This document shows positions 1 through 64,000 of a DNA stretch of 64,000 bases, piece by piece. Source of the stretch: Tetramitus jugosus (taxonomy: Eukaryota; Protista; Heterolobosea); assembly GCA_937625935.1 (NCBI GenBank), contig OW569391.1, positions 124,001-188,000 on the forward strand. The letters are read 5' to 3'. Position numbers and translations under genes: made by a program. The notes beneath the pieces are model-generated. The model was not told the DNA's origin. It saw nothing but the letters and a program-made list of their open reading frames with translations, and searched no databases. Each line of letters opens with the position of its first letter. The stretch's first letter is position 1.

Positions 1-236
1 GATGGTGGTGATGAAGCAATTGTTCAAAATCAGATTCGAAACGATAACTACTGATCATTGAATGGTTGATGGCCGATGATGGATCATCAATCATGCGCTT
101 TCTTTTCAACGATTGGATAAAAGACTTGTTCATTTGTGACACGTGCAATCCGTGCACATGGAATTTTTTAGTGAGGATGTTGTTGATGTGTTTTTCAGGT
201 GTTGTAAAATTCAAATTTTTTCTGGAAAGGAAGGTT

Positions 237-1265
237 TTATTGGTCGACCAACTCTTCTCTCAAGAATTCATATTCTCTGATCAACAAGAGCATGACCGAG
301 TTGACACGATAGAAGTCCAGATTGACAGAAGTTCCATCATCTTCTGGATCTTTCAAGATATTCATCCCCAATATAAAGCTGAGGTTAGTGTCAGTCATGA
401 GTGATGTATTTACATTGGGTGGAGTGCTAATGTCGTGAAGCAGCTCCAAAAGCCTCATGAGCAAAATTTTATGGTACAGTGGCAATCTATGGTAAAGGGT
501 GAGTAATTTTTGTCTCCTGTGCCGAAAATCTTCCTCAGAGATCGGCTTAGTGAGGGTCAACGCGATCCATTCCCTGAATCGATTCTTCGGTATCAACGGC
601 TCAGGCAATTCTCGTAAGTATCGTTTCAAAAGTGAAGCTACTGTGTGAATTGATATCGTATCAAACATATGGGGATTGAACGAGTTCTTATGTATCATGG
701 ATATTACATTGTCGACCTCCAAAATGTTGCCTGGTATCCGAAAGACACCTTCCACATGAGCAAAAAAATGGAGCTTCTTGAAGCACAAATCCACAAAGAA
801 TGGCACACCAGTTGTGTTTTGTGGGAGTTCTTTCTGCATTCTATCTGATAAATCTATCCCAAACAACAAGAATTTCTCCTCATTGTGGTCACCTATCGCT
901 TTCCTAAAACCCTTGCGATAATTTCTCCTCGGGGTAAGTGTGAAATGGTGATTCGGCCCCCATCTCTTCTTCTCGGAAGTAAAAGCAGGCGATTTTTCAC
1001 ATGAAATTTTCAAGGGACCATCACCATCTTCCAATTCTTTGCTGGAAAACCTCACAAGAGACATATGCTTGCTCTTTGAGACGATCGTTGGACCGTCATG
1101 ATCGTTCTCTCCTCTTGGCGGAAATTCTCTTTGGTTGTTTGAATCTTGTTGGTTTTCGTATTTGTTCCTCACCAGCTCACGTGAGGAATGTCTTCGCCTG
1201 CTCGTTCTCGAAGGTGGTTGTTGGTTATCCCGTCCCTTAAATATCCTATGTATAATGTTTAACAT
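237..1265 (-). CDS. RhoGAP domain protein
   Basis: 342-aa ORF with LFGIDL..VPFFVDLC, arginine finger EGVFRIPGN, IHTVASLLKRYLRELPEPLIP and MTDTNLSFILG motifs typical of RhoGAP domains. Confidence 0.9.
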   Translation of the reverse strand: MLNIIHRIFKGRDNQQPPSRTSRRRHSSRELVRNKYENQQDSNNQREFPPRGENDHDGPTIVSKSKHMSLVRFSSKELEDGDGPLKISCEKSPAFTSEKKRWGPNHHFTLTPRRNYRKGFRKAIGDHNEEKFLLFGIDLSDRMQKELPQNTTGVPFFVDLCFKKLHFFAHVEGVFRIPGNILEVDNVISMIHKNSFNPHMFDTISIHTVASLLKRYLRELPEPLIPKNRFREWIALTLTKPISEEDFRHRRQKLLTLYHRLPLYHKILLMRLLELLHDISTPPNVNTSLMTDTNLSFILGMNILKDPEDDGTSVNLDFYRVNSVMLLLIREYEFLREELVDQ

Positions 1266-1550
1266 TCCGGGTTAGATGTTATCTGTTGAGACCAGCTTGG
1301 AATCGATGTTGGAGCGAACTCACACAGTAGAGATTGATCGTTCGCACGCGCAGAATAATCAATTACAGTAGACTCTTGAGCGCCATGGAGACGTTGCCAA
1401 AATCGGCGGGATTATTTTTTCGAAGAAGCGAAGAAGGTGCCTTGAGCATCGAAGTGTGTGGCCGAAAACTCTCAGTACGCCATCACAAAAAAAGTAAAAA
1501 CAAAGGTACACCAACCCAACCCCAACAACAATCACAAACAAACAAACAGC

Positions 1551-2803
<1,253 letters not shown>

Positions 2804-5368
2804 ATAAAGATTTTTTGTTTGAGAAAAAAGAAGCAAGATGTGGGTCGATCAAAAAACATCAGAATCCATACACAAGTGTTAATCATCCACAATACTGTGA
2901 ATTCTCGGTTACAAGCAACACTTTCGTGCTTCAACACGCCACATTGCTTGTATACAAAAACACACTTGGATGATGAGTCATCCACACGTTGTCATTAAAC
3001 AAGTTCTGAGTCAAAGATGCAATACTTGGTAGAGTTTCATATTGGAGTCTCCTCCAGTAGATGATTTCGGTTGTTGTGTGTATTGGTTCAGAGGATGGAC
3101 GATGGACGTTTTCTTTCAAGACGCGAGATTGAACCACCCAAGAAGAAATAAAGCATTTGCCAAACGAGTAACGTCATCTTTCTGTTGTCTAAATCTCAGT
3201 TTCCTCTAAGCTGCGGAATTGGTGCAGTTGTAAAAATTTCCGTTGAGACTGTCTTTACAACGGCAACGGCCATCTTCCTCGGTTTAAAAAGCGCTGTCTT
3301 TTTCGCTGTTTGATTCAACTCACACATCAAATACAACACACAACAAATACAATAACATTATGCCACGAGGCGTGCCTAAGGACGGCAAGAGAAAGAGAAA
3401 GAGAGAGACTGTCAAAAAGGATGAATACTCATCACATTACGTGGTCAAGGTCGGTCTGAAGTCTCTATTGTTGCATCATCCGACTTTGCTACCGATCATA
3501 CAAACTCGTGCTCTGGATATGACGAAGGTTGCTCTTAGAATCACTCGATTCATAAATGTGTTCGTGTTGAGATACTTGGAGAACGATAGCAACATTCCTC
3601 CATTGGATCAAGGATTTATTCAACGGATTGGCTCTGTCTTGTTTGGACCAAAATCAGAAACAAGAGACGGTAATGTTGCCAATGAATCTGTTAATATGGA
3701 TGATGTCATAGTCAAACTCAGAAAGCTTTATGAGAATTTTTCCACATCCATCAATTACGTTGCAAAGTCTCTCAAGGTCAACATCTCCAACATGCTCAAG
3801 TTCACGCTTGAACAAAGACTGAGAAAGTATCTGATAGTCAGAATGAGTCAATTGTGTTCGGATCCATCTATCCCAAGATCCGAATACAGAAGGGTCGTTG
3901 AATACATTATCAGAAGGTTGACATTCAAAACTCCAGTCTATGACTTCATCAAACTGCCTCCTAGGGGGTTGATTGAAGTCATTCCTGTATTAATTCATGA
4001 GGTCAAAACACTTGCTGCTGTTGGAACCGATGAAGTTATTGATGAATCTTTTGTGGATAACAACACTAACAATATGCTGAAGTTTTACTGGCATGTACAA
4101 CAATTTCTGACAAACAATGGTACAAAATCATTTGCTCTGCTTCCGTTGTCTCGCTTCAAATGCAGATGCATGGAGATTGGGACAGAAGAATTAGTTAAGA
4201 TGCTCCAACGGGCAACATATCCAAATAGAAGAAAGAAAAATGACATTCGTGAACCGATAGAATTCAAATACAATCTGAAGTGTTTGAACACCGGCGAAAA
4301 GATGATTCAGATTGATTCTATCAGAACTGACGGTATTCAAGCCTCTGTTGTTATCAGACATCAACTCATTGGCAATCACAAGAACAATAAGGCAGAGAAA
4401 TCTAAAGGCGAGAAACAAGCAAAGAAGATGAAGAAAGAAACAACTATTGTTGATCAAGATGCAGATTACTTGATTGGTATCGATCCTGGTATTGTCACAT
4501 TGATGAGTTGTGCTGATTCAGATGGTAAAAAGTGGGAGTTCTCCAATAAGGCATACAGACGACTGTCTCATCATTCACAGAACACCAAACGTTTGTTGAA
4601 ATACAAAGCAAAATGGAACACGAAAACTGGAAAAGATTTAGATGAACTCCATAACTCGATCAAACAAGCCAGTGTATCGACAAGTGATCTGTTTATCGAA
4701 CACATTGATTCTGTTTTGAAAGTCGAAGATGACTTGCTTGGTTTTTATTGCACTCCAAAGGTGAAGAGACTGAATTGGGACAGCTATATTATGAGAGACA
4801 AAACAATTGCTGGAGTAATGAATGATTTTCACAAAAGAGCAAATGGAAGAAAGATGGTCATTGGCATGGGCAATGCTGGTTTCAAAAATAGTTACAGAGG
4901 ACATGCTTCAACGCCCAAGGGCAAACTGTTGAAGAAACTGAATGAACGATTTGAAGTGAAAATGATTGACGAATTCATGACCAGCCAAAAATGTTGTGCT
5001 TGCCATTCCCATTTGAAGCCAGTCAAGCACAAACGAATGGACAAGAAAGGTGTATCGGCAATCTCTATTGTACGAGGAGTTAAACAGTGTGCAACCACTA
5101 AATGTTTAGTGACTCACAATAGAGACATCAATGCGGCCAAGAACATGCTCCATCTACTGAGAACAGAAATGGATGGACAGTCACGTCCCGATGCCTTCAA
5201 GAGGAAGAAAAAGGTCGCAAAAGAATTAATCAAAATGGTGGAACACCTCCAAGGCTCACTCCATCAAGCTGCTATGTAAATCCCGATTTTGTAGGAGCGT
5301 TAAGGTGTCTTATCGGGAAACCATAATTTTTTTATTATGGCTTGATCGACAGTAGACCGCCACCTTAA
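2804..5368 (+). mobile_element. Non-autonomous Fanzor1 element (left end at 2795 or 2804 depending on TSD model)
   Basis: Fanzor ORF plus structured 3' end, bounded by identical TTAAGTGTTGCGT at 2791-2803 and 5365-5377; removing it leaves a typical ~90-bp intergenic gap between GMD and the next gene; no transposase ORF inside. Confidence 0.85.
3360..5279 (+). CDS. Fanzor1 RNA-guided endonuclease (TnpB/Cas12 relative), intronless, 639 aa
   Basis: RuvC-I GIDPG; Fanzor-type VIGMGNAG..GHASTP segment; shifted catalytic Glu in IDEFMTSQKC; zinc finger CCAC..CATTKC; RuvC-III NRDINAAKNM; basic N-terminal NLS-like KRKRKR. Confidence 0.93.
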   Translation: MPRGVPKDGKRKRKRETVKKDEYSSHYVVKVGLKSLLLHHPTLLPIIQTRALDMTKVALRITRFINVFVLRYLENDSNIPPLDQGFIQRIGSVLFGPKSETRDGNVANESVNMDDVIVKLRKLYENFSTSINYVAKSLKVNISNMLKFTLEQRLRKYLIVRMSQLCSDPSIPRSEYRRVVEYIIRRLTFKTPVYDFIKLPPRGLIEVIPVLIHEVKTLAAVGTDEVIDESFVDNNTNNMLKFYWHVQQFLTNNGTKSFALLPLSRFKCRCMEIGTEELVKMLQRATYPNRRKKNDIREPIEFKYNLKCLNTGEKMIQIDSIRTDGIQASVVIRHQLIGNHKNNKAEKSKGEKQAKKMKKETTIVDQDADYLIGIDPGIVTLMSCADSDGKKWEFSNKAYRRLSHHSQNTKRLLKYKAKWNTKTGKDLDELHNSIKQASVSTSDLFIEHIDSVLKVEDDLLGFYCTPKVKRLNWDSYIMRDKTIAGVMNDFHKRANGRKMVIGMGNAGFKNSYRGHASTPKGKLLKKLNERFEVKMIDEFMTSQKCCACHSHLKPVKHKRMDKKGVSAISIVRGVKQCATTKCLVTHNRDINAAKNMLHLLRTEMDGQSRPDAFKRKKKVAKELIKMVEHLQGSLHQAAM

Positions 5369-5388
5369 GTGTTGCGTTGTTTGATAAA
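5261..5388 (+). ncRNA. Predicted Fanzor omega-RNA (scaffold to 5368, guide from 5369; 5' end uncertain)
   Basis: Stem TCCCGAT(5281-87)/ATCGGGA(5312-18), whose loop TTAAGGTG (5300-07) is complementary to terminal CACCTTAA (5361-68); hairpin CCATAAT/ATTATGG (5321-40); ATCAAGC(5263-69)/GCTTGAT(5340-46). Confidence 0.75.
5365..5377 (+). repeat. Right copy of 13-bp direct repeat TTAAGTGTTGCGT
   Basis: Exact match to 2791-2803. Confidence 0.9.
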
Positions 5389-5459
5389 ATTATTTTACTG
5401 GTCCTGAGTTTTTTCGGCGCCAACTCAAAACTACAGACAAACAGAATCACAAACAGCGA

Positions 5460-8237
5460 ATGCAACAGTTTGAGGTATTCTCAGAATGGGAAGGTGGGAG
5501 AGTGAGCAGTATGGCTCACTATGAGGACAACCTGTACATGGGAAGTAGTGATGGAAAGTTGTACAGATACCACGTCAAAGAAGAAGCCAGTGTAAGTGAA
5601 CAGATTTTAAGTGTTCTGTTTACTTAGATCGGACGACTAACTGGTTCACACAAGTCTTTCTCAACACTGTTGATGGCAAAAACAACTATTCGGAGCTCTA
5701 AACCAATCCTGAGTATTCAATGTGATCCTACGCAGAAGAAACTATTTGTATTGATCGATCAGATGATCCTGGTTCACAATTGGAATAATCTAGAGCACTT
5801 GTCAACTTTATCAAACTACAAGGGTTGCACGAGTTTCGCAATCAACAAGAACTATTCTCATGACTTATGCTTAGTTCTACAAAAGAAGAAGATCGTTTTT
5901 ATCGATTATACATCCGATTATGACGCTATCCGGGAGATAAAGTCTCCTCTAAACGATTTTATAGTTGATATTGAGTTTATGAAGAATTCTATCTGTTTGG
6001 CATATGCAAAGCAAAAGTGTTTGATTATCAATACAAGAACTGGAGAGATGAACAACCAACTGAAAAGGATGAACATAGCTAGCATATTGAATCAAGAGTT
6101 TTCAGAATATTTGTGTTTTGTGAGATTGATCGCATTGAGAGCTGTCCTTTTGCAAGTGAATGAAGATAATTACACCTACAGCGATGAAATACAATGGATG
6201 GATAAAAAAGAAAACATGCATTCTGTCGGAGTCTGCTTTCCTTATCTGTGTGGAATTGGCCAACAAGGTGTAGAAATTTATAGTCTTTATGAAAAGGCAA
6301 TAACTGAATCAGTAGTTAACCAAAGCTCAGATAAGAGTACGGGCATTATCTCCGAAGGTTCCAAGCAACTCTTTGTAGCGAGAGGTTCATCAGTCTCAGT
6401 ATTCTCCCGTTTGTCCATAGATGAACAAATTTCTTCTCTAATTCAACAGATGAGAGTGGAAGATGCATTGACCATCTTTGATAAGACTTGGAATGGATCT
6501 AAAAAGGATAAAGAAATTCAATATAGATGTTATTGTGAACAAGCAGGCTTCATCTTTCTCTTCTCAGCTCGATTTCAAGAAGCATTCGAGCAACTGTTCA
6601 GATCAGAGATCGATTCCAGAGAAGTCTTACACTATTATGAGGACTTAAAGAGCCCCCTTCTCCCATACAAACCAAAAACAAATCGAGGAGATATGAGAGA
6701 TTTAATCAAAGAACATACAGATGATTCTATGGGAGTTGCTGTTGACATCCGGGTGAAATGTTCTCGGAAGTACCTGTTAGAATACTTACTGAAAGTGAAG
6801 CGGCAACGATTTGGGTTGTTAGAACAAGACCAACTTAAGGCAGTGGACTACGCTATCATGAAGTTGTATTTAGATGATCTGAACAAGTACTCTAGTGAGT
6901 TGAAACAATTACTCAGAGGACATACTCTTCTGGTTTGGAACATTATTTGCGAGACCTTACAGTATCAACCTGTCCTTGCATCCTTCTTTTTGCTGGGCAG
7001 AGGAGATGTGTATGGGGCACTAAAAATGTTGAAAGAACGTTCCGAGCAACCGGTCATTGATTCTTCTCAACTCGAGGTGTGTCTTGTAGAAGGAATATCT
7101 GTTTTGCAGAGTGTCGACGAAGCAAGAGTTGTTTTGGACTATGCTCCTTGGATTTTAGATAAGAGGGGCAGTTCGGGTGTTTCTATCTTTTCGAACAAAG
7201 TTCGAAAAGTGCCTTTGCCTATCCAAGATGTGATTAATTTCCTTCAGAACTATCCACCTCAATTCATGCAAGTGTATCTTGAGGATTTGATCTACGAACA
7301 GGACAATGATGAAGAACAGTATCATACTCGACTTGTACAGTGTTACATTGATGAGCTGCATCCATCTTCGACTATAGATGCCGAGAGAGCGAAAATGATC
7401 AAACACAAACTTAGCCAACTCATGGAGGATTCTGACTGTTATGATCTAAGTCTCGCAGGGGAATATCTCGAACAGACAGAACTGTATGAACAGAGATTGA
7501 TTATTTATAAGAAATTGAACAAGCATGATAAGGCACTCAGTCTCTTGCTATATAAGATGAAAGATGTTGAATGGGCTGAGCGATACTGTGTAGAAGCCTA
7601 TACGACTCTAGAAGAGGACAGTTCTGTTGTCGCTACGTCTAATGATTCAAGCGGGAGACAGAGGAGAAGAAAGCTCATGAACAAGGAGTCGAAAAGAGAA
7701 AAGACAAAATCAGGTCCTTACAATTCTCTGTTGATTTTACTAGCTCGATTGTGTCTCTATCCTGAACAAGATGGAGTCGAGCCTCAGGAAGACTTAGTAA
7801 TTAAAATTTTCACGGCTCATGCCAAGAGGATCAATCCCGTTGAAGCAATAGACTTGATTCCTGAAATTATTGCCTTGGATAAGGTGAGTGTATTGCTTGA
7901 AAGAATGTTGAGGTCGAGTCAGCATGAGAAGCGGCAGAGCATGATGCTCTACAACTTGGCCAAGGCTCAATACCGAAAAACAAATGCAAGTAGAGCGAAA
8001 GGGGAATCAAGAAGGGTGACAATCAAGGAGCACACGAGATGTCCTGTGTGCAAGGATGTATTCGATGCCCAAACCATAGCAGTGTTGCCCGATTTGACCA
8101 TTGTTCACTTCAAGTGTATGGACAGCAAATCAATGCACAAGAATCCCATCACAGGCACCGACTACTCTCTGTTTCCAGAGGCAATTGAACAGCAAATTGA
8201 CTCTGACACGATTCTTCACCCTCCCTTCTTGTTCTAA
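5460..8237 (+). CDS. Vps39/Vps3(TGFBRAP1)-family tethering subunit (intron 5592-5654)
   Basis: N-terminal CNH-like propeller (LYMGSSDGKLYRY), clathrin-repeat region (YLEDLIY..YHTRLVQCY), C-terminal Vps39_2-type CPVC..VHFKC; phase-0 GTAAGT..CTAAC..AAG intron. Confidence 0.85.
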
Positions 8238-8318
8238 CAATAACATGCAAGTTGCAAACAACAAAGCGAATCTGAGTATCATCAGAAAGAAAAAAACAAA
8301 TCAACAAACAAGAAGCAC

Positions 8319-8954
8319 ATGGTACTAGACGGAATCATCATTACAGAGCGCAAAAAGCACGAAAGAGTCATCTACACGAGACAAAATCCAGGATCACTCG
8401 CATCCACACTGCTCTCCTTCCAACAAAGACTTCAAAACGAGAGTGCCACAGTAGATAACATTGACAATGACCTGTTCAATCTGCCTCAACAACGAGTAAC
8501 AAGCACCGGGAACAGCAGTGTTGCAAGCAACAGCATCACTGCACAACTAGCGTCCAGTCTCAGCTCAGACTACCTCAATTTGAATGTTCCATGGGCCGAA
8601 AACATTATTCACTACATGAAACAGGTGAACAAGGGATGTTTGCCCATATTCGATGGTCAATACCTCGTTTCAAGCTTCATGAATCAACGATTGATTGTGT
8701 TTACAGTGGTTGGACCCATTTGTTTCTATGTGATTGGTGATGAGACGCACGGTGAAATGTTTTTAAAGGATATTTGTAGGCGTGTCGTGGAGGGAGCTCG
8801 TGCTGCATGCAAGAGAAACCCTGATGATGTAGAGATTCTATTAAAGAATTATGCTCGGTTGACCATTGTGTTGGATCGTGTGTTGATGGACGAAGTGGAA
8901 TCGGAGACTGGCGATAGTGGAGGTCTTCGGTTCATTGCTGATATGACGGATTAA
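8319..8954 (+). CDS. Longin-fold adaptor small subunit, TSPOON/LOLITA-like (TSET complex)
   Basis: IVFTVVGPICFYVIG..EMFL..ACKRNP..LLKNYARLTIVLDRVL resembles the sigma/zeta-COP-like TSET small subunit pattern. Confidence 0.6.
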   Translation: MVLDGIIITERKKHERVIYTRQNPGSLASTLLSFQQRLQNESATVDNIDNDLFNLPQQRVTSTGNSSVASNSITAQLASSLSSDYLNLNVPWAENIIHYMKQVNKGCLPIFDGQYLVSSFMNQRLIVFTVVGPICFYVIGDETHGEMFLKDICRRVVEGARAACKRNPDDVEILLKNYARLTIVLDRVLMDEVESETGDSGGLRFIADMTD

Positions 8955-9294
8955 AAGAAGAAGAACAAGAAACCTCAAGATGTGTAATTGATGGTGTGAT
9001 CGAATTGGTACTGTACTCTTTGCTAGGTGGAATAATGTCGCCTTGGAAGAAAGTCTCAGAGGTTGTTTGCTTACTCGACATTCAACCTCGAAAATAAAAT
9101 GAGAATATTGTAGATGTAAATGAAGCCTGATCAACAAATCTGGCTGAGCACACTGTGATAGGATGGATGACCTTCCTTTCGAAATGCTTCCTTCCACATC
9201 CAGAATTGCACCACCCAAAAAAAAGCGTCACCATTTTTCCACACAACAACAACAAAAAACCAACAGCAACATCAAATCAACAACAACAACAAAC

Positions 9295-10592
9295 ATGATC
9301 TCTCAAAAGGAAATTGAAAACTTGTGCAACGTTCTCATCACAAGCATACAACGAAAAAAAATCAGTGGTACCTATACGATTGGTAAGGAAACCACTGCTC
9401 TTCTCAGAGGCATCATTGTAACCATGAAAAAGAATGATACAGTGCAGTCCTTGTTGGATGCGTGTCGTCAATTTGGTAGCATCGTACAGAAGGCTCTCCC
9501 TACAATGCACGTCATTGGAAATATTGTGAGAAGAGTGTTGTTTGTCATTAGAGATGAGTACGTTCGTTCGAGAAGACGATTTTTAAGCTCCACATCATCA
9601 ACTGCTACGACTACTACACCTACTACAGCTACAGCTACTAAATCAACAACAGCAGCAACAAAAGCAAATAGTCAAGAAGATGAACAATCACTGGTTCATC
9701 AATTGAATTTGGCCAATTTGTTGGAAACGAGTGGAGAAGTCAATTATACGCATCAAGTGAGTGGTGATTTCAAGGCACATGTCATTGAAGGTGTCAATGA
9801 ATTGATTAACGAGTTGGATGACATACGAACGAATATTGGAGATCAAGCTACGGAGCACATTCATACGAACGAAGTCATTTTGACTATTGGAAAATCACAC
9901 ACTGTTGAAGATTTTTTGATTGATGCAAAGAAGAAGAGAAATTTTGAGGTGATTGTGACGGAGCATGCACCACAGTATGATGGACACGAGATGGTGATGC
10001 GATTGAAGAAGGAGGGAATCAATTGTCATTTGATTTCTGATGCTGCTGCCTATGCAGTCATGTCTAGTGTGAGCAAAGTTCTTGTTGGAACTCATGCAGG
10101 TACGGAATGATGATTGTTTTTTTGCTTGTTGTTTGTTTTTCATTAAGATTGTTTATTGGTGGTGGTGTTTTTGTACGGTTTGCTAATGATTCATGTGGTT
10201 TGTTGTTCTTCTGGTTGCTTGTTCTTGTGATTGCTGATTTCATCTTTTCAGTGATGGCCAATGGTGGTTTGATTGCCTCTTCTAGTACTCACTTGGTCGC
10301 ACTGGCTGCAAAGGAGAAGAGTGTTCCTGTTGTTGTGTGCTGTGGTCTCTACAAGCTGACACCTCTCTATCCGTTGGATCAAGACTCGTTCAATGATCGG
10401 TATGCACCATCGGACATTTTGGGTTACGAGGGAAGTTTGATGAAGTCTGTCCATGCGTATAATCCGGCATTTGACTACGTGCCTCCTGAGTTGGTCGCCA
10501 TGTTCATTACAAACGACCGCACCCACAATCCAACATACATTTATAGACTATTGGCAGAGTATTACAATTCTGCTGACTACTCCCTGGATTAG
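9295..10592 (+). CDS. EIF2B2: Translation initiation factor eIF2B beta subunit (intron 10100-10251)
   Basis: IGNIVRRVL, HIHTNEVILTIG, spliced GTHAVMANGG, YKLTPLYP, NPAFDYVPPELV, YIYRLLAEYY. Confidence 0.93.
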
Positions 10593-10982
10593 AGACGCAT
10601 GAGCGTGTTAAAAACGAATCTTAGCTTGAATAAAGATCAAAAATGCGAAAAGGATCATATAGAATCGGAATATGCAATCTTTGTTGTTCAGCACATAATC
10701 TTATGTAGAGGACAAGAAGTTCAAATCATTTCGTGCAAAGTTAGCTGCCAGAAGAAAATATGGACAATGCGAGAAAAAGCATCAGTCAGATTGCATGTGG
10801 GACTATTTCACCTCCCGGAAAAATAGGATTGACCATAAAAAGCCTACATTACTGAGGGTTCTCGAGTAGTCTCCTATCTCAATACTAACTCAGCCAGATG
10901 GTGCTTAACTTCTCTATTCGAAATGGGAAGAGGTGGTCCACCATTGTATGAACGTAGACACCTCTATTGCCAAAATAGAGCT

Positions 10983-12369
10983 ATTTCCTGGTTATTAAAC
11001 GCAGAAAAAACGGAATCACATGTCTGGTGATTCAACAAAATTGGTGAAGGAATACGGCAACAGCCGTTATGCACTGCACGGAAAGGCTCTGCGCCAAGTG
11101 ACAGAGAGGTCGTCATTACTGGCAACGGTAATGGTGTCTCTCAGTCATCTTTGGCAAGAAAGATAGGAGAGGAGTTTGGCGACTGGCTCAACCGAGTCCA
11201 AGTCATCAAGAGGAAAGGTCAGCAACGCTTTGTTGCATGGGTGACGGTCAAGGGTGACCGCATCTATGAGTTTGTTGAGTTCTTCAACAAAGAGAGGAGG
11301 ACTGGCAACAGCACTGCTGCACCCAAGCGCAGTGTTGATTGCACAAGAAAGGTGGTCGTCCACGGCATGAAGAACATGTCAGTGGACGACATCAAGAAGC
11401 TGCTGGGTCCTGAGAAGGTTGCCAGTGTGCTCAAGAAGCGTGACACTGCATTCGTGGTCATGGGTGATGAAACCTATGCGCGAGCAGTGCTCAGTGGAGA
11501 GAACAAGGTAAAGGCCACGGTCACTCGAAACGTCGAGAGACCACATGATCCTCTCAAGGCTGTCAACAAGAGGTTGACCAAGATGTACGAGGAGCTGCTG
11601 ACAGTGGTTGACGGACTGCGTCGACAGGTCACAGAACTCACCAAGGAATTAGGAAAGACAAAGGGTCAAGGGGGCAACAAACCGGTTCCAATGCCGGAAC
11701 AAGAAGTTGCCCAAGCCACTGCTAGGATGGAGACTACTCCTGAGCTAGTGGAGGCAGAAGATCACCACTGCCATCAGTGCCTGTTGTACAGCTCAGTGCT
11801 GAGAACCGGCAAATTCTGGAGCAAGTGAATGCCACTTCTCCAGTGTTCGCCAGAGTGAAAAAGGAAATTGCTGCATTGGCGCTGGCTGCTGCACGCAAAA
11901 GGTATGGTTTGACTGAGGACGAACCAGTCATTGTGGATGTGGATGATGACTCCGAAAAGGAGATTCAGAGTCCACAACTCAATGACTACAAGAAGAGGAG
12001 TGCTAGGATCACACTGGGTGATCTGATGAGCAACAAGGCCCAAAACAAGAAAACAACAACAGATGGCTCTGTGCCCATCGACGGTCCTACTACAAGGTTA
12101 CACCCTTTGATGAAGGGCATCAACCAAAACACTCACCAGAGTGATTCCAACCTGTAGATGCACCGTCGGGGACAACAAGAGAGGAAGAGTGAATGACGCC
12201 CTACGGGTCGTCACTCACAAAACAAGTCAACAAATGAGCAATCGTGTGCTTGCTGCGTAAGCACACATGGTTGTATGGAAAAAAAAAATTTCCTGGTTAT
12301 TTACACAAGATTGGTGAAGGAGTACGGAAAAAAGGCTGCGCCAAGTGACAGAGGTCGTCATTACTGGCA
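10983..12369 (+). mobile_element. Repeat-flanked, frameshifted RRM/coiled-coil element (ORF1/gag-like remnant?)
   Basis: Visibly GC-richer ORFs 11031-11828 and 11777-12157 (-1 frame); two RRM-like segments; two hairpins and A10 at the 3' end, followed by a deleted copy of the element's own 5' region. Confidence 0.45.
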
Positions 12370-12512
12370 TCTCTCCAAACACATTCAACCGTCACAACAT
12401 ACTAGGTACCTTGTACACAGAGAAACAACAAAGAATAAACAGTGCAACCATCGGTTGTCAGCAGATAGGAACTGAAATGGTTGTATTTTTATACGATGTT
12501 TGATTTAAGTTC

Positions 12513-13469
12513 TCATGCGATCGGATTGTTGTTCAGCATTGATGGATTCTTCATTCCAATAGACACCCACTGATGACCTATGACAGATATGGCAGGATAG
12601 TACATGATTCCTTGCGTTGGAATGTCTTCTATTTTTTGAAAGTACTCATTATTCTTGAAAAGATACATAGAAGCTGTCTCTGAACTCAAATTCCTCAAGT
12701 CGAGCATCATAGCAATTGTGTCACCAGTTTTGAACTTCTCCCGCAGAGAATCATTGGCATGTTCGCTATGTGAAGCGTTTCTTTGAACAGAATGTTGACC
12801 GATATTGTAACTGATACCGTGTGTGTTATATCCTATAATATTGTTGAAGTTATGTTCAGTAAACACAAAAGTACTAATCTCTATTCCAACGAACATTCTG
12901 AAAGCGTTGTAACTTCCATTATCGTGGTCGTCCAGAGTGTATTCCCAACAATGCACCTTTCCCATATCAAGCTTTCTATTGGCTCTGATAGTGTACCAAC
13001 GACTATCTTTCTCGCATGATATTGTCTTGTTACGATTATGCATTTTAATGTCAGAATCTGGTGTTCTTGTATGGGGATCCCAATGGATCATATTCGAACA
13101 AACCAATGCCCTCCATATGCAACCGTTGAATAAAGGACTATTTTTTTCGCTGTTGGTCACAGCAGCTTGTTGTTCGTTCTTGCTCTTCTCCTGCTCTTCA
13201 ATGTGATCTCCAACACCTAGGAGACGACTGGCTATCAATTTCCACACATACTCATCAGTATCTGGACTCAACACCAAGTACGATCCATGTTGGCAACTCA
13301 ACGACACACGATACAGATCGTTTATTGTCAAGAATGTTAAAATGAACAGTTGCAAGTCACATGGCAACAATCCAAAAATATTGAGAGTCAATAGTTCTTC
13401 TTCTGTGTGCAGTTCATCCTCAATGATCCTATTGTTCGTTGAAACCTCTTGAATTTGCTTGGAGGTCAT
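12513..13469 (-). CDS. F-box + SPRY-like domain protein
   Basis: F-box LLPCDLQLFILTFLTINDLYRVSLSC; SPRY-like VHCWEY, MFVGI, FKTGDTIAMMLDL, YYPAISV. Confidence 0.8.
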   Translation of the reverse strand: MTSKQIQEVSTNNRIIEDELHTEEELLTLNIFGLLPCDLQLFILTFLTINDLYRVSLSCQHGSYLVLSPDTDEYVWKLIASRLLGVGDHIEEQEKSKNEQQAAVTNSEKNSPLFNGCIWRALVCSNMIHWDPHTRTPDSDIKMHNRNKTISCEKDSRWYTIRANRKLDMGKVHCWEYTLDDHDNGSYNAFRMFVGIEISTFVFTEHNFNNIIGYNTHGISYNIGQHSVQRNASHSEHANDSLREKFKTGDTIAMMLDLRNLSSETASMYLFKNNEYFQKIEDIPTQGIMYYPAISVIGHQWVSIGMKNPSMLNNNPIA

Positions 13470-14218
13470 GTGTGCGTTTTTTGATGAAGAGTTCTCGCAC
13501 TTGAAAAAGTAAGTTCTTCCAGCAACTTGAAGCACAGAGCAATTTATGGTTTTGAAGGAGATTGTTACTCGAGTTCATTTTTTGTAGAACAAGAACTTTC
13601 ATGTTCGATCATTTACCAGAACCACAATGGAACGAGAGGATTAAGAAAAATACAATGGAATAGGTGGCCCACCATCATTGCTGTCGAGGAACAGAGAAGA
13701 CTTCCAGCAACCAATTGGTTCAATTGAACACCATGCTCAAGCTCTTCCGATCCAGGTCATGTCTTCTGCCGTTCCTCAGACCTGGTAGGGAGGGTGCGAG
13801 TTTTTTGTTTCTACACCAGTTGTACCCTTGGTTCAGATAACGTCTTTCCTGGAAGACCCATGTTGAAGGATCATGAAGAGTTGCATGCAGAATCCAACCC
13901 GCGAACACAATAGTCGAACCTTCTAAATTGCAAGTCCCTGCAAACTTTGCTCCGAAGGAAGATGTGGCCGAAAAAACCACAAAAAAAACCTCGGGGCAGA
14001 AAAAGACCAAAAAACTCTCATCTCAACCACTCAGCGGAGAACGAACATCACCAATAAGAGAGACACAACCAACAACAACCAACACAACAACAACATTCAT
14101 TGTCAATCGTTCATTCATCAACAAACGAGTTTTTTCTTCTTCCCACTTGTACAAAAATCAACAACACATCAACAACAACAACAACAACAATAAGAACTAC
14201 TATATCTAAAGAGACAAA

Positions 14219-15878
14219 ATGTCATATGTAGATTTCGTAACGCCAGCGATTCAATTCGCAAAGGAAGCAACCATACTAGATGAAAACAAGGACTATGATA
14301 AAGCAAGTAAAATGTACTTGAAATCGATTGAACATTTCTTAACAGCTTTGAAACGTATGTGTGTGATATCGTGTCTTTTTATTCTTGTCATGATCACATG
14401 TGATCTCTCTCGTTCAGTGGGTTGGTTGGTTGGCCAACTCGTTTTTTTTAATGGTTTTTTTTATGTGATGATGAATTTTTTTGTTGTTGGTCATTCATCG
14501 TCATTGCTTGATGCTGCTGTTCCGGTATTAACAACAACTTGCATATCGTCTCTATACTACTCTATTCTATTCCATACACTCGTCGGTTTTCAGATGAAAC
14601 ACAAGAGAAAAAAAAGGAGATGCTCAAGCGAAAGGTAGAAGAGTTGTTTGAACGTGCTGAAACCATCAAAAAATACCTTAATGAACAAAAGGCCAACGAA
14701 TCTGGTAACAATGGAACAGAGGGCGGCAACGGAGGATCCAGATCAAGCAGTGCAGCCAGTCGCACCAAAAACAAGAACAATGGAAACAATAAGGAAAAGG
14801 ATGAAGAAGCAGAGTTGGCCGGATCACTCGAGAGTGCCATTATTGCTGAGAAGCCTGATGTCAAGTGGGATGATGTAGCTGGATTGGAGGGTGCAAAGGA
14901 AGCACTCAAGGAAGCTGTTATTCTACCGCTGAGATTCCCCCAATTGTTTACTGGTAAGAGAACACCATGGGCCGGTATTTTGCTGTATGGACCACCTGGT
15001 ACTGGAAAGGTAATCTATTCATTTTCATTCATTTGTTGTTTTTTTACATTTCGTTTGTTGCAAAAACTAAACAAATACAAATTTAGAGTTATTTGGCAAA
15101 GGCTGTAGCTAGTGAAGCCAATTCGACCTTTATCTCCATTTCCTCATCGGACATCATGTCCAAGTGGCAAGGTGAGTCTGAGAAGTTGGTGAGACAATTG
15201 TTCAAGATTGCACGAGAGAGGAAACCATCCATTATCTTTATTGATGAAATTGATTCTCTAGTGAGCACAAGAAGTGATAATGAAAATGAGTCGAGCAGGC
15301 GTATTAAGACTGAATTCCTGGTCCAAATGCAGGGAGTGGGCAAGGATGCTGGTGGTATCTTGGTTCTCGGTGCAACGAATATCCCATGGGGACTCGACTC
15401 TGCCATCAGAAGAAGATTTGAGAGACGTATCTATATTCCACTACCTGATTTGCCAGCAAGACGTGTCATGTTCAAGATTCACATTGGAAAAACGCCTCAT
15501 TCTCTGCAAAAGCAAGACTTTGAAGAGTTGGCAAAGTTGACCGAGGGATACTCTGGTTCCGATATCTCTATTCTCGTCAGAAATGCACTGATGGAACCTG
15601 TAAGAACATGTCAAATTGCAACTCATTTCAAGAGAGTGAGAGGTCCTTCAATCGAGGATCCTGATCTGATATCTGATGACATGCTGACTCCTTGCTCTCC
15701 TGGTGCACCTGGTGCTCAAGAGATGAGTCTAACACAAGTCGATCCAAAGAAGCTGTTACCTCCAATTGTGTCATTCAAAGATTTCTTGAAAGCACTGAAA
15801 ACTGCGAGACCTTCTGTGAGTCAGAGTGACTTGCACGAGTATGTTAAGTTCACAGAGGATTTTGGTCAAGAGGGATAA
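14219..15878 (+). CDS. VPS4: AAA ATPase Vps4 (introns 14355-14593, 15010-15086)
   Basis: MIT domain; Walker A GPPGTGK|SYLAKAVA; IIFIDEIDS; [12 protein letters not shown]; C-terminal FTEDFGQEG. Confidence 0.97.
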
Positions 15879-15986
15879 AGACATTAATTTTGAGTGCATC
15901 GGCCCAGATCCGGATCGATTGTTGTAGACTAGAGATTTCAGTAAATAGTAATAAATCAAAACAATATTCATTTTCGAACTCATTGA

Positions 15987-17396
15987 CTAATGACTGCTCT
16001 TTCTTATGAGACCTATCCCATCGGCTTGAGAGTCCAAGATCACAACTCCCCACTGGTCTGTACTATCAGTGCCCCATTGGAAACCTCCATCAAATCCTTG
16101 ACTTTCCTCCTTCACCAATAGATCGCCATCCAGATCACCTCCAATCGCAGATAGCGATAGCAAATGAGCAGAACATGTGCAGCTCAATCTGCTCGAGACC
16201 ATGCACCCAAACCAAATCTTCAAGTCATGTTGCATGGCAACTGCAGCACCATGCAGAACACCACGTACACCACCAGCCTTCTCCAGCTTAAAATTGACAC
16301 CATGAACAAACTCCTTGATCAAGTCAATATTCTTATAAGTGCTTACACTTTCATCGGCAAATATCAAGATTCCTTGTTTTCCTGCTTCTTGCTTGACACG
16401 AATCCATTTGGATCGAAGGTCGGAATCAGCAACAACCTGTGACAAGCAGTCCACTGGGAATGGTTGTTCAATCATATACATGCATTGCTTGATAGTAGGA
16501 TGCTTTTCTAACTCTTCCAAAAATTGGATTGTCAATTCAGGAGTCCATGCAGCATTGGCATCTACGGACCATTGACAAACGGGTAGGTTCGTTGTCGTAT
16601 AAATATCATGTACTATTTTACAGAGTTTGATGCTCTTTGGTACATCTCCATCCAATTTCAACTTGAGATGCTTTGAATATTTCAGACCAAACTCAACAGA
16701 TTTTCGATACTCTTGTTCGTCTTCATTCAACCCCACAGTATAAAATGCAAACTTATCTTTTGGATAAGAAAGGCCAATTGCCTGATGCAAAGATTGCTTG
16801 TTCAACTTGCACCAGAGATCCAAAATGGCCATCTCAACTCCACACTGTGCAGCTAAACGATACTCCAATGGTTGTTCATTCTCATCCAAGTACTGGCAAG
16901 TGTCCAAAACCTTGAACAACAGATAAGGAAGTGCTCCAAACACTGTTAGTGTAGCTGAAGCAGAATCAGCTCTAAGCAACTCAAAATAGGCAACATCAGA
17001 GCTTTGCTTTCTTAGTGTCTCAAATGGATCATACAATGAACTCACAGATATCTGCTGATCTAAGCTATCATATTGAGACAATTCTCTGTTCACGTGAGCG
17101 CAGAAAATTTGGAAAAAGTGTGCGACATCCTCGTAGTTTGCCAAATAACATCCCTTCTTTTTTGGCGGCAAACCAACTTCACCATAACCATGCCACAAAG
17201 CATCTCTGCCACTTCCAGTGCCATCAACCTCAGTGCAAGAGCTTCCACTTCCATCATAAACACTTATAGTGATGAGAGCATTTGTTCGTACAGTGGTAGA
17301 GGAATGACTCGTACCAAATGCACTTCTTAACTCTAGTGAGTATGGCTCGCAGGAGAGAACTAAATTTCCATTGAAAAGATTGGTCGTCTCTGTCAT
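15987..17396 (-). CDS. Enolase-superfamily dipeptide epimerase (L-Ala-D/L-Glu epimerase-like)
   Basis: KLK, DANAAW, EQP, ADES, KLEKAGG and DLDG motifs of the muconate lactonizing enzyme subgroup. Confidence 0.85.
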   Translation of the reverse strand: MTETTNLFNGNLVLSCEPYSLELRSAFGTSHSSTTVRTNALITISVYDGSGSSCTEVDGTGSGRDALWHGYGEVGLPPKKKGCYLANYEDVAHFFQIFCAHVNRELSQYDSLDQQISVSSLYDPFETLRKQSSDVAYFELLRADSASATLTVFGALPYLLFKVLDTCQYLDENEQPLEYRLAAQCGVEMAILDLWCKLNKQSLHQAIGLSYPKDKFAFYTVGLNEDEQEYRKSVEFGLKYSKHLKLKLDGDVPKSIKLCKIVHDIYTTTNLPVCQWSVDANAAWTPELTIQFLEELEKHPTIKQCMYMIEQPFPVDCLSQVVADSDLRSKWIRVKQEAGKQGILIFADESVSTYKNIDLIKEFVHGVNFKLEKAGGVRGVLHGAAVAMQHDLKIWFGCMVSSRLSCTCSAHLLSLSAIGGDLDGDLLVKEESQGFDGGFQWGTDSTDQWGVVILDSQADGIGLIRKSSH

Positions 17397-17529
17397 CTTC
17401 TGTTTGCTTTGGGTTTTGTCAACGGAGTAACATCACAATAACACCGACTTTTCTGTCGGAGCCTGCTCTCAAATTTTCACACGACAAAACGAAAACGAAC
17501 AAACGAGCTCGAAGACAACGATAGATAGA

Positions 17530-19088
17530 ATGTCAGTGCCATTGCTCAAGGATACGAAACCATTGGATAACCCTGCTTCCCAACTCTATTATGAAAATTT
17601 GGCCAAAATTGTCTCCAATAACAACAACACCAATGAAGAAGCAAGAGACGCAATTGTGACCGTTCGTCAAATCAATGAACAAAAGGGAAAGGGACTATTT
17701 GGAACAGTTGCTTTTCAGAAGGGCACAGTGATTTTTGCAGAGAAACCACACGTTGCTCTTCAAGAGGCTCACAGCAGAGTGTCTGCTCATGTCTGTGCTC
17801 ATTGTTTCATGTTTTTGGGGTCGTTGGAAGATCAAATGAATCGACATGAACAAATGCTTGATGAAATTGAGGAGCAAGAAGCGGAGGAAGAAGGCGTAGA
17901 ATATAGAAAAAAGTCCTCTTCGAAAAAGGGCGCCATTCATTTACCACAGGCAAAGACATTGGTAAAGACACATTTGGAATGCTTCGAATGCTTTAATATG
18001 TGCGGTGAGGTGTATTGCAGTGAACAGTGTAGAGTGACTGCTTATGCTAACCATCATCGATTGTTGTGTGTTGGTCAAGTGGAAGATGAGTCTCATCCGT
18101 TGTGTATGTGTGTGCTTTCTCTTTGGTTTGGAGGTGTTTATCTCGACTGACACTCAATTTCTATTTGTTGTTTTACGATCTAGTCTTGTTCAAGGAACAC
18201 GCAGTGATGAACAATGAGCTCTTTTTGATTGCTGCGCAATTCATTACCACTATTATTTCGGAATGGGAAAATAATGGAAAGGACTTGGATAGAGCTATGC
18301 AACCATTCCTTAATCTTCACAAGAGATACTACTGGGATGCAATTGACCTGACCATTAATGAAGGAGTTTCAAAAGAAACCCTTATGAATGTCCTGGGAGA
18401 GTCATTAAAGTATTTGCGCAATGCATTGTCAGACTATTTGAAACAAGCAGAGGGAGGTCAAGAGCTGATGGAGCGATTGCTCGATTTTGATTTTTATTCA
18501 TTGGTTTGTGGTGTGTTGGAGAACAATGATCAAAGCATTGATATCAAGTCACCATTGCAACTCTACCTAGAGAAATTGAACACGTTGTCTGAAGCTGACC
18601 GAGAGAAAGCATGGAATATATTAAAGCCATTGACCAACCGAATTGTGGAAATGCAACGCGAGATGGAAGACGAAGGCGATGATGAAATGATGAATATGGA
18701 TGGTGGAGAGCAAGAGGAGGAAGAGGAAGAAGAAGGCATTGAGGATGTGGAAGATGATGAACCAGTAGAGAGAGAAACACAAGATGAACTTGTTGGAGAA
18801 CTTGACTTGGAAGCAGCCATTGTGTATCAACCATATGTGTTCCCTTCGTGTCAAGGATTGGGAATGTTCGCATTGGAAGCAACAACGAACCACTCCTGCC
18901 AACCAAATTGCATTGTCAAATACGAGTCCGACAATTCAATGAAACTCATTGCTTTGAGAGATATAGAAGCAGGAGAGGAACTAACACACAGCTATATTGA
19001 AGAATCTGCACCTCTGAAAGAACGACAAGAGGAACTTAAGTCATATGGATTTGTTTGCGATTGTCCAAAATGCATCCAGGAATCATAA
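17530..19088 (+). CDS. SET/MYND lysine methyltransferase (SMYD5-like; intron 18104-18183)
   Basis: KGKGLF, CAHC..YCSEQCR, NHSCQPN, GEELTHSYI, post-SET FVCDCPKC. Confidence 0.88.
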
Positions 19089-19125
19089 ACAGTTTTTGTT
19101 TCGCAATTTTACCATTGTGTTCATC

Positions 19126-19803
19126 CTACAGGATGTCTTTAATGTTATTCAAGTCTTCCTTCTTTTGTTCATTCGAGGAGAATGATCCGAATATCTTACG
19201 TGTTTGCTTTTGTTGTTTTGGTTTCTGTTCCTCCATTTTGACCTTATCCACATCTTCTGCTACGTCATCGTCGCAGCTCATGTTCTCATCTCGAACTAGT
19301 CTCACAATTGCCTGGAAACTCTCGTCGATATTGAACTTTGATTTTGCACTGGCCTCAAAGAACTGACACCGTGGACCAAATGTTCGTACGACGCTCAATG
19401 CTTCTTCTCTCGACACTGCCTTTTCTCGTTCAGGCAAGTCAGTTTTATTTCCAATCACAACAATAGGGTATGGATCACCCGGCTCCAAATCCTTGCTCCT
19501 AATCAACTGCTCATAAATCTCTTTCACTTCGTACAGAGATGACAGTTCATCCATGGCATAAACAAGAACAAATCCCTCTCCGTCTCTCATGTACTGATCT
19601 CTCATGGCAGTGTATTCTTCTTGTCCGGCAGTGTCCAGAATGTGGAGCTTAAGGGCGCGATCATCGACCACAAATTGTTTCGTGTACGCTTCTTCAATCG
19701 TTGGATTGTATCGTGTGTCGAATTGACTCTTGACGAACTGAAGAGTGATAGAAGTTTTGCCAATGCCTCCAGATCCGAGTATAACAATTTTGTACTCCTC
19801 CAT
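19126..19803 (-). CDS. Ras/Rap-family small GTPase
   Basis: GSGGIGKT, YNPTIEE, DTAGQEEY, NKTD and EASAK motifs; no CaaX box. Confidence 0.92.
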   Translation of the reverse strand: MEEYKIVILGSGGIGKTSITLQFVKSQFDTRYNPTIEEAYTKQFVVDDRALKLHILDTAGQEEYTAMRDQYMRDGEGFVLVYAMDELSSLYEVKEIYEQLIRSKDLEPGDPYPIVVIGNKTDLPEREKAVSREEALSVVRTFGPRCQFFEASAKSKFNIDESFQAIVRLVRDENMSCDDDVAEDVDKVKMEEQKPKQQKQTRKIFGSFSSNEQKKEDLNNIKDIL

Positions 19804-20077
19804 GTTGTTGTGTCTTTGTTTCTTCTTGTTTGTGACAAAACATGCCACAGAAAGTGTTCATCCTCTCTGTGCCAATCTGAACTATGTGAAAGTTCGCTCG
19901 AACGCTCCAACAATTTCTACGAAACTACAAATTTTACCGCGATCCAATTTGTCTTCTTCAGAAGGAGATCCAGCTCGCACTTGGAAACATCGATTGACAA
20001 CAATCGGGGAAAGTCGAAACAAAAAAAACGAAGACACCAGCAGAAAAACCTATCTATATCAATCTTCCTACTTTATC

Positions 20078-21438
20078 ATGTACAGACCCAATAATTATAT
20101 GCAACCTTCGGCTTCCCCGACAAATGAACAATACAGAATGTACGTTTATACTCATCATTGGATCACACTTCACAACAAACGAACCGAAAAACTAAACAAT
20201 TTTTTTCGCTTATTTTTTGAAACACTTTAGACGAGAGTATCACATCAACAACCTTTTGCAACGATATCCAAATGCGAGAATCGTAGCAGCTGATAAGACC
20301 ATGGTCGATGTTCCTCTTCGGTTGAACAATGGTCAATATTTGAACTTTAGAGTGTATGTTTTTTGTAAAAAAACTCCTTTCGCGCCAAAAAAATTTCAAC
20401 GCCGATGCTGACTCCCGCTCTTTTTGTAATAATTGGATACACAGAAATTTACAACCTTCATTTCCGCAGCTACCTCCAGTGATACAGTTGCTCGCAACAG
20501 CAGCAGAGCATCGCTTCTTGGAAAAAAATCAATTGGTTGTTCATGAGCGGTTGCGCATGTGGCATCCCAATGATCACTTGGGTGAAGCTCTCTTCCAAGT
20601 GTTTCAAGACTTTCTCAACTTCCCTCCAAGGATCATAAGCTATGCTGTTGTCAATCCTACTAGTAACAGGACCACTCCACAACCTCAACAACCTCAACAG
20701 CAGCAACCACCCATGTATCAACAACCTCCACCAACCTATGCTATGCTACCTCAACAACAGCAACAACAGCAACAACAGCAACAACAGCAACAACAGCAAC
20801 AACAACAACCGATGTATCAACCACCTCAAGCTTCTCCATCTCCACCAGTCTCCTCTGCTTCCTCCTCATCTGCAGCAATGAACAACAATAGATTATCACA
20901 AATGGATTCTCCAATGATGGGTCGAGTGACTATTCCACCTCAACCCACCACTTTTCCTGAAATTGAAAAATTGTCCAACAATCCATCTGAGATTACACAA
21001 TTGTTGGAATCAGAGTACCAGTACAAGCAATGGTTGGAACAGTTGGAATATATTAAGACTGCGAAACAATTGTTTGATGAATTGAGAACAAAGAACATGG
21101 ATAAGGCAAAGGACAATATTAAGCGAAACAAGGAATTGGAAGAGAGAACAGCCGAGTACAACAAACTGAAGGAAGAAGTTCAACAACTCAAGTTGAGCGT
21201 TCAGGAGAAGACGTTGAAGCAAAAGGAGATCAATGAGAGATATCAACCACAGAATGTGCTCAAAGTGTTGAATCAAAAGATTGAACAGATTGAAACAGAG
21301 ACTGAGCAAATGGGTGACAATTTTGCGCTAAACGGAGGCAATTGGGACGAGTTTATGAAGGAATACATGGAAAAGCGATCTCTGTATCATTTGAGACAGG
21401 AGAAGAAGATGCGTTTCAAGTCAACCTATGTCAAGTAG
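20078..21438 (+). CDS. VPS37: ESCRT-I subunit Vps37-like (introns 20140-20230, 20354-20444)
   Basis: N-terminal UEV-like region (NLQPSFPQLPPVI), Pro/Gln linker, Mod(r) C-terminus (FMKEYMEKRSLYHLRQEK). Confidence 0.8.
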
Positions 21439-21526
21439 AAATCATTTGACACGTTGCTTTCATTCATACAATAATCAATACACGCATAATAGTTATTTTT
21501 CAATTTATCTGAAGATTTTTCTTGTT

Positions 21527-22798
21527 TTACAATTCGTCGTGAGCTGGCTTCTTGAAATCCTCATATGAATTAAACTTCAATCCGCCACGCACTCTCTCGA
21601 AATAGTGTGATGCATTTGAGCGACTCACATTGTTGGTTGAATACTTGTTCTTTCCAGCACGCAAGACAACCAATGGGACAGTCAACTCAGCAGAGACGAG
21701 TTCCTCGATCTCAAAAGTATCCTTGACCAACTGTGCGTCAGATCCCTCGTAGGTGGCAAACTTTAGCTTTTCCTTCTTTGCATATTGTTGTGCCAGCTCG
21801 TTCACAAGTTGTCTCTGCTCTTGTACACTGGTCTCGTCCAACACTGCCAAAATGCACATTCTGTCACAATACTTTTTCAAATCCTCAATATTGCTAATCT
21901 TTTCGACAATTACTTGATTCTTGCGTTTTTCTTCCTCAGCCTTCTTCTCTGCTCTCACCTTTTCCTTGTGCACATCTGTTCCAGCCACATGACTGCTCAC
22001 AAACTTGAGTATTTGATCCTTCTTCATCTTTCCTTCATAGAACAGTGGTTCGGAGGAAGCAACTGATTTGCCTTCAGGGTACAACAACAGTGCAGGAGCT
22101 TTGATCTTATTGATCCATTCACCGCTGTCAGGAACAACGACGGCAATAGCGTCCTTCATCGATTGGAGAGACGATTGAGGAACGAATGCAAGCTTTACAT
22201 TGTTATTGGATCTCATTTCCACTGCAATTGACTTGAAAAGGTTTGGATTGGAGTCCTTGGAGCTAATGAGCACTGCTCTCACAGATGAATCATCACTCAA
22301 AAACTGATTCAATTGATCAGGAGTGCTCAATCGCTTCACTGGATCAGGCAAAGCTCGAAACTTTTCCAACAGTGTATTCACAATGGCACCAGCGGTTCGC
22401 TGATATTGATAATCATCCGGCGATTTCTTGTAATCTTTTCCAGCGCCAAAAATTTTGATCGTTGGAAAACCGCGAATTCCATATCGTTGCGCCAATTCTT
22501 TTTCGTCATCGCAGTTGATGCGACCCATGTTTACAACACCTCCCAGGCTCTCAGCTGCCTTGTCATACTCTGGATGAAGGCTTTTACAATGACCGCACCA
22601 TGGTGCCACAAAGGCAACCATCCAGATACCTTCACTCTGAAGAACAGTTCTATCAAAGTTGGACGAAGTGAGATCGACGACTGCTGCAGATCCATGCACA
22701 AAGGATGAAGAGGCAAGGACTGCAACAAGTGTAAACAGGAGAATTCCAATAGAGATGGCTAGTGTTGGTTTGTTATTTGGGTAAGTGCCTACCGACAT
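21527..22798 (-). CDS. ER protein disulfide isomerase, P5/PDIA6-like
   Basis: Hydrophobic N-terminal signal, APWCGHCK, GFPTIKIF, C-terminal HDEL. Confidence 0.88.
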   Translation of the reverse strand: MSVGTYPNNKPTLAISIGILLFTLVAVLASSSFVHGSAAVVDLTSSNFDRTVLQSEGIWMVAFVAPWCGHCKSLHPEYDKAAESLGGVVNMGRINCDDEKELAQRYGIRGFPTIKIFGAGKDYKKSPDDYQYQRTAGAIVNTLLEKFRALPDPVKRLSTPDQLNQFLSDDSSVRAVLISSKDSNPNLFKSIAVEMRSNNNVKLAFVPQSSLQSMKDAIAVVVPDSGEWINKIKAPALLLYPEGKSVASSEPLFYEGKMKKDQILKFVSSHVAGTDVHKEKVRAEKKAEEEKRKNQVIVEKISNIEDLKKYCDRMCILAVLDETSVQEQRQLVNELAQQYAKKEKLKFATYEGSDAQLVKDTFEIEELVSAELTVPLVVLRAGKNKYSTNNVSRSNASHYFERVRGGLKFNSYEDFKKPAHDEL

Positions 22799-23175
22799 TG
22801 ATTTTGTTTTGGTTTTTGAGCTCAAAGGTAAGGTGATTTGGTTTTTGGCTTGAAAAACACCACGTGTCCTCGTTGAAGGTTCCTGCATAATTCTCCGTCG
22901 AAATTGACCATAACCAAAAAATTTTGGTTATTTTACTTTTGCCTTTTTTTTTTTTTTTTTTCCATACAACAGTTGTTGGCACTTTATTCAATACACTACT
23001 ATGAGACATGTCGTTGCTCAGAACCGCAGGTTCTGAGCTATTGTGCAGGTCTCTTCGCTAGCGAGTCTTTCCAGACTTTGTACATTCGTTTGATGCAAGA
23101 TCTTTTCATTGCATTTACCAATCTTTTCACTTATTTTACTTTTGCCAACTAAAATTTGATTAATTATGATATGAA

Positions 23176-23247
23176 GGGACAATGGTCTAGTGGTATGATT
23201 CTCGCTTTGGGTGCGAGAGGTCCGGAGTTCGATTCTCCGTTGTCCCC
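23176..23247 (+). tRNA. tRNA-Pro (TGG)
   Basis: Acceptor stem GGGACAA/TTGTCCC, D-arm TGGTCTAGTGGTATGA, anticodon arm CTCGC-TTTGGGT-GCGAG, T-loop GTTCGA, downstream T-run. Confidence 0.97.
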
Positions 23248-23479
23248 TGTTTTGCCAATTCTTGTGGTGTGGTTTGCTTAGTTGACGAATGCTCCTTTTT
23301 CAGTGGAAAAATCAACTTAAGGAAATGACAGCAAAATTTCATCTTGTAACCCTGGGTTGACTTCGTCTAGTTTGAGGAGATACTCATTGTTCAATGTTCT
23401 TTGAAGTTGGGTCAGCTCTCCGACCTTCCGTAAAAGATGGTTTGAATTTCCAGACTTTGAATCTACAGTAAAAACCAAA

Positions 23480-26400
23480 ATGACTTCCAAGAACATTGCA
23501 ACGAGCCACCAAAATTTGGTATCTCCCTCTACAAAGTACAGTGAGAAGAATGTCCATCATTTTCGAATTGCCAATGAACCATCGATTGGTGCCAATCAAC
23601 CACTTCCTCCAAACAAAGTAGTTCAGACCATCACATCACCAAGACGAGTGGTAAGATCCATTCAATCAACATTTAATTCTAATTTGACCAACAAGTCAAA
23701 CCCTAGTTCAACAAAGGCCCAACGAAAGCTTTCATTCTCCGCCATTGAACAACCACAAAGCGTAAGTATTTTTTGGCGCCAATTCCACTGTTTCCTGGAA
23801 ACTCAAACTTTTTTTGAACAAATGCAGCTCCTGACTGACAAGGAAGAGCAAAGAAGGAAGCGCTCTTGGGATCGGCTGACAAGTTTGTTGAAGAGAGCAA
23901 TAGATGATGTTTACATGGAATGTGAAGCTGAATGCACAACTGGACAAGACAGAAGCACGAATTTGATGTTTGAAACAGTGCTGGGTGCACATGCTTATAG
24001 TGAAATGTGTCAAGAAGTTGTTGATATTCTCGAAAAGGGTCTCAAGGATTTCATTGAGCTCAAACGAAGAGTTGATTTGGTGAATTCTCAGGATTTGAAC
24101 ATTGCGTGGACAGTAAGACCGACCTCCAATATCAAGAATGAAGTTATGGATGAAACTTTTCCACGAGAAAAAAGCAATGTCGATGCCAACGCAAAAGAAA
24201 TGTCATTTGAAGAACAATATGAGCAGTTGTTTGGTGAGAATAGTCCTTATGCCACACATGGAAAATCCTGGGCTGATTTGAGTGAATCTCCTCAAAAAGC
24301 AAGATCTTCTTCCTCAAGATCTACCTCTCCAATGGTCGAAACAACTGGAAATGCTTGGGGCTTAAACTCACCCACAAAAAGCAGTCAACAATATCAACTG
24401 CATCAGAAGCTTTCATCACCCACAAGAAGAAAACTATCTTCGAATGATATTAGAGACAGACAAGAAGAGAAGCTCGCACGAGCAGAATGGAACAGAAACT
24501 CAAAGCAAATACAAAATCAGTTGAAAGCTCAACGAGAAGCAGAAAGAACACAGCAAGTAACAGAACGCAAAGCGGAGCAGATAGCAATGAAGAAGGAACA
24601 GTCCGAAGAAAAAGTCCAAAGAGCACAAAAGAATCACTCAAACATTTTAAAGAAGAAAAGCGAAGATGCCAAGATGGAGAACATGAAAGTCGATGAAATT
24701 CGCTTTATCCAGAAAATGAACACAGAGGACACGAAGTTTCAACTGAACAAGAAATTAGCTGAGAGTAAGTTAAAAAGAGACAAAATCTTAACCGAACGAA
24801 AAGAGAAAATTAAAGAAGAATCAGTAAAGGAAGCAGCCGCAAAGAAGAAGAGAGAGGAAATCGAGATGCAACGCTTACTCGCACTTGAATCTCAACTAAA
24901 AATGAAGAAGGAGAAAGAAGAGCGCCTACAGGAAGAAAAGAGAAAGAAGAGTGCAGAACGACAATCAAAAACAATGCAATATGAGCACAAACTTCAAAAA
25001 ACTAAGGAAACGAAGATAAACGAACTAGAACAGATGAAGAATGATTACGAAAAGAGAATGGAAGCGAGTGCAGTGCGGAAAAGTCAAAGTTTAGAAATGA
25101 AGAGAGAAAAGGCAGCAGCCGAAGTGCAGAAGGTGAAAGATGTAAATACAAGGAAAACGGCTGAAAAGGATGAACTCTCCTTCAAGACAACATACAACAT
25201 TGACGACAAAACAAAGCGAGCGATTAAGAAGAGAACAAAAAAGATTAGACATAGACTAATGGGACAGAAAAAGAAACTTGATGTACTACCAAGTATCATA
25301 TCCACTGATGCAGTTGTAAAACCTAGATCAACCAAAATAAGGAAAAATATTATCGATCTTTATAGTCAAATTGCGGAAGATATATCGAAGATATCCATTG
25401 AAACAATAACTTCATTGAAAAGGAATATTGATTTTAGAGTAACACAGGACATCAAATATGTAATTCACGAAAATGTAGCTTATTGGTTGATTAAGATTTT
25501 GGAAGCGAACACTGATACTGTTGTTGAATCTTGCGTTGATGTTTTGGCCGAATTGTGTCAAAGCTCTGAAATCTGCTCGTTAATAATATCGAATCTCGAT
25601 CTCATACCTCTAATCGAACTATTGTCACAACAATTGTGCTTAGATATTACGAGCCAAGAGTCGCCAATCACACACAATCTCTGTACAATCATCTCTCAGT
25701 GCTTATCTAGTGAGGTAGTTGTGAAAGATCGAGCGATAGAACATACCATCCGAGAAGAAATCATCAATTACATTGTTGCGCTTGAAACAATCGATCAAAT
25801 GAAAGAACACTTTTTATTTGTTATTAGCACAAAGATAGGAGTAACGAGGAAAATTGTGGATTTCATATCATTGCTTCATGTAATCACCTCTCACTTTTCT
25901 CGAGTCGGTAAATTGCAGAGTGTATTCTTAAAGAAAGAGATACTGGGTTGCTCTACATTATTAAAGGCAGTAAAAGATTCTGCCCTCGCTGCAATTCCTC
26001 CTCTCCTGGTATGGACCCTTCTAGGCAACGGAGGAAACCAAAGCAATGTCAGTAGCACGATTGGGCAAAATGAACTGCAAGTTGTCTGTCACGCCGTAAA
26101 GGTATTGAATAATATTGCCTGTATTGATCTTGCTCTCGTCCAAGAATCACTAGGAGAAACCTTTCAGTCAGAACTGTTTCATATTGGACTGTCTATTTTA
26201 TCCCTCTGTACAACCGACCAAGAAGGAGCTAGTTCAATGAACCAAGAAGATCTCTATCAGATTCTCAATGATTTAATTCTATTGCTCGGCTTCTTCAGCA
26301 TGGAACATCCAAAGAATCAAGAAATGCTCCGTTTCAACAACGGAAACGACATTCTATTGCAGAGATTATGCTCTCTCCCTATTCGCTTCTTTACGGACCC

Positions 26401-26623
26401 TGCTTTGAAATCGGTCCTCATACCCACTTTGGTGTCTATTTGTGATAATAATGAACCAAATAAGCAGATTCTGGAACAACAACTCTCGACACAACTCATT
26501 ACATCATTCATGGAATCTATATCCACCCTTCCTAGACCAAATCCCTTGTCCAACCTCATGTACAGTCCTAAGTTCAGATTTTCCGAACAAAAGATCAAAG
26601 AGTGCGTGCAATTCCTATCGTAA
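23480..26623 (+). CDS. SCAPER: S-phase cyclin A-associated protein in the ER homolog (probable in-frame intron 23762-23827)
   Basis: LKRAIDDVYMECE..CQEVVDIL..DF N-terminal domain, long coiled coil, C-terminal LLQRLCSLPIRFF..LIPTL..NKQILEQQLS. Confidence 0.82.
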   Translation: MTSKNIATSHQNLVSPSTKYSEKNVHHFRIANEPSIGANQPLPPNKVVQTITSPRRVVRSIQSTFNSNLTNKSNPSSTKAQRKLSFSAIEQPQSVSIFWRQFHCFLETQTFFEQMQLLTDKEEQRRKRSWDRLTSLLKRAIDDVYMECEAECTTGQDRSTNLMFETVLGAHAYSEMCQEVVDILEKGLKDFIELKRRVDLVNSQDLNIAWTVRPTSNIKNEVMDETFPREKSNVDANAKEMSFEEQYEQLFGENSPYATHGKSWADLSESPQKARSSSSRSTSPMVETTGNAWGLNSPTKSSQQYQLHQKLSSPTRRKLSSNDIRDRQEEKLARAEWNRNSKQIQNQLKAQREAERTQQVTERKAEQIAMKKEQSEEKVQRAQKNHSNILKKKSEDAKMENMKVDEIRFIQKMNTEDTKFQLNKKLAESKLKRDKILTERKEKIKEESVKEAAAKKKREEIEMQRLLALESQLKMKKEKEERLQEEKRKKSAERQSKTMQYEHKLQKTKETKINELEQMKNDYEKRMEASAVRKSQSLEMKREKAAAEVQKVKDVNTRKTAEKDELSFKTTYNIDDKTKRAIKKRTKKIRHRLMGQKKKLDVLPSIISTDAVVKPRSTKIRKNIIDLYSQIAEDISKISIETITSLKRNIDFRVTQDIKYVIHENVAYWLIKILEANTDTVVESCVDVLAELCQSSEICSLIISNLDLIPLIELLSQQLCLDITSQESPITHNLCTIISQCLSSEVVVKDRAIEHTIREEIINYIVALETIDQMKEHFLFVISTKIGVTRKIVDFISLLHVITSHFSRVGKLQSVFLKKEILGCSTLLKAVKDSALAAIPPLLVWTLLGNGGNQSNVSSTIGQNELQVVCHAVKVLNNIACIDLALVQESLGETFQSELFHIGLSILSLCTTDQEGASSMNQEDLYQILNDLILLLGFFSMEHPKNQEMLRFNNGNDILLQRLCSLPIRFFTDPALKSVLIPTLVSICDNNEPNKQILEQQLSTQLITSFMESISTLPRPNPLSNLMYSPKFRFSEQKIKECVQFLS

Positions 26624-26774
26624 TATGACACATGACAGGACACTTTGCTCATAACTGTCACCGCTAATTGAAGACGAAACACGAAATGAAAAATTAAAAC
26701 CAGATACTGATGAAGTTAGGGATACAAGATCATCTATTCCTATATATTGATGCCTAACATGTGATCTTATTCGT

Positions 26775-27797
26775 TTACATGCTTGAGATATGAATGAGGA
26801 GTGCCAGAATAAATATGAGTACGAAATGCAGAAAATTATATGTTCGATCATTGGTACTCATGGTTACTTTAGCTGACTTATGTTGATGATTGTTCGTATT
26901 GTCAGACTTCTCCTCCCTTTCATTCTGTTTTTTCTTCAACCGCATTGCCTTTTGACTATTCTCGATGCTTACTAATCGTTGTTCCATTCTGGAAACATTC
27001 TGATAGATTTGTTCCACGGTACTTGTTTTTACGGAGATATAATCCATATTATTCTTCGATTGTTTCTTCTCTTGATTAGACAACGTCTTGCTTACTGTTT
27101 CAATCTGACATCGTAATGAGGTGGTTAAACGTTGAACTTCACCTCGACTCTTCTTGGTCTCACCCTTCATGCTAGCCACCTCTTGTATCAGCTCTTGGTG
27201 CTCTTTCGCTTTGCGTTGCATCTTGATTGATTGCTTCTCAAGATCCTTCCTCAAATGCTCAATCTCCTTCTCTTGATCTCTGTGCCTAAGTTCGTATTGA
27301 TCTTTCATCATGTTCATTTGTTCATTGGTTGTTTGAATCTGCTGTATCAAATTCTTCACAACAGACTCGAGCCGCTCCACTGCATCGAGAGCTTTCGCAG
27401 CATCAGAGGTCACCTTGTTGTCAATTGAATCACTTGAAGGCTCTAAAATCTGTACAGTACTTTTGAGAGGTGTGAATTGATCAAACTGTGCACTTTTGAC
27501 AAATTGTTCATCAGCCTGCTCCTTGGCTTGTTGTTGCTGTTCTACTTGTTGTTGGGGCAAGAGAAAGGTCAACCAGTGGAAAACATGCACGAGAACACCT
27601 TGAAGTAAACTAAATCTGAGAAAATCAAAACTGAATTTATCTTCCTGATCTGATGTAGCAAACAGTGGCTGGACATTACTGCCCTTTTCCAGGCGAAGAA
27701 GAATGGGCGAATCCAATCGAGCAGCACTGGAGTCATGGAACTTTCGCTTTGGTAGGGGACTGCTCATTGGCGATGAAGGAGTGGTTATTATATTCAT
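26775..27797 (-). CDS. Coiled-coil protein with C-terminal transmembrane anchor, unknown function
   Basis: Long heptad-rich ORF ending in FLHFVLIFILALLIHI; start codon uncertain. Confidence 0.6.
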   Translation of the reverse strand: MNIITTPSSPMSSPLPKRKFHDSSAARLDSPILLRLEKGSNVQPLFATSDQEDKFSFDFLRFSLLQGVLVHVFHWLTFLLPQQQVEQQQQAKEQADEQFVKSAQFDQFTPLKSTVQILEPSSDSIDNKVTSDAAKALDAVERLESVVKNLIQQIQTTNEQMNMMKDQYELRHRDQEKEIEHLRKDLEKQSIKMQRKAKEHQELIQEVASMKGETKKSRGEVQRLTTSLRCQIETVSKTLSNQEKKQSKNNMDYISVKTSTVEQIYQNVSRMEQRLVSIENSQKAMRLKKKQNEREEKSDNTNNHQHKSAKVTMSTNDRTYNFLHFVLIFILALLIHISSM

Positions 27798-27980
27798 ACT
27801 GTATCTATAGTGTACCAGGATGCCTTTACGCAGATCTGTCTTCAATTGGTTACTCAAGAATCTATGTTTTCCATTCTTGAATTCCTGTTATCTTTGAAAC
27901 GACATTTTTTTGGCGGCTTAAAATTAGTTCTTTTGGCGGCAAAATCCAGACCTCCAAACAAAACAAGACGTTGGTTATTT

Positions 27981-29018
27981 ATGCAGACTGACAGTGAAGA
28001 GATTATTGTTTACGGGGATGAAAGCTCCAATGATGTTTCTGCCATTATTTGGTATGAAGATTTGGCAGATGACCTGTGGATCCATATTCTGACCTTTCTG
28101 AGCACTGAAGAGCTCACGAAGCGAGTCCGTCTCACAAGCAAGAGAATCTTTGGGCCGTTATTGAAGAGTATCGCCCTGTGGAATCGTCTGTTGGCCAGAG
28201 ATTTCACCACGGTGACAACAGAATCATTGATTGATGATAAGCATCATCAACTTGTTCTAACGTCACAAAACGCGAACAATGAGCATTTGATGGAGCGATA
28301 TCGGCAATTGTACTACGACGCGATGTTTCCGTACGATCTGGAAAGAGTCTCCGTTCCTTTGGTCATGCCCTACTTTGTTTCCAATGTCTGGCTGGTCGGC
28401 AGTTGTCTGGGATATGGACCTGCATTAGCAGAGTCGCTTCGCCATGGTGTATTGCGACGATTGGAGCTTCAACGTCACGAACTATCACCTCCACCATCTA
28501 CAAACTACTATCTTCATCATTTTAAAAGTGGAATGTGGTCTCAGAAGACGCAATTGTGGCTCAGTTGTGGTCCTTCTCGATTTCAAGCTTGCTCAAGTCA
28601 TCTGAATCTGAGTTCGTGCGATTGTATCGTGTCATTGTTTGATTTGGACGATGACACGAATCAAATCGGTACCGATCGCAGTTCGTTATCCGTTGCGTTA
28701 TCCTATCTCACAAGATTGCTACGTGGGAAGCAATACCCAGCCATACTGGCCGGCATATCCATGTCCGCTAGGAATGATCATTTGACATCTGAGCAAGTAT
28801 CCACTCATGATATTCATGAATGGTGTTCAGAGAGAGGCATATACTATATTCAAGTACGATCTAGCGATCCAGACTCACTCTTTGAATTGATAAGACACAT
28901 AGCAGTGCACAACTCGAGCAGTGTTCGACACAGGAAAACAATGCGATGTATTCCCTCCAACAAACCACAGCCTGAGAATACAAGAGCAGGCACGAAATCC
29001 AATTGTATTCTGAGCTGA
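27981..29018 (+). CDS. F-box + degenerate Ras-superfamily domain with CaaX (CILS)
   Basis: F-box LADDLWIHILTFLSTEEL..VRLTSK; G-box remnants VWLVG..YG, QLWLSCG, CIVSLFDL, PAILAG, YYIQVRS; ends CILS. Confidence 0.65.
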   Translation: MQTDSEEIIVYGDESSNDVSAIIWYEDLADDLWIHILTFLSTEELTKRVRLTSKRIFGPLLKSIALWNRLLARDFTTVTTESLIDDKHHQLVLTSQNANNEHLMERYRQLYYDAMFPYDLERVSVPLVMPYFVSNVWLVGSCLGYGPALAESLRHGVLRRLELQRHELSPPPSTNYYLHHFKSGMWSQKTQLWLSCGPSRFQACSSHLNLSSCDCIVSLFDLDDDTNQIGTDRSSLSVALSYLTRLLRGKQYPAILAGISMSARNDHLTSEQVSTHDIHEWCSERGIYYIQVRSSDPDSLFELIRHIAVHNSSSVRHRKTMRCIPSNKPQPENTRAGTKSNCILS

Positions 29019-29490
29019 GCGTGTCGTGAAGAGCTCCAAGTATACCCAAAGTTTCCAATTCATCTCCAAACTATTTTTCCGTGAATCAACTTTCGTGATG
29101 CAGCGGAGAAAAAGAATTCGTGTTTTCCTTGGCAGCACGGAGCTTTTTTCGTGCCACCTTCAAAAAAATCTCGCCTCCCAAAAAAAAGAAATCACAAAAA
29201 CCACTTTTTTGAAACTAAAAGGACAAGAGCTTCCCTCTTTCAACTTTATCTCTTTACAAAGGTCATTCCCACAGCCATCACTTTTTGTAACGAATAACAA
29301 CACCCTTGATTAAACAACAGCGACAATTCAGTTCATTACCAGAGACGCTTGTTCGATACACCATTTTCGGTTGTTACTCCCCACACTTTCCACAATTTTG
29401 ACCATTAGTACCTTTACACTGCTTGTAAATTTCATTGGAACACTTAACCATTCGCTGCTATAGCCCCAAGACGAAACACTGTTAAAAAAA

Positions 29491-30532
29491 ATGCTGACCC
29501 ACACAACCTCACATGAGATTAATCATACTATGAGTAATAGTAGTATGATGACGGAACAGAGTCGTGCTGACTCCTCCTCCAGTTCTATGATGATTGAGAT
29601 TCCCTCATGCTTTTTCTCATCATACACCAAGCAGCACGACACCAATTCCGGTCGAGAACAAATTTGCTTCTTCAACCACGGTAGAAAGGGCGGGTACCGC
29701 TTTTAGCGTCGATGTCAATACCCCAACAAACAACTCAAAGGTTCACCACCGTACCAGCAACATCAACAATCGCAATGCTGCTGCTGCTACAGTGAATCAT
29801 ACAAACAACAACAACAACAATAACAAATCTCAGAGTATCACTTGTCAATTGGCTCAAGATGCTGACAAGATTATGAACGTTATGACTGGTCGATTGAAGG
29901 ATTTGGATTATGTGTGGAGACCTGTTGAGATTTCACTCTTGACTAGTACCACCAACAACAACAATGCTGCACAATTACAACAACAACAACAACAGGAACA
30001 GCAGCATTTGAAGAATCTGAATCAACAATTGAAACAGTCCAATGCATTTGTCAAGCACGTGACTCTCACTCTCAAGAAAAAGTTGGCTACTGAGCCAGGA
30101 GATGCCGTTCATTGCTTCACCATGATGTACAATGTCATTGCCAGTGCTAGAGCTGCTGCTGATAATCCAGCTGTCGCCAATGAGCATGACTTTGACTATG
30201 AAGACGACGATGAGGAGGAAGAGTCCTCTGCTGCTCAATGGACCAGTGTCGTTGCTGTCGTCATGGACGAAGATGGACAAGTCAAGAAGAGTGTCATGGT
30301 TCTGCAGGCACCTGATTCCTCTGCTCAATTCTCTCGCGAGTCACTCATCAATATTCTTGATGTGGCAGAGGTCTTGGGCTGTGAGAACGTGTACGTCGCA
30401 GTGAACAAGTGCATGTCACCAGCCACTGAACGAGTTCATATTACCAAGGGCTTCATGAACGTTGGTTTCCAGATGCAACACCCTAGAGTGTTGTCTGTGG
30501 ACGGTCATGTCGTTCTAGGATACGAGTTTTGA
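29491..30532 (+). CDS. OAZ: Ornithine decarboxylase antizyme, requiring +1 ribosomal frameshift at 29701-29706
   Basis: ORF1 (71 aa) ends GGYRF-TAG; the +1 frame ORF2 has the antizyme C-terminal domain SRESLINILDVAE..VYVAV..GFMNVGFQM..GYEF. Confidence 0.88.
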
Positions 30533-31125
30533 GATTGTTTTCATCATGCATGTGATGATACTGTTGTATGAAGGGGAAATACCATAGAAAGATTCGCGGT
30601 CTGACATTGTTCAGCGTATGCCTTTGTAAGGTCGTTGCGATAGGAGTCAAAGTATATTGATAACATGATAAGCGTGGTGTTTGTTGATTGATATTGGGAG
30701 TGTTCCATCCTGATTGAAAATCGTGTGAGCATCTGTGAAGCTTTGACAAATCTGTACTTTATTCCTTTGTTGCGATGGCTTGAAAGGTTGTCTGATTGCA
30801 TGACGACTGCTTGAGTTTGGTGGTGAGTACCCAAAACTACGAACCTTTACCATTTGTTTAATAACCCACTTAACTAACGAGTTGCATTGGGCAATTTGGA
30901 ACCTGTTCCCTGAAGGAAGAATCTTCGTCAGATTTTTCATTTCGAACGGATTCCATTTTTAGTGACAAAACACCGACAATCAAAAAGACGCAGAACAGCG
31001 AACTGAAAAAACAACAAAACAATTGAGTTTATTCGCCATCTCACCACCATAGTCACAAGAAATTCAATTAAAAAAAACCAACAAGAACAACAACAGAACA
31101 CATAGAAACAAAACACATTTTGAAA

Positions 31126-32151
31126 ATGTCATCATCACTGGATCCATTTGATACCGCAAAGGAAGAAGTCGTTCAAAAGCTAAACGTTGTCACCGCACTA
31201 TATGAACTTTTTCATGAACAAAAACAGGATGGAACGGGTGACCGTGCACTGAGTGACCTCATAAAAGAATTGAAAAAGAATTGTAAATCTGTTGATTTTT
31301 ACCTCAAGGATTTGGAGGCAACTGTGAAAATTGTAGAAAAGCATGTTATCATTGTCACACATAGTTATAGTTGTTGATTCCAAACGAAAGTCGAACTAAC
31401 CATTTTTTTTGCGTGTCTGTCTATAGACAACCAGCCAGATTCGGAATCAGTCAAAAAGAACTACAGAACAGAGTACAGTTTATTCAACAAACGAAAAATC
31501 AAGTGGCAGGCATTAAGAAGGTATGTGGAGGAACAATCATTATTCATTTTGTTATTGTTATTGTGGAAAAACAGTGAAAGCTAAACAATATTTTTATTCT
31601 CAAATTGAAATCATATGATTGGATGATTGGATAATTGTGTGAATCATGGATGATGAAAATAATCAATTGAATGAATGAACAAAAATTCACATGATGATGA
31701 ACTTGGCCAATGACAGGATATTGATTCGGCTGGATCACGAAGAGCGCGAAAAGAAGATCGTAAAAATTTGTTGGACCATGATCAATTCGAAGACCCGATT
31801 CAAACGGCTTACAATCGTCAAGTCGAACGAACCAATCAAGAATATATCAATGAACAAATGCTGCAGCAACAGCAGATTCGTAGAGACCAGGATCAAGGCA
31901 TTGATCAAGCCCTTGCAGCCACCAATCGAATTTATACGATTGCAAGTGAACTCGGTGAAGAATTGGACAACCAAAACAAGGAATTAGAGGAGATGGAGCA
32001 CGAAGTCGACCAAACAAACAGTTTATTGAAACGTACATCGCACAAGATGGAAAAGTTGATGAATGTGGGCGGTGATGTGGGAAAGATTATTTGTATTATT
32101 GTTTTGGTCGTTATTATTGCGTTGATGGTTGTGCTGCTGTTTGGTATTTAA
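31126..32151 (+). CDS. Syntaxin-6/Tlg1-like Qc-SNARE (introns 31341-31426 GC-AG, 31521-31716)
   Basis: DPF..KEEV, DLEATVKIVEKQPARFGIS, Qc SNARE motif QQQIRRDQDQGID..ELDNQ, C-terminal TM. Confidence 0.88.
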
Positions 32152-32268
32152 CTCATGTTATTTTGTATAAAAACTTTACAACACACCGACGTCTTCCTTC
32201 CTTTGAACTCTCAACCAAATTTCTCCGCCTGAAAACAAAACTCAACAGAAAAAATTCATTCACAACAA

Positions 32269-34137
32269 ATGCAATCATCCATGTTGTTGTTATCGTCGCT
32301 GCGACGAGGAGCAAGAACAATAACGACCAACAACAACAACAAGCATACTGTGCGTATATTGACTTGTCCACAACAACGACTCCATAGCAGCAACAACAAT
32401 CATTTTCCCCAATTTATTCCATATGAACAACAACAACAACAATCACACGAAGAACAACAGGAACATCGCCATCATGACTTGTTCATGTCAGACATGGACG
32501 AACATCAAACCAACCAACATCACTACCATCACCGTCACAACCATCAACATGATGATGATGATGAAATGAACTATAGTGGTGGTCATAGTGGTCGTGTTCA
32601 CATGAACAGTCGTCCCAAATGGGAAGAATGGAGCATTGAACAATTTTTGTCACCATTGTTGACTCGTGAAGAATTTGATCAATTGACTCGATCCATGACA
32701 GAATCATCATTTGCTTCTACACAGGCACTATCATCGTCGTCATTGTCATCTACTCATGACAATCATCAGAAGAATCGGAGAAATCAAATGTCGGCGACAG
32801 CGGTGAAAAATTTTACAGTGACCACGACAAATGTCATGCTCATGATTGGAGGCAAGGTCACATGGTCCACTATTCTTCAAATGATGCAATCTTGTTTTAT
32901 GATTGAGAGGCCTGATTTGGCAGAGAAAATATTTTTGCACTTGGATTCGAGTGAAGAGTACAGTCAGTGTCTACAAGCGTTTCACTATGGAGCGTTGATT
33001 GATGTTGCGATTCGTTATTCTCCGCGGTTTGATTGTGCGCAGTTGTTTCATTGCATTTTGGCGGGAGCAGAGAAGAATGAGTCAGTGAAGACAATGGATC
33101 AAGCACAGTTGTTTATGTTGTTGAGACTGGTGGTGTTTGAGGATAAAGTCACGTGGAAAATGTTTCCTGCGATGAAACGGTTGACTCATTGGCAAATGTC
33201 GCGATCGTATGATGACATGTCGACTATTGATTTTATGCGAGTCATGATTTTGTTTAAGAGGTGGAAGATTTCGGGACAGAAGAATGGTGCATCGAAACGA
33301 GCCTTTATTCTGCATTATTTAACGAGTTTGAAGCAAATGATTATTCATAATGGAGGATTAAGTGAACGAGAAGTGAATTTTCATTCCAAGTTAGTGATCC
33401 AAGTATTGGAATTGTTATATTATTTGAAAGATGAGAAAGAAAGTAAAGAATGGCAAGAAATGGCGCGACAGTATAGTATTGAGTTAAATTATCCATTGAT
33501 CGTGAATACGCTCAACGCAGGAACGAAAAAGCGCGGATTCAATTACGGTTATCAATTCTTAAAAGACTCAGAAAATTATTTTGCCCTGAAACCTGATATT
33601 ACACTATTTAATGTTGTGCTGACGCAGGCCAAAACAATTGCACAAGTGCATTCGTTGTTGAATGAGATGAATAATCAAAATATATCGCCTAATGTTAGTG
33701 CATTTATTCATATTATTCGATTACTTGTGTCACAAAATCGGATAGATCAGGCCAAGATGTTTTATGAACAAATGCAAGTGCATTGTGGAACTGATGAATT
33801 GAACTCTGTAGATTTATTCTTACTGGTGTCTGCGTTTGGTCCAGGCCCAGAAACAGAAGGAATTGTGAACATGTTACAACTGAGGAGTCTGTCAAATTTA
33901 ACGCCGAAACTCATTGGTTTATTGTGGAACTTCTCCAAGAGCTTCCGGTTATGGATGTTTGAGGAGATTACTCAACCTCATTTCAGTATATTAGCACCAA
34001 CGCATCGAGACGCGATCCATGCTCTACTTCGGTTCTTGGAACACAATGATCCATCGAATTACGACAAGGTACATGCCATTGTAACTCGGCAGCAACAAAC
34101 GACAAGATACCCTGATCCGCACCAAATGAACAACTAG
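32269..34137 (+). CDS. Pentatricopeptide repeat protein, probably mitochondrial
   Basis: Arg/Ser-rich presequence-like N-terminus; PPR-like KPDITLFNVVL..LLNEM..ISPNVSAFIHII..AKMFYEQM. Confidence 0.65.
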   Translation: MQSSMLLLSSLRRGARTITTNNNNKHTVRILTCPQQRLHSSNNNHFPQFIPYEQQQQQSHEEQQEHRHHDLFMSDMDEHQTNQHHYHHRHNHQHDDDDEMNYSGGHSGRVHMNSRPKWEEWSIEQFLSPLLTREEFDQLTRSMTESSFASTQALSSSSLSSTHDNHQKNRRNQMSATAVKNFTVTTTNVMLMIGGKVTWSTILQMMQSCFMIERPDLAEKIFLHLDSSEEYSQCLQAFHYGALIDVAIRYSPRFDCAQLFHCILAGAEKNESVKTMDQAQLFMLLRLVVFEDKVTWKMFPAMKRLTHWQMSRSYDDMSTIDFMRVMILFKRWKISGQKNGASKRAFILHYLTSLKQMIIHNGGLSEREVNFHSKLVIQVLELLYYLKDEKESKEWQEMARQYSIELNYPLIVNTLNAGTKKRGFNYGYQFLKDSENYFALKPDITLFNVVLTQAKTIAQVHSLLNEMNNQNISPNVSAFIHIIRLLVSQNRIDQAKMFYEQMQVHCGTDELNSVDLFLLVSAFGPGPETEGIVNMLQLRSLSNLTPKLIGLLWNFSKSFRLWMFEEITQPHFSILAPTHRDAIHALLRFLEHNDPSNYDKVHAIVTRQQQTTRYPDPHQMNN

Positions 34138-34162
34138 ATTAGATAAACGTTAACTACTCTTC

Positions 34163-35083
34163 TTAGAGAGGAATATTTATGATTTGCTTTGCTCTTAATT
34201 GAATCATGGGAATGAGTCTCTGAGGATCGTCCATGGCTGCTGGATCTCTTACAAACAGTGCATTCTTCTTGGCAATGTCTTCCCATGAACTCTCATGCCA
34301 ACTGAACTCTCTGACGACCACCTTTGATTGGAAGTCATGGTAGAGACGTGTGTCAATAATACGCACACAAACACCATCGACTCTCATAAAGAACCGCAAC
34401 AGACAAAAGAATCCATGACTCATCACTCTTGTTTTTACATTGATCCTGCTCTCGCCATGATCATGAAGCTCATCCTGATACAACAAAATGTCATCATAAA
34501 ACAGAATGTCATCATGTTGCATCAATCGTTCAAAATTAATGTTTTCCAATGGATGTCCCTTCTGTAACCACTGATCATGGCTCTCTTGTATCTCTTGTTC
34601 AGTGAGCTTTGTGCCATTGTGTTCAATTGTGCCTCTGTACAAGGTTGTAAACGTCCAATCAATATTGTCTTGGCGCTCTTCAATTTTTTCTCCGACCACG
34701 GGATCGGAAGATTTTGTCGGCACAGAAGTTGGCGCCAAAGTAGCTTGAGTCGCAAATTGGTTCGACAATTCACTCGAAGTACTTGGCGGCAAAATTTTAT
34801 CGCTCCATGCACAACCAACCTTTACGTTCGGAATTTTGTGGGCATTGAGAATGTGAGATTTGGCAGCTTCCAATGCATCATACGCATTGAACGACAAACA
34901 AAAACCATTATCTCCATTGGCAAAAGTCAAATGAGAGTTAAAAACCATCTCTGGCATAGCAAACACTTGAAGACGCTCAGTAAAGTCATCCAATTCTTGT
35001 GCGTTGAGAATGGGAGTTGTTACACTGGACATTTTCCATCCCTTCAGATCATAGTTTTTTGTTTTGTTTGGTACTGATGTCAT
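34163..35083 (-). CDS. TIP41: TIP41/TIPRL PP2A regulator
   Basis: MPEMVF, DWTFTTLYRGT, ILFYDDILLYQDELHDHG, LLRFFMRVDGV..IDTRLYH. Confidence 0.93.
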   Translation of the reverse strand: MTSVPNKTKNYDLKGWKMSSVTTPILNAQELDDFTERLQVFAMPEMVFNSHLTFANGDNGFCLSFNAYDALEAAKSHILNAHKIPNVKVGCAWSDKILPPSTSSELSNQFATQATLAPTSVPTKSSDPVVGEKIEERQDNIDWTFTTLYRGTIEHNGTKLTEQEIQESHDQWLQKGHPLENINFERLMQHDDILFYDDILLYQDELHDHGESRINVKTRVMSHGFFCLLRFFMRVDGVCVRIIDTRLYHDFQSKVVVREFSWHESSWEDIAKKNALFVRDPAAMDDPQRLIPMIQLRAKQIINIPL

Positions 35084-35196
35084 GATGGTGATATTTGTTT
35101 GTTTACACGCGTTCTGGTTGTTTGCTTTTGCTTTTTTTTGTTTGTTTTTCGGTGGCAGAGCTTTTCGGAGAATCAACAAGAAAATCAAACAAGATC

Positions 35197-35685
35197 ATGC
35201 GCGCCTTTTCTTATGTGCTACTGTTGTTGATTGGAGCTTTGCTCTCGATATCAGTGTTGCTTGTGCAGGCGAATGAGCAACAACAACCAGAACAAGAAAG
35301 ATTGACTCCAGAGCAATGTCAAAGCTATGGTTTCGTCTCAGAAGAGTTACCTTGTGGTGTCTGTAAAGCCTTTAGTACGTTTGTGAGCGATAGCACATTG
35401 ATTTCGCAGTGTAATGCCTGTTGTACAACTTCCTTGGACGGTCAGAAAAAGTACAAGAAGGCTTTGCTCGAAGTTTGTCATATGAGGCTTCAAACTCTGC
35501 CTGAGCTACAACATTTCATTTCCAAGAGAGCAAACTTGTTCAAGAACTTGAGAATCAGTTACAAGTACAATGCTAATCCTAGCTTATCAATGGAGCAGAC
35601 GAACAGTGCTAAGGTTGATAAGATGCCGATCGATAAGTGGTCGAACGATGACATTTTCAATTATTTATCACAATCCATTAATTAA
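35197..35685 (+). CDS. Sep15/SELENOF-family ER protein without selenocysteine
   Basis: Signal peptide, Cys-rich CQSYGF..CGVC..CNACC domain, ALLEVCHMRL at the CxU position. Confidence 0.8.
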   Translation: MRAFSYVLLLLIGALLSISVLLVQANEQQQPEQERLTPEQCQSYGFVSEELPCGVCKAFSTFVSDSTLISQCNACCTTSLDGQKKYKKALLEVCHMRLQTLPELQHFISKRANLFKNLRISYKYNANPSLSMEQTNSAKVDKMPIDKWSNDDIFNYLSQSIN

Positions 35686-35745
35686 AGTCCCTTGCGTTTG
35701 TTGATTGTATTAATCGTTGTCCATCTGTGTGCCTGACAATCTAGT

Positions 35746-36921
35746 TTATTGCTGATGATTTGTAAAGAACAAACATAAGAAGAGACTCACAGTTGCCATT
35801 AAGGGAGCTGATAGAGTCAGGAGAAGTGATGGGCTAGTGGGTAGAGATCCTCCTGATACAATGTCTTTCATGAGTCGAGTAGCCACGATATCTGGCGAGG
35901 GAATGCCATGCTGATCTGGCGAGTTACCAATCAGTGAGTGTTGTACAGAATTAAGTTCAATTATTTGTGGTTCAAATAATTCTGGCTCTAGCAATGACAG
36001 TATAAGGAGAGGATCGTAGGGATACGAGATATTGTTCATACTATCGAACCACTTATCCTTTGTTTGGTGTTCTTCTGGTATCTTATAGATTCGATAGAGC
36101 AGATCGGGGGCACTATCCCACATGGATTCAAGAGCCTTTCGTAGATAGCTCAAGATATGTATCGGCGCTCCATTGGAGTCACTCAATGATTCGAATAAGC
36201 TCTTGGGTATTGGAACACGATAGGCAGCATATTTTCCCAAACTAACAAACGGAACCTTGTGATTTTGGAGATTACTAAACACTACACGAGATGCAAATTG
36301 GTCTTCTCTCATATTATAACTATTCTGTACATCAGGTTCCAATCGATCGCCAATAGGAACTACAATCTGTCCTTGGATATACAAACGCCGTATATTTCTT
36401 GCAAAGTATGGATCTTTCATGATAGCATTAGACAATGGTGTTAACGGACCAATGATCATTACATTCACCATTCCTGCATTCTTATTTACAGTGTCAATAA
36501 TGAATTGAGAGGCATCTTCATCAACTTGTTGTTGCTCAGTACTCCTCTCCCATTCAGGAATCAACTCATCTGGCATTGAAAACTCATGGCTTGACCGTAT
36601 ATTTTCATCTCCACTTGGTGCAATGACTCGAATCAGTTTCTGTACATCACGACCGGAGTCACCCATCAACCTTTGAAGGAGTTGTCGAGTCAGAAAAGCC
36701 CGCTTAGCATGCACTCCACCACAAACGACAATGCCTAACAAGTCCACCTTCTTATTTAGATGAGCCAACAGTAAGTACAATGCCAGTACGTCATCAATGT
36801 CTCCACCAATATCTGTGATCAGCAAGACTTTGGATGCAGCATGCTGTTCGTTCATGATGAGAACCAGTTTTTTTGTGCTTTTGGAACTTCTAATACGGAG
36901 ATCTTTCTCCGTTCCATCCAT
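35746..36921 (-). CDS. Nucleoside hydrolase family protein with hydrophobic C-terminus
   Basis: LITDIGGDIDDVLAL Asp-rich motif, IGPLT, YDPL; start codon uncertain. Confidence 0.8.
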   Translation of the reverse strand: MDGTEKDLRIRSSKSTKKLVLIMNEQHAASKVLLITDIGGDIDDVLALYLLLAHLNKKVDLLGIVVCGGVHAKRAFLTRQLLQRLMGDSGRDVQKLIRVIAPSGDENIRSSHEFSMPDELIPEWERSTEQQQVDEDASQFIIDTVNKNAGMVNVMIIGPLTPLSNAIMKDPYFARNIRRLYIQGQIVVPIGDRLEPDVQNSYNMREDQFASRVVFSNLQNHKVPFVSLGKYAAYRVPIPKSLFESLSDSNGAPIHILSYLRKALESMWDSAPDLLYRIYKIPEEHQTKDKWFDSMNNISYPYDPLLILSLLEPELFEPQIIELNSVQHSLIGNSPDQHGIPSPDIVATRLMKDIVSGGSLPTSPSLLLTLSAPLMATVSLFLCLFFTNHQQ

Positions 36922-37023
36922 TTCTTGACACCCGTCGGACAATATCAACGAAAGAAATAAAATTCCAGTTTCCAAAAACAAACAATTCAAGAGCAAACAC
37001 AAGATCCTCTTGAATCAATATTG

Positions 37024-38226
37024 ATGATAAAGTTGATTGATATGAAGAAACAAAGTCGTTTAAGTACCTACCTCAGTTTATTCATTCTCTTTTCACTGTA
37101 TGCTTGTATCTCCGCTTCAAACGGAGAAACATTACAAAATGATAATATCATGGCGCCAAAAGCTACTGTAAAGCTCATGAATGATGAGCTATTAGGGAGG
37201 AGACAACAGCACGAAAAAGTATTGAGATTCATACGGCTCAACAACCAAAAACTCATTGACAAGATCAACAATGATCCAACATCATCGTGGAAGGCCCAAA
37301 GCTATGATCAATTTGAGAACAAGACTCTGTATGACGTGCAATTCTTGTTTGATGCGTTCCAACAATTTAAATATGAAGACGAAAGTCACAATACCAAGCC
37401 AAAAGCAATGGTCGTTGCGACACCATATGCACAAGACTATTTTGCAAAGGTGTTGCCTACGCATTTTGATGCGAGAACGAGGTGGCCACAGTGCATTCAC
37501 CCGATAAGAAGTCAGGGACAATGTGCTTCTTGCTATGCCTTTAGTTCCTCTGGTGTGTTGGGTGATCGTTTTTGTATTGTGTCGAATGGATCTGTGAATG
37601 TTATATTGTCTCCTCAGTATCTAAGTATGTTTTGGAAGAAGAGATTACTGTATCTTTTTGTTGTAATGTTTTTGTAATGGTTGGTTAACTTTTTTATTGA
37701 TTTTTTGTAAACAGTTTCGTGCGACGATAGAAATTTTGGTTGTAATGGTGGAGTGCCCGACACTGCCTGGCAATTCTTGGCCAATACCGGCACATGCTCC
37801 GAGCAATGCTTCCCATATTCATCTGGTTCAGGTAGCGTGCCTGAGTGCAGAGGAAATTGTGTGAATCACTCATCAATGAAAAGATATCGTGCAGATCTTC
37901 GTTCGATTAAGCACTTTAGAGGTGATTTGAATGCAATCATGTACGATATTGCAACTAACGGTCCCGTTCAATCTGGGATGAGAATCTATGAAGACTTCTT
38001 CCAGTACTCCTCTGGTGTTTATAGACATCAGTGGGGAAGTTACGCAGGTGGACACGCCATAAAGATTATCGGTTGGGGTGTCGACAGTTACTCTGGATTG
38101 GATTATTGGATTGTGGCCAATAGTTGGGGCACGGACTGGGGAATGAATGGGTACTATTGGATTGTTAAGGGTCGAGATGAGTGCGAGATTGAGGCGTGCT
38201 GTCTGTCTGGACAACCTCTCTATTAA
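37024..38226 (+). CDS. Cathepsin B-like cysteine protease (intron 37625-37714)
   Basis: FDARTRWP, QGQCASCYAF, LSPQYL|ISCD..GCNGG, GGHAIKIIGWG, ANSWG. Confidence 0.93.
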
Positions 38227-38427
38227 GGATGAGACGGTTGTGAAGAGATTGGCCTTTCTTTCCTATAATCACATGTGATTGTTTGTGCACATTGTCAAAT
38301 GTCGCAACCGGTATTCGGACGTTGTGCTGTTCGTTGGCAGTAAGTCAGTTGTGAACAATTGAACAACTGTTTGTCGACTCGATTTCAATAAGTGTTGTTG
38401 ACGTCAATACAATTAGCATAAATAGTT

Positions 38428-40215
38428 TTATTCTACGTAGAAGCAGTCCGTGTCACTTCGAAGAACCTTGTTTTTTTCAATTTGGCTCTTGGTTGCGATG
38501 GTTAACTCAGTCATAGATGCTACCACTTCAGACAGCATGGAGAAGTTGAGTCGCCCAACATCAGGAGTTTTCTTTAAGCACCTTCCATCGATTTGATACA
38601 CTCGATATTCGATTTCATTGGCGTTGGATTGTGTGTACTGGCGAAGATCAGTGATTCTTGCAATGGTTGTTTTTTCTCCCACTGTGTGTATTCTTACATA
38701 ACTCTTCTTCGAGAATGGTTTACCTTGGAAGAGGAAGCAATCGTACTCTGCCATTGTGGATGTTTTCATTGTTGGTTGTATCCACATGAATTGGATATGC
38801 TCCAAAGAAGCAGATGCATTGGTACTCGACTGTGTTTGATGAGCAGTAGTTATTGTAGCATATGTTGTCTCTTCGTTCCATACTTGTTCAGCTTGTGTCA
38901 GAGGCACTAACTTATTACCAACAATTTTATCAAGACAAATCGCTTGCATTGTGTTATAATCTTCCTTGCTAATATACACAGCCACCTTTTTGTCAATTAA
39001 GTGAATTGGAAGTTCTTCCTTGTACTTTGCATACACACGAGCAAGTTTTTCACCACTAAATTCTCTAAAGACAAACATCATTGCGTTTTCTGTTTGCCTA
39101 AACTCACATATGTGTACAATTTGCTTGTTCACCAGTTTGACAGTGTCACCTAGTCTGAAAATAACAGTCTTCCTCTGTGTAAATGACAAGTTGCTTGTTC
39201 TTCGGAATCCTGTTATGATTTGACACTGTTTCTCCTTCAGATCATATATCCACTCCTCGTTAAACGAGGAACTTGAAGAAGAGTTGGAGTTAGTGCTAGA
39301 TTGACTGTTGGCTACATGTTCGACAATCTCTTGACTGGACTGTTCAACTGCGATTTGTTCTTCTTGTTGCTCTTGCTCTGTTGGCTCTTCAGGTACAGCC
39401 AACAATGTATCAATGTTTGGCGAGAATGCTTTTGTAATCTCAACCACTTGTCCCTCAATTACACATGATTGAATATAGAGCTGGTTAACGATAAAGATAG
39501 AGAGATGATTTGCTCTGTCTAGCACTGATTGATACTTTTCATCTCGTGAAGTGTCATCATATAATATCAGTTTTGTTGTTTCTGTATCGGGTTCTGTGTG
39601 CTCTGGCACAATGACACCACCACCAACAATGATCATTTTCTCAATCAATTGATTCCTGGCCACTTCTGATGAATATAAATGTACCTCAAAACTCAACCCA
39701 GCAAATACTCGAATGTTTTGTTGCATAATGTGCAGCGTCGTGGGTATCTCTTGTCTCACATAATTTGAAGACAAAACACCACGAGGCAACAAAAATCGTT
39801 CAATTTCGCAATTGTCAACAATTGGTATCAAGTGTTGATGTATTGCACATTCTCTCACAAAATTGACATGCAATCTCGGTATCTCATACAGATTGGCAAG
39901 AAAGTAATTCTCAGTCTTGTGAAATGCATCAGACAAGAATAGTATTTGCTTATCACTCAAATTATCTTGTGTCTGAAACTCTATTACTTTGCCTCCATGA
40001 GATACAATCGTCTGGTGCACTTCAGAGTACACATTGGGCGCTACTCCACTGACTACAAAGTTCAATCCGGCGAAAATTTGAGGTACTTTTGTTCTGTTTT
40101 TTCTCCTGGTTGTTCTGCCCTTTCTGCTGACGATGGGAGTCCGTGGTTCCATGGGCTCGATCAGCTCCATTGGCTCATCCTCATTCTCTTGGGTCATCGG
40201 TAGTGACAAATCCAT
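38428..40215 (-). CDS. Tandem BRCT-domain protein with possible BAH-like C-terminal domains
   Basis: IFAGLNFVVSG..HGGKV..FVREC and VFAGLSF..GGGVI..YIQSC BRCT patterns; FRLGDTVKL beta-rich segment. Confidence 0.65.
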   Translation of the reverse strand: MDLSLPMTQENEDEPMELIEPMEPRTPIVSRKGRTTRRKNRTKVPQIFAGLNFVVSGVAPNVYSEVHQTIVSHGGKVIEFQTQDNLSDKQILFLSDAFHKTENYFLANLYEIPRLHVNFVRECAIHQHLIPIVDNCEIERFLLPRGVLSSNYVRQEIPTTLHIMQQNIRVFAGLSFEVHLYSSEVARNQLIEKMIIVGGGVIVPEHTEPDTETTKLILYDDTSRDEKYQSVLDRANHLSIFIVNQLYIQSCVIEGQVVEITKAFSPNIDTLLAVPEEPTEQEQQEEQIAVEQSSQEIVEHVANSQSSTNSNSSSSSSFNEEWIYDLKEKQCQIITGFRRTSNLSFTQRKTVIFRLGDTVKLVNKQIVHICEFRQTENAMMFVFREFSGEKLARVYAKYKEELPIHLIDKKVAVYISKEDYNTMQAICLDKIVGNKLVPLTQAEQVWNEETTYATITTAHQTQSSTNASASLEHIQFMWIQPTMKTSTMAEYDCFLFQGKPFSKKSYVRIHTVGEKTTIARITDLRQYTQSNANEIEYRVYQIDGRCLKKTPDVGRLNFSMLSEVVASMTELTIATKSQIEKNKVLRSDTDCFYVE

Positions 40216-40356
40216 GTTTCCTTTGTTCCTTTTGTTTTTGTTCAAAAATTGAAACGTTACCAGATTTTGGCGCGCAAAACTTTCGCGGTTAGTTCAAGCA
40301 ATTGCTCGAACCCACAACGCTCAAACAAAAACGAAGAGAAACAAGCAAAAATCAAC

Positions 40357-42498
40357 ATGTTGTCATCACCAAACCGAACCAAGCGAAAACAAGCTGTTCC
40401 CCAACCGCTCCATCACACAACTCTCACATCACAACACCCACCTTCATCCTCTTCTCAACACAAAACATCATCTCATTTCATTCGCAATCATCCTAGTAGT
40501 AGTCGGAGTAATCACAACAACAACAAATTGTACAAAAATAATAATACACAAAATAATACACAATTTCATCATCATTCATCCAAACGAAAACGTACCATTG
40601 ATCTCAATCGCTCTTACGATGAAGAAGACGATGAGGATGATGATGATGATAACTACTTTACTACTCCTATTACTACTACTACCACTACTATCAATCATAA
40701 TCACACCAACAATAATAATAGTAGTAGTAAAAATATGAATCAATCAATTGATGAACTATACTACAGTAGTGATGAATATTATCCCAATCCCAATCTTATT
40801 TTTCCACAACAACATGAACGCATCAATAACAATCACACTAGTAGTCATAGTAATAGTAATAGTAGTAATAGATTACATCATCTTTGGAATCATCAAGAAC
40901 AACAATCAATACAAAAACGACAAAGAAGAACAATGAATGATGCATCATTGTCAACGTCATCATCACCTCGATCATCACCTCATCATCATCATTTTTCACT
41001 TCTCATGAAAGAATTTGAAAATCAATGGTCTGCTCAAGAATCTCTCCTGTTATTGAAAGATGACTTGTTTAGTGATGCACTCGATTATTTTCAACAAGAA
41101 CAACAACAATCAGTACAACAACATGAACAACAACATGAACCAGTACAAAAATATCAAAAATCGATTCAATGTTTCGAAAAGGCAATTGACATTGCCAAAA
41201 AGTGTTTACAAAAGTTGATGCATTTGCAAGGAAGAATGAGCACTTTTCTCAAATCATCATATGATCGTCGCAATCATCATGCGCATCATCAGTCAATGAA
41301 TCAACAACAGAAACAACAACAACAACAACAGAAGCAAAAAGTGATAAAATTGTTGAGAAGAGTCAATCAACAAATCAAGGCCATCAACGCTTCCATGGCT
41401 CAAATTTATAACAATTTGGGTCTCGTTTATGAATCGACAGAGCAACCAGAGAATGCGAATAGAGCGATAGAGAGTCTAAGAAGAGCGATTGCACTAGAAC
41501 CACAAAACGTGCGATTTTGGCACAATTTAGGAGTGAGTTATATGAATCAGAAGGAACCATTGAAAGCAATTCATGTGTTTTATCGTGTGATACAGTTGGA
41601 TGCAAATTTTGTAGAATCATATGTCAAGCTGGCAAGTGTGTTGGCCGATCAGAAACAAGTGGAACCGGCGCTTGAAATTTTGAGGAGTGTGAGTGATGAA
41701 GTACCGGATCATCCATTGATTCATCACGAGATGGCACTCATTTATTCAGAGTTGAATGATGTGAAGAGTGCAATGAGACATTATCGCTTGTCTATACGCA
41801 ATAATGATCAATTGCCCGATTCGTACATTAATCTAGGTTCTCTGTGTTTTCAATTGAGAGAGTACGAGGAGGCTGGGAGATTGTTGAAGCGAGCACTGGA
41901 GTTGGATGATCAAAAGTTTGTGAGCTTGTTTGCGATGAGTCAGGTGGAGTTCAAGAGAGGCAATTGGTTGCAGAGTGTAGAGTACTGTGAACGTGCATTG
42001 AAGCTCGAACCATCGAATGCAAACGTATTCTTTCATTTGGGTACATTGAACATGAAGTTGAAGCGATATGATTGTGCCATTAATCATTTTCAGTCTGCGA
42101 TTGAATGTGATCCCAAGTATGCAAGTGCTTTTACTCGAATTGGATGGATAAAGGCGTCAATTTATAACAAGCAGAATGAAGCGGCCAAGTATTACTCTCA
42201 GGCGCTCAGACTGAATCCAGGAGATTTCGAAGCAAAATTGAAACTTGCATTGCTCTGTCTCTCAACAGATTCAGATATTCAAGAAGCGCTCGGTTATTGC
42301 TCTCAGGCAATTAACACCAATCCCTTTAATGAAGAGTGTTACTACGTGCTAGGTGTCATTTATGAAAAGTCATCTGACATTGCACGTGCTGCTTCAAACT
42401 ATGCGATCGTACTAGGTAGGGACCCAACCCACGAAGAAGCAAAAGCAGGATTGTTACGCCTCCGCGCCATGATTAATCAAAATGATACACCAAAATAA
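40357..42498 (+). CDS. TPR-repeat protein with low-complexity N-terminus
   Basis: About 10 TPR motifs (YNNLG..AIALEP, WHNLG, YINLG, FHLG). Confidence 0.88.
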   Translation: MLSSPNRTKRKQAVPQPLHHTTLTSQHPPSSSSQHKTSSHFIRNHPSSSRSNHNNNKLYKNNNTQNNTQFHHHSSKRKRTIDLNRSYDEEDDEDDDDDNYFTTPITTTTTTINHNHTNNNNSSSKNMNQSIDELYYSSDEYYPNPNLIFPQQHERINNNHTSSHSNSNSSNRLHHLWNHQEQQSIQKRQRRTMNDASLSTSSSPRSSPHHHHFSLLMKEFENQWSAQESLLLLKDDLFSDALDYFQQEQQQSVQQHEQQHEPVQKYQKSIQCFEKAIDIAKKCLQKLMHLQGRMSTFLKSSYDRRNHHAHHQSMNQQQKQQQQQQKQKVIKLLRRVNQQIKAINASMAQIYNNLGLVYESTEQPENANRAIESLRRAIALEPQNVRFWHNLGVSYMNQKEPLKAIHVFYRVIQLDANFVESYVKLASVLADQKQVEPALEILRSVSDEVPDHPLIHHEMALIYSELNDVKSAMRHYRLSIRNNDQLPDSYINLGSLCFQLREYEEAGRLLKRALELDDQKFVSLFAMSQVEFKRGNWLQSVEYCERALKLEPSNANVFFHLGTLNMKLKRYDCAINHFQSAIECDPKYASAFTRIGWIKASIYNKQNEAAKYYSQALRLNPGDFEAKLKLALLCLSTDSDIQEALGYCSQAINTNPFNEECYYVLGVIYEKSSDIARAASNYAIVLGRDPTHEEAKAGLLRLRAMINQNDTPK

Positions 42499-42509
42499 AG
42501 TTGGTGTAA

Positions 42510-44357
42510 TCACAACTTTTCGATAGTAATATTCCAATTTCCTCTCTCAAAGTGTGACGAAACAACGCGACACTGCTCTACGTGTGAAAGCAATTCTTCC
42601 AACTCTCCCTGTTTGTACACGTGACAATACCTTTGAAGGACAGTTTCTGACTCTTCCTTGGGTTGTGATGTCGAAGCTGCGGACTTTGATTCGGCAGACT
42701 CCGATTTGTTGAAACGCGAGTGGAAGTGCCAAGGGACCATCGTGTCCTGCTTTTCAAATTTCTTTCTTTCCTGTTCTCCCTGTTCGAGAGCCCAAGCCAC
42801 GACTAGCACCTGACCACCAGGTCTACAGATTCGAATCAACTCACGCAAGAGCTGCAATCGTCGAGCATAACTTGATATGTGATGCATCACGGCAATATTT
42901 ATGACAGCATCAAATACATTGGACCTGTAGGGAAGATAGGTAGCATCTGCCACTCCAACGTCATATCCATACTTTTCGCTGCACACTTCTGCTAGTTTCT
43001 CACTTCGATCCGATGCAACATAATAACAATTGTGCTCCTCGATAACCCTGAGATATTTTCCATTGCCACAACCTACATCAGCAAACAACGACTGTTCAGG
43101 CTGATCGGATATGAATTTGCTTACAGAAGGCCATGGAGAATGTCGTGTATGATCCCAATGCACAGCTACTGTATCATAAAATTTGACCACATACTCATTC
43201 TCAAGTACACTTGGCTTAATATCAGTCTTGTAAGGCAAGAATACAAGTGAGGAATCGCTTTGGGAATCACAATACTTTGGCCACTGGCACTGACATGGAG
43301 GAAACATTTTTGCAATATCTGCAGCAGTCGTAGTAGTCGAGGATTGAGCAGCCTCAATCATTGATGCAATTGGTGTTCGAATTTTTCTAAAGGTAAGCGA
43401 TACTCTCTTGCTTCTGTTCAGCACTCTGCCATCGCTCAGCTCATCACATTTTCGACAATGAATACCATGCCTCCACAAATAACGACTCTCACCAGTCATG
43501 ATCACCAAGGATCGTCTATCAGCGAGAACATGCTTCTTCTCATTGGTCTCAGGGTTGGTAAAATTCATTACAATATCGGATAGGAGACTCAATGAACAGA
43601 TACCATCCTCAAACGGTGAATGAGTATCGATATGTGGCTTGATTCCTTGACCAGGCAAGTACTCATTGATTGTCAACTGATCAGGCACAAACAATTGACA
43701 GTCATTGGCAATTTTTTGAGACAACTCAAGTGTCCATTCAGGCAACTTCTCAATTGGCTTCAGTGGATTGATACGCCTCGTGTTATAATCAAACTCAAAA
43801 CCATAGTGTTTCACTTGTCTGCTCTTCAAGTTATCATTGTACGTGACTTGGTTAGCTATGCAATCCAGGAGATGAGCTTCTTGCTGTTCTGTGATGAAAT
43901 CCTTGATGAGAATGAGGCCTGGAACCACTGATGCCTCTGATAGCTCAATGTGCTCATTCTTGCCGCCACCACTGTCGCTTGCTTCCTCTTGAGGTGCAAC
44001 CGTAAACGCGGCGTTCACACTTGTTGGCGCCATTGTATCCTTCGCGCCAATCAAAGCTTGTTTCACCGCCGAAGCTAATTTTTCCGATTCAAATTGCACA
44101 GCGAACTGGTTCATAAATTTTTGTTGCTGAGGCAGGTCAGAGATGAACACGTCTAGTAACTTGATTTGATCCACTGTGATCTCATCATGGTCACCATTTG
44201 TGAAAAAAGTGGACAAAAATGCAATGACAGATCCTTTGTTCGTTGTGGTCAATGACAGTGCATTGGGTGACTTGGTTGTGAAGAAGAGGCAATCTGTTTC
44301 CTTGTTCACAGGTGCCTTCTTGTACCGCTTAATTTGTTGCTTGTATTTGTTTGACAT
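42510..44357 (-). CDS. ALKBH8: ALKBH8-like tRNA wobble-uridine modifying enzyme (RRM-like, AlkB, Zn, methyltransferase)
   Basis: NEYLPGQGIKPHID, RYLWRHGI, RVSLTFR, CQCQWPKYCD, DVGCGNGKY, IAVMHH, RYCHVYKQGEL. Confidence 0.92.
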   Translation of the reverse strand: MSNKYKQQIKRYKKAPVNKETDCLFFTTKSPNALSLTTTNKGSVIAFLSTFFTNGDHDEITVDQIKLLDVFISDLPQQQKFMNQFAVQFESEKLASAVKQALIGAKDTMAPTSVNAAFTVAPQEEASDSGGGKNEHIELSEASVVPGLILIKDFITEQQEAHLLDCIANQVTYNDNLKSRQVKHYGFEFDYNTRRINPLKPIEKLPEWTLELSQKIANDCQLFVPDQLTINEYLPGQGIKPHIDTHSPFEDGICSLSLLSDIVMNFTNPETNEKKHVLADRRSLVIMTGESRYLWRHGIHCRKCDELSDGRVLNRSKRVSLTFRKIRTPIASMIEAAQSSTTTTAADIAKMFPPCQCQWPKYCDSQSDSSLVFLPYKTDIKPSVLENEYVVKFYDTVAVHWDHTRHSPWPSVSKFISDQPEQSLFADVGCGNGKYLRVIEEHNCYYVASDRSEKLAEVCSEKYGYDVGVADATYLPYRSNVFDAVINIAVMHHISSYARRLQLLRELIRICRPGGQVLVVAWALEQGEQERKKFEKQDTMVPWHFHSRFNKSESAESKSAASTSQPKEESETVLQRYCHVYKQGELEELLSHVEQCRVVSSHFERGNWNITIEKL

Positions 44358-44436
44358 GTTGTTTTTGCGTTTTGGTTTATTTTGCAAAGGAACAAGTAAA
44401 ATGCGAAGAAGAAAGTGACTCCCTAAATGTAAGAGT

Positions 44437-47006
44437 TTACCTCTTGAGTTTCTTTATTGCCTGTGAAATGAAACCGAGATCAGCAACACCTGAACCCACA
44501 TCTGCCTTCTCTTCTTCGTCGTTTTCTTCACGCTTTCTCTTGTTCGAGCCAATATTGGCAAACAAATCAACAGTGACTAACTTGTTCTTTGCAGTCTTCT
44601 TGTTCTTTGAGGACGCTAAAAGTGGATCCACTGGAGCAACAGGTTTCTTACTTTGAGGCTTTGCTTTCTCTGTCGGTTTTGGCGCTTGTTCCTCTGTTTT
44701 ATCTTCAATGATATCCTTAAACATGTCTCTTCGCTTTTCGTTTTGGTCTTCGACACTCAACCACCTTTCAGCATCTTGCTTGAACTTTGACAGGTAACAC
44801 TTATTCCAAATAATGATACCATGCTTGCAATTTCGCATATTCTTCTCATCGGCAACCAACTCTGCAGCAATGTCCTTTTTCCGCTTAGCTTCACAAACAA
44901 ACATGCACTTTTCAATCACGTGACTGCCGAACATGTCCTTTGCCAGTCTGGCATAATTTCCCTTCAATTTCTTGATAATGTTGTACTTTGATTTACTACC
45001 GACTGCTTGCTTGCTCATGACGAGTGATTCGGCCACTTTGCTACCAAACTTGTCGCAACACATATCAGCAAACAATCTATCGTCCAATGCCAGGAATCCC
45101 TCCAACAAGATTTGCAGCTGTTGAGCATCGAATTTAAACATTGTTGATAGCAATTGGCAACCAAATCGATCCAACATTGGATTTGGAGGAGGAGTTGAGC
45201 TATTAAACAGGAGCGTGTTGATCAATTTCTGGCGCTCAGAGGAATGATACTGATTTGCGTTGAATGACGCCATCATCTCCTTGATAAACTCCTTTTGTTT
45301 GGTATTAAATTGGATACAGCCTTCTGCGAGAGCAGTGATTACGTTTCTAGTCCTTGTCTCCCATATCTTGCCAAGAACAGGCTCAAGCTCCTTCATCATT
45401 AGTTCAAACTGTTCCTTGTGTGTCGCGTTTTTGATCAAATCTTCAACAATGTAGCACTGGAATCGATCGACACTCATATCAGCCAACTTATTACGGAACA
45501 CAAACGTGTACATGTCATTTCTCAAGTCTTCACTTGAACTCTTGATCACTGCTTGTAACAAGTGAATCGTAGAGTTGTTCTCCATCAACCAGAGAATGCT
45601 CTGCTTGACCTTGGCGTCCGAAAAGTTGAGCTTGGATACACTCGTGTCAATTCCAAACACAAACTTGATCACATTTTCATATGCTTGATGCGTGTTGGGT
45701 ATGATTTCCAAGAAGGATACCAAGCAAGCAATACCAGTCTCATATGGCAACCATTCTCTGAACGTTGTGCCTCTCAAGATTTCATCAACCACTGAAATCA
45801 GCAATCTACGATACTATTATAGTGGAACGAACAACAACAACAACAATAACAAAATCGTTAAAATCCAGGTCAGCTTAACTCACACATAAGACATAAAACA
45901 CTTGAAAAAAAACATACTCTGTTCGATAGTTTCTCATTTGTCAATTCGCACAATGCACGAACATACTCTCTCACAAAGAATGTTGCCTGTGGATGAATAA
46001 CCATTTCACTCAACAAATCCTTGAGGTACTCTCTCAACTTTTTCAACAAGTCAATCATGAGCACTGAAGATGACTCTTCTGCTGCCAATACCTCTCCTTC
46101 TTCTTCCTCATCCTCCGATAGTAACTTATTCTTGACTTCTTCTTGACAAATCATTGGCGCTCTCTTCATGATTGCATCAAGAACAAAGCTACTGAAACGA
46201 CCAGTTGCAACCCACTTGATCCTCTTCAAGAAATGCTTAAAGAATGCAATTAAATGTGCAGGTGCAGCCACTTCACACAATGACTGAATAATACGACTGC
46301 TCTGCGGATAATTCAACACTGTTAAAAACTCTTTTTCAGCTTCTTTTTGCAGCTTGTTCATTTTTTCAGAGTCAACTTTTTTGCGCTTGGTTTTTGTGGT
46401 GCCTTCCTTTGATTCCTCATCATCTTCATCGTCCTGCTCTTCGATTGCAATCAGCGCATTCACAGTTTCTCTCAACACTGATTCAATAAAAAGACTCCGC
46501 TCGTGATCATCGGGGAATTGATCCTGTTGCATTGCTTTTTGAGAGCGCATAAAATAGCTCTTCATTTCACTTGGTATCTCAATCGTGTTTTTTCCTTCGT
46601 GATCCCAAGTGAAAGCTTCTGATGATTTGGAGTTGTTCTTTTTAGCAGTGTTGGTGTTGTTGTTGGTAACTTGTGATGCTTCTTCAGTTGCATCAGCAGC
46701 ATACTGTTGATGATAATTATTATTATAGTTGTTATAGTTGTTATAGTCGCTATTGTTGTTGTTATTGTTGTATGATGAGTAGGAAGAGTATGATGATTGC
46801 TGTTGGTTGTTATTATTGTTGTAGCGATTGTTATTGTCATACTTGTTGTTTTCATAACTGTTGTAATTGTTGGTATTGTAATTACTCTTGTAACTATTGT
46901 TGTTATTGTTGTTGTGACGCTTGTTATTGTTGTTGTCGTACGACCTGTTGTTGTTGTCGTTGGAATAGTTTTGTTGTTGGCGAGGTTGCCTTCTGTTGAC
47001 AAACAT
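44437..47006 (-). CDS. NOP9: Nucleolar Pumilio-repeat protein Nop9-like (intron 45814-45917)
   Basis: SSRIIQSL, FSSFVL, ATFFVR, KFGSKVAE and FGSHVIEKC PUF-like repeats; phase-0 GTATGT..TAG intron. Confidence 0.78.
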
Positions 47007-47202
47007 GGTTGTGGTGATGGTGTTTGTTGTGAAATTGTTTTTTGGTTTGTTCAAAAATCTGAATGAATGAAACTGGCTCGTTTGTTGAATGTTCAATGGA
47101 AATGTGTCGGGTTAAATTTGTCCGCCCAATCGCTCGTGGATCAATACAACGACCAATCTGTTCTACACTGACGTCCTTACAGTAGATCCCCATCGTGTGA
47201 CA

Positions 47203-48678
47203 ATGATTGATCGTGAACCAATCATACTACCAGAATTCACTGCCAGTACACTTCAATTGAATCTCGCCGAACAAGAATCCATGTTCGTAAAAACAAAGCA
47301 AAGAGAACCAAGAGTTGACGTGAGTGAAGAAACGAGCTGTGAATTAGATGACATGACCAACAGTTTCACAGTTGAAATTTGTTCTGCACTTTGCAGAGAC
47401 ACATGGTCGAAAATCATTGAATTTTGTGACACTCGAGAATGGTTGCAATTGAGTTACACTTGCAAAGGAATCAACCAATTCAAATTCAATCGATTATTCA
47501 TGTCCAACAAGACCAGAACTCTAATATTCTGTTTACTTGGTCAACAAATTGAATACTGGTTTCGATTGGGAAAAGGAACACTGTTCAATGTTGACTTGAC
47601 AAAGAGTCTTTATGTGATTGACGAGCATTTCAAATTCTTGGAAGGTATTCACACACTTAATATGACTGGATGCAAGATTATCACAGATCAAGCCTTTTCT
47701 CATTTGATTGGCATCCACAGCCTCAACATGAGTCGTTGTACTAAAGTCACTGATGATGCATTTTATCACTTGAGAGGTATTCACACCCTCAATATGAGTT
47801 ATTGCCATCAAATCAGTGATGGTGCCTTTTCTCACTTGACTGGCATTCATACGCTCGACGTGAGTGCTTGCTATGAAATCACAGATGATGCGTTTTCTTA
47901 TTTGACTGGCATTCATACTCTGAGTATGAGTTGTTGCAAGTACATTACAGACGATGCATTTCGTCATTTGATTGGTATTCACACCCTTGATATGAGTGAT
48001 TGTAATCAAATCTCAGATGAAGCTTTTGTTCATTTGAGGGGTATTCATACACTTGATATCAGTCACTCCTGTCAAATTACAGACAACGCTTTTCATCATT
48101 TGGTTGGCATTCACACACTCAACATGAGTGGATGCAATCAGATCACAGATCAAGCTTTTGCTTATTTGACTGGCATTCATTCTCTCAACATGGGTGGTTG
48201 TACGACAATTACATGCAATGCATTTCATCATCTGGCTGGCATCCAGACACTCAAAATGAGTTTTTGTACGACAATTACCGACAACGCTTTTACTCATGTG
48301 TCGGGTGTTCATACATTATGTGTGGCCTTTTGCGATCAAATCACAGATAATGCGTTTTCCCATTTGTCTGGTGTTCATACCCTCAACATGAGTGGGTGTA
48401 AGGCCGTCACTGACAATGCATTCCATCACTTGGAAGGTACTCATACACTTGATATCAGTTTTTGCCCTCAAATAACAGATCAAGCTTTTGTCCATTTAAC
48501 TGATATCCGTTCACTCCAGATGAACGGATGCTCCCAAGAATCTATCACAGAGAAAGCACTACTTCATTTGAAGAGTCTTCAGAAACTCTCTTGGCCTAAT
48601 AGCAAGCGCGATAGTAGCTTCATTGAGAAGGTTGTTCAACATTGTGAATCAAATTCGATAACTCTCTTATTGGAATGA
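47203..48678 (+). CDS. F-box-like + 22-aa LRR protein, copy 1
   Basis: LCRDTWSKIIEFCDTREWLQLSYTCK followed by ~14 repeats of LxGIHTLxMSxCxxITDxAFxH. Confidence 0.85.
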   Translation: MIDREPIILPEFTASTLQLNLAEQESMFVKTKQREPRVDVSEETSCELDDMTNSFTVEICSALCRDTWSKIIEFCDTREWLQLSYTCKGINQFKFNRLFMSNKTRTLIFCLLGQQIEYWFRLGKGTLFNVDLTKSLYVIDEHFKFLEGIHTLNMTGCKIITDQAFSHLIGIHSLNMSRCTKVTDDAFYHLRGIHTLNMSYCHQISDGAFSHLTGIHTLDVSACYEITDDAFSYLTGIHTLSMSCCKYITDDAFRHLIGIHTLDMSDCNQISDEAFVHLRGIHTLDISHSCQITDNAFHHLVGIHTLNMSGCNQITDQAFAYLTGIHSLNMGGCTTITCNAFHHLAGIQTLKMSFCTTITDNAFTHVSGVHTLCVAFCDQITDNAFSHLSGVHTLNMSGCKAVTDNAFHHLEGTHTLDISFCPQITDQAFVHLTDIRSLQMNGCSQESITEKALLHLKSLQKLSWPNSKRDSSFIEKVVQHCESNSITLLLE

Positions 48679-49035
48679 CGAGATACGTGACAATAAGGAA
48701 GAATGTTTAAAACTGTAATTTATCAAGCTCTCAAAGAATGTCAATAATTGTAAGCGCAAGTTTGCCATCGACAGTAACTGTAAACAGATCGGCTACTCGA
48801 TTCCAAACTCTCCTCCGACACTGTTAGTTTTACATCCACACCGAACAAACCATCTATCAATCTTTTTTAAATACTTCTTCTTGTCTTCAACGTAGTCAAT
48901 GTAAGGATGAATACAATTCCCTTTTCTCCGTGTTGGTAGTAATCACTCTTTCTCCATGTTCGTAACTCCCCGGGGATTGAACGTTGTTCCCACCCACAGG
49001 GCATCTGTGAAGTTCCTCGAACAAAAAACAAAAGA

Positions 49036-50025
49036 ATGAAAGGACGTTTCGAGAACAATGATGATAACGGGAATGCAGCAATCAATGAAAATTTCATCAC
49101 CAACAATTTAACAGTTGGAATTGATTCAGCTCTTTGCAGAGACACATGGTCAAGAATCATTGAATTTTGTGACACTCGAGAATGGTTGCAATTGAGTTAC
49201 ACTTGCAGAGGAATCAATCAATTCAAATTCAATCGATTATTCATGTCCAATAAGACCAGAACTCTTAAAGACTCTTTGGATAGTCAACAAATTGAACACT
49301 GGTTTCGATTGGGAAAAGGAACACTGTTTAATGTCGACATGAAAGGGAGTCTGAGTGTCGCAGATGATCACTTCCAATACTTGCTTGGGATTCACACTCT
49401 CATCATGAGTGAGTGCGATCAGATCACAGACCAAGCCTTCGCTCATTTGACTGGCATTCAAATCCTCAAAATGAGCTGTTGTACCGCAATTACAGGCAAT
49501 GCATTCGCTCATTTGTCCGGTATTCACACGATCTATATGTCATATTGCTATCAGGTCACAAATGATGCATTTTCCCATTTGAAGGGTATTCACACACTCT
49601 GTATCATTGGTTGCGATCAACTTACAGACCAAGCCTTTTCTCATTTGTCTGGAATTCACACCCTTGATATGAGTTGTTGTACTCAAATCACAGACGGTGC
49701 ATTTTCTCATTTGAAAGGCATTCATACACTCGATATCAGTTATTGTTCTCAAATTACAGATCTGGCCTTCTCTCATTTGGCTCATATCCACACACTTGAA
49801 ATGACCAAGTGTCACCAAATCACAGACGAAGCTTTTTCTCATTTGGCTGATATTCACTCCCTCTCTTTGAATGGATGCGATCAAGAATCGATCACAGAGA
49901 AAGCATTACTTCATATGAAACGTCTCCAGAAACTCTCTTGGTCTTATAGTCTGCGCGACGTTAGTTTCATGGAAAAGGTTGTTCAACATTGTGAATCAAA
50001 TTCAATAACTCTCTTATTGGAATGA
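49036..50025 (+). CDS. F-box-like + 22-aa LRR protein, copy 2
   Basis: Same N- and C-terminal caps as copy 1, ~8 repeats. Confidence 0.85.
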   Translation: MKGRFENNDDNGNAAINENFITNNLTVGIDSALCRDTWSRIIEFCDTREWLQLSYTCRGINQFKFNRLFMSNKTRTLKDSLDSQQIEHWFRLGKGTLFNVDMKGSLSVADDHFQYLLGIHTLIMSECDQITDQAFAHLTGIQILKMSCCTAITGNAFAHLSGIHTIYMSYCYQVTNDAFSHLKGIHTLCIIGCDQLTDQAFSHLSGIHTLDMSCCTQITDGAFSHLKGIHTLDISYCSQITDLAFSHLAHIHTLEMTKCHQITDEAFSHLADIHSLSLNGCDQESITEKALLHMKRLQKLSWSYSLRDVSFMEKVVQHCESNSITLLLE

Positions 50026-50161
50026 CGAGATGCAATCTGCAGTTGTAACGATAAGGTAGAATATTTTCAACTGTAACTTATCAAGGCTCTCTCAAAGAAT
50101 GTCAGTAATTGTAAGCTATCACTGTTAGTTTGCCATCGTCGCGCCACTTCAAAAATCAACG

Positions 50162-51523
50162 TTGAGAGTACCAAAAAGTTCCGAATTAGATGTCACCGTA
50201 GACAGTTTCACAATTGAAATTTGTTCAGCTCTTTGCAGAGACACATGGTCAAGAATCATTGAATTTTGTGACACTCGAGAATGGTTGCAATTGAGTTACA
50301 CTTGCAAAGGAATCAATCAATTCAAAGTCAATCAATTGTTTGTGTTCAACAAGAAGAGAACACTAAAACGAACCTTGGACGATAAAGAAATTGAACATTG
50401 GCTTCGATTGAGCAAAGGAACACTGTTTAATGTTGACTTTAATGGGAGTCCGAATGTGAGAGATGAACATTTCCAGTATTTGCTTGGTATTCACACACTC
50501 GACATGGGTGGGTGCGATCAGCTCACAGATCGAGCTGTTCCTCATTTGACTGGCATTCATACTCTCCAAATGAGTGGCTGCACGAGAATTTCATTCAATG
50601 AATTTCATCATTTGACTGGCATTCACACACTCAAAATGAGTTCTTGCAAGGCAATTACAGACGATTCATTGACTCATTTGACCGGCATTCACACGCTTCA
50701 TTTGTCTTATTGCTATGGGATCACAGATGATGCATTTTCCCATTTGAAGGGTATTCACACACTCTGTATCATTGGTTGCAAGCAGATTACTAACCGTGCC
50801 TTCTCCCATTTGACTGGTATTCACACCCTTGATATGAGTTGTTGTACTCAAATCACAGACGGTGCGTTTTGTCATTTGAAGGGTGTTCATACACTTGATA
50901 TCAGTTATTGTTCTCAAATTACAGATCTGGCCTTTTCTCATTTGACGGGTATCCACACCCTTGATATGAGTGATTGCAATCAAATCACAGATGAAGCATT
51001 TGTTCATTTGAGGGGTATTCATACACTTGATATCAGTCGCTCCTGTCAAATTACAGACAACGCTTTTCATCATTTGGTTGGCATTCACACACTCAACATG
51101 AGTGGATGTAAGCAGATCACAGATCAAGCTTTTGCTTATTTGACTGGCATTCACTCTCTCAACATGAGTTTTTGTACGACAATTACATGCAACGCGTTTC
51201 CTCATCTGACTGGCATCCACACTCTCAAAATGAATGGTTGCAAGACCATTTCAAACAATGCATTTCCTCATTTGACAGGTATTCATACTCTTGATATCAG
51301 CTACTGTTCTCAAATCACAGATGAAGCCTTTCCTCATTTGACTGACATTCGTTCGCTCTCTATGAACGGATGCTCCCAAGAATCGATCACAGAGAAAGCA
51401 CTACTTCATTTGAAGAACCTTCGCAAACTCTCTTGGTATCGTAGTCTGCGCGATAAAAGTTTCATCGAGAAGGTCATTCAACATTGCGAATCAAATTCAA
51501 TAACACTTAGGGAAATGAAGTGA
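50162..51523 (+). pseudogene. F-box-like + 22-aa LRR protein, copy 3, lacking an ATG start
   Basis: Open frame with ~14 repeats, but in-frame TAG at 50126-28 and no ATG before the first LRR. Confidence 0.55.
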
Positions 51524-51662
51524 TAGCTACCAGCTCTCTTAGCACCCTGTCCATATTCTTCCGAAGAAGTTGTCAGCACTCGTGATGGATTGGAGTTCAA
51601 CACCAAGCAGGCAATACCTTTCAATCAAAACAAGTAAGCTAAAATCTTATCTACGAAGGCAC

Positions 51663-52328
51663 TTAGTGATATTTTTTATAAATATTATCCAATGCGACTC
51701 TCTTTTGCATTCTAAACCAATAGTCCATTAAATCAGGAATTGGCAACGAATACAGCAAACTGGTTCTTATCCTGTAATACGGAGAGGCTGCAATAGGTGC
51801 AAAACATGGGAAAAATTCACGCTCAAAAATCTCCTTGCATTCCTGATCTTGTTCCGATGTTTCACCATCATCAGAGTCACTCTTTCTTGTCGCAGCAGCC
51901 AATGTGCAATCCTGCCACTTGTTCAGTTGCTTACCACACGGAGAATGCATACCATGCAAATAACACAGTGCACACTTGATATGCGCATTGACCAGTGACC
52001 AATCCATCAAGTCTTGTGCATCAAGAATAGGATACTTTACTTTTACACTTGTTTCTTGAATTGCATCATCAGAAGAAGAAGAGCTTTCATCTGATGATGA
52101 TGATGATGACGGGACTCTTAGTTTTGGCATTGGAGGAATCTCAATTTCACATTGATTGTCAAGAACAGTGTCTTCAATGGAAGCCAAGAACTTTCTTGCT
52201 TTGAGAGTGTCTTTTGGGTTGTTTAGGATGGTTCTAGTGAAGACGGATGGTTTTTCCTTGGTGATGCTCGATTGAACATTGATCACATCATCGTTGTTAT
52301 CATTGCCATTGTTGTTGTTCGTCGTCAT
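51663..52328 (-). CDS. GCK/twin-Cys helical domain protein
   Basis: CALC..SPCGKQLNKWQDC..ECKEIF..PC..YY pattern. Confidence 0.55.
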   Translation of the reverse strand: MTTNNNNGNDNNDDVINVQSSITKEKPSVFTRTILNNPKDTLKARKFLASIEDTVLDNQCEIEIPPMPKLRVPSSSSSSDESSSSSDDAIQETSVKVKYPILDAQDLMDWSLVNAHIKCALCYLHGMHSPCGKQLNKWQDCTLAAATRKSDSDDGETSEQDQECKEIFEREFFPCFAPIAASPYYRIRTSLLYSLPIPDLMDYWFRMQKRVALDNIYKKYH

Positions 52329-52556
52329 TTTTTGTTGTGTTGTTTTTTGAAGCGGATAAATTACACACAGCATCGTGAATTCATGAATATTCTCTGAGCA
52401 GAGGTCTGAGATAGGCAGATGCAGTACAAACATGCCATTTGGTGCATGCTTGGACAAATAATTTATAAAAAGTAGTTTTTGGTTGGTGATTCGGAGTGGT
52501 GGAGGTCGCTTTGCTTTGGTGTTGAGAATAGCAACACCAAAGTACGACAACGATTG

Positions 52557-53885
52557 TCATATTCCATCCGACAGTTCTTCTTCTTCTTCATTCATTCCAC
52601 TTAGACTTAACTCCTTTTGGTATAGAGCTTCTTCTTCAAGAGCTGTTAAATCCTCTTGACTCATATTATGTACAGCAGTTCTCGTTAGCACATCTTCGCA
52701 TTCATCTGATGATATTGGATTCGGATCCATGAACGTTATTTCGAGATCATCTCCTTCATCACCATTGTTTGTCACTCGAGGAGTAAATGCACGAATAAAT
52801 ACATTGTCCAGTGAAACACCAACATCTTCTTCGCCGTCTTCTTCAAGATGAATACTAAAATGTTGTTCTTGATCACTGCTCGTATCGTTCAATTGAACGT
52901 CTCTGGTGCTTCCAGATACTTCATTTTCATGATTCCTAGTCTCTCTCATCTCTTCTTGTTCCCCGTGTTGCGCCTGTCGATCCACAACATCATGACTCCT
53001 CCTTCGAGTGACAGTAGTCTCTCTATGCGCCAATTGTAATTGATCCAAAATCTCCTGCTGTCTATTCACTTCTTCTTCTTGTTCGCGCAAAGAGAGTGCA
53101 ATCGCTCTTTCGAGCATCAATGTGTCAATATCTTCGTTTGTAGTAATCTGATCAGCTACATCACTCGGCACAAAATCATTCAACAATTCTCTTGCTTCCT
53201 GAGCAAGCCTCGATGTAGTTCTTGTTATCGTTGTTGTCGTTGCTTCTTGGGCATGACTCGACGAGTTGTTTGTTTGTTCTTCTTCCTGCTCTGTTATTAT
53301 ACGCTGTTGATTGGACAATAAGAATCGAGTCGTTCGATCATTGTCATTATAATCATAGTTATGACTACTGTTCAAACTATTGGCGCCATTTCGATCCTCT
53401 GCTTGATTGTCCGAAATTTCCCGTTGGTTCTGTAACTCTGCTTGTTCTCTTTGCATTTGTAAACGTAGCTCAATTACCTTTTGTTCTTCGATCCGTTCCT
53501 TCAACAGCTCATCCTCTGTTTTGGGACCTCTATAGATGACATGATATGGCTTAGTGTTACAAAAGGGACACAATGACTGGTTGGCCGCCGCACCACCTCC
53601 ACCACTGCTCTTCTTTGAAGGTTTCTTTACCTGAAAAAAACATTCGGAACAAATCGGTTGACCACAGCATGCAGAACGGTTGAGACCACCAAAATAAAAC
53701 ATCATACAAATGGGGCACTCATCTGTTCTTTCCACTTGATTCTCTAGTGGTGGAAAGAAGGGTGAAACTTTTTTGGAGAGGACCATGCGACGAAGTGTGT
53801 GAGCGTCCCATGCACAATGTGCATAAACACCGTGTGGTGCGAGAAGTTTTGGGTCAATCGTCTCTCTACTGTGATTCCTGCCCAT
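52557..53885 (-). CDS. Sip5/GW2/DA2-type RING protein
   Basis: MG N-terminus, GVY..WD..LRRMV..SPFF, ECPICMMFY..LNRSACCGQPICSECF..CPFC, UIM-like LERAIALSL. Confidence 0.82.
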   Translation of the reverse strand: MGRNHSRETIDPKLLAPHGVYAHCAWDAHTLRRMVLSKKVSPFFPPLENQVERTDECPICMMFYFGGLNRSACCGQPICSECFFQVKKPSKKSSGGGGAAANQSLCPFCNTKPYHVIYRGPKTEDELLKERIEEQKVIELRLQMQREQAELQNQREISDNQAEDRNGANSLNSSHNYDYNDNDRTTRFLLSNQQRIITEQEEEQTNNSSSHAQEATTTTITRTTSRLAQEARELLNDFVPSDVADQITTNEDIDTLMLERAIALSLREQEEEVNRQQEILDQLQLAHRETTVTRRRSHDVVDRQAQHGEQEEMRETRNHENEVSGSTRDVQLNDTSSDQEQHFSIHLEEDGEEDVGVSLDNVFIRAFTPRVTNNGDEGDDLEITFMDPNPISSDECEDVLTRTAVHNMSQEDLTALEEEALYQKELSLSGMNEEEEELSDGI

Positions 53886-54212
53886 TGTTACTGTTGTTGT
53901 TGTTGTTTTTGTGTTTTGTTGTTGTGGTGCGGATGTTTTTTTCCGTCTTGAGTTAATTATTTGAAGGTGGGGGATTGTTTTGCTGATTGTGGAACAATGT
54001 CGTGAGAGTCACAAGGTTTGTGCAATTAGTTCAATATTCACTCACTTGCTCTTGTTGTGTTTTTTTGCGCCCCATCGGGTCGTGAGTTGGTGATCCTTTA
54101 AAAAAAACAGAGATGGCAAGTGAGAGCTTGACCGTCTTTGCCATTTTAAGAATACGAAATGAAGTGAAGTATTGTTAACTTTTATCGTGTGAAAAAGGTT
54201 CCAAGCAAACGA

Positions 54213-56977
54213 TTAACTGGACGATTGTATATCTTGTGTCAGTGACGTTGTTGCCTGTTGAGTTGATTCAAGAGTAGTTGGAGGAGTGGACGAAGGAGGC
54301 TGTTTCTGCCATTCATGTGCTACCTTGTCCATGACACAGACAAGCATCTTGGGATTCTTCTCCACGACATAAAATTTGAACATGAACTCAGCCTGTTGAA
54401 TATCATTAAAGTCTGTAATGTGGCGCCGCGCCTGGAACAGCTTTTTCCAATTCAATTGACTCTCGGAACACATGGTTCCTTGGGTGTATGTCTTTAGATT
54501 GTCGCGATGAATTCCCCATTGCTTATCGTACAGATTCATCCACAGTCGATGATCATTGGTCAATTGATTCCACTTTTTACAGACAGACATGCAAGAATAA
54601 AGACTCTTCACATCTAGGAACATCATCAGATAAGCCATTGTGTCAGGTGCTAAAAATTGATGAATTGGATGAGCGTCACGACTCGTCATCATCAAAGACC
54701 GAACACCACCATCTTGCGGGTACAAGTGCTTTGATCGATCCATTTTCAATATCTGACACTGGACCAATGCATTTTCCTGATCCATCTTTTGTCTCTTATT
54801 GGCCTCATCATCTCCACTCTTTGAACCATCGTCCAATTGTGATTGACTTCGCTTCAATGAAGCGCGATCACTACCAAATATCCGATGAAACAACTCATCC
54901 GACTGAGAAGAGTAGTCTGATCCTGGTTCTCTCACATCCGTCACTTGTTTCGCATAATACGATCCAAAGAATCCTGTTCGACGCTCCACTTCATCATCCA
55001 AATCGTCTTCCATTGAGTCCTTTCGATAGGAATGATCATGACGCATCAATTTTTTGCCTGTTGCGCCCTGGTGAGAACGAGAAACAGAAGCACCTACATT
55101 CTTTGGCACAGATCTCGACTTGGTGGACAACCGTGGTGATTTTTTGCCCTTTTTAGACACTGAACCTCTCCGTGGCGTCGTTGGTGGCTTTTTCGATGAT
55201 GATACCGACCGATGTTGAAGCTCTGACGACACATGAAACACAGTTTCCGTAGACTTGGACGGAACCGCGCCTTTTCTTACTCCGCCCTTTTTATTTCCCC
55301 GCCGTCGGCCCGCCAATTCATCCGTTTCGTTTGGGTGTATTGCATCGAAATCAAATTCGCCATTCACATCATCGTCATCATCATGATAATCATCATCTCC
55401 TTCGTCATGTGCGTCTCCTGATATACTTGCGTCCTGTGATGCTCCTCCGACTCCACAACGCGTTGTCATCACGCATGAAGAAGAAAACAATGATTGTTGT
55501 TGTGACAATTCATCACTCATGTCATCACTCTCCTCGTCAGTGGAGCTCTCTTCAGTGTCGGACACAATCTCTAGAAAACTTTGTTTGCCTGGTACTGCAC
55601 CAGTCTCAGGATCCAGTGTGATCGTTCCCAGAGAGTACTTTAAACCACATGCATTACAAAGTGTTCCTGTTCCCAATGGTCCTTTTCTCCACACCGGAGT
55701 TTTGATTACTCCGCAGTTGGAACAAATCTTTCGACCGGTTTTGCCGCTCTTTTTGAGTCGAAGTGGCTTACCATGAGAGATTGGTTCTTCAGTTGAGGCA
55801 TGAGAAGATGAAATGGATGATTTTCCTGATGATTTTCGCTTATTTGCTTGTTGTTGTTGTTTGCTTGTAGGTGTAGTAATGGTAGGGTGCTGTTGTTGTG
55901 GTGCGATGAGATTGGAACTTGTTGTTTGTAAAGCATTTGTTGCTATTGTATTCATATTCATATGGTTACTAGTATTTGTATTGTTGTTGTTGTTGTTGAT
56001 TGAGAATGGTGTTGCTACAGTCACACTTGTATTCAATGTTGGTAGTTGTTGTTGTTTTTGTATTGTTTCAGTTAAAACATGGCTCATATTGTCATTATTG
56101 TGCACTGTTGTTGTTGGTGTATGATGTGTGAGCACAGGAGCTATTACTGTGGTAGAGGTACTCGTAGTAGTGGTAGTGTCTGCAGCAGTGGTGGTTGTCG
56201 CTGTTGCTGGTAATATTGGCTGCTGTTGTAGTGCGTAATTTTGTGTGGATAGGAGAATAGTCGGAGAAAATGACGAGGAGGGAAGAGAAGGGCTCGTTGG
56301 GTGTGTTGTTGCGGTGGAGCTTGTTGTTGTAGTAGCCATTGCTGGTCGTTGTTCTTGTTGCTGTTGCGGTTGTACAATTGAACTTGGTGTTGTTGGCTGC
56401 AACTGTGCTTGTTGTTGTTGTTGGAGCGCAGGGGAAGGAGTCGTTGCTAGGAGCTGTTTGCCTCTGTTATCTAAAAGCATTTTCCCCTGCGACCATTTGA
56501 GACCGCAGGCGTTGCAAAGCGTCTATGTTCATACCAGGGAAAAGTTTTTACACACAATACAAAAAAAACCACGTGTAACGCAGCGTTCGGTGTGAGTCAT
56601 CATCGGAGTTTAACAACAATAAAAAAACCAAAACGAATTCCCGACAGAAAGCTTTTTGGCGGTGAGCTAAATAGCAAAAAACAACATACCTTTGGTCCAG
56701 CTGGTCCTCTGCGCCAAACAGGTGAAGTTCTCACCGCACAATTCGTGCATCCTTGTTGTACATGATGATCTTCTTTTGCTAATACAGTTGTTGTTGTGGT
56801 AAAAACTTGGCTACTGCGACTGACTGAAGTTGCTGCTGTAGCTATTGCTTCTTCTTTTGTTGATGATGATATCATTTGTTGTTGTAGTTGCTGTTGTGTT
56901 TGTTGTTGTTGCAGCAGTGGTGAGAATTCTTTTCTGCTGTGGTTTGCGCCCATTTCGGCCGTGTCTGACGATACCAT
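54213..56977 (-). CDS. Double GATA zinc-finger + F-box protein (intron 56523-56689)
   Basis: CTNC..SPVWRRGPAGPK|TLCNACG and CSNC..TPVWRKGP..LCNACG; F-box LAPDTMAYLMMFLDVKSLYSCMSVCKKW. Confidence 0.85.
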
Positions 56978-57570
56978 GACTACTATTTGCTTTTTCTTTT
57001 TATGGTGTTATTGTAAGTTGGTTGTTATTGGTTCGTTTTGTTATTATTGTACAGTTGGGAATATAGTACAAAAATCTCTCTCTGTGTGTATTGAAGGTTG
57101 TTGTATAATGTGACACAAAATGGTTGTTGTTTGTTTGTGTGGTGGGGTTGCAGGTATGAAATTGTGTTGTTCTTCTGTTTCTTTGAACAAAAAAATTTTT
57201 CTTGTTCCAGAGGAATTCGAATGATCTTGGCAGATTTGTGGTTGGAGCCACGCGTCTCCTTTCGCACCTGGAGGTCTATTTTTTGCATCCAAGATTCTTC
57301 TATTTTGGATTGGGTAATGAATGAATACAACCACAGAGCTCTACCAATTTCAAAGTGATCACATCCATCATAAGTGACTCACTTTCAAATGGTCCATGAT
57401 GCTTGGCAGTTAGGTCCAGCCGCTGAATGTTACAATTTGGCGCCAAATTCCCTCTACGGAAAAAAAATCCACTTTTTCAGAATGAGCCAAATAAATTCGC
57501 TTCCCTCAGTCTCTCTTCCATATTCTGTAAGAAGGTTTCTTAACACCGATGATAAAGATTGAAATCCAAA

Positions 57571-59865
57571 ATGAGTCAGACATTTTTTCCCACGACATAT
57601 CTTACACCTATTGCAGAATCGATCAAACCTGTCCACTCACTGCATCCCAAAGTTGTAATGGTGGAATATTGAGGGAATGATCCTCTTACTACTTTCCACA
57701 ATCTCTTGAACACACACATTAGAGACGAAGTTACAAGTTCGATTGTCAAAAATGACCCTACGAAGATATTGTCGAAACAATTTTGAGAACTCAACAGCGT
57801 GCAATGTAATCTGGAGGCCTACTTGCCTACCGATATCCAATTCATCTCAGACGATGAATTGTTATCAAAGTGGAGTGTGTTGGTCTTATATTCAGAGGCT
57901 TTAATAGGGCCGTCAGAATTTTCTTTTCAACATGGATTCTAGAAAGAGAATTGAATGCAAAAGATATTACATTGGATGGATTTATTCATCAAGGAACTCG
58001 ATGTTTTTTGTATGAGTCCTGTAGTTGACCCAAAAACTCCGGCTGTCGGGTCACACAGTCATTGTCAGAGTACACATAAACAAACTCGCAAAGAAACACT
58101 TCAATAAGAAAGGCAAGTGCACCGTAGCAAAGCACAATCGCCATCCTAGGTTTCTCTCACCAAGAACCAATTATTGTATGTATGGCAGTCATGCAAAGAT
58201 ACAGTGCAAGACAAGTACACCAAAGACTACCTACGGAAAAGCGCCAAGAAATTAGAGAGAAAATTACATCATCATCAGTATTGCCTAAACAGATTTACGA
58301 TTGCTATCTGAATGATGTTGATATAACAAAGCTTGATGATGAAGTTGGAAAATTGATAAATGTTCCCTCTCTTAAAGCAATACAAAATGTTAAGAAATCG
58401 GTAGATAATAGCCATGAACAATATGAACTAATGATTTCTGAGATGATTAAGCAACACAAGGGTGATAGAAAATTTATGAGAGGAATTAATCTCGGACCTG
58501 ATTCAATATTATTCTCTGTTCGGAATGATGACTCAAACTTGAAAAAGAGAGAGTAACGGTTGAATACGATACGACATTTGAGTTGGGAGACCCTTACTTC
58601 AGCTATATCACCCTACCTAATATTTTTACTACCAATCATCCCAATTTTTATGGACCAGCCATCATTCATACAACCAAAACAGGTTTATGCCACTCACAAT
58701 TCTTCTTGGCTCTCAAAAGTCTGAACGCTAAAATTTTTTCAATTGGTACTGACCAAGAGCAAGCAATTTGTTCTTCCATAACATCAGAGTTCCCACATGC
58801 ATTGCATTTGGTATGTTGGAGACATTTTCAAGATAATATCCAAAGAAAACTAAAAGAATTGAAGGTCGATAACGAAAAGATAGAGTCAGTTGTAACTTTG
58901 TTATTAGGAAGGGGTGATGATAAAGGAATTTTAGAGTGCTCTACAAAGCAGGAATTGACCACAGCCTGGCCTAAATTTGAGGTCATTCAGAACCACATGC
59001 TTCACACCAGAAAATTGGTGAAGGTGTCATTGGCAGAAGAGTTGGAGGATGAATCAAACTGCGAAGAAGAATCCAATTTAACTGTTCAAATGGCTCTGAC
59101 TGATGATTTTAAACAAGAATTGAAGAATGAAACAAAAATGAATTCTGTGATCATTGAGCGCGTACGCCAAACAGCAAATTTTGTCAAATCACAGTGAAAC
59201 TGTAGAAATTGGTTCTTCAAAATCCAAAAGTTCTTGGATGGTTCCAGACTTGAATGGTGATCACTCAAGACAAGTCATTGAAAAGGACTATGCACTCAAA
59301 TGTCTTGGTGTTAATTGTAAAGATTGGAAGTTATGTGGTGATGTGGTTGCTGTCGCCTTCAAGTATGATAAGATGAGCAAAATCAAAGCAATGTTTCGAA
59401 AGCGAAGAAATATGATGCAAGTATTACATGGTACTCCTTCAACTTGCACTGTTGATCATGTTAAGTCAGGGAAGAAGAAAGGTTCAAAAAAGAAAAAACA
59501 GAACGAACTACCTTCCAGAAAAAGAACAAGAAGTGATGGATGAATTCCTTGAAACAAAGAAAAAAACAAATGAAGTGGAGAATAATCAAGTTGAAGGTGT
59601 TGAGGAAAATGAAGGAAATATACAGAAATTACGGAGATCAAAAAGAAACAGAAAAGCTACAATACATCGTTATCGTGATTATGTTGAAAATGGGATGGTA
59701 GCAAAACCTCATCACAGAAGATGAATTAGATGATCAAGAATGTGATGTCTGCGGTAATGTTGGAATGTTAGTTATTTGTGATGGATGTGGTAAAGGATAT
59801 CATGGACGATGTCATACCTCGGATTGATTCTGTTCCTGAAGGATTGGTTTTGTCAAAAATGTTAA
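57571..59865 (+). pseudogene. Decayed Mutator-like (MULE) transposase with SWIM-like and PHD fingers
   Basis: YDTTFEL, GTDQEQAI..EFPHALHLVCWRH, CxxxxC..LC SWIM-like segment, CDVC..CDGC..YHGRC..WFCQKC; several stops and frameshifts; left boundary approximate. Confidence 0.75.
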
Positions 59866-61095
59866 TAAAAAAATCAACGTTCATCAATTCCAACATGGAA
59901 TTCCATCCCGTTGATTAGGATCACCCATATTGAGTGCCGCCCCTTTGTCCAGTCTATCGAAGTAGAGACTAAGTCAGGAAGGCCTCAAACAAAAGAACAA
60001 GAAAGTGTAGTTCGAGACTACTCCAATGTCACCTTTGGTCCAAGCAAGATGGTTTCCAATTCCAAGGTTATTCATTGGGCAGATGAGTCATTCCACGAAT
60101 GACTCTGATCCCAGGGTTAGAAAGATCTCGGTGGTGGGTTCCGAGGAGTAATTTGTTTGTGGGTATGAAGTACTTGGTGAACCTGAATCGGTTATGCTCG
60201 GGTCAACAGTGTCTTGACCCGTCGACAAAATTGTAGATGTCGAAAAGTTCAACAATTATGCTGATGCAAGGAGTTTTATTCATGAAATATCGTCCTCTGC
60301 TGGTTCTACTGTCACCACCATCACAGGCGTTTCAACTCCAGTATCGACTGATGATGTTTCGACTGCTCTTGTCTCTGATTCTACGATCCTTAAAGCGACG
60401 GACAGTGGTTCTAATGAACAATCAATCCTCCTACAGTGACTGTCGATCACATCAAGTACATCAAAGGTGAATGTAATTGTATTGGATTGTCGGTCCTTTC
60501 AACCAGAGAGTACAATTCTTTGAAAGGATCCTCTTCACGTTTGTCTGAATTTGAAAGGCAGGTCTGTAAGAACCAATAAAAGTTCTATCGACTCTTGACT
60601 TCTCTGTGATCGGAAGATCTGTTGATCTTCTACAACGAAAAGAGGTACACTCTAACAAAGTCACAAGACCAACAGTTGAATTTGAATCAACTAGCAAAGG
60701 CGGTCACTCTAGGCAAGTCGACGCTCCTTGGGAGGAGGAGAGACGTCTGGTTCTTGGTTGATCTAACTTGAATCAAATGACCTCTTAGCCCAGAGCTGCT
60801 TTGGACCAGATTCTTGTTGCGCACTGTTCAGATGTGATTTGATTTCATCCATCTTCTTACCTCGAAGACAAGAAACGTGCTCTCTTGCACATGGATAAAT
60901 GGCATCACCATGGATTGCGACAGCTTCTTTCTGTCCCATGACTGGTACGCTGGCAGACAGTATGCGTACTTTTGAAAATCAATGCCATCTGCAAAGTTGA
61001 CTGTAATATTGCAACGGCAAAAGTTATTTGACTGATTTTTATTCGGGAATTGACATCCTTCTTGAATCTCATGACTCCACAATACGACAGTAAGT

Positions 61096-63891
61096 TTAGA
61101 CCGAGATCTTGACGCTGTCTTTGTTGTTGAGGAAAACATTATACTTAATGACAGCTGCTTCCTCTCCAATAGCTTCCTGTTCTATTTCTAACGTCGATGA
61201 CGTTAGTATTCTGCAATTCTGACCTCGATAGACTTGGACTGCAATGTTTGCCAAGTTTCCAACAAATCCATTGTCAAGGAACTTTGCCACCGTGGAGTTA
61301 TAGCAAACCAGAACGCCAGCTCCTAAACTATTCTCAACACTATTCAAACTTATCTCAACAGCTTGACTATGATGACCGATGAGTATAGCTGGAGAGTCAC
61401 AATCCATGTGAAACGCAATCTTGTTACCCCTTAGTTCACTCTTCGTCTTGGCTCTCTCGAGTATCAGGCAACTTCCATTCTTCTGACTCTGAATTTCATT
61501 GAAAAAAATCTTACTCTGACAGTTGACTGTTTTGACACCATACAATTCATTGTGTGTCAATGTATTGTTTTCAATCACACCACAACAATCCATCATGAGT
61601 ATGACTCCTCCAGCATTTTGACAGAATTCATTGAGCTTCAATGAAAAAGAAGTCTTTGCTCCACATATACCGACCGCAGGGCACTCCTTAAAGTTTTCTA
61701 AAATTGAATTCTGGGTTACTTCAGCATGTGAATCAGAGATACATAATGACATTGTGTTGGAGCGGATGGTGTTTCCTTGCAGTTTAATTCGTCCCATATT
61801 GCCCACATATATCGCGACTTGTTCATGAAGGTAAAGAGTGTTACTTTCCATTGTTACATTAGAACAATTGATAACTACTCCCTTTTTGTTGCTATGTATA
61901 GTGTTATCTGTAAGTATTGCTCTAGAGTTGGCAATGTAAAGAGCATTGAAATTTCCATTAATTGTGTTTGATTTCACAACAATGTTGGTATCCTCGCATA
62001 TGTATAGTGCAATACCTTGTCCCTTAAGGTGATTAGATAGAGTGTTCTCACTGATAATTCCCCCAGATTTTGCGTAAACACCGATACCATTTGTTGAGTT
62101 GTTATGAACCCTATTACCTACAATATGAGCAGTGGAGGACACGAGAGAGATGGCATCCTCTGCTTGATGAGAGCCACTATCAACCTCGAATACTTTGCGA
62201 TTCCCACATATTTCATTTTTCTTGATAATAGGAGTACCATTTGAGCAATTAGTCATACAAATTCGTCCCTCTACAACACAGTTCTGAATAATAACATCGC
62301 AATCTATTATTTCCAAGATGAAGGGATGTTGAAGTTTTGAGATAAAACGAATTCCAGAGAACACGATACCCAATTGAGAGATGACAATTTTGTCGCCACG
62401 AACGATCGTTTGATTTTCGACACCACAGAACCGTATATTAGGACGAAGTACATGATAATTGTCACAAATTGGAAAAACACCTTCAGATAAATAGATCGTC
62501 ACGCTCTTTGCTTTCACATAATAATTCACAACTTGTAATGCATCTTCCAAGCAATGGAAAGTATTCTCAGCTTTTTCTTTGTACCCTATCATGTCCATCA
62601 AGAAAGTTCGCTTCTTCGGAGTCACATACAAGACAACATCATCCGTTGTTTCGTAGATAATAGGAGATGAAGAGTAAGTTGTTCCTCCAGGTGTTGAAGG
62701 TTCTCGAGGAGAACTGAGATAATATCCTATCTTTGGAGATGAAGACAGCTTACTCCCCCTTGGTGATGTTACGGAAACTTCCTTACAGGGCTGGATATCT
62801 CTCTTTTTCCCTACACTAATTGTCAGTCTCGGCGATCTTACTCGTGCTCCCTCATTCTCGGGTGTTCTGATTTCTTGGGAGTGAATCACTTGGTAGCAAA
62901 TCTTTTTGATTTGGTTCGCTGTGGGCCTTCTCTCTGCATGAAGGCTTAGCATCTTCGTTACTACAACAACTAATGTTTGATGATACGATTGTCGAGTGTT
63001 CTGGATCTCCTTAGCGAGTTGATCAAAAGTCCTCTTTTCACCACAACCATTTAACTCCCAAGCTATGTTTCGAGTCATACACAATGTCATCATCATGTAC
63101 GCAATACAGCCTAGAGAGAATATATCAACCTTAAAACCATACTTCTCCCTCATGTACATTTCTGGTGCCATCGTGTTTAAACTACCCACAAAAGAATGTC
63201 TCTTACTAACACTCTCTATTGTCTTGCTCAATCCGAAATCACCAATGACAACTTTAAGAGTCGATTCTGCTGTTGCCACAAAAATATTGGGCGGTTTCAA
63301 ATCTCTATGGGCCATCTTTTGAGAGTGAATGTATGATAGAGCATCACTAATATCGTATAGCACTTGGTATATTTGCTCCTGAGAAAAGAATCTCTTCTGG
63401 AAACGATACTGCGAGATGAGAATTGATAAATCGCCTAAAGTGTAAAGATCCATCGTGAAATAGAGGATATATTCTTCCTTCTCCTCCGAGATGTGCTCAT
63501 AGATATCATGAACTTTAACAACAGAAGGATGATCCAATTTCAAGCAGTTTTCTACCTCTCTTTTCGCTTGTCGCATTTCTTCCATGTCTTGGGCACAGAC
63601 TCGCTTCAATGCAAAATCAGTGTTGGTTTCTTCATGAACCACATGATACACATTGCCCTGAGCTCCATTTCCGAGCTTTCGTTTGACTGCGAATTGCTTG
63701 ACCAGCTCTTCATTTTGATAAACCAAGATTAATGGTCCCTGGAAATGAACGCTAGCCGTATAACTGGCAGGTTCAGGCTGATACTGAGAGGAAGAAACGG
63801 CGACAAGGCCGTTACTAGGTAGATGTAACGTTTTATTGTACATTCGCATTTTTTTGTTGGCAAAGCTTTTGTGTTGTTCACTGACCTTCAT
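61096..63891 (-). CDS. NEK-like Ser/Thr kinase fused to a parallel beta-helix (PbH1/CASH-like) domain
   Basis: LGNGAQG, FALK, HRDLKPPN, DFG, APE; C-terminal repeats such as I.GNRVHNN..GI, I.ENTL, NTIHSN. Confidence 0.85.
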   Translation of the reverse strand: MKVSEQHKSFANKKMRMYNKTLHLPSNGLVAVSSSQYQPEPASYTASVHFQGPLILVYQNEELVKQFAVKRKLGNGAQGNVYHVVHEETNTDFALKRVCAQDMEEMRQAKREVENCLKLDHPSVVKVHDIYEHISEEKEEYILYFTMDLYTLGDLSILISQYRFQKRFFSQEQIYQVLYDISDALSYIHSQKMAHRDLKPPNIFVATAESTLKVVIGDFGLSKTIESVSKRHSFVGSLNTMAPEMYMREKYGFKVDIFSLGCIAYMMMTLCMTRNIAWELNGCGEKRTFDQLAKEIQNTRQSYHQTLVVVVTKMLSLHAERRPTANQIKKICYQVIHSQEIRTPENEGARVRSPRLTISVGKKRDIQPCKEVSVTSPRGSKLSSSPKIGYYLSSPREPSTPGGTTYSSSPIIYETTDDVVLYVTPKKRTFLMDMIGYKEKAENTFHCLEDALQVVNYYVKAKSVTIYLSEGVFPICDNYHVLRPNIRFCGVENQTIVRGDKIVISQLGIVFSGIRFISKLQHPFILEIIDCDVIIQNCVVEGRICMTNCSNGTPIIKKNEICGNRKVFEVDSGSHQAEDAISLVSSTAHIVGNRVHNNSTNGIGVYAKSGGIISENTLSNHLKGQGIALYICEDTNIVVKSNTINGNFNALYIANSRAILTDNTIHSNKKGVVINCSNVTMESNTLYLHEQVAIYVGNMGRIKLQGNTIRSNTMSLCISDSHAEVTQNSILENFKECPAVGICGAKTSFSLKLNEFCQNAGGVILMMDCCGVIENNTLTHNELYGVKTVNCQSKIFFNEIQSQKNGSCLILERAKTKSELRGNKIAFHMDCDSPAILIGHHSQAVEISLNSVENSLGAGVLVCYNSTVAKFLDNGFVGNLANIAVQVYRGQNCRILTSSTLEIEQEAIGEEAAVIKYNVFLNNKDSVKISV

Positions 63892-64000
63892 GGTGAAGTA
63901 CTACTGGACACTTGACACACCGATCAAAACCAAAAAACAAAATTACTCGTCTTTTGTTTGATCAAGAACATTGGAGGATTCATCCTGTGGCGATCGTTCA

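Follow-up and report, generated by a model that had tools for sequence, protein, structure and literature searches.

A Fanzor1 gene on a TTAA-flanked, probably Kolobok-type element of Tetramitus jugosus, with a left junction that may record guide-directed homing

Fanzors cut DNA once they have been reprogrammed, but what they do in their own hosts has yet to be proven. The closest solved structure to the protein described here is that of SpuFz1, belonging to the Spu-1 element of Spizellomyces punctatus (PMC10432273; PDB 8gkh, 9cey). Spu-1 is a terminal inverted repeat (TIR) element with 30-nt inverted repeats and no transposase of its own; it has about 19 full-length copies, which are about 82% identical, and the conserved bases CA just upstream of the TA of the left target-site duplication (TSD) extend the TAM. 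GtFz1 of Guillardia theta (PMC10432273, PMC11423790) has a measured TAM of TTAA; its third catalytic residue is an Asn, it lacks inverted repeats, and position 3 of its guide match is the least tolerant one (PMC11423790). In Chlamydomonas reinhardtii, the Fanzor1-Helitron2 elements CRe-1, CRe-2 and CRe-3, which have an HUH rolling-circle carrier, are found 5'-truncated and 3'-intact, with duplications of 7-19 bp right after the target tetranucleotide (PMC3627910). These junctions were read in 2013 as one-ended transposition (PMC3627910), and Fanzor cleavage was later suggested, tentatively, as their cause (PMC10288648); for a Chlamydomonas Fanzor tied to junctions of this kind, no cleavage was seen in vitro (PMC10530073), which counts against homing. 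In the homing of TnpB in IS605/IS607, a guide derived from the flank directs cutting of the vacant site, where the element is then restored by recombination (PMC13565253). Such restorative homing has been experimentally shown for bacterial TnpB and IscB only, whereas for Fanzors the same review has cleavage alone (PMC13565253).

The locus compared here with these systems lies in a 64,000-nucleotide stretch of the Tetramitus jugosus contig OW569391.1 (hereafter the window), where a Fanzor ORF at 3360-5279 on the forward strand sits between a GDP-mannose 4,6-dehydratase (GMD) gene and a Vps39-like gene. It starts with ATG and encodes, free of introns and stops, 639 aa comprising WED/REC, RuvC and TNB zinc finger parts behind a basic N-terminus (MPRGVPKDGKRKRKR). 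Alignment placed the three RuvC acids opposite those of SpuFz1, a protein of similar size: Asp375 (RuvC-I, the D of GIDPG; 4482-4484) with D383, the shifted RuvC-II Glu538 (the E of IDEFMTSQ; 4971-4973) with E541, and Asp589 (RuvC-III, the D of the NRD in NRDINAA; 5124-5126) with D606, all on the forward strand; the last is an Asp where GtFz1 has Asn. A match to Pfam PF07282 above its cut-off, together with conservation and a check of positions, identified the four-Cys zinc finger C545/C548/C577/C582 (4992-5105, forward strand). Fanzors are marked by a Gly or Pro at the canonical RuvC-II Glu position and an alternative Glu ahead of the zinc finger (PMC10530073), and here these are Gly504 and E538, each at least 90% conserved among 108 relatives. 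Likewise, the Fanzor motif of Bao and Jurka, D-X(125,275)-[TS]-[TS]-X-X-C4 zinc finger-X(5,50)-RD (PMC3627910), is represented by D375, T541-S542, C545/548/577/582, five residues and R588-D589.

SpuFz1 was the sole significant PDB match by sequence (E 4e-15, residues 129-616). An AlphaFold model built from the 108 relatives (pLDDT 90.8) had entries of SpuFz1, PpFz1 and GtFz1 as its top seven structural matches (TM 0.60-0.70) in a fold search, with TM values by system of 0.70 for SpuFz1 (at 18% identity), 0.62 for PpFz1 and 0.60 for GtFz1, as opposed to 0.23 for Fanzor2 and 0.24-0.27 for TnpB; an identity as Fanzor2, TnpB or Cas12f was ruled out on the basis of the fold. Judged by sequence and predicted structure, the protein is a Fanzor1, a new member of a known family rather than a new system, and it is likely to be catalytically competent. 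A sequence-only reading of this DNA had proposed an uninterrupted Fanzor1 gene with these residues and this N-terminus, and had called for HMM and structure searches; the ORF and alignments bear out the features and both searches agree with the assignment. Its description of the nuclease as probably uncharacterised holds as far as we searched, since the literature yielded no paper on Fanzor together with Tetramitus. The closest relatives outside its own genome were four metagenome proteins at 58-79% identity, which in a quick tree of the relatives, built without reference Fanzor1a-d sequences, formed one supported clade with the Tetramitus copies.

That reading had also treated the gene as a single intact locus, which is not the case. 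Searching the whole genome (26.35 Mb in 56 pieces) returned 17 stop-free matches over the full length, with identities of 79-100%, besides several that diverge more and many fragments; the element as a whole has dozens of partial copies. The D/E/D triad was kept in all 18 of the full-length proteins of this genome that were aligned, and pairwise dN/dS among the copies ranged from 0.14 to 0.21 (about 0.16). The family thus consists of about 18 full-length ORFs, similar in number to the copies of Spu-1, that are under purifying selection and are mosaics of blocks: the window copy differs from some others by 24% in one half and by 1% in the other. Recombination was evident from an Rm of 39 and from an incompatibility between sites that grows with distance (permutation p 0.001), a pattern to be expected from repeated break repair between copies. 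Among individual sister copies, L019 (on C27) is damaged, with NRD changed to NGD and a deletion of 35 codons. The long copies L003 (704-1348) and L015 (479-1225) each contain a captured C-terminal half of Vps35 (E 1e-44 to 1e-51), with different deletions in the two; its likely source gene is G000:C22:83229-83909 (98%). A further fragment, oriented opposite to the Fanzor gene in the long copies L003 (2-742, minus strand), L014 and L010, reads as F-box, CCCH finger and chromodomain, with a single weak match to zf-TRM13_CCCH (E 0.003).

At its 3' side the gene has a constant layout. The stop codon lies 85 nt ahead of the end of the right TIR, an arrangement repeated in about 20 loci of the genome and on two metagenome contigs, and the right end 3' of Fanzor was identical in kind in two unrelated metagenome samples; that is, the gene sits beside the right end of a eukaryotic transposon. 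In the window, the 13-bp right TIR, which ends in CC (5352-5364, minus strand), and the right TTAA TSD (5365-5368, forward strand) are intact. From its position and conservation we predict an omega-RNA scaffold at 5278-5368 on the forward strand, with a long hairpin in which 5300-5307 pairs with 5361-5368 at the base and 5321-5327 with 5334-5340 in an inner stem. Since the base stem joins an internal TTAAGG to the terminal CCTTAA, the right TTAA would lie inside the scaffold, as has been reported for the right TSD in solved Fanzor1 complexes. The fold was well above background in two distant relatives from metagenomes (z of -5.0 and -3.8) and weak in the window (z only -0.8 to -1.0); covariation did not exceed that of shuffles, which counts against our explanation, and Rfam gave no match for the predicted scaffold. 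Among copies, the predicted scaffold is conserved and the 3' flank is variable; the transcription data (run X7) consist of contigs, which cannot show RNA ends. Deletions in the predicted scaffold were seen in the sister copies L024 (C3) and L034 (C11), where the stop codon is lost too. The guide is predicted to comprise about 15 nt of the host flank (5369-5383, forward strand), a length taken by analogy with SpuFz1 (PMC10432273, PMC13565253), and differs at every copy. The right junction consists of TTAA followed by a perfect target, so that a TAM of TTAA alone would entail self-cutting. A W precedes TTAA at all eight left junctions of this genome with an identified target TTAA, whereas W lies 3' of the right TTAA at 9 of 20 (Fisher p 0.01). 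We predict from these sequences that the TAM is WTTAA, which contains the TTAA of GtFz1 and parallels Spu-1, where CA takes the place of W ahead of a shorter TA.

Complete sister copies start with TTAA followed by GG and end with CC followed by TTAA, and thus have TIR and TTAA at both ends. Kolobok elements are marked, unlike piggyBac, by a TTAA duplication with 5'-RR and YY-3' termini (PMC9587614). This combination was found in the sister copies, and the window copy retains the right terminus alone; piggyBac, whose termini are not RR..YY, was ruled out by the GG..CC ends. Around one Fanzor body, three left-end types and two right-end types occur in mixed combinations. Compared with Spu-1, the family therefore differs in its 13-bp GG..CC TIRs with TTAA, its several end types, its host-gene cargo and, in the window copy, the loss of the left TIR, and it differs from GtFz1 in having TIRs at all. 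A search with the left-end pattern led to the metagenome contig L045, which shares the TIR start and the subterminal repeats and continues into a frameshifted transposase ORF. This broken ORF matched PF20700, a family that we take to include Kolobok transposases, at E 1e-5 and 24.8 bits, under the cut-off of 26.5, and the contig ends past the first putative Asp; among named Atlas clusters, the nearest to it is a Mutator-like transposase.

A PF20700-like transposase remnant thus accompanies the same left end in a relative, and Kolobok elements, known also from Naegleria, share the TTAA duplication and the RR..YY termini (PMC9587614). In contrast, the element of the window copy contains no transposase ORF, and a DDE core, which in a Kolobok transposase would be DDD/E with a C/DxxH signature, was not recovered. 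A search of the genome with the L045 protein gave a 30-residue remnant only and no intact transposase with these ends, which counts against our explanation; a PF20700 search of the genome was blank, but so was its control. On balance, we are fairly confident that the carrier is a Kolobok-type element. Two observations concern other carriers and ends. A 2.2-kb element at G000:C32:2808-4989 combines type-B ends with a Fanzor that is much more divergent (40-44% identity), and may be where the B ends originally belonged. The two metagenome Fanzors L041 and L043 (P0002, P0003), at 63% identity, have in common another 3' end without TIR or TTAA, which suggests that the same Fanzor clade rides another carrier.

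The left end of the window copy is different. The sequence-only reading had supposed that the RNA and the boundaries of the element were intact, which applies to the right end and the putative omega-RNA region; at the left, 39 nt are gone, namely the left TIR and the first subterminal repeat, which are present in six sister copies. In their place, behind an A and the left TTAA TSD, which together form the predicted TAM (2790-2794), stand nine nucleotides (2795-2803) that copy the first bases of the right flank, i.e., of the guide target. The last three of these, CGT (2801-2803), constitute a microhomology with the second CGTATAAA repeat of the element, where the retained element sequence starts. 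A truncated type-A left arm follows (2804-3195; 97-100% identity to sister copies, no transposase ORF), in which a second repair scar of 20 nt (2932-2951) stands where the arms of sister copies have about 75 nt, and contains 2911-2918 once more in inverted orientation. The segment between arm and ORF (3196-3359) is common to all full-length copies at about 98% identity and is likely to comprise the promoter and 5' UTR; all these left-end features are on the forward strand. TTAA and the nine target bases make up a 13-bp flanking repeat whose 13-mer occurs in the window at 2791 and 5365 only, with an expected count in shuffles of 0.00. A normal TSD of 13 bp was ruled out, as sister copies duplicate TTAA only. 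Truncated in this way, the window copy is probably unable to transpose.

The junction falls into a host gene, as the TAA at 2792-2794 belongs both to the left TTAA and, as stop codon, to the GMD gene. A spliced and polyadenylated contig of run X7, RNA-like in having a spliced intron and poly-A tails, aligned without gaps to 2075-2829 across the left junction, which shows that the junction is real. The GMD transcript ends inside the truncated left arm, with poly-A behind 2829, so that the stump of the element forms the 3' end of the host gene. Two short X7 pieces match the window ORF where its nearest sister differs, at a depth of 2-4 and with a neighbouring gene that has no coverage, and are weak evidence that the window copy is transcribed. 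Several further features of these surroundings were noted. The GMD gene (1551-2829) has a 143-nt GT..AG intron at about 1932-2074. The type-A left arm at 2804-3176, of the window or of sister copies, lies under very deep X7 contigs, deeper than those of the dehydratase, with a poly-A tail behind 3176 and no clear ORF. At 10997-12288 a second repeat family is represented, 1.3 kb long with a G+C of 0.51, an A-run end and at least 40 copies at 90-96% identity; its ORF-like stretches match no Pfam family, a portion of the 5' sequence is found again at about 12308-12370, and it looks like a non-autonomous non-LTR retroelement.

A contig of run X1, which is probably the sample behind the assembly, joins 2796 to 5392 without the element, and the insertion is thus hemizygous or polymorphic. 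Relative to a site restored by precise excision, this empty allele has lost 2 nt within the first four target bases and gained 4 nt near +12, and it has more indels near +21 to +24, one of them shared with a groundwater strain. It matches the guide at 5 of 15 positions, the first mismatch being at position 3, the position least tolerant in GtFz1, and judging from these mismatches it should resist the guide of the window copy. However, the 2 nt were lost from a GT repeat, a long way from where the cut would be expected, and the alleles often differ by indels in this intergenic stretch, both of which count against an origin by cutting; a single locus with frequent indels cannot show that they were selected or induced by cutting.

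These observations can be accommodated in one scheme, whose proposed logic resembles the homing of TnpB. Fanzor1 would be carried by a non-autonomous cut-and-paste element with TTAA and GG..CC ends that is mobilised in trans by a DDE transposase. Transcripts reading across the right TIR and TTAA and on into the flank would yield an omega-RNA whose guide corresponds to the element-free site, and the RNP would recognise WTTAA plus the guide target and cut about 14-21 nt downstream, the filled site being spared, as we propose, on account of the CTTAA at its right junction. Synthesis-dependent repair off an element-bearing chromatid or homologue would follow, copy-back being primed at the TAM-distal end, proceeding from the right flank towards the left and, in the case of the window copy, halting 39 nt short of the left end. 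Joining of the copied strand, via the CGT microhomology, to a TAM-side end that had retained some of the target would duplicate TTAA and nine target bases and leave the left TIR missing. The resulting copy could no longer be excised normally but would still be a source of protein and guide, and the empty homologue would survive because indels destroyed the guide match. We favour this account of guide-directed cleavage of an empty site followed by incomplete copy-back, with modest confidence, and incline slightly towards Fanzor as the maker of the left scar. The nine retained target bases fall short of the 14-21 nt to the expected cut, which counts against a Fanzor-made scar, and resection must be assumed.

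An active Fanzor1 would also be compatible with a left junction made without it, by one-ended cutting or joining of a transposase (abortive excision or one-ended insertion), with end-joining that copied 9 nt of the right flank after priming on the shared TTAA, and with indels of the empty allele that represent ordinary polymorphism. The second scar fits this explanation well, since its locally templated inverted insert, 130 nt inside the arm, points to microhomology-type repair unrelated to the guide target, and so does the high frequency of background indels between alleles. Moreover, among the three left-truncated copies whose left junction was read, the target is duplicated in the window copy alone; the other two, L011 and L014, break at or near TTAA without a duplicated target, which counts against homing. 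On the other hand, right ends without a recognisable left end outnumber left ends without a right end by 13 to 2 in this genome (p 0.007), a count that includes the third left-end type, which surfaced only in a later search, and a deletion variant, and that may miss further left-end types. A transposase acting alone predicts neither this bias nor the one-sided W unless it is asymmetric, and it leaves unexplained the contrast in Chlamydomonas, where such junctions accompany Fanzor-Helitrons and were found in 1 of 200 Fanzor-free ones (PMC3627910). We regard this explanation as rather unlikely, although it deserves to be taken seriously.

It is considerably less probable that Fanzor binds without cutting in vivo or serves another role, such as RNA-guided binding or host co-option, with captured pieces like the Vps35 fragments as cargo. 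The presence of these host pieces in the long copies and the low expression of the ORF in X7 would agree with such a role, but no full-length copy of the genome has lost any of the three acids or the zinc finger, and dN/dS is about 0.16; the gene always lies beside the right end with its hairpin, which also applies to two other metagenome samples; and a hemizygous locus does not fit domestication. An artefact in assembling a repeated element could be suspected from its dozens of partial copies and from the fact that none of the DNA contigs listed spans the junction. Given that the gapless X7 transcript comes from a different sample (2025) and that the published assembly is based on HiFi reads with a QV of 56.7 (PMC11106597), such an artefact is hardly credible.

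In a wider reading of the incomplete copy-back account, the genome of T. jugosus would be a record of Fanzor1 homing, in which a Kolobok-borne Fanzor cuts vacant WTTAA sites and copies the element back, at times incompletely as in the window, with ends and ORF segments shuffled between copies; the element could spread to the homologue without a transposase, and guide-resistant empty alleles would remain, as with an engineered gene drive. We put this forward tentatively, as a possibility for which the case falls a little short of an even balance. The junction resembles those of CRe-1, CRe-2 and CRe-3, whose rolling-circle carrier is unlike a DDE-type TIR carrier, and the recurrence of the same junctions with an unrelated carrier suggests that the variable 'TSDs' of the Chlamydomonas Fanzor-Helitrons come from Fanzor. 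As a collection of naturally recombined Fanzor1 variants, for which a WTTAA TAM is predicted, the family is also a modest addition to the available tools, and what sets the locus apart is less one more programmable nuclease than the vehicle and the junction. Kolobok is not among the Fanzor carriers in PMC3627910, PMC10530073 or PMC13565253, and would be a further carrier superfamily. As the host is a cultured amoeba with a chromosome-level assembly, and as the locus combines hemizygosity, a readable guide, a junction like that of an aborted copy-back and a mismatched empty allele, homing by a Fanzor becomes testable in T. jugosus.
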